Below are positions 1-64,000 of a stretch of DNA of 64,000 nucleotides, piece by piece. The DNA comes from Felis catus (taxonomy: Eukaryota). Location of the stretch: the NCBI RefSeq assembly GCF_018350175.1, contig NC_058368.1, positions 34,102,001-34,166,000 on the forward strand. Reading direction: 5' to 3'. The notes beneath the pieces were generated by a model that saw only the letters and a list, made by a program, of their open reading frames with translations, ran no database searches and had not been told where the DNA came from. Each line of letters begins with the position of its first letter. The stretch's first letter is position 1. The translations under genes were made by a program, and so were the position numbers.

Positions 1-187
1 CAAAAAATCAGCCAAGTAGCTTGGCTTTGTTATAGCAAACAGCCAATTTGAATGACTTAAAATATGTGTACATTTAAACTTTTATAATTTTCCTTTTGTC
101 TGTACAAGGAAAATGATTGCCAAAAAATAGTGATTATTTATTTAAAGTGTATGTATAGACTCACTATATTTACTGAATAGTTATAAG

Positions 188-267
188 CTCTTCTCTCTTT
201 CTCTTTATCTCTCCCTTTCTCCCTCCCTCTCCTTCTTTTCTTTCCTTTTCTTTTTCTTTCTTTCTTT

Positions 268-322
<55 letters not shown>

Positions 323-335
323 CTTTCTTCTTTCC
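188..335. repeat. Polypyrimidine/(CTTT)n microsatellite
   Basis: Nearly pure C/T tract with a CTTT tetranucleotide core; explains the K/E/R-rich ORF 138..341. Confidence 0.95.
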
Positions 336-2920
336 TAACAAAAGCGACTTGAAGAGAAATGTTTTGTTACATTTTCAATTTTTAAAAGATCATGTGGATT
401 CAATATTAGCTTTTTCTTGGCTTGTTTCTTCATTTCAACTTTCTCTGCCCATTGGTTGTTAGAAGTCTCCCAATTTAACAAAAAATAGTGAAACATGACA
501 AATAGCCCATCATATTTGAATATTTGAACAACCACTGGCATTATTCCAGTGAGTAATTCATGATTCAATAGAGAGGGCTAAAGGCCACAAGCACATGTAT
601 TTTTCTCTAATATGACTATTTGTTTCCTAAGATATGTAAAATACAAAGAAATGATTTATTTTTCATCTTGTTTTCCCAGAAAGCCCATTGAGGGTCACTA
701 ACACATTCATTAGTATCTTTATTACTCCTGATTAAAAAAATAATACGTGTGCATTTGGGAAAACTGACATGTAAAAAATTATAAAAGGATTATTCTATCT
801 ATAAAAAAATCCAACATTAAAACAGTGTTATGTTTTCTTGCTCTACTCTCTTGATTCCTTCCCATTTTCTACTTATTTCTATGTTCTGAGCACTCCTGAC
901 TAAGGCACAATTTGATCTGTGTAAAGTCTGACTCCTGCCTTATTTTAGTTGAGCTTTGGGTTAATTTCACTGTTTAATTTTCACATTAAAATATTATCTT
1001 AAGGGAAAGCCACTGCTATCTAAACTGAACCAAAGACACTTGTTTGCTTCTGAGGGTTGGAACACAGGGGAGAGTCAGTTACCAACTCAGGTAACACCTT
1101 CTCTGGAAGGTGGTTGTCTTTCCTAGAGTTTCTGTTGTTACAAGGAGAAGGGTCCAAAAGTATGGCAAAGTATAAAAGGTCTTTTACAAGCTAGTCTAAC
1201 ATTTATGCTTCCAGATTTATGTTCCACAGTTTCCAATAGGTACCTTGCAATTCAGTCTTGTTACTCTTCTAGAGAATGATGGTGTTGTTTTTTTTTTTTC
1301 CCCAACATTGTACCCTACACCATTATTTCCCACCTATTGCTTCAGTGAATTCAAAAGGGATGCTGTATGATCCTTTCCATAGTTATATTCCAGTCTACAG
1401 CAGAGTTGCCTGAAAAAGAAAAAAAAATGACTTGTCATTGAGGAGTCACATCATAAATATCTGTAAAATGAATGAAAAGTAGCATGATACAATAGTCTTA
1501 AAAGGGTTTCCTGATTTCCCCAAGTGGGGTGGTTTCCAAATATCTTTTTCCAGTATTACTTGGTGTAAACCTCTGTTACAGAATTATTATATTTTATCAT
1601 AATCACCGATGTTCCTTTTCTCTCTCAAATAATATTCTGAATTCTTTGGGTCTGAGACTTCAGTGGGTGTCAAGGCCATGAGGTAGTGAAGTAAGTAATG
1701 GCAGAAACAGAGAAGATATATCTCTTCAGTTCAGTTTAAGGCAGGTGTGGCTTTCCCTTAAGATAACACTTTAATGTGTTCCATCAGAATGAAAATTAAA
1801 AAGTGATATTAACCCAAACAGTTCAACTGGAATAGGGTGGGACTCATACTTTACACATTAACTGGAGATACTAAAGTACCTATTCTGTAATAGCATGACT
1901 TGGTAAGCAATTAGATACAGAGGAAAAAATCTAGGAGTATTCCATAGTTTTTGACTTTCGGTGACTATCTGTGAGAACATAAATTTAAGAAGACAACTAT
2001 ATTTTCAGTGATAGAAACCATCAATTCAATTTGTAGCAATAATGACCTATTAGGTATTAGATATTTGAGCTTTAAATTCAGTAGAGAAATCTAGACTGGA
2101 ATTTAATATGCATCCAATGTGCAGTTGATAGCTGAGGCCACAAAATTAAAAAAGATCACTCAGAAAGCAGGTAGCTTGAGTTTAGGGTCACAGATGAACC
2201 CTGAAGGTTTCACCATTTGAAGGAAAGTAAAAAGGTGACTCACAGAAACAGGCTTTATCACAGAAGGCATTATTACATATGAGCATTTACAAAAAATTTG
2301 AAACCAGGTATACACAGATGGGAATTGATCGCATCTTTGTAAACGATTAGTTTTAACTGCCTGGAATTTCAATCCTGCTGTGTGGCAAGGTGAGGAAGGT
2401 AGGGTATCTGTGTGCAGTATTAATAACCACCAGGGTTTCCTCTTTTGTTGACCAGATATTCAGTTCACTCTAATTTCCAAACAAAAATCCCTCTCACTTT
2501 TGTCCAGGAAAGACAATCCAAAAGTTTCAACTAGCCATAGCATCAAGTTTAATGTCCAGGATCTCTTAATATCCCTTTGTTAAGGATGATGAATGGTAAT
2601 CTCTGGATTGTTCCCTGTGAGGATTCTCTTGAGAATAATAAACAAAAAGACAAGTGATCTATCTCAAAGACACAATTTACAATGGATAAACGGTTCAAGG
2701 TGGTCACAATAAGCACTCACACACAGAAAGAAGAGTGGGAGACATGTAATAGTAATGTCAATTCCAATATCCTTTTCGGCAGACATTGGTGAGGGCCTCA
2801 CACTTTGGGGAATAGAAGTGCTTTTTTGATGAAGCTCAGTTCTGTTCCCTAGAAAGAGTGGCCCTCAGTTCATTGTTTCAGGAGGGTTTTCCTTTCTTAT
2901 GTTCTTTAAATAAAGAGTTC

Positions 2921-3139
2921 TTTTTTTTAATGTTTTTATTTATTTTTGAAGGAGAGGCAGAGAGACAGAGCATGAGCAGGGGAGGGGCAGAAAGAGAGGG
3001 AGACACAGAATCGGAAAGCAGGCTCCAGGCTCTGAGCTGTCAGCAACAGAGCCCGACGCGGGGCTCGAACCCACATACCGTGAGATCATGACCTGAGCTG
3101 AAGCCGGACGTTCAACCGACTGAGCCACCCAGGCGCCCC
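2921..3139 (-). mobile_element. Felid CAN-SINE (SINEC_Fc-type)
   Basis: Poly-T/TTTATT tail, (GA)n tract, tRNA-derived head ending GCCACCCAGGCGCCCC; TSD AAATAAAGAGTTCTT at 2908-2922 and 3141-3155. Confidence 0.95.
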
Positions 3140-5489
3140 AAAATAAAGAGTTCTTAAATAAAAAAGTTGAGTATTATGGACTAGATCTTCCTTGAGAACT
3201 GAACTGGTTTCTGCCTGTAAAAAAATTGAAGACCTGACACTGGCTTTTTTCCAGGAAAGTCACAATCTTTTAGTTTAGGCTGGTGCTCCTTTTGGCAGAA
3301 TGACTCCCTAAAACACTTGGCTTCTCATCTATTTGATTCCAGTCAGCTTCATGTGCCAACAGCTACATTCTGTTCTTTTATGGATATACTTCTTAAATTT
3401 GTTCTATTTCCCTACATTCTCTCCTTCACCATCCCCACAGCTCTTACTCTCACGCTCTGAAAATAATTACAGGTGCTTTGGTCTGTGAAGCTTTCATGGG
3501 AGAGGCACAGCCTTTTTCTCTTTCTCCAGAGCCATTTTGTCCAAATGGCTATACGCCATTCAAAGAGTTTAAGAAATGAATAAAAGGGCAAACGGTGTTT
3601 TGGTTCTTGTCTCCAAGCAGAATTTTGTAAAATTTTCAATTTTATAGCTCAGTGTTTGGCATGGGGATATTGTTGGGTTTTTTTAACTCCACTTTCTTCT
3701 CTTAACTTGGAAATGTTTTATTCTTCTTGAAATTATCTTTCTTTTAAGGTCTTATAGAGTCCACCCCGTAACACATAGCACATGCTACTAACATTCTATT
3801 TTCCAGCCTCCTCCCCTACATCAACATAATCTGCCTCCTAACTTATGATGGGGGACTTGTTAATATTTCACCATTGCATAAACTGAATCGCTTTCTTTCC
3901 ATGTTTAATATCGGTTTCCTTGTCACCCATCACGGGGCCTCTAAGCCAATGTGTTGGATTTCTGTGTTGATAATATTCCTCATCTGTGTTGCAACTTCTG
4001 CATCAGTCACATCAGGTCTTTTTTTTTTAAATAGAAACCTTCAGTATTTGAATAAAACACTGAAATTTGAGCATATGGCATTGCTTCAATTAACTTTTTC
4101 TTTAAATTTGCAAACTAGAGTGTACAAACTCCATAGTAAAAATTTTCCAAAATTTCAGAGGCTTACAACCACAATGACTCAAATTAAGGGTATAACTCAA
4201 GTGGTTTCTTACTTTTTGCTCTAAACATAATTAAAGGAGAAACAAATTAAGTTACTGGTGATAAATCATTAAAAATGATGTGTAATGATAGGTCACTATA
4301 TACTTCGTGAAATAAATTCAAAATACTTTATGGAAGGGGTGATTTGTAGACTCAAAACTTGCTTCTAGATTAGCACATGATTTTAGAGAGAAAAACAAAT
4401 TCAATTGAGGTCCACACGACAACTAAGATTTTGTATGTAGCAAACGCCACTATTTTGAGCTCCTTCTGGAAGGTACTTCCCTGTTCTCTGAGATATGTGC
4501 CAGTTGTGGATGCCCTAAAACTTATCAATCACTAACTTTATTTTTTCTTGGGAGAGCATTCATAAATTGAACATTTAAAAAAATCAAAAACTTGCTGTAT
4601 TGAGAACCAGGAATTACGCTATGGCTTTCTTCTGTCTGCCATTTTACATTCTTAATTAGACTCATATCAATGAAATATTAAGGCTTTAAAAAATACTGTG
4701 ACTTACAGACACACAGATGAGCATTTTTATATAAATTTCCAATTTTATTCCCATGTCACTTGCATTTCTGCACTGAGCTTGCATAAAGATAAATGATACC
4801 TGAAGATCAATATTGTCTCTACGTGTGGCAATGTGACTCTAGCTAACTCCTTGATGAGCTGATCTGTAGCAAAAGAAGAGGCCTTGGTAAGTCACCTGTA
4901 ATTGGTGTTGTACAATATTAGTTAATATTTGTATGTAAGGCATGCTAGGTAATTACAAATGTTCAAACACCGTTATGAGGCATGTTTGCAAATCACTTAA
5001 TGAAAACATCTTACCTTTTCATCGTCATTTAACTTTTCATTGCTGCTTATCATCAGTAATCTTCTTCATACTCACAATAGTCTCATGAGATACAAAAACA
5101 ATTAGTTATATTACTCATCTGAGTGGTGAAGCTGGAGCACAATGAAGATCATCTACAGAGATGATCCAAGGCCACACAGCTACTTGAAAGAAAATGTCAT
5201 CCTCTTACTACTTTTTCTTTATGATAGGTTTTTTTTTCTTTAAATATCTGACTACTCACAAGTTAAAATACAGTTGTAAAGGTGAAACATGTAAAACATA
5301 TATATGCATATATCACATAAATGTCTTAGTAATGTTTAAAATTATTCCCCTTTATGTTTAATTGGAATCTCCTTGAAGGCAAAAATGTTCAGGGAAACTC
5401 TCTTCCACAATTAGAATAATTTATGGGGTTCTAAGATATTATCATGTGATTAATACAACCTTACATAATATTAAAGTTTTTCAGTATTA

Positions 5490-7080
5490 TACCCTTCAGG
5501 ATAGTCCACATCACCCCTGTGTAGTTCTCTCTCCCACAGCTAGAGATTACCTGTGTAACCAACATGATATTGCAGAAAAGATAAAATGTGACTTCCAGCT
5601 CAGGTCATAGAAAACATTGCAATAGTTGTTTCACTCTTAGATTATTTGCTCTGGGAGAAGCTAACTGCTGTGTAGTGAGGATACTCAAGTTATCACTATG
5701 GAGAGGGCCAAGGACAAGGAGCTAGTCTTCTGTCTATAACTGGAACTGAGGTCTCCTTTCAAAAGACATTGAATGACTTCTAACCATTTTTTAATTGGAT
5801 TATTTGTTTTTGGGTGTTGAGTTTTATAAGCTCTTTCTATATTTTGGATACTAACCCTTTATTAGATATATCATTTGCAAATATCTTTTCCCATTCCATA
5901 GGTTGCCTTTTAGTTTTGTTGATGGACATTTTTTTTTCAAAGAAAATATCTATATGGCTAACAGACACATGAAAAGATGGTCAATGTCACTGATAATAAG
6001 GGTAATACAAATCAAAACTACAATGAGACATCACCTCACACCTGTAAGAATGGCAAAAATCAACAACACAAGAAACAATGGGTGTTGGCAAGGATTTGGA
6101 GAAAGGGGAACCCTCTTGTGTCGTTGGTGGGAATGAAAACTGGTGCAGCCATTCTGTAAAATAGTATGGAGGTTTCTCAAAAAGTTAAAAACAGAACTAC
6201 TAGGTATGTGATTGCACTAGTAGGTATTTACTTAAAGAACACAAAAAATACTAATTCAATGGGATACATGCACCCCAATGTTTATAGCAATATAATCTAT
6301 AATAGCCAAACTATGGAGACAGGCCCAAATGTCCACTGACTGACTGATGAATGGATAAAGAAATATATATATTTTTATATATAATGGAATATTACTCAGC
6401 CATCAAAAAGAACAAAATCTTGCCATTTGCAATGGCATGGATAGAGCTAGAGAGTAATACACCAAGCAAAATAAGTCAGTCACAGAAAGACAAATGTATC
6501 ATTTTACTCATATGAGGAGTTTAAGAAACAAATGAACAAAGGGAAAAAGAGAGAGAGAGAGAGAGACACAAACCAAGAAACAGACTCTTAACAATAGAGA
6601 ACAAACTGGTGGTTACCAGAGGGGAGGTGAGTGGGAGATGGGTTAAATGGATGATGGGGATTAAGGAGCGTACTTGTAGTGAAGAGTACCGTTTATTGTA
6701 TGGAAGTGTTGAATCATTATATTGTACACCTGAAAATAATATTACAGTGTATGTTAACCAACTGGAATTTAAATTAAAAAAAAATTAAATTAAAAAAAAA
6801 AAAGAAGCAAAGAATTTAAAACGAAGACATTGAGTGAATCATGTTGGAAGGGAATCCTCTTACGTCATGCCTTCAGATAACTTCAGCCCAAAAGACACTT
6901 TGTCTATAGCCTCATAAGAGACCCTGGGCTTGAATGACTTGGTTAAGCTGCTGAATTCCTGCCCCACAGAAACTATGAGATAAATAAATGTGTTTTTGTT
7001 TTTGTTTTTGTTTTTTGTTTTAATTTTAAGCTGCTATGCTTCTGGGTAATTAGTTATGGGGCAGTAGATAACTACAGATG
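5490..7080 (+). mobile_element. MaLR LTR (MLT1F/G-like), split by an L1 insertion
   Basis: MLT1-like motifs on both sides of the L1 (GTGACTTCC...GGTCATA; CCCACAGAAACTATGAGATAAATAAATG; terminal GCAGTAGATAACTA). Confidence 0.7.
5784..6823 (+). mobile_element. 5'-truncated carnivore L1 with 5' inversion (twin priming)
   Basis: 5784-~5925 is antisense L1 ORF2; ~5926-6800 is sense ORF2 end (ORF 5903..6136 contains MANRHMKR...[15 protein letters not shown]), then 3'UTR and A-tail; TSD AAGACATTGA(A/G)TGA at 5763-5776 and 6824-6837. Confidence 0.9.
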
Positions 7081-8667
7081 ATTCTAATATTCCTCAAAAC
7101 ACCCAAATTTCACTAGGTAGGCATGACTCTCATTACAGGAAGGGTGTTGTTTCAGTGTAGGCAAAAGCCCCTGAGAAAAACTAGAGGTGACTAAGTAGCG
7201 GGGTCGGGGGGAGGTACCGTGGGAGCTGGTCTTGAAGGACAAAATCGGATGAAATGTGGAGTAGGGAAAGGAAAACTCCAAGCAAACTGAATAGAATATA
7301 TCTAGCCATGAAAGTATAGAAATATATGGTCCCTAAAGCAAATTTGAAGCAGTTCATTGCAGTTGACAAAGCTTGTGTTGCTGGTGTGGGTGAAGTGGTT
7401 GATGGACCTTCAGAGGTAAGCAGGAGAAGAACAAGGAAAGGCCTTCCTTAGGTGGAAGGTAAGCTAAGATGGAATTTTAACCTGAAGGATCTTTGCAGTC
7501 ATTGAAGGCTTTTCCATAGGGGAATGAGTGCATTAAAAATGAGACTCAATTAGAGGGTGATGGCAATAATTCCAGCAATAAGTGATAAATGTGAATTTAA
7601 ATAAGTAGGAGTGGCCGTGGAGAGAAAGAGACCGATTGCAGAAATAACTGAGAAAATACTTCTAATGGGACTTAGCAACATTTTAATTTATGATCGAAGG
7701 AGAGCTGAGGGTGTATCAAATCTCTGCAATCACATAATTATAATCTTTCAATGTCTTCCCATTGAATACGTTATAAAGGTAAACCAAGACATTTTAACTT
7801 GGGCTTACCAGCTTTTATACTCCCATTTCTTGTTACCCACTGCCCATTTGCTTTGTGACATACTGAAATCACCTGAACCGATGATTTACTTGATCTGAAC
7901 ACTAAGCAGACAGCATGTTTCTCAACAGACTAAGACTTATATGATTTTCCTTTTAAAAAACATTCTAGAACTACATATGTAGTTGGTAATCAAAATATTT
8001 GATTAACTGACTTGGACTAAATTAAAACTCATTTTTATGCTTCGATTTGCCAAGTAGATAAGCAAACTCTTTATGAGGATAGAGAATATAGGAAATATAA
8101 TAAAACAAGTAGACTTGAACGTATAAAATTATTAATTTTAAAGGGCTTGCGAAGTATCAACGGTGAGTCAATAGATGGTTAGTTTTTTTTTCTGAGTGAT
8201 AAGTTAAAAGGGACAAGGAAAACTTCCTGGAGAATATTTCAAAGGATAAGTAGCTACTCAGAGGTAGGAAAGAAACCAAGAAATTATGTTATAGAAGCAA
8301 AAGGTGAGGACAACCTTAACAGGCAAGAAGTAATAATGGTGGCAGGTACAATGAATATTTATGAATATTTATCTATCGTGCAATTGCTGTATGCCAGACA
8401 TTGTTATTAAACAGCTTACAAGTATCATCTCATTTAATAGCTACAAAAATTATGAGATAGGCACTGCTATTTTTATCCTTAACACATTAACAAATTGTGG
8501 TACAGGAAGAGAAGATAACATTGCAAATAAACAGCAGGGCATAGATTCAACCTATCATAAAATTTCAAGTTTAAACTCTTACATGTTATGTTTCAGAACA
8601 TTCAAATTAAATAAAAATGCACTAGATATTTGCAATTAAAAGGTATCTGGTAACCATACCATCAATA

Positions 8668-9020
8668 ATGTGAGCTTACCTATTGCTACATAGGAGTACT
8701 GCCCTAACACTTTTTGGTTTAAACAATGAGCATTTATTATCTTATGGAGGTCAGGAATCTGATTACAGCTTCGATGGGTGCCTCTAGCTCAAGGTATCTT
8801 GTGAAGTTATAGTCAAGCTGATAGTCCAGGCTGAGGGCTCATCTGAACACTCCATTAGGAGGTGAGGCAATCCACGGGATCCAACCTCATTCAGGTAGGT
8901 CTCTGCATGGGGCTTTCTGATACATGTAAACTAGCTTCCTCCAGGGCAAATGATCCAGGAGAGGGGGAAAAAGGACCAAAGACAAGATGGGATCACTGGC
9001 GATCGTCTTGGAGGCTGCCA
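8668..9020 (-). mobile_element. Old MaLR LTR (MLT1-type)
   Basis: Antisense MLT1 motifs CTATTGCTACATA...TTTAAACAA...CATTTATTATCT...GGTCAGGAATCTG. Confidence 0.6.
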
Positions 9021-9498
9021 ATCAAAACTATTTCTTGTATAAAAATAATATCTATCAAACACACATATATATATTTATTGATAGATATTATTTATATATA
9101 TGTGTGTGTATTTTTTCATATGTATAACAAGAGAATGAGAGAGAGTAGACAGAGAGAGAAGAAGAAAATGACAATGTACACACATAAGCATATTCCCTTT
9201 GTGGTTCTATCCACAAAGAGGTCCCAGGAATAGCAATATGCCAATAAACCAGTGATTAGATTATGGTTTCTGAAAAACTTTCTCCACTAGAAAGAACTGG
9301 GACTTTCAGGTCCAAGTCAAGTAAAGTACAAGAAGGGCCTGAAAAATCTTATTGTGCCACAAATTAAGGAAAGATTCAATGAAGGAAGGTGTCTAAAAAA
9401 CAGAGGAACTGGCTTTAAGAGGCTACTGTTGATCAAACCTGAGCTATTTGAAGATTAAGATAAAGACAACATATTCTAAGTGAAACCATGTGCGTTTA

Positions 9499-9913
9499 GT
9501 ACGTCAGTTTGCTAGGGTTGCCATAACAAAGTACCGAAGACTGGGTGGCTTAAATAACCTAAATTTATTTTCTCACAGTTTTGGAGGCTTCAGTCTGAGA
9601 TTAAGCTGCTGGCACAAATAGTTCCTTCCAAGGACCATGAAGGAAGGCTCTGTTTCACACTTATCTCGTGTGTTTGTGGATGGCCGTCTTCTCCCTGTGT
9701 TTTCACATGTTCTTCCCTGGGTGGGACTGTGCCCAAATTTCCTCTTCGCATACAAAAACCAGTCACAATGGACTAAAGGCCAACAATGATGACCTTATTT
9801 TAATTTATCTACTTCTACAGATCCTGTCTCCAAATACAATCACATTCTGAAATCCTGGAGGGTTAGGACTTCCACATATAAATTTGGGGGAGGCCAGAAT
9901 TCTGCCCATAACA
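9499..9913 (-). mobile_element. MaLR LTR (MLT1A/B/C-type)
   Basis: TCAGTTTGCTAGGGTTGCCATAACAAAGTACC...TTTATTTTCTCACAGTT...CCAAATACAATCACATTCTGA...GCCCATAACA. Confidence 0.85.
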
Positions 9914-10630
9914 CTTAGTGATATGAACAAATAAGTAAATGAATCATGTACAAATAACTTGATGGTATAAATATTAAGTTCTTCCATTCAATGGAATAGC
10001 AACTAATAATAATCACTTAGCAGTGGAGAAGGCTAGCATACACCTCAAAATTAAGTGATATAAGTTTGGCATTGCTGAATGTGCCTCTTGATATGATGCA
10101 TGGAGAAGGACAGAGCCACCATTTTGTAGTATTTCTACCATTTTGCCTATTGTGAAGATGCTCATCCGAACACATCAGAACAACTCAAATTGAGGGATAT
10201 TCAAAAGACCACTGATTTGCATTCTTAAAAAAATGTTAAGGTTATAAAAGACAAGAAAAAAAAAAAACCTGAGAAACTCATCTTGGGTGAAGGAGGCCAG
10301 GGAGTTGTGACAATTACATGCAATGAATAATCTTGTGTTAGATTCTCGTTCTATGATGGCCATTGTGAGGACAATCAGCAAAATGTGTAACTTAGGTGGC
10401 AGTATTAAATTGATGTTAATTTCTAGGTATTGATGGTTGCATTGTGGTTCTTTGGGAAAGTGATCTTCTTAGGAAATACATACGAAAGTGCTAAGGGTTG
10501 ATGAGGCATCGTGACTGGTGAATAATAGAGCAAATATGGCAAAATACTGAATATTGAGGATTCCAGATATTAGAAGATTGCAAAAATGAGAGTTCTTTGT
10601 ACTTTTCTGTAAATGTTTCTATAAAATTGA
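9914..10630 (+). mobile_element. Ancient L1 3'UTR fragment (L1MC-type)
   Basis: Motifs ATGTTAATTTCT...TTGATGGTTGCATTGTGGTT...TTAGGAAATACATAC...GAGTTCTTTGTACT. Confidence 0.55.
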
Positions 10631-11299
10631 TCTCAGTTTTCTAAATGCCTCCAAATATACAACCACATAAGTAAATAGACCCAAATATTTTTTACAAAAA
10701 TTCTTTCCAAACTTTGTAGAAGGGATCCACTCCCCATGCCTGATCTCTAGCTCACCAGATATTTCTACTCATCACTAACACACCTGATAATCCTTTTATA
10801 TGTTGTGACCCGTTTGGATGCATATGTTAGAAAAAGTAAACAGTGTTGTTCTAAATGTGCATGTTTTCATTGCATTTTTCTATAAATCCCTTTTAGTATT
10901 CTATACTATTAAAACTCAGCACTAATTTTAAGTCCATTAATATTCATGCTGTTCACTGCTTTTAATTGTTATAGTGTATTTCTAAGAAACCACAGTGCTT
11001 TATTTAGCCATTCACCTAGAGTCAGACAAGTAAGTTCCCTCCAATTCCTAACTGGCATAGACCAACCTACAATGAACTACTTTGTGTATATATAGTTACT
11101 AATCTGTGTAAGAGTTTCTCCTGGACAGAGCTAGGTTTCAAATTGCTGAATTGTAATATGCATGTATACTTTATTTCTCGAAACACTACCAAATTTATTT
11201 CCAAAATTGCTATAACAAAGATAACGTGTAAATCATCCAGATTACCTTTTTGTATATATTGAAAGTCAGGGATTCAACTTTATTTTGCCCACAAATTGA

Positions 11300-11820
11300 G
11301 CAAGGTCTTTAATCAGAATCCTCTAAAAATTCAACATATCTCAGAGGAAAATATCACACGATTTATCAACAGAACCCTTAAGTGGATATATACTTTAGCA
11401 AGCACTAATGATTCAAAAACTAAGGAAAACAGAAATGGCTAGAAACTAATTGAACATGATCAAATCAGAACCAAACCGAACAAACAAGAAAGACAACAGC
11501 ACTAACAAAATGTTTAAAAAGTTACCTTTCAATCCAGGAATAAGACAGAGAGAGCCTTTACCTGTTGAAGTAGACTATTCGTGTCTCAGATCTTGTAGAC
11601 AACGGCGTAAGATATGAAAAAAAGTGTAAATATTGAATAAAAAATAATGTTTTTGCTCAGAGCTAATATGGTTGCATACATAAAATATTCAATAACTCAA
11701 TTAAAAGCCTTTTAAATTAATACAAACCATTTAGTAAGATGACGGGATATAAAATAAATATGCAAAACCATCATCTTTTATGTATATTAACAATCAGCGA
11801 GATGTAAGTCAAACAGTATC
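11300..11820 (+). mobile_element. Ancient, degraded L1 ORF2 fragment
   Basis: Resembles the ORF2 RT region (CAGGAATAAGACA..., TTTAGTAAGATGACGGGATATAAAATAAATATGCAAAA). Confidence 0.5.
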
Positions 11821-11830
11821 TTCATCTTCA

Positions 11831-12010
11831 GAATCGCCTGAGCGGCTCAGTCATTTGAGCATCCAGTCCTTGATTTTGGCTCAGATCATGATCCCAGGGT
11901 CATGGGATTGAGCCCTGCATCCTGCTCCACGCTTAGCATGGAGCCTGCTGAAGATTCTCTCTGTCCCTCTGTCCCTCTCCCCTGCTTGTACTCTCTCTCT
12001 CCAAAAAATA
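11831..12010 (+). mobile_element. Older CAN-SINE
   Basis: GGCTCAGTC...GATTTTGGCTCAGATCATGATCCCAGGGTCATGGGATTGAGCCC head, CT tract, A-tail. Confidence 0.85.
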
Positions 12011-12174
12011 GGGAAAAAATAGAGAAGGAATATTACATTATTTTTAAACCCTTTCAAGATTTTTATATTTCATATTCATGTTTTTTCCCCAGCCATTATC
12101 CTAATCTTCCATACTGCATTACACTGTGGTTTGAATAGAGCAGCCATATGGTAAACTTAAAAAAAAATTAATCT

Positions 12175-12425
12175 GGGGCTCCTGTTGGTTAAGGGTCTGG
12201 CTCTTGATTTAGGCTCAGGTCATGATCTCACAGTTTGTGAATTTGAGTCCCATGTCAGGCTCTGAGCTGACAATGCAATGCCTGCTTGGGATTCTTCCTC
12301 TCCCTCCTTCTCTCTGCTCCTGCCCACTTACACACGTGCACACACACACACACACACTCACACACACACACATACACACACACTCTCTCTCTTTCTCTCT
12401 CAAAATAAATTAATTAAAAAAAATT
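12175..12425 (+). mobile_element. CAN-SINE with internal (CA)n
   Basis: GGGGCTCCTG head, GGCTCAGGTCATGATCTCACAG core, (CA)n(CT)n, AAAATAAATT tail. Confidence 0.9.
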
Positions 12426-12529
12426 GAATCAATCCCTCTGTCTCAGTGGGGTTTTTTTTTGTCCTTATAGGCAAAAATATATGAAAAACAAATAAGCCAA
12501 TTTACTAATTTTCAGACAGAAGGATCTAT

Positions 12530-12670
12530 TTTTTAAACTTTTATTTAAATTCTAGTTAGTTAACATACAGTGTAATGTTCATTTCAGGTGTACAATACAG
12601 TGATTCCATACTTGCATACAACATCCGGTGCTCATCACAAGTCCTCTCCTTAATCCCCATCACCTATTTA
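12530..12670 (-). mobile_element. Very short carnivore L1 3' end
   Basis: Antisense L1 3' terminus (TTATTTAAATTCTAGTTAGTTAACATACAGTG...); 17-bp TSD ACAGAAGG(A/G)TCTATTTT at 12516-12532 and 12671-12687. Confidence 0.85.
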
Positions 12671-13971
12671 ACAGAAGGGTCTATTTTACATTGGTTGTAA
12701 AGTGTGAAGGTAGGCCCATTCTATGCCTTCTTTGCCGCTCTCCTATCTCATTTTACCACATTGGTGAGCCCATTCGGTTTTCCACCATAAGACATGGGTT
12801 GAATATTCACCTTACTAATGTCTTACCATTGCAGTTACTTGTCTGAGCGGATTGGCCAAAAAATGCTGGAAGATATGTGGCACTATTTTTATTCATCTAT
12901 TGTCTTCTGCTTTTAAGGAAGTAGCACCTTTCATGATAGCACTAGTGAACAGCTGTTGCTTAATTTCTGTAACTGATCATTACTGGGAATTGCCAAAAGA
13001 ATTGTTGTCACTCAGGTTATTTGTCCAAATGTCATTACATCTTGCTTACAATTTATATGCATTGAGGAATTAAAAAAAACAAATTATGAGATATAGACAT
13101 CAACTCACAGCTATGGAGTTTGGAATCTATTTGAAAGATGTTGAGATTAATACCATTTCATATCTTAATGTTAGCACATTTTAACGAGAAGTTTGAAAAA
13201 CTGTTTGTAAAGTGCTGACCTAGAAAGAAGCCTCTAAAAAATCATTTACTATGGATTTCTAACAGAACTAAACACTCCTCTCTTCTGTATTTGCTATCAA
13301 TTTCTTGTCAGATACAATTCAAAACTCTGATCCTGATCCTTTACGACTTAAACAAGGCAGAGAAGTTCTGCCCTTTACTGAATTCTGCTTTTAAACGAGG
13401 CATGTTTTCAAGACACACATACAGTGGTAGACATTTTTTAAAGTGACAAAAGTGAATGAATAATTATTCGATTATTAATTAGAACCAAATTTTTTGACTG
13501 CAGAAGCTTGCGCAATTACGACTTCCCATAATGGCTAATATGTAGGTGTTCTGCTTTACCGTAAAAAAAAAAATCGTATAAGCCTTCCTCGTGTCCTAAC
13601 TAATTAGATAAATAAGGTACTTTCAGCATAGTGTTGTATGCTATACAAGGTACTTTCAGCATACATCATTCCATTCAATAAATTACAATTCTAAAATTGC
13701 CACAAAACCTTCAGTATTATTTCAAATCATTTTGATCTAAGTGAAGATTGTGCTCTCTGAAAATAGATTGAATCCAGAAGACACCCTATATAGACGACAT
13801 ATTTCTGTATCTGAAAGAGATTCTGTGAATAGCGGTAGCCATAGATTTCATTAATTGGAGACAAATCACATGTCCTGGATTCTGTAAGAGTGATAGCTCA
13901 TAAAATAGAACTGTGACAAGTCAAAATAATCAAACTGTGTTGATAAAGTCGAGGGATTCCTTACTCTGACC

Positions 13972-14384
13972 AGCACCAGCTCTGTAATTGGTAAACACTA
14001 AATGCAAAATGAACATTTAAAGCCCGTTCTTTAAAAAATATTCAGAAGTTGAAGTCTGTGGGGCACCTGGGTGGCTCAATCGGTTAAGTGTGCAACTTTG
14101 GCTCAGGTCATGATCTCGTGGTCTGGGGGTTGCACAGAGCCTGGAGCCTGCTTCAGATTCTGTCTCTCTCTCTCTCTCTCTCTGTCTCTCCCTCTCTCTC
14201 TCTCTCTGAACTTCCCCAACTCATGCTCTGTCTCTCTCCATCTCTCAAAAATGAATACACATTAAAAAATTTTAAAAAAAGTTTGAAGTTTGCAGCAGCA
14301 AAGCATTAAACCACACATGGAAAAATTTCTGACTGTTGTTCCTTGTGTGACTGCACAGACTTCATGCCTAAGAAGATGGCTCTG
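13972..14384 (-). mobile_element. MER45A-like hAT MITE, interrupted by a SINE
   Basis: Left part CAGCACCAGCT...TGCAAAATGAA; right part GCATTAAACCA...TGTGTGACTGCACAG...GCTCTG; both resemble antisense MER45A as recalled. Confidence 0.6.
14060..14280 (+). mobile_element. CAN-SINE
   Basis: GGGGCACCTGGGTGGCTCAATCGGTTAAG head, long (CT)n, A-rich tail. Confidence 0.92.
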
Positions 14385-15157
14385 ATTATAACAGTATATG
14401 TGCAATAGACTAATAGTAATAAAATATTTGTGTGAAAACTACTATGTGCCAGACAATGTTGAGTTTTTGTGTCCTGCATCACTTTTCACCCCCAGAAAAC
14501 AAAGACTGTGAGGAGTAGTATTTATTGTCTCATTCTAGGGATGAAGTAACTGAGGCTAAGATTTTGCAAATTCATCCCATGTCTTTAGGAATGTAAAATG
14601 TTTCTATTCTTCACTTTTTTCCCCGCAATGGATTTATATTTAATTAATGATTATAACTTATAAGGAGGGGGGTTCTCAAAGGGGGTTACTCTAATAATGA
14701 AATTTGGAAGATCGACTGAGTTCAGCTGAGGAAGAAGACGACTCTTGTCAACTTCCCTTCTCCTGGTCCCAGTCTTGACTTTGTGGCACTCCTATAAGCT
14801 TCTTTTTCATAATTTTGGGTATTTCCACAGGCTGGAAGATTTTTCTTTCACTTTCAAACTTGTTGCAGCTTCTTTGATTTGATTACCATACAGTTAGAGA
14901 TAAAATATGTAAGTAATTTTAGTTCCTGCTTTATCTATGAATGCAAAGCTTGGATGAGGATTTGGTTTTCACTCCTTCCATATCTCCTAGTAACGCTTCT
15001 TCTGGATTTTAGCACAAAATGAAAGTGGTCTGAACCACAAAGATGCTACAATGGGGAGGAAACCTTGCCTTTTGCAAATGTCTAAGTGGTATCACTACAG
15101 CTAGGATAGACAAGCCTCAAGGTCTACATTTATGCTCTACATATCCATAACCCATTT

Positions 15158-15375
15158 GTTTTTTTTTTTTTGTTTCAAGTTTTTATTTAAATTCTAGTTG
15201 ACATATAGTGTAATATTGGTTTCAGGAGTGGAATTTTAGTGATCATCACTTACATATAATAAATACCCAGTGCTCATCCCAAGTGCCTTCCTTAATATCC
15301 ACCACATATTTAGCCCACTCCCCACTCCTCTCCAGCAACCCTCAGCTTGCCCTCTATCATTAAGAGTCTCTTATG
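15158..15375 (-). mobile_element. Carnivore L1 3' end
   Basis: Poly-T then TTTATTTAAATTCTAGTTGACATATAGTG...CCCAGTGCTCATCCC...TAAGAGTCTCTTATG. Confidence 0.85.
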
Positions 15376-16085
15376 CACAATCCATTTTTGACCAATATGC
15401 TGTAGAAAAATCATCTTTGTTCATCATATAATATGCTGGCAATTGCATGGTCAAGACCTTAAAATTAATTACATTTTTCATTTTTTAAATAATATTTTAA
15501 TGAACATGTTTTTGCATATATATTTAATTTTCCTTGAAGATATTTCATTGGGGCGAAATCTCAAAGGAGTCATTACTGACTCAGAGGCTATGTACTTTAC
15601 TGAAATCAACTTTAAACCATTTTCGTGATTATAAAGAAGATTACAAGGTTATTTTAGACAGTGAGAAACTACGTAAAATACAAAGATAAAATCACCTCAA
15701 ATTAGAATAAACAGAATTAGTCACTGTTAGAATTTTAGCATAGATTTCCTCATCTCAGTCATATTTCTCTTTCTGTACGCATGCAAACACGCATGAATGT
15801 ATGTGTTGTAAGCATGTATATTTGAAATAGCTGTCATATTTACACTTTATATATATATATGTGTTTATGTGTTTTTCGCTTAACATTTTAGCGTTAGCTT
15901 TTTACTGGGGCATTAAAAATATCCCCAGTTATAGTTTTTACTGTCTTTACACTAGCTGAAAGAGTTAGGCTATATTTCCACAATTTAGCCTTTTGCCCAT
16001 CGTTGAGATTTAATTTCGAATGGGAGCTCATATATAAATATAGCTGTGAGGAATACAATTTGTGAATATTTTCCTAAGTCAAAAA

Positions 16086-16305
16086 TTTTTTAAGAGTTTA
16101 TTTTGTTATTTTTTAAAGTTTATTTATTTTGAGAGAGAGAAAGAGAGCAGGAGGTGGGGCAGAGACAGAGGGAGAGAGAGAATCCCAAGGTTCTACTGTC
16201 AGTGCAGAACCCGACTCCAGGCTCGAACTCATAAACCGTGAGATCATGACCTGAGGCTGAAATCAAGAGTACGATGCTTTACCTACTGAGCCACCCAAGT
16301 GCCCC
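16086..16305 (-). mobile_element. CAN-SINE
   Basis: TTTATTTATTTTGAGAGAGA tail; head ...CTGAGCCACCCAAGTGCCCC. Confidence 0.9.
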
Positions 16306-17699
16306 TTACGCCAAATTAAAAAATAAATAAATAAATAACAATGAAAATATACTCTTTTTTTAGACTGCTGGCTTACTCTCTATGAAAGCCATACTCATTT
16401 ACACACCATCGTGAGTGCTTCAGGGTGCCTATTTCACTGCCAGTTTTGAGAATTAAATGACTTTTAAGCCATTACTGATTTGATTCAGTAAAAATTATTT
16501 TTCATTGTTTTTACTTGCTTATCTTGAAAAGGTGTTCAAATGTACATCAGCCATTGTCAAGTATCTACTTTGTTACCTTGTTTGTGATGTACAGTTATTT
16601 ATTACAAATTAAAAGTATTAATACTTTGCAAATATGCTACAGATATTTTCCCATAGTTTTCCTCTTTATAGTAGCCAATTATTTATATACTCATGTGTCC
16701 ATTTATTGTAAAATCTTCAACTAAAAGAAACTGGAAAGAGGTTCAGGGAAAATGGAAAATGTTTATAGGTGAGATGGTTCTAAGCGTTGGTATCATCTAG
16801 TAGGTAAGTTGCTTTAGGAAGGACAATTGACTGGAAGGGTATTACTAACAGTCAATGGTAGTGCGGGTTTACACTACAGGGACGTTCACACTAAGTTGAA
16901 GAGTCTCCCTCCCTGCTTCTCCCCTTTCTGTTACCTTTTTTTTTTCTTTTTTGAGTAGTAATATGCGATTTGTTACCATGACTTAAATTATTTTCTACCC
17001 ATTTGTTGATGGTGGTAGTTTTAAATAGGAATTATGACTTTCTAAAAATTTATCCAATGCATTTTTGGAATGTCTGTTGACCATAAGGTTTCTCCATCTT
17101 TGACCCACTAGCCTGATGAATTATAGTGATGTAATTTTATGAAATAAAATTGAACACTTGAAGTCAATTCTTTTTGGTTGTGGTTTGTCTCTGTTGGCTG
17201 GATTTGCATGTAGTTTACTTAGAATATTTGTAGGATGAGTGAGATTAGTCTGTTTTCTTTTCCTTGTTTTTGCACATAGTAGCTTTACAAAATTTATTGG
17301 AAACTTTATAGGTTCCGCTTTCTCTGAATTAATTTACATAAAGTGAGAATTATCATATTTATGAAAATTTAACAGAGCCCTCATATAAAACTTTATGGAA
17401 CCAGAATATTTGGATTTCTTTTTATTTTATAGCTTTTTGATGTCTTTCATGAGTAATAATCTGTTTCTGGTTTTATGGTATTTCTATTATAAATTTCTAA
17501 ATTCATTTTTAATATAAAGTAATATATTTTATTATGATTTTAAAATTTGTTAGCATAAATTTGCCAAAGTAATGTTTTACAGTTTTTAATATATTTTTCT
17601 TACTCTTCATGTTTGTGTACTTTCTCTGTTTTCCTTCTGTAACTATAATTTTGATCATTTTCATAAAAAAGTTACTCTGTGCTACGTTGTAGGTATATT

Positions 17700-17919
17700 T
17701 TTTTTTTTTTTAATTTTTTTTTTTCAACGTTTATTTATTTTTGGGACAGAGAGAGACAGAGCATGAACGGGGGAGGGGCAGAGAGAGAGGGAGACTCAGA
17801 ATTGGAAACAGGCTCCAGGCTCTGAGCCAGAGCCCGATGCGGGGCTCGAACTCACAGACCGCGAGATCGTGACCTGGCTGAAGTCGGACGCTTAACCGAC
17901 TGCGCCACCCAGGCGCCCC
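17700..17919 (-). mobile_element. Young felid SINE (SINEC_Fc)
   Basis: CpG-rich; TTTTCAACGTTTATTTATTTTTGGGACAGAG...CGACTGCGCCACCCAGGCGCCCC; TSD GGTATATTTT at 17692-17701 and 17920-17929. Confidence 0.95.
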
Positions 17920-19351
17920 GGTATATTTTAATTATATAGTTTATTATCTCTATGTTTATCTTTATGGTTCTTTTACCTCCTATTGTTAAAAGTTTTTTGT
18001 TATTTTTTCTTATGTTAGGTTTAAATGACAAATTTATTTACACTTTGATTTTATTTGAAAATTAAAATGTCCTTTAAGTAAATATTTTCTAATGAATACA
18101 ACTTTGGCCATAACTTATACATTTTGAAATGTAAAATATTAAATATAACTATTTTCAGAATATTTGTAATTCTTATTTCTTTGATCAACTTTATTTTAAA
18201 ATTAGAATTTTATTTTATCATAGTTAAAAAAGAGGAAAATACTGTACCATATGCAGTCATCAATAATTTGACTTTTTTAGTATTTATTTATCCTTCCTGC
18301 TTTTATTAGTGAGAGTAATGGTAGCTACCATAATAAATAAATGCTCAAATGTCATGGTATATCTCAAAATTTTTCTCTCCTTTGCATAATTTATAGTCCA
18401 TTGTGGACTTAATGGTTAATGGTTACCTTTTTTCTGCTTTGTGATTGAGGGACATAACTTATGGCTTATTCCTTTCCTTCCCTTCCTTTTTTCTTTTAAT
18501 GGCTAAGACCTCAGAATTATTCTCTTCCATATTTTACTTCTAATATGACATTAATACGTGTCTTATATATCTTCCATTCTTGTGTCATTCTCTTTTTTTA
18601 AATTTCAATCTGTTATTAGTTCCCTAAATTAGTAATCTTTTTCTTCATAAAGTATCTTTTTCTGAAATTATATTGTAAAGAAATCCTACCACCAGAATCT
18701 TATGGCAACATTCTTTTTTTTTTCTTTTTTGTTTTTATTATGAAAGCATTGGCCTCACTTAAGACTTACTATAGCCTCTACTAAGTTAAACTTCCAGAGT
18801 AAATAAGATACACCTTTCTATTTCAGAACCAATGTTCTAGAAGAATCCCATCCCTTTACGCCACCTGTCTTTCCAACCTTTACGGAAAAAGGTTAACATG
18901 GATCAGTTGAAGACTAAAAAGACCATTGAACTGCTTGATTGCTTTGGGTTGGACCTTACTGTCTAAAGCACAAGGGCTAATGCTTCTTACATCCTCATGA
19001 TCTAGACTATAAGTTCTCTCTTCCTGCACAATCACTTTGTTTCTCCCTTTGAGTGCTCATCACTCTTCGAAATAAACTGTAGTTTCTCTCTTGGATACAC
19101 TTTCTCTTACAATCTTACTTCGTTAGTGTTTCAAAAGATTATTAAAGCTGCCTATGATTTTGGAGGGAATCTCACTCCCTGGCTAAGCAGTAACTGGAAT
19201 GGGATCCAGGATAAAGAAGTTAATGGGTCCTCTTACCTGGACAGGCAGCAATATCATAAGTCACATTTGGACCATAACTGTTAACAAAGCCAGGTTTATT
19301 CAAAGGGATTTAAAATTTATACTAATATACAATGTTTACCTAACCTTGTCC

Positions 19352-19828
19352 ATCTATTTAGTGATGGTTTTCCAGAGTATCAGAACCATCAGCATCTATT
19401 TATCTTTCTTTCTTTTTCTTTCTTTCTCTTTCTTTCTTTCTTCCTTCTTTTTTTTTCTTTTTCTTTCATCTATCTATCATCTTTCTATCATCCAGAGATT
19501 CATTCTAAGGAATTAGCTCATGTGATAGTAGAAGTTTGGCAATTCCAAAATCAGATGGGGTAGGTTGACAGGCTAGAGACTCACAAAAGAGCAGCAGTTC
19601 AAGTCCAAAGACAGTCTGCTGGCAGAATTCCTTCTTGCTCAGGGGAGGTCAGTCTTTGTTCCATATAAGTCCACCCACACGGTGGAGGGTAATCTCTTCA
19701 CTCGAGTCCACTGATTTAAATGCTAATTTAAAAAAAAAAAAACTTTTACAGAAACATGCCGAATAATGCTTGACAAAATATCTGGGCACCCAGGCCAAGT
19801 CAAGTTGACCCGTAAAATTGCCAATCAC
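19352..19828 (-). mobile_element. ERVL LTR (MLT2-type) with internal (TCTT)n
   Basis: AAGGAATTAGCTCATGTGAT...GCAGTTCAAGTCCAAAGACAGTCTGCTGGCAGAATTCCTTCTTGCTC...CAAGTCAAGTTGAC. Confidence 0.85.
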
Positions 19829-20359
19829 GTTATCTGCATATGGGTCCCACAGATATAGGGACTCTGGGAGGAGAATATTGTGGTGCTGTTCTTCATGGTT
19901 ATATTCATCACACTCAAAGCACAAATCAGATAGTGTTTAACAGTGCCTAAAGTATTCTATTTCCTGCCATACATACCCCCCCCACCCCAAAGTATGTCTT
20001 TTTCTACAATTGGGACAGTCTATTCTTCTACATCTTTTGGTTATAGTCTTCCTAGGCCTCTTACAAGGCTGATCTCCCCTCATCCTTACTTATTTTACAT
20101 TACTTGTTTCCAAAATAACATTAGTGAAATCCTTTTTGGCTCTCATGCTACCCGAATGTGCTATACAGCCACCTCTCAGTATTTAACATTGGAGACCTGT
20201 TGGACATTTCAGTGGTCAGGTTAGCGATCTAGAAGGCTGAGCAATGGGAACTAGGGTCCTAATCTAACAAGATACACTTATGTTAGCATCATTTTTTTTT
20301 TTTTAAGTAAAACTGAAAGTGCTGATGCGAGATACATGCACACATGCACACACAGATAG

Positions 20360-20362
<3 letters not shown>

Positions 20363-20400
<38 letters not shown>

Positions 20401-20404
20401 CACA
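20363..20404. repeat. (CA)n microsatellite
   Basis: Direct reading. Confidence 0.95.
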
Positions 20405-22074
20405 TATATATTAAATGGAATTTTCTATTTAGTCTAGGCTCTTTTTTTTTAGGCTTTTCTACTGAGGCAAACTGTTTTTCTGGTGCCACGTCTTGCTGTA
20501 TGGCCGTGATGGTAATCATAGGGAAAAGCCCCATCGCCTGTGACTTACTCTTCATTGTGGTTGATGCAGATTTTGGAATTCCGACAGAAACTGGTTCCAA
20601 ATGTTGTTTGTTTTACTAGGAAATGGATCCCAAGTGGAGATCCTATTTGACTCATGTCTGTCCCAATTTGTAGCCAGTTACCTCACAAATTGGGAGAGGG
20701 ACTGCTAGGATGCTGCGGTACTTTTGCCTCAAAAATTCCTTATAGGTTTCCACTTAAAAACTATAATACATTTGTTAAAGATATAAGCGATTTTAAGTTC
20801 TTGTTTAAAAAAAAAATAACTGATCTTATTTTTAGGCACTTGTTTCAGCACAGAACAGTCCTTCTGTGGTATTTTTTTTTCTTATTCCCCTGAGATTTAT
20901 GTCTATTTCTGACTCTGTTCCCCAAGCCCTCTGAGAGAATAGGAAGACAATGAACTCATTTGATTTTTGTTTTAGCAATGCCTGTCTTTTCAGTCCGTAA
21001 ATTGCTCTGACCATCTGTAAGAAACTCCACTCTCTCTGTCACTGACCTTTTGTTCCTTCCATGCTTGAAAAATGTCTTATTATTTGTCTTAACGTCTTCT
21101 GCAATCTCCTTTTCATTTGCCACCTTGCCTTTTCTTATCGTATTTTTCTTTTACACTTCAAGCTTCCAAATCATTTATATATTCATAGATTTTGCATGAG
21201 CTTTTCTTACCCTGATACTTCTTGGATTTGGTGCGGGGAGTGCAAGAAATGCCCCAGTGTCTTTATGTCCTGCTGCAGTGCATTTAAATGTATAAAGCTT
21301 AATTAATTTGAGCTCTTCCTTACTTCTACTTTAACTTTCAAAGTGAGGTAGTAAAAACAGTATTCACTTAGTCATTAAACAAATTTATGCTAAGTATCTA
21401 CTGTGATTTAATAGATGTCATTTGTCATAATTAAATTCAACTTTAGAAAAAGCGTATTTTTCTTGGCTTTTAATATCATGTGTTTGCATTTTCCCTACCT
21501 TTTTATTTTTATTTATTTATTTATTTATTTATTTTTGTTTTCAGTTTTAGTCTTCAGAAGTGTATATAGAACTCATGAATATTGCAAAATCTAATGGAGA
21601 CATTTTCACTATAGCCCTATGGGTAAAATGTTCTTCTTTATGTGGGTATCCACTCTCTAATACACATCTTTGTCAAAAATAATAAATGGGACAGTTTCTT
21701 AAAATATCTGAATATTTTTTCACAGTTTTCTGTTTATGTAAGGAATGTTACTTCGATGAGAGAGTTTCTAGTTTCTATAGCTAACAATTCTAATGCCATG
21801 ACCATGCCTGAATCCGTCTGTACAGTGTATGAGCTGCTACAGGTGAAGCAGGTCTGGAAGGCTCAGGTTCTCTGCTGCCTCCATAGTCACGTGGAAAAGC
21901 TTCAGTGACTCTGGGATTTGTTGGACTCAGAAGTTTATAATGTTTAAAAATGTTTGACATGATATTTCTACAAAATCAAGACCAAAGAAGCAAGCCACGA
22001 ATTTAAGGCCAAACAGTGATGTTCTTTAATGTGGCTTGAAAAAAAACAAACAAAAAACAAAAAAACAAACCTTT

Positions 22075-22320
22075 GATATTTACTGAATGCTTATCACATG
22101 CCAGGCACTGGTATAAGAAATTGACATGGATTAATATGTATAACTTTTTTTAAAAAAGTGTAAAAGAAGTATTTTTATTGGCTTCACTTTGTAGATGAGG
22201 AAACTCAGGAAAGGAGAGTTTAGGTAATGTGTCCAAGTTCATATAAAGAATAAATGGAAGTGACGGATTTGAACTCAGGCTGTCTTCCTCTATAGTTCAA
22301 GTTCTTAACCAGTCTACCAC
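22075..22320 (-). mobile_element. MIR
   Basis: ATTTACTGAATGCTTA...TGCCAGGCACTG...GATGAGGAAACTCAGG...GGATTTGAACTCAGG core. Confidence 0.75.
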
Positions 22321-23146
22321 AATTGTGTGATAGTATCCATCTATCATCTTCAGTTATCTACCAATCAATTACCTATCTTTAAATTAATAGAAATAAACAC
22401 ACATTATATAACCTTGAAGACTCTGTTAATATAAAAATGCATGATGATAATAAACAGTGTGGCCAAATAACCTGGCTACAGAATTTTACCAACATTTCAA
22501 GACTTTTTAAGGATTGCTCCAGAAACTAAAACAGGAAACATTAGTTTAGCAATCTAAAAAGATTTAGTATTATACCAATGCCCATTTTGAGACTTTATAT
22601 ATCACATCACTGATGTTGAAACCTTCTCAGACACAGAATAGCCACCATACAATGATATTTTTGATATTTTTGCTTTAAATCTTGCCATGTAAGAAAATTA
22701 TAAAAGGAACGAAAATAATCCTTAATATTTATCCACATTTCCATTTTTTAAATCTCTTCCTTAAGTATATCAGAGTTTCCATTTGGTATCATTTCCTTTA
22801 GACTGAGGTCTGGAGTATCTCTGATAAGGTAGGTTTCTGGCAATAAACTCTTTCTTTTGCTTACCTAAAAATATTTTCCTTTCTTTTCATGTATACTTAT
22901 ACAGCATATAGATTTCTGAGGAGACTTTTGCTTTTCAACATTTATATGCCATTATTTGTCTGACCTTTATTGGTTCTGACAAAAAGTTGGCCTTAATTTG
23001 TATTATTGTTCCTCTGTATATATTATGTTATTTTCTCTGGAAATAGTCAAGGTTTTCTCTTTATATTTTATTTTCAATATTTTAACTATGATGTTACTTA
23101 ATGTACTTTGTTTTATATTTAATCTGCTTTAGTTTCATTGAATTTT

Positions 23147-23205
23147 CTTTTTTTTTTTCATTTTAGAAAGAGAGGGAGAGCATAAGCTGGGGAGAGGGGC
23201 AAATG

Positions 23206-23245
<40 letters not shown>

Positions 23246-23354
23246 CAAGCAGGGTCCACACTCTGTGTGGGGATCAATCCCACAACCTTGGGATCGTGAC
23301 TTGAGCTGAAATCAAGAGTCAGATGCTCAACAAACTGAGCCACCCAGCCACCCC
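23147..23354 (-). mobile_element. CAN-SINE
   Basis: Poly-T, (GA)n, head ...CTGAGCCACCCAGCCACCCC. Confidence 0.88.
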
Positions 23355-23516
23355 ATGAGCTTTTTGGATCTATGTAAGTGGTTGCTTTTTTCAAAACTGT
23401 TAGAAAAATTCTAATCATTAACTCATCAAATATTTTTTTCTGCTACCTAATCTCTCTCCTCTTTTGATACTTTCCAAAACACACATATGTTAGACTCTTT
23501 GTCCTTGAGATCCTTC

Positions 23517-23621
23517 TTTTTTTTTTTTTTAAAGCAAATTCTGTGCCCAAAGTAGGGCTGGAACTTATGGCCCCAAGATCAATAGTCCCATGCTTTACCA
23601 ACTGAGCCAGGGAGGTACCCC
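23517..23621 (-). mobile_element. Short old tRNA-derived SINE
   Basis: Poly-T followed directly by a tRNA-like head (...CTTTACCAACTGAGCCAGGGAGGTACCCC); no CT tract. Confidence 0.7.
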
Positions 23622-23928
23622 TCTGTTCTCTTATTTTTAATTGTTTCCTCTTCATTCTTGAGACTGGATCATTTCTATGATTGTCTCTTTGAGATCACTA
23701 AACTTTTTTTCTATCATCCTCATCCTGCTGTTAAGTCCATGCAGTGATTTTACCATTTCATATTGTATACTTTTAAGATCTAAGATTTCTGTTTTATTCT
23801 TCTATAGTTTTTATTCTTTTTTTTAGATTCCTTGTATGCTAAATCATTAAGATCACATTTTCTTTTGAGTCATTAAACAAACTTATTATAGCTAATATCT
23901 GTTAATTTCAATGCCTGGGCTATCTCAG

Positions 23929-24018
23929 TTTTTTTTTTTTGTTTTGTTTTGTTTTTTGTTTTCTTGTCTCAAGTTTTTGTTTTGTTTTTTGTTTGTTTTG
24001 TTTTGTTGTTTTGTTTTT
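23929..24018. repeat. (TTTTG)n / T-rich simple repeat
   Basis: Direct reading. Confidence 0.9.
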
Positions 24019-24069
24019 AGTGGCTATTTTTTCCCCTTGATTTTTTTTTTTTATTTTTTATTTTTTTTT

Positions 24070-24232
24070 AGGGGAAAGCGCGAACGCAGTCCCCCACTAC
24101 CACAAATTATGCAGTCGAGTTTCCCACATTTGGGGAAATCGCAGGGGTCAGCACATCCGGAGTGCAATGGATAAGCCTCGCCCTGGGAAAACCACCTTCG
24201 TGATCATGGTATCTCCCCTGCCAGGTAAGTAT
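24070..24232 (-). pseudogene. RNU1: U1 snRNA processed retrocopy (full-length minus the last G), with poly(A) at 24041-24069 and TSD
   Basis: Minus strand reads ATACTTACCTGGCAGGGGAGATACCATGATCACGAAGG...ATAATTTGTGG (Sm site)...GCGCTTTCCCCT, matching recalled mammalian U1 over 163 nt. TSD TCCCCTTGATTTTT at 24032-24045 and 24233-24246. Flanks are old L1, with no recognisable snRNA promoter or 3' box. Confidence 0.97.
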
Positions 24233-24449
24233 TCCCCTTGATTTTTGATAACATATTCCTGATATTTGTAATTTTTATTGAATCCTTTGTGAAGTTTGTA
24301 TTTTATTGTTGTTTTCTTTCCAAACTTTGATATTGATTCATTAAATAAGGTATTATAATTCAATACTTTATGATTTATTTTTAACCATGATAAAAATCTA
24401 CTCTATTATGTTCATATTTGAAACTGCATCATTTGAACATTCGCCATCA

Positions 24450-24662
24450 TTTCTTTCTTTGAATGTTTATGTATTTATTTGAAGAGACAGAGAGAGCACA
24501 GGAGAGCAAGCAGGAAAATGGCAGAGAGAGAGGGATAGAGAGGATCCCAAGCGGCCTTTGTGCCGTCAGTACAGAGCCTGAGGCAAGGGGCTTTTTATAC
24601 CAGCAACCTGTGAGATCATGACCTGAACCGAAGTCAAGAGTCGGTTGCTTACCCAGTGCCCC
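24450..24662 (-). mobile_element. CAN-SINE
   Basis: AATGTTTATGTATTTATTTGAAGAGACAG tail; GAGATCATGACCTGAACCGAAGTCAAGAG core. Confidence 0.88.
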
Positions 24663-27414
24663 AATCACTCCTTAAATAATAAATACTTGCTATATTTTTT
24701 TAATTACCAGGAAAATGTATATGTGAATACTTAAATTTGCTAAGAAATCACATGATTATGAATTAATGTTGTTTCACTATAATAAAATTTATGAACAATA
24801 ATAATAGAAATAGCAAAATTTAAAAGTCAGCATCTTATAAATTGAGTTGTTCTTATTTATTTATTTTACCCAAAGGGCTTATATCCAACTGTTTGATTAA
24901 GATTTCTTCTTATGTTGGCAAAAATAGTCAAACACTTTTGGTCGGACCTATTTTCCAAGGTGGTAGTAATTTTCACAAATCTTTCTTTAAAAAAGCAGGT
25001 TCTTTTTTAATCAAGGTGGGCTATGGTGATGAAACGTATTATTTATAATGTTCTTTGAGAAAATAATGCAAAATAATGAGTAAAGTGGTAATGCAATCCT
25101 ACAATCAATCTTTTATATTCATTACTTTTAGACTTTTAGATATCGGTTCTCTTATGATATTGCTTATGAAGAATGCAGGGTCATTTGCTTTCTAGTTACA
25201 CATGAGTAAACTGCCAGACCTAACCTTTGTTCTGCTTGCTAGAATGGTCCAGCTTGCTCCTGTTCAGCATGAACAAGGCAGCCCCAGCTAATTGGGCAAT
25301 TAAAATTAAGGAGCATGCAGCACAAAGAGATTCTCCACATTCGACTCAACTCAGCAAAAAATATTGTTAATTCAACATTAAAATGAACTTCCATTTTAAA
25401 TAAACACTAGGCTTTGTATTGCTCCTTGCTGGACCTAAGGCTAATATTTTTATCTTGCTGAAAAATAGTTTAGGTTGATGGGACAATATTAAATATTACG
25501 TTTCGGGTGCTTTTTCTACCATGAAAGTGCCTACCTGTCTGGAACATCTTGACCAATTTTTATGGCAGAGATATAGACAATGTCAAAATTCAAAGCAGGT
25601 TGTAGCTTGTGGTGAAAATAAATCTGTTTTTAGGAGCCTAGTATAAAGTTTGACTAATTCTTTTACCATTATACTGCTGCTTCTATTCTTTGAATTGAGC
25701 TATCCTAGAGGTACTAGACTCTAAATTGTTTGTATCATTCCATACATTTAAAATAGCATACATACAAATATATACTTACATAATGGCTATATATGATTTG
25801 TGTGTATAAATTTCTGATGATATCAGTTTAAAAAAAAACAACTTTCTCTTTTTTTGCTATCCTTAGGAATATGCTTTAAACTGTTCTGTTCTTTTTAAAT
25901 TTTGATTTAATTCCTTGATTCATATTATACTATTTTCCATTGCATTATTTACAATAATCAATAATTTTCTCCATCTTTTCTGCCTGATAAACAGTATTTT
26001 CAGGTTTTTATTATATTTATTATATTCTTGCACATACCTCCACTGTCTTTCCAGCTGGAACATTTACTGTTAGTGCCTCAGGTCTGTTATGTAAGGTCAG
26101 AGATTTGTTCAGTCTTAGCAAGCAGCTAGAGAGATCATCTCTCTTTTCTTGGTGATATGTAAATGAAGCCTTTAAAATAATCATTTTGACTCCTCTAGAC
26201 CCTACCTTTGGTTTTCAGAGGTCATTTAATTTAAAGTGATCATGATCTGGATCACAGTTGGCATTGTGTATTCTTCCATTTTGTTACAATGGCACTCTTC
26301 TGTTCCATGTGAAAAAAAATCTTAGCACATCTAATGATGTTGCTTTCCTTAGGGCTTCAAATGCAAAGTAAAAGGTAAATCGAGGACAGGGGAGAAAGAA
26401 GACTTATTTACATGGAAGTATGCCTTTGTTACAAACATGAAGATGATGGTTGAATTGTTGAAGGGCTAGCAATTACAATCAGTATGTGAGTTCATATAAT
26501 TTGCTTTCTGCACTACTCCATAATCCATATTTTTTCTGAATATATATATACGCACATATATATATTTATATATGTGCGTATATATATATATATATATATA
26601 TAATACTTCCTGGTTTTCCTTAGTATCTGCAGCCATTTTAATGTATTGTTGATCCTGTCAGTGAGGATAGTACATTATCTTATCCATTAGCAAATGCCAC
26701 TGTAAGGAAATACTATTGCAGGAAATATGCAGTCACCAATATTTTATATGTGACCATGGATAGGATGCAAAATATCCTAAACCATTGATTACCAGCACAG
26801 TTTGTTCATACCATGAATTTTTTACAACTGTTTAAGTTAATCAACTGCATATGACTTTTCAGAGTGCACAGGTATAATACATGTAATGGGTCTCGGGAAT
26901 GCATGTGCCAACCTGAACCAAAAAAATTAGTAGATTTAGTTTAAAAAATATTTTGTACATCTAAATCTGAAATTTGATGCTAAAATGCCCATGTTGGCCT
27001 TATATTATGCAATGATAGTTGACGTTTAGAACCAAATCTTGTTTGCCACAGATACATTGAGAAGGTGATAGAGACTGACATCAAAAGACCAAGCTAATAG
27101 TCTGTAATGTGGAGGCTTCATGCTTAACTTCATTAATGTCACTTTCTGTTATGGGCTCACTCTTGTTAAGAGTGTTCTCTAGCTTCAAGGAAGAATAGCA
27201 ATAAACTATCTACAAGTAGAATGGCAGAGAAGCAAAGATTTTGGCCACAAATCTCTTCTCTCTGTATACATATTAACTCTGCTTCTGACATAGATATCAG
27301 AGCGTCGTCTTTAAATTTTTTCAGAGCATTGCCTTAAAGTGAAGACAATGTGCATTTCATGCTTTAAACGAAACAGTTTTAGCGATAAGGTCAACAGCAA
27401 CTAAATTCTAAAGC

Positions 27415-27816
27415 CTTGCTGTACAGACTATGCCGTGGAGTAACGGCATCAACATGACGTACCTGCGCACAGCTTAGACATGCAGCTAATTAAGTCCACC
27501 TTGGACTCCTAAACCATAGTTGGCATTAAAAAAAATTTTTTTTTCAACGTTTATTTATTTTTTTGGGACAGAGAGAGACAGAGCATGAACGGGAGAGGGG
27601 CAGAGAGAGAGGGAGACACAGAATCGGAAACAGGCTCCAGGCTCTGAGCCATCAGCCCAGAGCCCGACGCGGGGCTCAAACTCACGGACCGTGAGATCGT
27701 GACCTGGCTGAAGTCGGACGCTTAACCGACTGCGCCACCCAGGCGCCCCATAGTTGGCATTTTAATAAAGCTCCAGGCTATTTGAATTCTTAGTCAAGTT
27801 TGAGAAGCATTTCTCT
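27415..27816. mobile_element. MER5-type hAT-Charlie MITE, interrupted by a SINE
   Basis: GGCATCAACATGAC...TTAGACATGCAG on the left; GCATTTTAATAAAGCTCCAGG...AAGTTTGAGAAGCA on the right. Confidence 0.5.
27528..27749 (-). mobile_element. Young felid SINE (SINEC_Fc)
   Basis: CpGs intact; TSD CCATAGTTGGCATT at 27514-27527 and 27748-27761. Confidence 0.95.
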
Positions 27817-27864
27817 AAAATACACTTAGTTTGCCACATGTTGAATACTATTTTTTAGAAAAAT

Positions 27865-28030
27865 ATTTAATGTTTTATTTGTTGGGGGGGGGGCGTGCAG
27901 GGAGAGAGGGAGACACAGAATCTGAAGCTGTCTGCACAGAGTTGGATGTGGGGCTTGAGCTCACATACCTTGAGATCATGACCTGAGCCGAAGTGGGACT
28001 CTTAACTGACTGAGCCCCCCCAGGTGCCCT
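27865..28030 (-). mobile_element. CAN-SINE (internally shortened)
   Basis: GAGAGGGAGACACAGAATCTGAAGC...GAGATCATGACCTGAGCCGAAGT...CAGGTGCCC. Confidence 0.85.
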
Positions 28031-30500
28031 TAAATCCTGTTTACCTATGACCCAATAGGGCTTGTTTCTGTATGTGCCGAGAAAAAAATAGGAGCCAAAG
28101 TACACAAATATTGTACCAGGTGCTGGAGCATGCCAACAGAATATGAGTGCATGTGAAGACTTGTGTTATGTACTCAGATTGGAAGTTATAAATCCTATGA
28201 CACGAGCAGGAATTTCTTAGGGGAGTATGGCAACCGAAATGTTTCAACTGCAGTAATTAGTTCATTAGAGGAACGTGGTAATATCTAGTTTTTGCTCAAG
28301 TCATACAGCATGTTTTTATTACCTTGTTCTACAATATTTCTAACGATCAAAGCAGAAACAAAATCCTTTTTATAACAGGTGAATCTAAATTTGAAATAAA
28401 TACGTTAAATGAAAAGAGTCTGCCATCAATTTTTCTTATTCTGAAGCACGTGAAGATTTTTTATATTACAATTTTTAATAACGATTCATTATTCAATTGT
28501 GAATACATTTTTCTATGCTGAAGGTAGTTGTTTGGTGTGGGCTTTCTTTTCTGCTGTATTTTAAATATAGATTTGCTTTAATTTTTTCAAGCATTCTTTA
28601 ATTTCTAATTATTATTTATTGGTTTGCTAACATGTTCTAACTGGCATGGACCCTTTAGAAATTCCCTGTGGGTATTCACACTGTTCATTTCTCTTTTTGA
28701 GAGCAAATGTATATGTATGTGTGCTCTGCCAAGGTACTAAGCTGTATAATCCTCACAAGTTAAATTTAGATTTTTCTAGGTATCAGTGATGCCTTAAGTA
28801 CATCACCAAAAAAAAGAAAAAGTTACTAATTCACTCTGGAGTTTGGAAAGGAATGTGAAATTTTCACTGAAAAATGATTTACAGTTCTTGGAAACAAAAT
28901 GTATTATAAATATGAAAATGGTAATGGAATTTCTCAAATGTATACTTTTGAATTTCTGGCAATTTGGGGAGAAAAGGGGGTGAAATATTTCAATTTTTTT
29001 TTCCAAGTTGTTTTGAATTGCACTATTTCCAGCTCTAGTATTTCATAATGAATCTGGACATTTTCTGGCAAAGACGCATCTGTGACCTACTGCAAGATAA
29101 TTCTGTAGTACATCAAAGAAATTAATGACAGAAAGAGTTAATTCTATTTCTAAGAGAAATAGCTGCTTTGTGGAGCTAGAATGAAGTTGAGGCTACTGGG
29201 ATAATCTGAGTCAATTATATTGAATTCACATAGGGTGATTATGTTGTACTCAGCCCCTCCCTCTGCCAGCTGTTCTTAATCAGTCCTGACTCCTTAGTTC
29301 AACTAATGCCCCTACAATGCTGATTCTGTCTTGCTCAAGCAAGACTCCTTAATAATTGCCCACTCATTTGGATCAATCTCTGCCATCACTTGCCTTTCTC
29401 CTTTTTGCTTCCTTTGGGCTGTTTTTGACTTCTTTACATCAAGTATTATTGATTTCTTGTTTTTCTTTGCCATGAAATGTGAAATTTGCATATAATGTGA
29501 AATTCACAAGGTCCACTGATTTATTTATTTATTTTTTCAAACAGCAGACTAGAGGTTCAGAGAAGTAGAAGAACTTCGCTTTTATTGCTATGGTCAATTG
29601 CTAGAGCTAAAAAGAACATAAAAGAAATATATATACTCCCATTTAAAAATTATTTCTTGAACTGTAATTTGTCATCTGTGGTAGTTTTTGTCCATCTGTT
29701 TTGTATGCCATTTTAGACTAAGGGTGACGTATTTACTAAATGGAAAGGAAATCATTTGTATCCATCACACATTGACTTTTTCTAGCATCTAGTTTCAAAG
29801 AGTCATAGAAAAATAAAACACTCTCCTTCTTCCAAGACGATATTTCTATGTTTGTGTAAGACATTAATTATTTTACACCAATGTTTAGTGATTTTATGGA
29901 AGGGGATTCCTTTCCCGATCACGTAATACCAAATTGCCACATTGTGGGGCATCCATATTACTTTCTGCTTAAAAATAGAAACTGTATGTAATCTGGTATC
30001 TTTGATGATGGTAATTAAATGTATTGATATATATCATCAATGAATAGCTGACTTCTCAAGGTACCCGGATAGCTGGTACCACGTAGTAACTGTTGGCCTT
30101 TACTACTTGCCTGTACCTGTTACTGCACATGTTTAAAATATTATTTAATTCAGATTGTTAATACATTTTCAGTACAAAAACCTATGAGGTAAGTCTGATT
30201 CCAGTTTACTGATACACAACTTAAACTTCATGAACTGAATGCCTGTATTTTAGTTAGGATTTTTACCCCAGGAACAAAGCAAGTTCTTCTTTATCACTTC
30301 AGGCCCTGACTACCTTACTTTCTTAGCTGTTTTAGACTCACAGAGGTCAAATGCCATACACAGCATGTCAACCATACTCTTTCTTTATCCATTACTATAT
30401 GCCCTGGTTTCCTTATTCCTATGGCAGTCCAGTCTCTTTCACCCAGGTATTGATGCATTTTTCAAAATTATCCTTGTCTTCTCATCTGCAAAACCCCATT

Positions 30501-30711
30501 AAATTTTTTCTAACGTTTATTCAGTTTTGAGAGACAGAGACAGACTGAGAGTGGGGGAGGGGCAGAGAGAGAGGGAGACACAAAATCTGAAGCAGGCTCC
30601 AGGCTCCGAGCTGTCAGCACAGAGTTTGATGCAGGTCTCGAACATACAAACCGTGAGAGCATAACATGAGTCAAAGTCGGCCGTTTTACTGACTGAGCCA
30701 CCCAGGGCCCC
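30501..30711 (-). mobile_element. CAN-SINE
   Basis: TSD AAAACCCCATT at 30490-30500 and 30714-30724; typical body. Confidence 0.92.
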
Positions 30712-31770
30712 TGAAAACCCCATTTTTTAGCAATTTAAGAAGAAAATGAACATAGAAGCAAAATACGCAGTTAATAATCTTATGCTAATGTATTAATAAT
30801 TCATGTAACTTGATGTGTTTCTTTTCCCAAGAGGTCAGCATTTAGAGAGAGATGGAAAACCTATGTTCATTCTAAGGCATTGAGAATAATGGAATTTCCA
30901 ATGATGAGAAAGTGACTTTGGGCAGGAGAAGTTTTCTCCCATTAGCATTACAGATACCCATGAGGAATGGTGTGTTGGAACTGGTTTGTATCAACTCGTG
31001 AGAACCGAACGTTAATGGTAAGGAACACTGTCCCTGTGGATCTTACATTCTAGTGCATGGTAACAACACATCAATAATAACTAAAAAAAACAAGCAAACA
31101 AAACAAAAACAAAACAAAAACAAAAATAACCCAAAAAGTAAAACTAAGATACACATGTGCAATATATTTTAGGTAAGATATTACTGAAATCTTACTGACA
31201 ATGTAACATTTGAGTTGTGACTTGAAGGAAGCAAGAGAGTGAGCTTTATGAATATCTGGGGCCGAATATTCCCAGTAGAGAGAATAACAAGTGCAAAGAT
31301 CCTGTGGTATGAGCGTCACTGCTGTGTTTGAGGAAAAGTGAGGGTCATATGACTAGAGCTGAGTGAGACAAAAGTGAGGAGTTGGTGATCATAGCAGAGA
31401 AATAACAAATGGCCAGATTACAGAGGGACTTGTGGTTGCAGTAAGAACTGTGGTTTCTACTCTAGATGATCTGAGAAGAAAGAAATGCACGGAATCCCTT
31501 CTTTAATAGGATCTACCTGGCTGTTAATGAGAAAAGATTGGAAAGGAGAAGAATAGACACAGAGAAACCTATTGGGATGTGATAGGATATCCAGGAGGCT
31601 TGGAAGATAACAGTTGCAGCAATGATGATAAAAATCAAGTGATATTCCTTGCCAAGACATAGTTAGGATACCTGGGTTGAATGAGAAAAGAAGGTAGGCT
31701 GACTCTAAGGTGTTTATCTCAGCAACTAGGTGGGGAATTTGCAGTAATTAAGGGCTTGGAAGGGAACCAC

Positions 31771-32007
31771 AGCTCTTTTGGGAACTACTGTATTAAAACT
31801 TCCTAGTAGACTTTTGAATGGGGATGTCGAGTAAGCAGTTAGGTATCCGCAAGTCTGAGGATCACGGAAGAAATATAGGCTTAAGAGCTTAAGCTCTTTT
31901 GGGAACTACTGTATTAAAACTTCCTAGTAGACTTTTGAATGGGGATGTCGAGTAAGCAGTTAGGTATCCGCAAGTCTGAGGATCACGGAAGAAATATAGG
32001 CTTAAGA
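31771..32007 (+). repeat. Perfect 116-bp tandem duplication (31771-31886 and 31892-32007) with a 5-bp spacer
   Basis: The two copies are identical base for base; spacer GCTTA. Confidence 0.97.
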
Positions 32008-32048
32008 TATAGGGTGATGTATTTATGTGTTTGTTTATTAATTATTTT

Positions 32049-33886
32049 CTCATTAAGATTTGTTTTAATAGGTATTAAAAGGCTGTGACAAATTTTTCAT
32101 CAAGTTTTTTTTTCCATTAAAAAGTACTGGTTTTAAAAACCAATAACCTAAAAATGACACACACACAAAACACATGGTCCACAAAACATTCTTCTTTCCT
32201 TCTGAAGGTTTTATGATGCATTGCTAACACTATCCAGTCTTTTACTATTAAACTTAAGTGGCCAATTGACACAAACTGTTCTGAGACTATTCTTCCACCG
32301 CTAATTAAGACTGGGGTGGCAGGGGGCACCTGGGTGGCTCAGTCAAGCATCCAACTCTTAATTTCAGCTCAGGTCATGACCCCATGGATTCGTGAGATTG
32401 AGCCCGCATCAGGGTCTGTGCTGACAGCAAGGAACATGCTTGGGATTCTCTCTCTCCCTCTCTCTCTCTCTCTGCCCCTCCCCTGCACATTTATGCTCTA
32501 AATAAATAAATAAATAAACTTAAAAAATAAAGACTGGGGTGGCTGGTACTGGGGATGATATTCATTTAGCCTTCTGAGCTTTCTGGGAGGACTTGGTGTC
32601 CCTACCAGCTCCAGCTACCTTCTCGTCTACTGCTTTGACGACACCCACACCAGTCGTCTGTCTCATGTCACGAACAGCAAAATGGCCTGGGGGAGGATAG
32701 TCACAGAAGCTCTCAACACACATAGGCTTGCCGTGAACCACATTAACGATGGCAGCATCACCAGATTTCAAGAACTTGGGGCCATCTTCCAGTGTTTTCC
32801 CAGAACGACGATCAGTCTTCTTCCACTCAGTGAACCTGCAGGCAATGTGAGCTGTGTGACCGTCCAGCACAGGTGCATATCCAGCACTGATTTGGCCTGG
32901 ATGGTTCAGGATAATCCCCTGAGTCGTGAAGCCAGCTGCTTCCACTGATGGGTCATTTTTGCTGTCACCAGCCACATCACCCTGGCCAACATCTTTGACA
33001 GATACACTAGTCTACACCCGGCCCTCAGGGACAGTACCAATACCACCAATTTTGTAGACATCCTGGAGGCTTGCATCCTCAGACACGAGGGCTTGTCAGA
33101 TGGATGAGTTGGTGGCAGAATGCAATCCAGAGCTTCAAGCAGTGTGGTTCCATTGGCATTGCAGTCTTCACAGTTAACTTTCCATCCCTTGAACCAAGGT
33201 GTGTTTGCACTTGGCTCCAGCATGTTGTCACCATTGCAACCAGAGAATGGCACAAATGCTACTGTGTCAGGATTGTAGCCGATTTTCTTGTTGTAGGTGC
33301 TACTTCCTTAACAATTTCCTCATATCTCTTCTGGCTGTAGGGTGGCTCAGTGGAATCCGTTTTGTTAACACCAACAATAAGTTGTTTTACACCCAGGGTG
33401 TAAGCCAGAAGGGCATGCTCACGGGTCTGCCCTTTCTTGGAGAACCTGCTTCAAATTCACCAACACCAGCAGGAACAATCAGGACGGCACAGTCTGCCTG
33501 ACATATACTATAATCCTCCTTTTGATAAAGTTATTGTGTCCTGAGACAACAGTGATAGTCACAGGATGCTTGCTGGTCTTGAACTTCTACAGAGAGCTAT
33601 CAATGGTGACACCATGTTCATAATCAGCTTTTGGTTTATCCAAGACCCAGGCATACTTGAGGAGCCCTTTCCCATCTCAGTGGCCTCCTTCTCAAACTTT
33701 TCCATTGTTCTTTTGTCTATCCCACCATAATTTATAGATGCGATGACTAGTAGTTGTAGACTTTCCCAAATCTATGTGTCCAATGATGACAATGTTGATA
33801 CGATTTTTTTCCTTTACCATTTTTTTTAGGATTAGTGGCGCTTTTCATGACACCTGTGTTCTAGTGGGAAACCCACTGAAAAAAAG
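32049..33886 (-). pseudogene. EEF1A1: EEF1A1 processed pseudogene (full-length mRNA copy, disabled)
   Basis: 5' TOP start CTTTTTTTT at 33886; fused non-coding exon1/exon2 junction ACACAG|GTGTC; ATG 33820 ([24 protein letters not shown]); ...[13 protein letters not shown] at 32562-32564; EEF1A1-like 3'UTR and decayed A-tail; no introns; frameshifts and a premature TAG at 33012-33014. Confidence 0.97.
32322..32529 (+). mobile_element. CAN-SINE inserted in the EEF1A1 pseudogene 3'UTR
   Basis: TSD AAGACTGGGGTGGC at 32307-32320 and 32530-32543; (TAAA)n tail. Confidence 0.95.
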
Positions 33887-35859
33887 TAGTAGATGGTATT
33901 TAAATCATGAGGCAGGATGGGGTCACTTGAGGAGTGAATATAGTAGAAAAACAAGTCTATTTAATAAGGTAGACTTTACCCAGAATATAGTTAAACCACT
34001 ACCCACAAAACAGTTTCTCTCCTTCCTTCACCTCATATACATATTAATATAAACAAAACACTGTTCCATTACATACACTTTATAAAAATCTGATTAACTC
34101 TTACTAATGCTTTAAAATTCAGCTTAACCATCAAATTCTCCATATATCTAGAGAATGGTTGAATTATTAGTTTAATGGAAAATTATAGAATCATACATTA
34201 ATCCCCCTTTATTTAACATATTTCTGCAGTGTTACTGTCTCTTTTTCATCTTTCTAATCCATTAGATCATGAATTTCCTAAAGGCAGGTATCACATATTT
34301 CCAATGCCCAGCAACCCACTTGAAAATTTGAAGACACTTAGTGTATTAAAAAATAAAATAAAAATAAATAGGAACAGAAAGCAAGAGGGGAAGAAGGATA
34401 AAGAGAGTTTCCAGGTAAACAGTGGAAGTGGATGTGGGGGAGGGAGACAAATATCTATTTTATCTAGTGTGTAAGGCTGGTTCTGAAAAGTTGCTTGCAA
34501 TTTTCACAAACACAGAATACATACCATATAGCTTAGCAGAACATGATTCAATTTCCTCTTCTCTGAAATGAGAGTGTTGAACTAAGTCCTTCCCAGTTTT
34601 AAAATGCAAAGGCTTTATGACTCTCAGATTCCCAAGTGAAATATGATCTGTGATCCGTGTTTTCTCTTCCCCGTGTTTGGTCATTCCAGGTTATCTAAAA
34701 CCTTTTTGCTGACCGTGGATGCCTTCACCACCCCTGTTTAGTCTTACTTCCTCTCAGCCCTGACTCAGTAGACTTTAAGACCATCATTATTTTACAAGTT
34801 ATTATTGCTCTCAAAAAACTCGCGTTTGCTGCATTTGCGATTTTTGGGTTAGTTCTGTGTTGCCTTGACTTCCCTTTTAACTTTGTAAAGCAAAAGAAAA
34901 GAAAACCAAACCAACGAAGCCCCTCTTTTTTCTCTTTAAAAAAAAAAAACAGTTTTGACATTAGTTGGAAAGATTATCAGCAAATATTATCACTTAAAAA
35001 ATGCTGAAAAAGACATTGAATAGAAAACTGTGACAAGATTTGTAGTCATTATAACTCATTCACTTGTGTTTCAGAGAAGCCATTGATTGATACTGTTCCA
35101 TAGTTTGCCATATATTACCAAATAATAGTTAATAAACACCTGCCTTTATCCTCTTGCCATCTTTTTTGCTTCATTCAAAGTTTGCTGCTGAAAACATAAG
35201 CCAGTGAAACATGTGCTTGATGTAGATTCTATTATAAACTGATTCCATTTAATTCAGCCTTCAGTGGTGACTTATTTCTGAAATTAGGCACTTTCTATAC
35301 CAATTCCAAAAGCTCAAAACTTTTATTCTTCTTCCTAGATTATAGAAAATCCCATGAAGAGAAGTATTAGATTTAGAATTCAAGTGTTTATTTATGGTGA
35401 GGTGAAATAAAACTCCAAAGTCTAAAACTCATTAACCTAAAACATATTAGGTCAACTTTAAATCTGTTTCTCACGTACTACTTAAAAAAATAACACAAGC
35501 TCATTAGTTTTCCTGTTCTTGTCAAATACACAACCTGGAGTTGATTTTTCATTAGAGAGGAGATTAAATTTAAAAACCGGGACGATGGAACCTTTAAGTA
35601 ATACTGAGTAAGTCATATTATATTTGTAACTTAAATCTTCCTTTGCAATTGTTAAATAATTAAATAAATTATATTTAGTACACTGCTTTAGTGCCAATAT
35701 GGTTATTTTGTCCAGACCTACTTTCCTACCATGGGTTGATTGTACATATTGTATATATCAGTTAGGAGTCATTTCAACCAATCAAATGGCAGGTGTTTAC
35801 TAGATTTTTATAAGGTCATCAATGGTGCATTTGGTTCTATAGAATTGTAGCTTTCAAGC

Positions 35860-36034
35860 TTTTTAATTTTAATGTTTATTTACTTTTGAGAGAGAGGGAG
35901 CCAGAGAATCCCAAGCAGGCTCCTCGCCATCAGTGCAGAGTACGATGCAAGGCTCGAACCTACAAACTATGAGATCATGAATGAACCGAAATCAAGGGTC
36001 AGAGGCTTAATCAACTGAGCCACTCAGGCTCCCC
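35860..36034 (-). mobile_element. CAN-SINE
   Basis: Degenerate TSD TCAA(G/A)CTTTTTAA; head ...CTGAGCCACTCAGGCTCCCC. Confidence 0.88.
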
Positions 36035-36694
36035 TCAAACTTTTTAAACTAAGACCTACAATTGAGAAATATATTTGTTTTGTGAACCAGCATACGTGCA
36101 CACATTTCAACAAAAAGAAAATTTCAAGAAAAAAATTGAGGCTTATATAGTGAAACACTCTGATGTTATCTTTGCTTTCTTCTCTGCTCCATTCAGCTAT
36201 TTTATTATATAATATTTAAAATGTTGATTGAGACTCAGGACCAGCAGATTGAAAAATATCGCTCCAGAGTACATAAGGATTCTGTCTTTAGGAAGGTTGC
36301 CGCTAAGTTAGGAGAGAAGAATAACATGAAACAAAATAGAGTCTAATAACAAAATCAGTCAAATTGTCTTCCAAAGGATGAAATCTGAGCCAAACTGTGA
36401 AGAACAAAAAGAATGTAGCCAAGTGAAGGAGCAAATGGGAAAGGCCAAATCAAAGGAACAAACATGAGTGTGTGTGTTCCTAGCATAATAAGCAGACAAT
36501 TCTGGTTGAAATGCAAGATATGCTTTGGGCACTAGGGAATTCTAAAGACAAAGAAATTATTTGTTCTTAAATGCACAATAAGTCTGAAAATAAGAGAGAG
36601 AAGTTTACACCTAATATAGGAGAAACTACAGAGCAATTTAAGGATCTTGATCATTACAAATGTGTTGATGAAATATTTTAAAATGGTTGTAATA

Positions 36695-36739
<45 letters not shown>

Positions 36740-37097
36740 AACGATTTATAAAGAGTGGCTCTAGGGAGGGAGACTCACTCTGGTAGTAATTCCGATGTCA
36801 TGTAGATAGAATCTAGATTAGGTGGTAGTATCCAGAAAGTATATCAAATAAAGCTATTGGTATGGCTTATGAATTCTTTGCTTACAGAGATTATGTATAT
36901 ATATTAGTATCTATTATCAGATTGATTACTTTAAATTTTTACATCTCAAAATGTTATACATTAGAGTAAAATATAATTCATTTAATTTGCTCATTAAACA
37001 AATATTAACATCTACCATTAAGCACTATAATAAACTCTGGGAATAAGTGGTGAACTGGGCTTTTTGAATCCAATAGATTATACAATTGAACAGATTT

Positions 37098-37285
37098 CTT
37101 TTTTTGGTTTAAACAAGAGAAATTTATTTTCTCACACTTCTGGAGACTAGTCTGAGATCCAAGGTGCCAGCATGGCTGTTACTGGTGACAGCTCTCCTCC
37201 TGGCTTGTAGATGGTTCCTTTCTTGCCGTGCCCTTACGTGGTGGAGAGGAAAAGTCAATTCTTCAGTGTCTTTCTTTCTCTCTTC
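37098..37285 (-). mobile_element. MaLR LTR fragment (MLT1A-type)
   Basis: TTTAAACAAGAGAAATTTATTTTCTCACACTTCTGGAG...AAGGTGCCAGCATGG. Confidence 0.7.
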
Positions 37286-37477
37286 TTAAAAATTTTTTAT
37301 TTGAGTGTATTTTATTGATATACTAAATCAATTATTCTTAAATGTTTTAAGTTTCCAGGTGGTCCAGGTGCTACCCAGAGAGAATGATGGAGAAGATTGT
37401 CGATTTCTAATCAAGATCATAACAGAGTAAAGCAAAAACAGTTTTTGCTGGATGGCTGTTTCAAGGTGAAGTCAGCT

Positions 37478-37648
37478 ACTTCTGCTGAAATATGATCCAC
37501 ACTCACCTGAATCAGACAGCTCAAATGCAGATGATTGGACCCTACCCCATATCTACTTGATCAAGCTATTTAGAATTGACCAGGAAATCTGCATTTATAA
37601 AAATATACTCTAAGGATATCCTGAGACTACTTGAGTTTGAGAAGCACT
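37478..37648. mobile_element. MER5A-type hAT MITE
   Basis: AAATGCAGAT...CCAGGAAATCTGCATTT...AGTTTGAGAAGCACT. Confidence 0.6.
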
Positions 37649-37649
37649 T

Positions 37650-38290
37650 TTATTTTACAGGTGAGTGAACTGAAGCTAGGGAGATTAAGTAATGGTTGTG
37701 GTCACACTGTCAGTGATAAAGCTAAAACTGGCATCTCAGTTTTCTTGATGTTAAAGGAAATAGTTTTGTATCCAGACATATCTGACTATGGAGTTTGACT
37801 CTGTTTTTTACTAGTTATATGACCCATGTCAAAAGGATTAAGCTTCCTGAGCCATTAATTCCTTTTCTGAAAATGGGAATAACAATGTCTACCTTAAAAG
37901 TGGTGCTTGCAGGATTCAGGTTAAATTTTTTAAACCACCAATGCCTAGCAAAAAGAATGTTCCATGGATTGTAGGTATTGTTACTGTACCTGCTATATTG
38001 AGGTTAATAGAACAAGTGATCAAGGGCTTGAGCTCTGAAGCTAAACCATGTATGCTCAGATCCCATCTCTGCCATTTACTAACACAGTGACCTTGGGGGA
38101 AGAGTGTGACCTTGTTGTGTCACAATCCCTTCTTGTCACAATCCCTTCATCGGTAAAGTGGAAGCAATTGAAACCACCTCAAAGATTTGCTGTGAAGATT
38201 AAATGAGTTAACACAAGTAAAGCACTTAAAACAAAGCTTGTTCTTATATATAAGAACATATGTAAGTTCTCAATATGCTGTTATTATTAT
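37650..38290. mobile_element. Cluster of MIR fragments
   Basis: Several MIR cores (TTTTACAGGTGAGTGAACTGAAGC; TCTGAAAATGGGAATAACAAT; GTGAAGATTAAATGAGTTAA...GTAAAGCACTTA). Confidence 0.65.
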
Positions 38291-38940
38291 GTCCTTACAC
38301 AGAAAGGAAAAGAGAAATAGCATTGGAGAGGACACTGCTCATGGACAGGCTGCTGTATAGTCAGACAATTTCAGTTACAGAAGAGTAAGTGCAAACTGTG
38401 GAGCATTTAAAAGAGGTCAGTGCAACCTTACAAGTCAGGAATGCTTGGATACCTGTTTCTCTTGTATATAGAGTTGTCTCCTTGGATATTTCAAATGTAG
38501 GTAAGACCAAAAATTGGGTAGACTCTATGTTCCCTCTGGGTGTTCTTGTTCTGCTGTTTATTTTTCTCAACTGTCTTTCTCCTTCTTATAACTTTTCTCG
38601 CTCCTTTACTCTGGGCAACTTTATGCTTTCCTTGGATTTCCAGAAGGCCAGTGAAACAGAAATGTCATTGGTACATTTAAAGATATTTTATGGTTTCTTA
38701 GCTATGAAATGTTATATTTATTGAACACAGAAAATAAATTATTATTCCCAAAGAGGAGAAATTATTTGGAAAATCTTTAGTTAGCTCTTGTCCATTAAAA
38801 AATTCCTAATGCAGTATAAGTAACATATCAGTTACTTTTATTTAAAAACGTATCTTTATTATGATTAACATTAAAGGAATGAGTCATGTTTATATGTGCA
38901 CATAAAAGCTGGCAATCATTAGTCCTATTGATTCTATTTT

Positions 38941-39248
38941 TTTAACTTGATTTTTTTAAGATTTTTAAAAATATATGAAATTTATTGTCAAATTGGTTTC
39001 CATACAACACCCAGTGCTCATCCCAAAAGATGCCCTCTTCAATACCCATCACCCACCCCCCTCTCCCTCCCACCCCCCCATCAGCCCTCAGTTTGTTCTC
39101 AGTCTTTAAGAGTCTCTTATGCTTTGGCTCTCTTCCACTCTAACCTCTTTTTTTTTTTTCCTTCCCCTCCCCCATGGGTTCCTGTTAAGTTTCTCAGGAT
39201 CCACATAAGAGTGAACACATATGGCATCTGTCTTTCTCTGTATGGCTT
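38941..39248 (-). mobile_element. Felid L1 3' end (L1_Fc-type)
   Basis: AAATTTATTGTCAAATTGGTTTCCATACAACACCCAGTGCTCATCCC...GGATCCACATAAGAGTG; TSD ATTCTATTTT at 38931-38940 and 39249-39258. Confidence 0.92.
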
Positions 39249-39379
39249 ATTCTATTTTCAAAAATTGTCTCATGCCAGTTATTTGTGTGTCTCAGACAAT
39301 AACTAATGACTACCACCTCTATATGATAAGCAGTCCACTCTAAAATGACTGCTGTAATAACCTTCTACCGTGTATCCTA

Positions 39380-39968
39380 AAGCATTCCCTATACACAATC
39401 CTCTGCTTCAAACAATTCAATGGCTTTCCATTGTTCCTCGAATAAAATAAAAGATCCTTTAAAAGATGTATATGGTCCTGGTATATTTCCCTTTGGCCTC
39501 CAATGGAATGCTTCTCTCGGCTTACTCTGCTGTCATGCATCCTCCTCCTCTTCTGGTCTCCCTACTGACTTTCACACTGGAAAACTCCTTCTTGCTCTCC
39601 ATCCACCACCAACACACATGAACACATAGATACATTTTATGCCTAGCTACCCTTATTCCTCAATCAAATTTTAGGTTTTAAGTTTCATTTCTCCAAAAAG
39701 TCTTCCCTGATTCCATAGAATATTTTAGTCTCCACTGTTATACCAGCCTGGCATCCTAATATAGGTTCTTACCTTATAGTCCTTACCACAACTGAAGCCA
39801 AATAATAAATTACTTAAGATTTGTGGTCCATGTTGTGCTTAAACCTCATCATGTCGTGGACCATGCAGGAATTATTCAATATTACATTCCAAGTCCCTTG
39901 GAAAAGTGCCAAGCACAGAGTAGGAACTCAACAAACATTAGTTAAGTGAACAAATTCATAAATGAATA
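39380..39968 (+). mobile_element. L2 3' end
   Basis: CCTCTGCTTCAAAC...CAATGGCTTTCCATTG...; terminal GCACAGAGTAGGAACTCAACAAACATTAGTTAAGTGAA. Confidence 0.65.
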
Positions 39969-41043
39969 ACATACGAGATTGAAAATTTAAAATTGGGAAC
40001 ATGTTCCTGTTAGTGATAGTACTTTCATTGATTAAATAGACTTTAATTCTAACAAATTAATAGTGTTAGATTTGGTAACACAAATGTGCATATGGCAATG
40101 ATGAAATGCATTTATACTAATTTCTTCTTATTTTCTGACCATGGTTGTTTTTGCCTTAGTATGATACCTAGGCCTTAGTGTGATGTACACCAATTGATAT
40201 TAATTTGATTTAATGAAAGCTTAGTTGATGAATAATTTGAATTATTGCCCATGAATACCAAAGGAAGTAAAGTCATCCTCTGTTAAATTTTGGTCTGTAA
40301 AGCATCTTTTCCCTTTGAGATCAAGCCTCCTCCATCTGCTGGATTGTCAATCAAATGTCCCCAATGACTCCAACCTAGATGTGGGTGGAAGATCAACATT
40401 AGTAAATTAAGACATGGTGTAGGCACATGAATCATCCTCTTTCTGAGATTGTGACTACTCAGTTTTGAGCTGGGGGAGAGGGGTCATTTTCCTGTGACAT
40501 AGAAATAGTTTGCTTAAAACGAAGTAAGAGGAAAGAACACCAGAGGTGCAGAGAAACAAAATCGCCTATGTTTAGCTGTCTTTTAGAATTAAAATTTACT
40601 TAATGAAGTAAACATTTTTTAATTCAATCTAATTTGAGTTTGCATTCTAGACAGAGTTGAGAGAGCTAAAGTTTTTGTTGTTGTTGCTTTATTTTGTTTT
40701 TCTTTGTTCTCACTCCTTTAATGGGATACAAGTGTATACATGTGATATGGTATTGTCAAAAAACAGATTTGTGGATAGACCTCCCTTGAGCCCAAAGACT
40801 ACAGTTGAAAGAAATACAGGATATTGTAAAAATTGTACTATAACTTTTTATAGACCTGAGCATGTGGAGAGCATTATGCACAGTAATGTGTTTATAATAA
40901 GAAATAGATTACAAAAATGACTGTGTACCAAGGAGGCAAAAAAGAAAAAAAAAACAGAATAAATGAGGGATTTAGAAACCATGTTGTATCAATGTAGAGC
41001 ATGTAGAGTGGTGTTATACTCTATTACAAAACTAAGCTTATAG

Positions 41044-41256
41044 CAGAGATCAGCGAACTTTTCCTAGAAAGGGTTAGCTAGTAAATATTTTAAGTTCTCC
41101 AGTCCGTGTGGTATTATTGACAAATAGCTAACTTGGCCATGGAAATACAAAACAGTCATAGACAAATACAGAAATGCATGACTGTGTTGCAAGTAAAATT
41201 TATAGAAATGGTTGATGGGGTAGGTTTGAAACAAGGTGCATAGTTGCTGATCCTTG
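41044..41256. mobile_element. MER58A-type hAT-Charlie MITE
   Basis: Degenerate TIRs CAGAGATCAGCGAAC ... GTTGCTGATCCTTG; internal AGTAAATATTTTA and CATAGACAAATAC. Confidence 0.75.
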
Positions 41257-41509
41257 CTTGGTATCACATTCTCTAATACTACTCAAAGCAGTCACACAGT
41301 CAGGAATTTTTCTAAAAGTCCATAGGATGGAGGTAATTCATTCTTGATTTTTGGGCTCATATTGATGTTGTGGAAATCTATAATAGAGCCAATTGTCTCA
41401 AAATTCATGGTCTTCAATTGCAGTAGGCAAGAGTGTATTCAAACATTTTACAATTCTAACTTGGCTTTAAATATCAGGAGCCAAAGAAAGACTAAAAGTA
41501 GAAAGATTA

Positions 41510-42002
41510 CTAAAGTATATGGAAAACTCTAAAGACTCCATCGAAACCCATAAGAACTAATAAGTAAAGTTGGTGGATACAAAATAAATATAGTAAACTC
41601 AGTGCTTTCTATACACCAATAATGAACTATCGGAAAGAGAAATTTAAAAAAAACAATCTTATGTAGAAAAGTGTTTGCCAGGGGCTGGGTGGGGGGCATG
41701 AATAAGGAGATATTGGTAAAAGGGGATGAACTTCCAGTTATAAGGTAAATAAAACCTGAGAATCTAATGTATAACATGGTGACTCTAGTTGATAACACTG
41801 TATTAGATCATCGAAATTTGCTAAGAGAGGAGAACTTAATGGTTCTCACAAAAAGAGAAAAAGGTAAATATGTGAGGTGATGGATTTGCTAATTAACCTG
41901 GGGGATTCATTCGTAATGCATAGGTATATCAAAACATTACATTGTGTACTTCAAATATTCTGTAATCATGTCAATTAAACACCAATAAAACTGAAAAAAA
42001 GA
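41510..42002 (+). mobile_element. L1 (L1MA8/9-type): ORF2 fragment joined to 3'UTR
   Basis: GAAAACTCTAAAGACTCCA...GGATACAAAATAAATATA (ORF2) then GTTTGCCAGGGGCTGG...AATCTAATGTATAACATGGTGACT...AATAAAACTGAAAAAAA. Confidence 0.8.
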
Positions 42003-42029
42003 AATTTTACAAGAAGAACAAATATATGG

Positions 42030-42900
42030 GCACAGTGCTTCATTCATACAGCCTCAGGATCTAAGGACATAGAAATGAATCAAAGTGACAGTCTGTGAAA
42101 CTTACATTCCAGTGGAAGACAAAAGAAACATCTACAGTTACATAAAGAAGAAAACATATGATAGAAATAAGTGCTATGCAAATAACTAAAACAGGTGAAG
42201 ACATAGTGTGTATATGGATGACTACTTGGGATTGGTGTTCAGGGATGGCCTCTCAGAGACTGACATTTAAATGAAGCACCAGCATGGTGAAAATCAGGGA
42301 GAAAAACATTTTAGGCACAGACAACAAAGTTTATAAGGTAAACAAAAACAAAAACAAAAAACAAAAACAAGTTGACTATTGAGTCAATAGAAAGTCAGTG
42401 TGCCTAAAAATGGTTGGAAAGGAGAGTCCTATTGGGTGTGGTTTGAATAAAGGCAAAGTCTAGACCTAGAGGACTTTGTACATGGGCTAAGGAGTCAGGA
42501 ATTACTTCAAGTTCAGAGTGAAGTCAATGACTTTAAGCAGGAAATGATTGTATCTGATATATGGTTTTAGAAGATGACTCTAGCTGTTACGATTTTTTGT
42601 GGGGAAATATTAAGTGTTGAGGCAAGAAATCAACTGGCATGCCAGGCAACACATGATGGAGAGAAATGGATGGATTCACCATATGTTTTTGAATATAGTT
42701 GAAAACATTTACTGATGAAGTAAGTGGATGTAATGGGGGAAAGAAAGAATAATCAAAGGTATTACCTAGGTTTTTTTTACTTGAGCAACTGGGAAGGTCG
42801 GGTAGATGATGTTGTGGTTTGATGATATGAGAACAGTAGCAGGACTACACGAGGAGGGAGAAATCGAGTGTTCTCGTCATATTTGTTAAGTTTGGATGAC
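42030..42900 (-). mobile_element. L2 fragment
   Basis: CTTACATTCCAGTGG, GGATGGCCTCTCAGAG, TTTAAGCAGGAAATGA, TTGAGCAACTGGG motifs. Confidence 0.65.
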
Positions 42901-44182
42901 ACATCATGTACACTTAATACTCATTTATTACATGAATGCGTTAATGACCTTTTCGGCAAAGGTTTGGCTTCTAATAACATCTAGTTTAATTTTGTTATTT
43001 TTGCTTGGAAAAAAGGGAGGGATTGTAAGAGCTCATCTAATCAAAACTTTATTCATTTTCCAGATGATGAAATAAAGGTCAATGGAGATAAATGATTTCT
43101 CTGAGTAAGTACAATTGGTGACTAAAAGAGCCAGAGTAGATACAGCTTCATAACTAGTAAACGAGTCCAGTCTCTTTTTCTGGATCCTGTCCCATTTCTC
43201 CCAGGTCTTTCCCCTACTGTACTGGAAGACAAAAACCACTGGAAAAAGAGTAGGCGAATAAATCTTTGCTCCAAGCTCATTACTGATATAATGGAAACCT
43301 TGTGCGACAAAAACTGACAAGGGGAAAGTTTCAATTAGGCATTGAGGTTCCAACAATCCCTGTAATGAATACTGACATTTGTATACTTTCAAGAATAACT
43401 ATGAAAATCCTTATTTTGTAGTTGCCCGTATAACTAAAGCATTGATATGGTGTGAAAACAAGCTAAATAGAAACCCCTCGTGTTTGTGTTCTGGTGCACA
43501 CACACTACACACTCTATTTTCAAATCACCCTTTGTTTTTATTCTATCTCTCAGTTTACTAGTAAACTTATGCTACCTTCGAAATTCCAAAATTCTGTCTT
43601 CTACCTCTTAGTTGCCTAGTTTTTGACTGGTACCGGGAATTTTATCTTCAAAGTTATATTGAATATGAGGACCTTTCAATATTTTATATGTACATTTTAT
43701 ACTAGAACCTTCTCATACACTCCAATCAAAACAGGACTTCAAAATTACTATTGATTGCTTGGTAAACTTCTAGTACCAGTCCCTTCCCCCCTCCCCAGTC
43801 TCTCTTTCCACTTTCTTTTGTAATATTTGGTCCCTACTTTATTTTGCTTTTATACAATGTAATAAATAATATTCTTTTTGACAGTAATAGTCTCAGGATA
43901 TTGAATAATATGTAAATAATCAATATCATGGTTTTTCCTAATTTCTCATGTAGCTGCAAATAATAATGCTGAATAATATTCAACATATACGAAATTACTG
44001 TCAAAGCACCAAGACCAAATTTTTGTATTTGGCAATTATATGGTTGTTGATAAGCTGGGAATATTACCCCCAAATAACTTACACTCTTACCTGCATAACT
44101 ACTAGTTCCCTCACAGGTGCCTCCATGAGAGCATATTTGGTAATAACGATATACATATATATAGTATTAAAATGTGTCTTTA

Positions 44183-44410
44183 GGGGCTCCTGGGTGACTC
44201 AGTTGGTTAAATATCCAACGTTTGATTTGGGCTCAGGTCATGATCTCTTGGTTGTGAGATGGAGACCCGTGTGGGGCTCTGCGCTGGGCATTGAGCCTGC
44301 CTGAGATTCTTTTTCTCCCTTTCCTCTGCCCCACCTCTGCTTGGGCGCCTATGTGTGTGCGTATTCATGCTCTCTTTCTCTCTCTCTCTCTCTCTCTAAG
44401 AAAAAAAAAA
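44183..44410 (+). mobile_element. CAN-SINE
   Basis: GGGGCTCCTGGGTGACTCAGTTGGTTAA head; (CT)n; poly-A. Confidence 0.9.
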
Positions 44411-44649
44411 GGTTTGGCTTTAGGACCAGTATGTGTCTGTCTTCGTAAATTGTGTCTTTATAAACAATTTGTTGTTTTTTTTTCTAAATTAACAGTTTAT
44501 TGGCATACTGTTCTTCCTTTAAAATCTGTAGGAATTTCATGACATCCTTTCTTTTATTTTTATGTGTAAATAATCCATATCAGTAGCATATATGTCTATA
44601 TAAATTCAGAGACTTTTTACCTCTGTTTAACCTACAGTGTTTTGATCAT

Positions 44650-45050
44650 CTTGTAGGGCTAAGATAGACCCCGTCCAAAGTTGGTTCGGATGTCAAGAAT
44701 GATGGTTCCACACATGCTCCAAGAGGATATAGAAGGAATTTTTTTTTCTCACATAATTTTGGGAGAGCACAGCAGGTTTCCAAGTTGGTCTGAAAATGCC
44801 TTGAGAGAACAAACACGGAGAAAAGATACCAGCTTTGGGGTTTTATTAAAGTCGGGGGATGGGGGTGAGCGTTCTCATACAAAGACCAGGGCCTGCATGG
44901 GCTGACTTTCCTGTAGGCATCACAGAGGGAGAACCTGGGTTTCCTTGTGGGGAAGAACAGGGCAGATGTGGGGCAGAAAAGGAAATGGAGTTACAGGCAT
45001 TAAAGCTGCCAACAGTCATGTTCAAAGTGGAGGCAGACCATTATGCACAG
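44650..45050 (-). mobile_element. Probable ERVL-class solo LTR (MER76/LTR50-like)
   Basis: CCAAGTTGGTCTGAAAATGCCTTGAGAGA...GCTTTGGGGTTTTAT motifs; family recalled, not verified. Confidence 0.4.
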
Positions 45051-46835
45051 TAGCAACATTGTTGCTTTAGAACAAAGAAGGTAAAGAAGAATAGGTACAA
45101 TCATGATTTTGCCTCATAGCTTTTAGTTTTCAAAGAAAACCTTACAATAATGTGGAATAAAGTAAAATTTGGTTTGGTTTTGTCTTACTTTTCATTTTGG
45201 AAGAGAGTTCTTTGGAACAGTTGTATTTGTGTTTAGCTTCATGATGTGTATTCTGATTATGGGATTAATTCTGAGAATGCTAGAAAATAATTGAGCTTGG
45301 GGGAGGGGGGTGAAATTTTTCTAACTAATACAAACAATTAGGCCATGTAACTCCCTTTCGTTATCAAGAGTTTAGCTTGTTCCTATCTATATTTGCAGAC
45401 AGACTAATGTTGATTCATTTTCCTCCTTCAAATTTTTGAATATTTATGTTAATCTAATATGTTGATGTGTTGAGGATTAGTTGGTAGAGGTTGAAAGTCA
45501 CTGTGCTCCCTTTCGTTGTTAAAAAATATATATTTCTGAAAATAACTGTTAGATTCTTGGCAAACCATAAAATATTTGAATGTGGAATAATTTGAGAAAA
45601 TAATTTAGCTAATTCACCCCCCAAGAGAGCCAAAATATAACAATAATAAATTAATAATTTGATCAACAAATATTTAATAGATACCCACTAATTGATAAAC
45701 TATATGCCAGAAAGTACAAAGAATAGAAAAAAAATGTATCAGATTAGGTTACTTCCATAAAAATGTATATTCTAAAGAGAAAACACTTTGAAATGCAATC
45801 TATTAGTAGAGATAATTTATACTGAATGTAATAGTTAAATATGACAAGTGATATCAAGAGGCAATGCATGGCTACACATATGGATATTACTGTGGTTGTA
45901 CTTGCATGGACATGTAAATGCTCACTGGTTAAAGAGGAAATCTATGGTGTGCTTTGGAATGAGAATTGAACAGAAACTTGAAAGATTTATTATCACAGAG
46001 GAAACAGAAAGGGCTTCTAGGAAAGGTCAAAATTAACCAACACAAAAAAGCAAAACACACACACATACACACACAAGGTATACTATGAATTGGTTAATCA
46101 TACTTTGTGATATACTTGAGACAGTCCTCACCCATAATATTCTAGGAAAATAGTTAATCGCATCTTCTTTTACTTAAAAAATGTGTCTCTATTTGTACAA
46201 TTACATGGTCATTCTATCTATGGGAGTATCAAGGAGACAGATCACATTCAGTTAAAAAGTTAAAGAGATAGTAGGGATTGGCAAATAATTTGTGGAGAGA
46301 CTGACATAAGTGATTATATATCATATGTATTCATATATAAAGTCACTTCCACTTTATGACAAATTTGAGGCCAAGAGAGGTTAAGTGACCTTTCAGAAAT
46401 ATGTCAGCAAGGAAGAGGCAATGATGACATGCAAACCATGATCAACTTGACACCCAAGGCCATGATCTCCTAGGGAAATGAATACATCCATACATCCATA
46501 CTTCCATACTTGGAAGCTAAGGTAGAGACATTTGCAATGTGAAACATTGTTGAGACTAGATAGGTTGAGGTCTTTAAATATGGTTGTGTTTTAAAGAAGA
46601 AAGAATCAATACTATAACAATGAGATAAAGTAGACAACCCGTGTTGATGAATTAGTAATAACATGACGACTTAAAGCATCAGGTATAAAATTCCCTTGAA
46701 AACAAATGTACCTGTGAAAGTGAGAAGATATATTTAGAAACAGCAGATTTGAGAAATGGGGGGTCTTGCTCATTAGTGAAGGAATGCTTGAATCATTTGA
46801 AAACAGAAAAATCATGAAATTGAGAAGGAAAAAAA

Positions 46836-46993
46836 TACATATATATATATATATATATAGTACATATATACACATATATGTTATATACAGTATATATATA
46901 TGTGTGTGTGTTGTATATAGTTACATATATATGTTATATATAGTATATATGTTATATATAGTTACATATATATGTTATATATAGTATACATAT
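46836..46993. repeat. Compound (TA)n low-complexity repeat
   Basis: TA repeats with a recurring GTTACATATATATGTTATATATAGT unit. Confidence 0.9.
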
Positions 46994-47947
46994 TACAGGG
47001 GAGGAAGTAAGTTGCAGGACAATGTCCCAGATGACCTAAGGGGATGGGGTAGAAAATGTCGGTAAATACAAACATGATAGCTATAGGAAGTCAGTGTACC
47101 TTGTGAACTTATTACAACATGACTAACAACAAATGACAAAGAAACTCTGTATGGGTTTACTATGATTCGCCCCATTCTTAAAATAAATGGAAAGGGTAGT
47201 TTTTCTTTAAATTGAGAAACCTGCTGTCCAAGTCTGAGCAAGGTCAGAATCATTAATATAGTTGGAGCATTAGGTGAAAGGATCAAGAGAACTCAGCCCA
47301 GTGCTGGTATCCAGGAAGTCTGGGCACCTGGTAAAGAATTAATTGGTGACCCAGCACTAATTGGAGAACAGCACAGCCAAGATCATTAAATAGTTGATTT
47401 GCTAGAATGCGTCTACTCCTTCCAATTAACATTATGAAATCTTTAGTTGTAAGATTGGTTTCCTGTTGTTCAGAAATGAATGGAACAAAATCTTTGGTAC
47501 AATTTTGGAGTAAGACAGATTAATTAATTTAACCAGTTATTTTAGTTTAATGTAGATATAACCTGAATGCGTGCATTGAAAACAGTTAGTCCAATCAGCT
47601 AAATGCCCAGGCTATTCACTTATTACAGGACAGATATTTGCAACAAACAAACTTTATTCTTTAACATTATTTGATTGGTTAAAAATTTTCATATTAATAT
47701 TTGACTCACTTTTTAAAATCAAAGGTATAGTCAACATAACATTCTATGCATCAAGTTATGAACCACGAGTGATATTTTATTTGAAATTGTGATCTTTTAC
47801 AATGTAGTAATTCTATAAATTATATATGTGTGTGCATTTTTAAAATGCATGTATGTTTACTGTTTGTGTCACTATTCACACACATGCTCAAAATAGATCT
47901 GACAGGTTGATAATATCTCAGCTTTTATTAATTTAAAAGAATTCTCT

Positions 47948-48165
47948 GGGGCGCCGGGGTGGCTCAGTCAGTTAAGCGTCCGACTTCGGCTCAGGTCAGG
48001 ATCTCACGGTTTGTGAACTTGAGCCCCACGTCGGGCTCTGTGCTGACAGCTCAGAGCCTGGAGCCTGCTTTGGATTCTGTGTCTCCCACTCTCTCTGTCC
48101 CTTGCCCACTCGCACTCTGTCTCCGTCTCTCAAAAATGAATAAACGTTAAAAAAATTTTTAAAAA
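47948..48165 (+). mobile_element. Felid CAN-SINE
   Basis: GGGGCGCCGGGGTGGCTCAGTCAGTTAAGCGTCCGACTTCGGC; TSD AATTCTCT on both sides. Confidence 0.93.
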
Positions 48166-48349
48166 ATTCTCTTTTACCTCAATGATTTCATGACTTTCTA
48201 CTAAGCACAGACTGGCATCAGAAACTGCAAGTTATCATCAAACAGGAAAATTAAAACTGAGTCTTTACCCAGTAATATAATCATTTAACAATAGCCTTTG
48301 TTTCAATGAGACAAAACAGCTTAGAGAAAATTCCAGGAAATCAAGAATA

Positions 48350-48760
48350 TCTTGGTTTAATTCAAGTGAAATTTATAGAATACTAACTCCATGCCAGGCT
48401 CTGATTCAAGCAAATAAAAAGGTTTCTGCCATCACAGAACTCCCAGGCTAGGATGGGAGACAGGGATGCAAACAACTGTGCTATAATAAAATGTGATAAA
48501 TAACCTATATTATCCTAATCACACCAATTAAATGCTATAGAATTAGAAAGGATGGATGGAGAGATTCAATCTGTGGACCAGAGCCAATGAGTTTTGGCAA
48601 AGCCTTCCAAGAGAGTTGACATTTAAACTGGCCCTTGAAAAATCATTAGATTTCTGCCAGGCTATGGATGGAAAATGTGGAAAAGAATGGCAATGCATTT
48701 GCAAAGCATGTATTATGGCCATTTTAGACATCAGCAAAGTAGTTCAGATTTTTCTTGTAT
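48350..48760 (-). mobile_element. L2 fragment
   Basis: ATTTATAGAATACTAACTCCATGCCAGGC...GCCTTCCAAGAGAGTTGACATTTAAACTGGCCCTTGAA. Confidence 0.6.
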
Positions 48761-49211
48761 TCCTAATTCTGACTGTGTGCCATTGAGCATGTTGCCAACC
48801 CTAGATACACTCTCAGACTTCAGACATGGGTGGGAGTAAGGAAGAGAATTTAAGTTCATTGGATGAAAGAACATACATGTCATCTGTGGACTTTTATTCA
48901 TAACTTTATTCATTTTCTTGTGGGGAAGTACGGTCCTTTCTTTACAGTCAGAGGCAGAAGAAAGGAAAAAAGGTTAAGTGACTTTTCTAACAGATACCAG
49001 AAATGCAACAGCCACTTAGGACACATAGGCGACTCCCAATTTAGCACTCCATCCATTGGACCCCACAGGCCTCATATTTGGAATTTGTTCTTTGCTAGAG
49101 ACTAAATAAGAGGATGAGATAATTTATTAAGCACATGTTTATGTATGCATAGTCAGTTTTTCCCATGGAAATTTAGGGACTATGAGTTATCTGAAAAATA
49201 TGGAACACATA

Positions 49212-49393
49212 GGGGCACCTTGGTGGCTCAGTCGGTTAAGCGTCTGACTCTTGATTTAGGCTCAGGTCACATCTCAGTGTTGGGTTTGAACCCTGTGTTG
49301 GGCTCTGCACTGGTGGTGTGGAGCTTGTTCTTTCCCTCTCTCTCTGCTATTTCCCCATTCTGTTTCCATCTTTCTCAAAATAAGTAAACTGAA
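49212..49393 (+). mobile_element. CAN-SINE
   Basis: 18-bp TSD AAAAATATGGAACACATA at 49194-49211 and 49394-49411. Confidence 0.92.
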
Positions 49394-49489
49394 AAAAATA
49401 TGGAACACATATAATTAGATATTCACTGATTCTGTATTTCTTAATTTCTCAAAACTCATTTAGTGGCTGTTGCCTAAAATAGCAGTATG

Positions 49490-50400
49490 GAGAAATAATA
49501 TTTATTAAGGATTTATATGACAGAGTATGCATTAGATCCTTTGCACACTTTTCTTGTATAATGACAAATAACTATGAGATAGGACAATGATATTTTATAA
49601 ACGAGGAATCTGAGGACCAAAGAAGCAATTTGTGAAAAGTGACACAAGCAATGCTCCATTTGTCTGACCAAAGTCCATGCCCTTTCCACTAAACCACAAT
49701 ACTGCCCTCAAAATAGTTTGAGGTAAATAACATACTTCAAGTATTCCTACATGCTCAAAATCAACGATACATCATGTTCATTGCTTGACATTTTAGCACT
49801 ATGAAGCTGAAGGTTTAGAAGTGATAGAGACAGTTGTATGATGATGATGATGATGATGATGATGATAGCTAATAATTATTGAGTGCTTATATTATGTAGA
49901 TGGGCTTCTAAACATTTTATATATGTTAACTGATGTGATCCTTACAACAACCCAATGAATGAGGAACCTGTATTGTCCTCATTTTCAATGTGGATATAAT
50001 ACAAAGAAAATTGAAGTAATTTGCCCATGTTCGCTCAGCTAGTAAGTAGCTTGAAATGCAGGCAATCTGGTCTCCTGTCAGTACACATAACTGTGCTGGT
50101 GGCATATCCAGAGGACATAGAAATAAATAGTATTGGGTTGATGCCTAGTATATGTTTGACAGTCCATTACGTATATTTTCTATGCATCTCATTTAATTGT
50201 CAGGAAAGCATGGTACTTAAAATAGTGCAGTGATTAGGTGGACAGGGTCTGAAGGTAATAGGAAACGGTATGTATGTATGTTATTATAATTTTCCTCATT
50301 TGTGCATCAAAGACAACATCCTGAAATCCAGAGAGGTAACTTGCACAAAGTCACGTAGCTAATATATGCTATAGTCATGATTTGGAAAAGGAGTCCATGC
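49490..50400 (-). mobile_element. Cluster of MIR fragments with a (GAT)n microsatellite at 49838-49866
   Basis: GAGGAATCTGAGG; GCTAATAATTATTGAGTGCTTA...GATCCTTACAACAACCC; GGTAACTTGCACAAAGTCAC. Confidence 0.65.
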
Positions 50401-50960
50401 AGTTTACCCATAAATATTAAAGCTGTGGCTATAGAGCCAAATATAAAGTAATAATTTGGCAGGCATACTTTCTTCTTATTAAGTGTAGACAGAACATTGA
50501 AAAGTTAATATTAAAATGGGGAAAAAGGAACACCTGGAGAAAAGAATATATTTCATTTTTAGAGCTAGAAGAATAATGTTCTTCCGATTAGAAAAAAAAG
50601 TTCTTCATCTTTATATCTCCATTTTCTAGCACAGTGCCTGCATTTGTAGGAGCTCAAAATGCATATCAGAAGGATAAATGATCAGCCAGGGAATAGATGG
50701 ACTAATGAATGGAGGAAGGGATGGGTAGCAGCATCTTACAAGTTTAAATGCAATGTGACTCAAGTAGTTAAATAGCTCAATCTTGTTATCATAAAGACAA
50801 GAAAATAAGCAGGGACGTTCTTTCCTTTTATGTTCTAATATTCTTTTAGTAAAGTCCCTTATCTATTCTCGGATCCCATGATTCCATTTTCCAGGAAATG
50901 AAGGAATCCATTAACTAATTTCTAGGAAAAGTACTTGAGCTTGGTTCAAAAATCATAGAC

Positions 50961-51228
50961 CTATGCTGTTCGATATGGTAGCCACTAGCCTCTGTTAAAT
51001 AGCCACAATGGCTATGTAAATAATAATAATTATTATTATTTAATTATAATAATAAATAATAATTAACAACAATAATAACTATTATTATTATTAGTTAATA
51101 AAAATCCAGTTCCTGATGAAAATAACCACATTTCTGGGCTCAATAATCATGGTAGCTATGGCTGCCATACCAGATAGTGCAGATATAAAACATTTTCATG
51201 ACTGAATAAGTTCTATTGGACAGCACTG
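50961..51228. mobile_element. MER3/MER33-type hAT-Charlie MITE
   Basis: TIR-like CTATGCTGTTCGATAT ... CTATTGGACAGCACTG; internal GGTAGCCACTAGCC. Confidence 0.75.
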
Positions 51229-51439
51229 TGGTGCAACAGGGCAGTGCAAATTCTTGAACAGCAAGCATAGGGCATGGGGCTTGTGTCTGAGAAACTGTTC
51301 CCTGGGGTGAGGTTGGGAATGTGCCAAGTGAATACCTTGACTCTAGGGTCAAGTCTGAAAGTCTCAAAGGCTGAGACAAAGCATAACACTAGGTTAGAAT
51401 TTAAGGACAAAAAAGAAAACCTAGAAAGAGTCTCTGAAT

Positions 51440-51631
51440 TTTTTAAATGTTTATTTATTTTTGAGAGAGAACATGGGGACAGGGGAGGGACAGAGAGAGA
51501 GGCAGACAGAGGATCTGAAGCAGGCTCTGGGCGACAGCCGAGACCCCCACGTGGGGCTCAAATCTGTGAACAGTGAGATCATGACCTGAGCCAAAATCAG
51601 GCACTTAACAGACTGAGCCACCAGGTTCCCC
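51440..51631 (-). mobile_element. CAN-SINE
   Basis: TSD AGTCTCTGAATTTT at 51429-51442 and 51635-51648. Confidence 0.92.
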
Positions 51632-52753
51632 AAAAGTCTCTGAATTTTAATAAATTTGTTACAGAGGTATGTTACATTGATTGTCTCTAGGTTAGATAAC
51701 TATTCTGTTTGTGGAGTATTATTGATCATCATGTTATGGAGTCACAGAGACATTACACCTATCTCCACTTGGGTAATTAGGGAAGGGTTCTTGGTGAAGC
51801 TGATGACTGGACATTATTATGAAGGATGAGCAGGAATTATTCAAATCAGTAATGTGTGGGAAAAGGAGGAAAAGAAAATGGCAATCTAAAGAAAGAGGGT
51901 AAATGTACAAAATTTTAGAAGGTTTTTAGAAAAAAAAACTTCTCTTATATTAATATGGTTTAATATGGGGTATTGGTGGGGGATCTTTAAGAGGTAGGTA
52001 TGGAGAGAGAAGGCTTGTTCAGAAAATGAAGGACTTGAAAGAGAAATCAAGGAGGCAACATAATGTCAATATTTTACATAAGCAAATTTCGACATTAAAG
52101 GCGGTGATTGATTACTCAACGTACACGGGTTGAGGTATAAGAGAGTTACTACAATGCAAGGAGGATCCTGAATGATATCTTTGACATCAGGTAATGGAAA
52201 AAAAATATAAGCTTGCTGAATATAAACTAAACAAAATAATTAAGCTCATAAGATAAAATCTACTGTAGTAACAAACTGGGGAGAACAAAGATTGAAGAGA
52301 ATTGACAAAAAAGGTATTCCATTCCCTGTATGATTCCCATCTAAATGAAATTTTATTGAAATCATATAATCATAGATTTTATAGTTATTTGAAAGCTTAT
52401 TTTGCTATACCATTACATATCATTGCATTATTGAATCAACTGTCTAAACAATTAAGGGAAATTATATCCTTGTCTGATATGTTCATATATATAAGGCAAA
52501 AATTAATGCTATTCATGTGCTTAGAATTCTTTAAAAAATAACTACAATCCTCAATTTTCCTTTGCTATTGTTGATTTACCTACTTTATCTTATCTCTTGT
52601 TCTTGCTTTCTCTTTCTAGCCTCTTAGCCTTCTTTTCTGTATACTCCTCTCTATCATAGCTTTTCTCTGTGCCCTTGGTATTGTACAAGATCACCATTTT
52701 GGTGCTCTTCAAATTTCTTGATGTACAAGAATTATTTAAAGTAATTTAAACTA

Positions 52754-52953
52754 GGGGTGCCTGGGTGGCTCAGTGGGTTAAATGCCCAGCTTCAGCTCAG
52801 GTCATGATCTCATGGTACTTGGGTTCGAGCTCCGCTTCTGGCTCTGTGCTGACAGCTCACAGCCTGGAGCCTGTCTCAGATTCTGTCTGCATCTCCCCTG
52901 CTCGTGCTCTGTCCCTCTCTCAAAAATAAATAAACATTTAATTTTTTTAAATA
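52754..52953 (+). mobile_element. CAN-SINE
   Basis: GGGGTGCCTGGGTGGCTCAGTGGGTTAA head; AAAAATAAATAAAC tail. Confidence 0.92.
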
Positions 52954-54605
52954 AATAATTTAAATTATATTTGAGATTCTGGATTTTTTCACATTGTATC
53001 ATGTTGATAATTTATGACTGGGGAGGTAATAACAATATGCTCCTGAATCTTTTTTAGGAGTAACTTTTCATTTTCCTTTTCATACTTAATGGCTTAAATT
53101 AAAATTTTAAGGCAATGAAAAATCAAAAATAATTTTATTAACCTAAATAAATAAAGCACTTTCCTTATAATCAGCACTATAATTTCTAATCTACTTTGTT
53201 AATATATGTTCCAATACATATAATATAATAACTATGTTTCTCTCCTTTTGGTAATACAAGAATATTTTGTTCTTAATGTGTACCATATTCTCATCTCTAT
53301 TGTATCTAAATAAGTATTTTTTCTAAAAGCTGTACCTTATGTCAATGGATGGGTTTAGTACTAGACACTTGGAAAAATTCTAGAAGTTTGTTTTATAATA
53401 GAATAAGACCATTCGTTTTGTGTTTATTTTGGCAGGTGTATGAGGCTGCCTATAATAAATTAGCATACTGAGGAATATTCACATATTTTTAGCAACTGGA
53501 ATGTGCAATTTATGGCATTCATATCAGGATAAAATATAATCAACATGTGTCATTGAGGTAATTTTCCCCCAAAGATCTCTTACTAAGTATCCTAAAGGAA
53601 AAAAAAAAACCCTCACAAAATATTAAAACTGCAATCCAAATTATTGTGTCCAATCTCAGCAGATCTCACAGAGGATGGTTAACGATGTTTATATTGGTAT
53701 ATTAGATACCACAAACAATTTTCCTTTTCGAGGAATGAATCATTTTTCAGGAATGAATCATCCTTCAGTTCCTACATATTTGTTCATCAGGAAATATCTT
53801 TAATGGGCATATGGGTGCAGTCAATTGCTTCTGTAACACTAAAAATTTAGCAACCCAAACAAATCATTTTCATATGTTGCAGGTGCTGTCTATTAGAAGG
53901 AAAGATGTACTTTGATGTTCTTTTAATTAAAGTTTCAATTAAATTTGTTAGCATTCTGCAAAGAAATCATTCAGTTTCCCCTAGTTATCGCCTGTCAATT
54001 CCAGAAAGTACCAATAGCCAGTTAGTTCTGTGCTCCTGGTATTTTTACTTTGGCAAGCACAAAAGGAACTAAGCAGTGCTGGTTTATCTTTTAATTCTAA
54101 CTTGCCTGCAACCCTGAATTGCACCTTACATGGCAGAGTTTAGAGAATTTGTAGATATGGTAGTTCTCTCCATTGGTCGTTTCAGAATCCAGGTAAAGTA
54201 AGTTTCTGTTTGGTATCCATTTATATTTTCCAAGCAATAAATGATCTCTTTATAATAAAAAGTAAATAGTCTTACTTTACTGTATTAAGATGTTCCTGAC
54301 TCTGTTAACTTATAGTGGAAAATTATAATGAATTGATATTCCAAAACCTGGCTTTTCCCCTCACTGGTACAAGGTCTTGGATAAGTAGCTTCTTTCTTTG
54401 GGTCTCAATTTTCTCATTCACAAATTCAATAAAACTGCAATTTTTAGAACATTTGAGAGCCAGGCACTTAGGAGGCATTGATCATAATATAATGATGAAT
54501 AAGATACAGCCTGTGCCCTGTAGCTTTCAGATTGGTGAAATGCTGGCCACTGTCCGACTGAACTCTGAAATTTTGTGGGTTTATAGAAGCATCATTCCTA
54601 AAGAA

Positions 54606-54607
<2 letters not shown>

Positions 54608-54636
<29 letters not shown>
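54608..54636. repeat. (CA)n microsatellite
   Basis: Direct reading. Confidence 0.95.
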
Positions 54637-54641
<5 letters not shown>

Positions 54642-55444
54642 ACCAAAGCAGCAGAGTTTCTTGTATTTTTACTTGAACAAAGTGAGAATTTCCATTGGTA
54701 AAACAGAATTATGTCCATTAATGTAAATTCAGTAAGATCCAGAATCAAAAGAAAATGAGGAAAATTCTGAAATAAGTTAATTTCCTGTCTTTTCCCTCAG
54801 GAGTATTGAAGTAATTTTGCATATTTGAAGTATTCTGAACATTAATGGTAATTACGTTTGAAGAAAATAATCGTCTGAGGCACTGAATGTTTTTGTCTCT
54901 CTCATCTTGTTTCTCAGATGGTACATTCTAGAATAGTGCCCATCTTTAAAATTGTAATTATTGTTTTTGATCTATTTACTGTGAAGTCTGGGAACCAAAA
55001 GGCCTAGCTGAATTGATTATTTTCCCATGAACGAATTAAAAAAAAATTCTTTCAAAAATGCATTCTCTGGCGTTATTTAAAAAAATACAGAAGAAATTCT
55101 AAGACATTTTGGGCTGCATGTGCCCATTATGCCAAACACCTTACAGACAGTCTATTAGAATGATCATTTAACACCTGTATCACTGCCTCCTCATAGCACA
55201 ACCTGTAATCAAAGTGTGAAGCAATCACCATAGCAGTTATAATTTAGATTATAGCTTAATAACACTGGTTGTGAAGGACTAGATTTGAGTATTTGGAATT
55301 TCCCTAACCATTGATTGCAATAAGTGGGCACAATTGAGCCAGAAGCCAAAACCTCTCCCTTCTCTTTTCAGATGGAAGTGATGGCTGAGCTTGACTGAGC
55401 TGGCTTTTATGTGTCAGCTGTTTTGCACACTGGTGGGATCTGCT

Positions 55445-55555
55445 GTATATAATTTATATACATATATATATGTATATATGTGTGTACATATACATATACA
55501 TATGTATATATGTATGTGTGTATATATATGCATATATATATACACATATATATAT

Positions 55556-55607
<52 letters not shown>
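55445..55607. repeat. Compound (TA/TG/CA)n microsatellite ending in a pure (TA)n run
   Basis: Direct reading; explains the Y/I-rich ORFs. Confidence 0.95.
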
Positions 55608-55610
<3 letters not shown>

Positions 55611-55872
55611 CCCACAGAACTTCTGTTTTAGAAAAATTTTGACAGCCTCTCTCTTATTAGCTCTTGCTATCAAGGGTCAGTTATATACTTTCAATATCAT
55701 TCACATTTTTTATAACAGTTTTAACATAGCAACTAGTATTTTGCAGCCTCTATTCAGCAGATCCCAGATGAATTTAAGTGTTAAACACAGTATAGCTATT
55801 AGGATTGCATTTCTTGAGAACAATTACTGAGGATTTAAAATACAATACTCTTCTTTAAAAAAAAAGTTTTTA

Positions 55873-56100
55873 GGGGCACCTAGGTAACTCAGTAAGTAAA
55901 GCCTCTAACTTTGGGTTAGGTCATGATATCATGGTTTGTGGGTTCAAGCCCCGTGTGGGGCTCTGTGCTGACAGCTTGGAGCCTGGAACCTGCAGCCTGC
56001 TTTGGATTCTGTGCCTCCCTCTTTCTCTGCCTCTCCCCCACTTGCATTCTGTCTCTCTCTCTCTCAAACAAAAATAAATAAACTTAAAACAATTTTTTTT
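55873..56100 (+). mobile_element. CAN-SINE (first of a head-to-tail pair)
   Basis: GGGGCACCTAGGTAACTCAG head; CT tract; tail. Confidence 0.9.
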
Positions 56101-56104
56101 AATT

Positions 56105-56320
56105 GGGGCATGTGGGTGGATCAGTCGGTTACGCATTTGACTTCCGCCCAGGTCATGATCTCATGGTTCCCGAGTTTAAGCCCCGCTTTGGGCTCTGTGC
56201 TGACAGCTCAGAGCCTGGAGCCTGCTTCAGATTCTGTGTCTCCCTCTCTCTCAGCCCCTCCCAGCTCATGCTGGCTCTCTATCTCTGAAAAAAATAAAAT
56301 TAAATAAATTAAAAAAAAAT
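56105..56320 (+). mobile_element. CAN-SINE (second of the pair)
   Basis: GGGGCATGTGGGTGGATCAGTCGGTTA head immediately after the first SINE's tail. Confidence 0.9.
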
Positions 56321-57438
56321 GTTTGTAATTCAGTAGTTGACACACAATGTTACTTTAGTTTCAGATGTACAACATAGTGATTCAAATTCTCTATATGTTA
56401 TCTCTGCTCACCACAATTATAGCTACCATCTGTCACCTTACAACCCTATTACATATATGACTATATATGTAATATATATATATGACTATATATATATATA
56501 TATATATATATGACTATATATTCCCTATGCTGTAAGTCTATTCCTGTGACTTATTCATTCCATAACTGGAAGCCTGTATCTCCACCACCCCTTCACCCAT
56601 TTTGCCCATCTTCCTACACCACTCCTTTCTGGCAACCATCAGTTTGTTTTCTGTATTCTGCTTTTTATTTGTTGATTCATTTGTTTTGTGTTTTAGATTC
56701 TACATATGAGTAAAATCATATGCTATTTGTCTTTCTCACTTAGCATAATACTTTCTATGTCCATCCATATTTTCACGGATGGTATGATATCATCCTTTTT
56801 TATGGCTGTGTAATATTCCATTGTGCACATATACCACATCTTCCTTATCCATTCATATCTTGGCTATCTTAAATAATGGTTCAATAAAAATAGGAGTACA
56901 TATATCATCTCAAATTGTTTTTGTTTGTTTGTTGTGTGTTTTTGTTTTGTTTTGTTTGGTGGTGGGGGTGGTAAATATGCAGTAGTGGAATATTGGATCA
57001 TATGATATTTCTATTTTTAATGTTTTGAGGAATCTCCATACTATTTTCCACAGTGATGACATTAATTTACATTCCCACCAACAGTGCACGAGGGTTCCTT
57101 TTTCTCCACATCCTCACTAACACTTGTTATTTCTATCTTTTTGATTTGGGTCATTCTGACAGGTGTACAATATCTCCTCATGGTTTTGATTTTGATTTAC
57201 TTGATGATTAGTGGTGTTGAGACTCTTTTCATGTGTCTGTTGGTAATCTGTATGTCTTATTTAGAAAAAAAATGTCTATTTAGGTACTGTGCTCATTTTT
57301 TAATCAGATGGTTTGTTTTCTTGCTGTTTATTTGTGTAAGTTCTTCATATATTTTGGATATTAACCCCTTATCAGTATATCATTTGCAAATATCTTCTCC
57401 CATTCAGTAGGTTGCATTTTTGTTTTGTTGATAGTTTC
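56321..57438 (-). mobile_element. Carnivore L1 (3'UTR and end of ORF2)
   Basis: Antisense L1: GTTGACACACAATGTTAC...CATTCCCACCAACAGTGCACGAGGGTTCC...TTTGCAAATATCTTCTCCCATTCAGTAGG. Confidence 0.92.
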
Positions 57439-57875
57439 AAATAAATTAGTCCTCGTGACTGCACAGATGTTTAGTTATAATTTAGAACAGGGAGATTACT
57501 GAAAAACCAAGACCCTCAAATTTTTCCAACTTTTTACTAATCTTGAACTACCCGAGAGCCTAGGGAAAATAAAATAAGGGATAAAAATTTACAAAGAAAA
57601 TAAAATATATAAGAACACTCTTAATGCCATGTTTTGGGATGTCAACATACACTCAACATGTATTTAGATAACTGAGTCAAGAAAAAACTGTTGAATTCAC
57701 CAATATTTTTCAGAAAAAAATGTATACTTTTCTCTTCATTTGAAAAATTCCCTTTCTGAATTTGTTTCATTTATCGATAATGCTTGTTGTCCTCTTCTGT
57801 GTGTCATCTCAAAATGAAATTGACTGGAGCATACATAATCACTACTTAATGATAACTACCTATTGTGAGGATTAA

Positions 57876-58088
57876 TTTTTTTTAATGTTTATTTATTTTT
57901 GAGGTAGAGAAGGACAGAGTGTGAGCAGGGGAGGGGCAGAGAGAGAGGGAGACACAGAATCCGAAGCAGGCTCCAGGCTTCGAGCTGTCAGCACAGAGCC
58001 CGAGAGGAGGGGCTCGAAAACACAAGCTGTGAAATCATGACCTGAGCTGAAGTCGGATGTTCAACTGACTGAGCCACCCAGGTACCCC
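57876..58088 (-). mobile_element. Felid CAN-SINE
   Basis: 17-bp TSD CCTATTGTGAGGATTAA at 57859-57875 and 58089-58105. Confidence 0.95.
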
Positions 58089-58105
58089 CCTATTGTGAGG
58101 ATTAA

Positions 58106-58340
58106 AAGCAGGGATTCTGGAATCAGATAACCTTACTTAGAAGGATTTCTTGTTAAAATTCTTACATTGTCACTTACATGGTCTTGCATGACATTTTGCT
58201 TCTTTGGTCCTCAGTTTTCTTATCTGTAAAATAGGAATGATAGCATCCTCAGAGTTTTGTAAGGGCTAAAGAGAGAATGTATGGGCAATGTTTAGTGTAG
58301 TGAATATAGCAGAGTGAGTGCCAAATAAATGGTAGCTGTA
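58106..58340 (+). mobile_element. MIR
   Basis: CCTCAGTTTTCTTATCTGTAAAATAGGAATGATA core. Confidence 0.7.
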
Positions 58341-59788
58341 CCTATGCTATGCTTTTATTTGTATGCGTGTGCATCAAATTGGAAAACTTTGTTTTGCTTA
58401 CACTTCGACCTTTTCAATGTATTATTTATTCACCTCGGCAAACTTTTTAGCCTAGTCATTCTGACATACGCAAACTCTTGCTGCTGCCCTACTGAAATTT
58501 TACTTAGGAACAGCCATTCTGAACAAAAATACTATTGAAAATCTTTCAAAATTCATGCGTTTTGGTTAGTCTGTGCTAGAAAATTAAAAGTACTAGAATG
58601 CTCTGTATTCTAGAACACAAGTAAAAAATGGCAATATTTTGTTTGATTTGATTTGATTCTTTACTATACTCATAGAGGTAGAAAGTATTTCTTAAAAAGT
58701 TCAGTGTTCTTACTTTGACTTCAAACACTTAGAGAAATAGGGCTCAGTGTTTTTTTTCATATTCACCATAAAATGCCCACTCCAGTGAGTAAGCCTATGG
58801 GGCTTATTGAAAATATCTTAGGGAGACAGATCATTGCCCACAACAAAGAGAACTATTTAATTAATCCCCAGTAGATCTTCCTATTCTGCCTAAAGTCTCT
58901 ATTGCCACCATCCGGGGATCTTACTCTGTCTGACCAGTCTTCTTTAGAATGCAAAATCACTTCCTAAGAAATATAGCACAGGCCCAGCCTCAGGCCAACT
59001 TTTATCCCCAGAGGGCTTCTCACAACTTTTTTTGCAATAAAGGCGGTCTCCCACTTCAAGAAAATTCAAGTACAAACTGCTAAGAAGAGACACTTTTCTC
59101 CCCATCTTCCACTTCCTAAGTCCTAGTAATCTTAATAGGTGATCCACCTACAAACAAGGGACAGGGGATGTTTTTGTAGTTTTCAGTTTTGCAAGAACGA
59201 TAGACCTGTGGAAAGATAATCACAATGTAACTTACTTCTGCAAAACATAAATGCACAACTTCGTGTGCTACCACAGCACAAGAAGGTGGATCACTAACTT
59301 TACATGATAAAGCAGGGGACTGCATTAGAATAGCTGCTTCATAAAGAATGAGTGGGGTACATTTGAATTAAAGAAGGGAACAGTCCAATCAAAATCAAGT
59401 AAACATGGCTAGAATCCGCAATGCCAATGAGGGTCATGGAATAAAATTAAATCAGGATAAGAAGTTGAGTCATTATCAAAGTGATGTCATGCAGCATAAA
59501 GGTCAAACTAGAGAGAGAGATCAGAGGAAGGAGTGGTAGTTAAAAAGGTCCTAAAATCAACACAAATGATAATCTAAGGAAAGGAACACACAGTTATGTC
59601 TCAGGTCCCACAATATAGGTTATTATGATATTTAACTCTTGTACAGTAAATTCCAATTTTTCCCCTGAAATAGCAGGTTAATAGAAATGTGAATTCTCCA
59701 AACTCATACGAGCAACTTTAAGCAAATAGCAGTTTTAATGGCATTTCTGCTGATCTCTCGTTATCCATCCTTTTAAAGCAAAAGTAGA

Positions 59789-59995
59789 GGGTGCCTTGGT
59801 GGCTCAGCTGGTTAATCGTCTGACTTTGGCTCAGGTTATGATCTCACGGTATGTGGGTTTGAGCCTACATTGGGCTATCTGCTGCCCTCTCTCTGCAGTC
59901 AGCATCCGGCCTGCTTCCCATCCTCTGTCTCTTTCTCTCTCTCTGCCCCTCCCCTGCTGGCTATTGCTCTCTCTCTCTCAAAAATAAATATTTAA
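59789..59995 (+). mobile_element. CAN-SINE whose tail was targeted by an L1
   Basis: GGGTGCCTTGGTGGCTCAGCTGGTTAA head; CT tract; tail interrupted by L1. Confidence 0.88.
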
Positions 59996-60011
59996 AAAAT
60001 AAAATTCCTTA

Positions 60012-60463
60012 GAAACTTAACAGGAACCCCCGGGGGAGGGGAAGGAAAAAAAAAAGAGGTTAGAGTGGGAGAGAGCCAAAGCATAAGAGACTCTTAAAAA
60101 CTGAGAGCAAATTGGGGCGCCTGGGTGGCGCAGTCGGTTAAGCGTCCGACTTCAGCCAGGTCACGATCTCACGCTCCGTGAGTTCGAGCCCTGCGTCAGG
60201 CTCTGGGCTGATGGCTCGGAGCCTGTTTCCGATTCTGTGTCTCCCTCTCTCTCTGCCCCTCCCCCGTTCATGCTCTGTCTCTCTCTGTCCCAAGAATAAA
60301 TAAACGTTGAAAAAAAATTTTTTTAACAAACTGAGGGCTGATGGGGGGTTGGAGGGGGGGGAGGCTGGTGATGGGCATTGAGGAGGGCACCTGTTGGGAT
60401 GAGCACTGGGTGTTGTATGGAAACCAATTTGACAATAAATTCCATATATTAAAAAAATAATAT
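60012..60463 (+). mobile_element. Felid L1 3' end, interrupted by a young SINE
   Basis: Same family as 38941-39248, opposite orientation; TSD AAAATAAAATTCCTTA at 59996-60011 and 60464-60479. Confidence 0.92.
60114..60325 (+). mobile_element. Young felid SINE (SINEC_Fc)
   Basis: GGGGCGCCTGGGTGGCGCAGTCGGTTAAGCGTCCGACTTCAGCCAGGTCACGATCTC...AATAAACGTTGAAAAAAA. Confidence 0.95.
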
Positions 60464-60612
60464 AAAATAAAATTCCTTACTCAAAATAATAATAAAGTAA
60501 AAATACAATAAAAGTACAGAGTTAATAAGAAGTTAGTAAAATCATCTGGGAAATAGATTGCAGTCGTCTTACCTGAGAATTTGACAAAAGGCATTTTAAA
60601 AAAGATGAGAGA

Positions 60613-60955
60613 GGTGTACCTGGTAAGCTCAGTCAGTTAAGTATCCAACTCTTGATTTCAGCTCAGGTCATGATCTCATGGTTTCGTGAGTTTGAGCCTT
60701 ATGTTGATCTCTGTGCTGACTTTACAGAGTCTGCTTGGGATTCTCTCTCTCTCTGCTCTTCCCTGGCTCATGCTCTCTCCTCTTGATTTTGGCTCAGGTC
60801 ATGATCTCACAATCGTGAGATTGAGCCCCACATTGGGTGCCATGCCACACTGGGTGTGGAGCCTGCTTAAGAGTCTCTGTCTCCATCTGCCCCTCCCCCA
60901 TTCATGCTCTCAGTCTCTCTCTCTCTCCAAAAAACATAAAAATAAAAACAAATAA
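60613..60955 (+). mobile_element. Fused CAN-SINE dimer
   Basis: First unit (60613-~60779) lacks an A-tail and runs into a 5'-truncated second unit starting CTCTTGATTTTGGCTCAGGTCATG. Confidence 0.85.
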
Positions 60956-62833
60956 GGAGCCGACAATCCAGCATTGGATGGCCCAAACTAATTTCTTTAA
61001 ATAATTTGTTTGAACATAGGGCAATTTTCATTACCTAACTCCTAGAGCTCTTATTTACTTTTCCTTGAAGGATGTCCTAAAGACAACAGAGATGACTAAT
61101 TAATGTGGAAGAATAAGTAATTTATGGGTGAATCCTATTTGATTCCATAAATATAGTGGATCTTAAATATTTAACTTAAAACAAAGAACTCTGTTGGAAA
61201 TATCTTCCTAGAAATATCCCTTACCCAATGAGTTGACCACGCTCATAGAGGGTTTATAGGTGACACAGAATTTCCACAGAAGCTTCAGATTTCTTTTTGT
61301 CCAAGAGCAGAGGCAAGAAAAAATTACTTCATTTATTCAGAAATCTTTCACTTCCATTCCTCCTACTGTGATTACAATGAACCAGTATCATAGCTCAGCT
61401 GGGTGTCAAAGCAAGGAAAACAGGACTTACGCACAGATTTAAATCTACAATAGAACTGCCACTAGGGTTTGAAATAAGTATGGACATCTAAATTTTGAAA
61501 GATCAAAAAAATAAAAATCCTAGAATCAAAAAGCAGTCGGAGAGAATCACTGCCATCCCCAACTAACAGTGAAATTAAAATTTTCTGATTTCAGCTTCCA
61601 AATGCTGATGATCAAAGGTGATTTTCTCCTAGATAAATGTCATTTTTGCCCTTATAAAAGTTATATATCCCTGGCAGAAAGGTTTTTTATCAGTTTTCTC
61701 TTAGTTAAAGGCGAGTTTAAAGCTGTTCTTTTTTCTGAACAAGGAAAAATTACATAAATTACTCTAACAGAGTATTTTATCATTTCTCTTGGCCTACTTG
61801 AAATAGTAAGGCGCTAAGTTACACTTTTCCAAAGTAATCGAGTTAATATCCAAGAGTAATCAAGCTCATAACGATTTTTAAAATTCCTACACTTACGGAG
61901 TTGGGAAGAATGAGGTAGGTCTATGCTGTTCTGATTATCAGATCATCGTTCAAGGAAACCAATACTGACTGCATCCCAGAGTGAGAGCTCTGGAGTGCCA
62001 TACAGGTAGATCTGATTCCATGTCTGTGTCTCTTGGAGCACCACACTTCAAAGTCTTGAGCACTGTTTATTTAACTTTTATAAGAAGAAAAACTTGCTTT
62101 AAAACTTAAATGGTAAAAATAATTTTTTTTTCTTAGATCATTGTGAATTCCTTGGATCCACAGTTAATGTTTCCCTCTATCATTCTTTCCTCTCATCCCT
62201 GTTACATGCCACCCCCACCCCCAACACACACAGAGGCTCAATCGATCAGCACTCATTGAGGTGGATCCCATATTCGAAGTATCTATTGCTTCAGAGAAAG
62301 GAGTTTCCAGTGAATCTATATTATATGTACTTTTATTAAGTATTGAAAGTATGTGGAAGTCTCTGGGAAAACTTCTGCTGTTTTCAGAAGAGAACTCTGA
62401 AAAACTTAATCACTTCTTACACACAAAAGACTATTGGTGAATGAAAGACATGAAAATTAATGCATTTGGAAGATGAAGTATTTTCTTTTCCATTAAAAAA
62501 TTGCACACTTGTTTGTAAATACTGGACACTCCTTCAGCTGTCCTTGGATTTCGGCTAACTCTATCTAATGTAAGAACAGAATATGAGATTTCTTCAAGTG
62601 GTTTGAATAGCTTGGTTCAGGTTCCTCCTGGTGAGGAACCAGGCCTTAATTAGTATTTAATGACTTTCGTTCTTCAGCATATATTTCTTCTTTTTTTCCT
62701 GGCTCCTTCCTAATAAGATATAAAGTATGAAAGTATAAAAATAGGAAAAAAATCATGAAATATTCCTGTAGATTACCTATCAAAATGGTGTTTGATATTG
62801 ATAGACTCCAAATAAACCTTTAAGAGTTATCAT

Positions 62834-63034
62834 GTTTTTAAATGTTTATTTATTTTTGAGACAGGAGAGACAGAGCATGAATGGGGGAGGGTCAGAGAGA
62901 GAGGGAGGCACAGAATCCAAAGCAGGTTCAAGGCTCTGAGCTGTCAGCACAGAGCCTGATGCAGGGCTCGAACTCACGGACAGTGCGATCATGATTTGAG
63001 CCAAAGTCGGAAGCTCAACCGACTGAGGTGCCCC
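62834..63034 (-). mobile_element. Felid CAN-SINE
   Basis: TSD AAGAGTTATCAT at 62822-62833 and 63035-63046. Confidence 0.93.
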
Positions 63035-64000
63035 AAGAGTTATCATTTTTTTTAAGGAAAGATCAAATTAGTCTTAAAGATAACATGAAAAAATATTGAT
63101 TTCTGTATTAAAGAATGAATACTAGACTGAACATTAGAAATATTTGACCATTTATTAATAAGAGCAAATAGTAAATTATGTTTTTAAAAGTACTGGGTTC
63201 ATGAATCAATAATGTTGAGTGCCAGTCTAGTAGCTTGGATCTATCTCTGAAAATAAAAGTGGAAAGAAACTAAATACATGAAATAATTAGGGAATTCATA
63301 TGCTCAAAATCTTGTATGTCAGACTACCCCTGTCATTACAGATTTTCATGCAATACCGCATGATTATTCAGAAAATAAAGCAACTGGAGTGGATTTGTTT
63401 CAAAGCTAATTTGTTATAGGTCTCTTTAGTTGTAATGGTAAGAGACATTAAAGTCTTACTGAATTAAAATAAAGCGGCCTTTTGTTAAACACTGAAAAAT
63501 CATTAAGTAGGGTCTGAGAAGTGAAACAAAGTTGGTGTACTAGTTTAGTTCTGAATACACAGAAGACAAATGAAAGACCATGTATTTTAAATATGAAACT
63601 TTATCATATACCCTGCTTTGAATTGAAGTCATATAAATTCAACCTTAAACACGTGGTCGTAATGGATGACACTCGTACTAGTTATTCCCAAGCTAGGACT
63701 TTAGCTACATTATTTGCATTTAGCCTTGCTAACAACTCTGCTTATATTCTTGTCAGAGTTATTATACTGCCTTCTGCAAAGAAAGGCGATATCTGTATTC
63801 TCAACCTTCTAGAACATAATAAAGAGGCAAACATTTCTGCACAAAGCCTCTTTGAGCTATTTAATTTACTTTTTTGACAAAAGGAGAATGACACTGAGAA
63901 CTCCACAAAGAACAAAAGCAATTTTTCAGGCCATGAAATGCAAATGATAATTTAATCATTCCTAGAAATACCATTTTCTTGTATTGTATTTCTAGAAATA

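Follow-up and report, generated by a model that had tools for sequence, protein, structure and literature searches.

A very young U1 retrocopy in the cat genome, with a complete but most likely unused exon on its opposite strand

The sequence analysed here, called the window below, is a stretch of 64,000 nucleotides located at C1:34102001-34166000 of the cat genome, which was searched in the form of 71 contigs totalling 2.43 Gb. A scan of the whole 64-kb window against Rfam gives a single match, and no other family: the U1 snRNA (RF00003) is found on the minus strand at 24069-24232, aligned to model positions 1-166 with a score of 175.2 bits (E 1.2e-45). On the contig, this U1 copy occupies C1:34126069-34126232. 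The window has a GC content of 35%, with no CpG island and no 2-kb bin in which the observed to expected CpG ratio exceeds 0.51. Among its 146 open reading frames of at least 68 amino acids, one has a Pfam match, to a pseudogene of elongation factor 1-alpha, and the scan found no other coding exon. This processed pseudogene lies on the minus strand at 32565-33340: the reading frame 32565-33011 matches the C-terminal domains of eEF1A (E 3e-28), and neighbouring reading frames extend the match in other frames.

The first-pass annotation of this DNA had proposed, as a check, to look for a host gene of the U1 copy and to determine its strand. The nearest gene that we mapped is PCDH17, on the plus strand. 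A protocadherin N-terminal domain match at C1:33969300 belongs to an 870-codon reading frame that is 100% identical to PCDH17 of Panthera; residues 1-867 of the Panthera protein map to exon 1 at C1:33969081-33971681 (+), and residues 971-1197 to the last coding exon at C1:34061698-34062378 (+), both with 100% identity. The mapping used a stricter first look, which gave no exons for residues 868-970, and small downstream exons might therefore have been missed too. The U1 copy follows the PCDH17 stop codon at a distance of 63.7 kb, thus outside the gene, and the site falls in no detected gene. On a larger scale, C1:29789402-34062378 carries, in this order, a protocadherin exon on the minus strand (29.79 Mb), an olfactomedin-domain exon on the plus strand (30.01 Mb) and PCDH17, also on the plus strand (33.97-34.06 Mb), and the window comes next; the following protocadherin-type match is at 42.63 Mb, which places the window on the border of a long region poor in genes.

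The features of the U1 copy are collected in Table 1. The copy had been described as an antisense U1 retrocopy with a poly(A) tail and a target-site duplication, and this description holds on all counts: the Rfam match, the identity to gene copies, the A tail and the exact duplication agree with it. The border between tail and duplication is ambiguous because there are runs of A on both sides, and the length of the duplication is 14 bp, or 15 bp if one includes the T that coincides with U1 nt 1. The T tract of the plus strand had been interpreted as the reversed tail, which is correct for the 24 nucleotides of the tail, but 5 of the 29 bases of the tract belong to the duplication.

Table 1. 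Features of the U1 copy, on both strands, in window coordinates
Feature	Position	Strand	Description
U1 snRNA retrocopy	24070..24232	-	mature RNA from nt 1 to nt 163, without the terminal G164; Rfam match and identity to gene copies L004-L007
A-rich tail, 24 nt with 22 A	24046..24069	-	reads A9 T A6 T A7 on the minus strand
Target-site duplication, tail-side copy (TCCCCTTGATTTTT on +)	24032..24045	.	exact 14-bp direct repeat, script search
Target-site duplication, copy at the U1 5' end (TCCCCTTGATTTTT)	24233..24246	.	same exact 14-bp repeat
Candidate branch point TTGAT, A at 24040	24036..24040	+	32 nt upstream of the exon start; motif match
Second candidate branch point TTTAT	A at 24053	+	motif match
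G-free T tract, T12 A T6 A T9	24041..24069	+	putative polypyrimidine tract; by analogy also a likely hnRNP C site
TAG acceptor	24069-24071	+	read from the sequence
Latent exon, 153 nt, antisense U1 nt 9-161	24072..24224	+	sequence and frame translation
Donor CAG/GTAAGTAT	GTAAGTAT at 24225-24232, GT at 24225-24226	+	read from the sequence

At the inferred nick, the plus strand reads TTTTT/GA, a context which we take to fit the preference of the LINE-1 endonuclease. No L1 segment separates U1 from its tail: this is a simple tailed copy and not a U/L1 chimera. We infer that it is a processed retrocopy of the LINE-1 type. A U1 RNA without its last base, carrying an A tail, would have been reverse-transcribed from a nick opened after TTTTT on the plus strand, and the reaction would have left the 24-nt A tail and the duplication of 14-15 bp. 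Such events belong to a known class. The mobilisation of snRNAs by LINE-1, U1 included, is described in passages of PMC11838501 and of Doucet et al. 2015 (PMC4476161), and the former, a review, cites papers of the Weiner laboratory from 1981-83 on processed pseudogenes of U1 and other snRNAs. The window copy shares with the mobilised U1 and snRNA pseudogenes its full length, the absence of gene flanks, the A-rich tail, the duplication and the T-rich nick site. It differs from them in nothing essential, and is distinct just in its youth.

Evidence for this youth comes from the comparison of U1 loci across the genome. There are 42 such loci above the Rfam cut-off, and the flanks of all 42 were compared. 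Thirteen are gene-like: six form an array at C15:83.869-83.904 Mb, six are on C17, and one is on C37. The other 29, which include the window copy, are dispersed; an exact direct repeat of at least 12 bp, starting at most 3 nt from the U1 5' end, accompanies 15 of the 29, and most have A-rich sequence on their 3' side. When aligned with the gene copies L004-L007 of the array, the window copy shows no difference over nt 1-163 (0/163), while the remaining 28 dispersed copies have from 2 to 24 differing positions. All of its CpGs are intact (8/8). At mammalian substitution rates, the absence of changes suggests that the copy is at most a few million years old. The flank of the dispersed copy L033 shares 12 nt with that of the window copy, but this match was dropped, as blastn returned just U1 and common repeats.

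In some of the dispersed retrocopies (L017, L018, L019 and L023), U1 nt 164 is separated from the A tail by 1-5 additional bases. These bases resemble the 3' flanks of genes: GCAAG in L019 can be compared to GCAAA in L010, and ATT in L023 to ATTTT in L008 and L009. Judging from these flanks, such retrocopies seem to have been made from U1 precursors that were extended at the 3' end and adenylated; the window copy instead lacks the last base.

A perfectly preserved U1 sequence invites the question of whether the window copy could be a working U1 gene, or a variant one, transcribed from the minus strand: its Rfam score stands beside scores of 175.1-175.5 bits for the gene copies. U1 genes, however, depend on an upstream promoter element, situated about 50-60 nt ahead of their start. 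The upstream motif AAGTGACCGTGTGT is found at six of the seven gene-like loci that were aligned, and in a variant form at the seventh, on C37; in the alignment with these seven loci, the block was not found at the window copy. Outside of U1, all similarity with the gene loci is gone: the 3' end of the window copy runs into the A tail at the point where the gene loci carry their own flank, and the target-site duplication marks an insertion. That the locus is a U1 gene is, in our opinion, hardly worth entertaining. A LINE-1-made retrocopy would be dead as an snRNA gene, because the upstream promoter element that it requires was not copied.

Read on the plus strand, the insertion contains the signals of an exon. 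The first-pass annotation had listed a branch point, a T tract, a TAG acceptor, 153 nucleotides, and a donor at the junction CAG/GTAAGTAT, and direct reading finds them exactly as described. This layout is not a chance pattern, since it is what the reverse complement of U1 and an A tail yields: U1 nt 162-163, once complemented, supply the AG of the acceptor, and U1 nt 1-11 likewise supply the donor. The duplex of the donor with U1, of 11 bp and with a free energy of -14.0 kcal/mol, confirms the earlier claim that the donor is exactly complementary to the U1 5' end. When 24074-24223 is translated, a 50-residue peptide with no stop is obtained, and each of the other two frames has one stop; both observations agree with the earlier description, the peptide letter for letter in phase 1. 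The exon has a GC content of 55.6%, against 31-33% in its flanks. The U tract, the AG, the 153 nucleotides with their open frame and the donor pairing perfectly with 11 nt of U1 thus form a full latent exon by construction. The same layout is seen in other dispersed copies: when the 29 were examined, the exact 11-nt donor was found in 18 and the GT was kept in 23, and 16 have at least 80% of pyrimidines across the 25 nt upstream of the acceptor.

The existence of an exon does not tell whether it is used. Assuming that some RNA crosses the site on the plus strand, be it an unannotated lncRNA, a read-through transcript of PCDH17 or an extended isoform of that gene, the 153 nucleotides could be spliced in, or the donor or the acceptor could be used alone. 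Everything needed is there, from the acceptor and its U tract to the perfect donor, and the exon is on the strand of PCDH17 and downstream of it, which means that read-through would go the right way. As to folding, the minimum free energy of 24031-24247 is -51.8 kcal/mol, no more stable than that of shuffled sequences (z 0.11); the donor is unpaired in the centroid structure, and a hairpin begins at the G of the acceptor. We had considered RNA structure as a possible block to splicing, but, that hairpin aside, a z of 0.11 is no argument either way. What speaks against the use of the exon is the distance from the PCDH17 stop codon, the CpG-poor DNA in which it lies with no other exon-like content, and the composition of the U tract itself.

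Repression of antisense Alu exonisation by hnRNP C was reportedly described in 2013 by Zarnack. In the parts of Attig 2016 (eLife, PMC5115870) that deal with these elements, hnRNP C is said to bind antisense Alu elements at their U tracts and to block U2AF65; about 9-10 uridines permit its cooperative binding, and long tracts silence strong cryptic sites. The U tract that precedes the latent exon has two runs of at least 9, of lengths 12 and 9, and repression of the exon would therefore be expected in most cells, by analogy with Alu elements. The earlier statement that the insertion should be spliced in if any plus-strand transcript crosses it is consequently too strong, runs of at least 9 U being of the type bound by hnRNP C in that account (PMC5115870).

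Taken together, the locus holds a very young U1 retrocopy, probably made by LINE-1, whose plus-strand latent exon is most likely unused and which is itself most likely inert. The proposed reason for disuse is twofold. In AT-rich, CpG-poor DNA so far beyond PCDH17, with no detected gene around, transcription across the copy is probably lacking; and even on a transcript that did cross it, hnRNP C would be attracted to the long U runs.

A plus-strand RNA could also put the donor to work without splicing, since bound U1 suppresses polyadenylation: a U1 snRNP held there by the 11-bp duplex could suppress nearby cleavage and polyadenylation, or retain the RNA in the nucleus. However, the site is a lone one in a gene-poor region with no evident target, and such a role would be indistinguishable from neutrality here. 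We give this possibility very little credit.

Traces of the window in sequencing runs carry no information on transcription. Among the 24 sequencing runs listed by the search, 14 DNA-type runs, all of one organism, share 0.94-0.97 of the sampled words, and the runs labelled as RNA share 0.48, 0.45, 0.27, 0.13 and 0.08 of them, with 0.26 for a run guessed to be RNA; for these RNA values, DNA carry-over in gut metatranscriptomes is an equally possible source.

Another approach is to look at proteins: if antisense U1 is used as an exon, the peptide of its open frame should be found inside longer annotated proteins. The search for this peptide covered 202 candidates and gave 144 matches; the 120 matches listed were classified. 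In 86 of these 120 the match runs straight through the donor (…SPLP GKY…), and 14 align only partly. We rejected the 86 as evidence, because read-through is what reading frames on unspliced DNA, or antisense to true genes, are expected to produce, and many of them are indeed antisense to true genes. In the other 20 of the 120 listed, the sequence changes exactly after the last predicted residue, that is, at the predicted donor. Twelve of these spliced-looking matches come from a single annotation, that of Plecturocebus, whose method is unknown, and they were given little weight. The eight others include entries from Saimiri, Myotis and Molossus.

In Saimiri boliviensis, an ABCA17-like model (RefSeq XP_074237865.1, and its isoform X1) contains the peptide as a cassette, with the junctions …TFFQR/G-ES…LP-A/HAGTAV…; in the cat genome, such junctions coincide with real exon borders, the peptide falling between two ABCA17-like exons separated by 8 kb. 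The KIF2C models of Myotis brandtii and M. yumanensis (RefSeq XP_014384723.1 and XP_070260995.1) begin with a U1-derived segment, which continues at the predicted donor into GLIHSANV…, and the KIF2C exon of the cat starts at the residue directly after the peptide. All four Myotis isoforms that were seen (4/4) have this U1-derived N-terminal segment; Pfam places a KIF2A-like N-terminal domain at residues 52-89 of the model, the first 16 positions of the profile being absent. The MEIKIN model of Molossus molossus (GenBank KAF6481057.1) has the peptide with the predicted junctions, and other isoforms go from the same upstream junction to different exons. Pfam detects no family in the Saimiri, Molossus and rabbit models, whose identities are taken from their source names and from exon matches in the cat genome. 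In all these cases the junctions are those of gene-model annotations, and a perfect pair of sites around an open frame is precisely what gene predictors like.

A second search, with the frame-0 peptide, gave 62 matches among 78 candidates, all listed. One of them is a Puma concolor SNX6 model (XP_025775083.1), whose last exon starts exactly at the predicted acceptor. The exons of this model map beside the U1 array of C15, and the exon is therefore antisense to a real U1 gene rather than derived from a retrocopy.

Two further matches deserve a mention. The MetaClust protein P0122, of 559 aa, consists of at least seven tandem antisense-U1 peptides, in each of which the predicted donor leads into a linker of 16 residues; its sequence resembles what splicing across a tandem array of U1 genes would give. 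The human 'hypothetical protein FLJ40852' (EAW83976.1, P0294), of 139 aa, starts with the frame-0 peptide, shifts to the open frame, and passes through the donor; its FLJ40852 name hints that it may come from an antisense U1 pseudogene inside a human cDNA clone.

For the cat locus, these searches cut both ways. Gene models of other mammals have junctions identical to those predicted here, and the SNX6 model of the puma ends with an exon that uses the same acceptor, antisense to a true U1 gene. On the other hand, among the 182 proteins listed with antisense-U1 peptides (120 of the 144, and all 62), none is named PCDH17, and none is from a felid with the exception of the SNX6 model, which belongs to a different locus. 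Together with the position of the copy and with its U runs of hnRNP C type, this leaves the actual use of the exon in the cat as an improbable reading, though a less remote one than that of an unspliced U1 binding site. The earlier idea that U1 retrocopies act as portable exons fares better elsewhere than at home: the layout recurs, and gene models of other species have the exact junctions in their annotation, but nothing of the kind extends to the cat locus.

The U1 retrocopy itself is textbook material, its class having been recognised in the early 1980s; the useful part is the corollary on exons. In a search of open-access and bioRxiv literature, no paper was found that links U1 pseudogenes with exonisation. 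Since the U1 5' end has the ideal donor as its complement, every tailed U1 retrocopy is a finished antisense exon, with no need of mutations. The closest analogue is the antisense Alu exon as treated in sections of Attig 2016 (PMC5115870): there too, the reversed poly(A) gives a U tract before an AG, the cryptic sites are inside the element, and the U runs are long. The same pages state that the mutations creating Alu splice sites usually arise well after integration. In contrast, the U1 copy has both sites complete at insertion, with a donor that is the exact complement of U1. The two families also differ in size, with tens of U1 copies per genome against a million for Alu, and at the cat locus the U1 exon is latent.

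Retrocopies of other cellular RNAs can also behave as splicing elements. The part of PMC9325892 on GLB1 reports that a processed pseudogene of NPM1 in intron 5 of this gene creates a cryptic exon. The likeness with the U1 copy is that of a retrocopy of a cellular RNA as a splicing element, which in the NPM1 case, as told there, alters splicing from an intron; that copy is inside a gene and causes disease, whereas the U1 copy is outside any detected gene.

It is tempting to conjecture that tailed, full-length U1 retrocopies form a recurrent class of exons, complete at birth and so far undescribed, that genes of bats and of New World monkeys have already adopted some of them, and that the cat copy is a pre-exon awaiting a transcript; we hold this conjecture as a tentative one, and would rather bet against it. 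If U1 copies are exons complete at birth, then an orientation bias inside genes and silencing dependent on hnRNP C should be expected. The peptide search makes the corollary countable, through the Saimiri ABCA17-like, Myotis KIF2C and Molossus MEIKIN models. If transcripts confirm these models, U1 copies would constitute a small and clean natural test set for the silencing of perfect, unwanted exons, one that could probe repression by U tracts and hnRNP C, as well as orientation selection, without the slow maturation of Alu sites. Practically speaking, the U1 locus of the window is most probably inert.

The survey of U1 loci also shows some organisation among the gene-like copies. On C15, six U1 genes adjoin the 3' part of SNX6, which is on the minus strand (C15:83869446-83904366, with L001, L002 and L004-L007; C15:83886174-83926550, with L051-L054); these genes alternate in orientation, and their flanks are pairwise identical. 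The gene-like locus of C37 (L010, C37:28222133-28222296) is a U1 copy that shows 3 differences, and its upstream motif, AATTGACCATGACTGT, has diverged. Weaker U1-like matches are found near it, at C37:28214278 and C37:28204767, and these loci may be a small cluster of variant U1 sequences.
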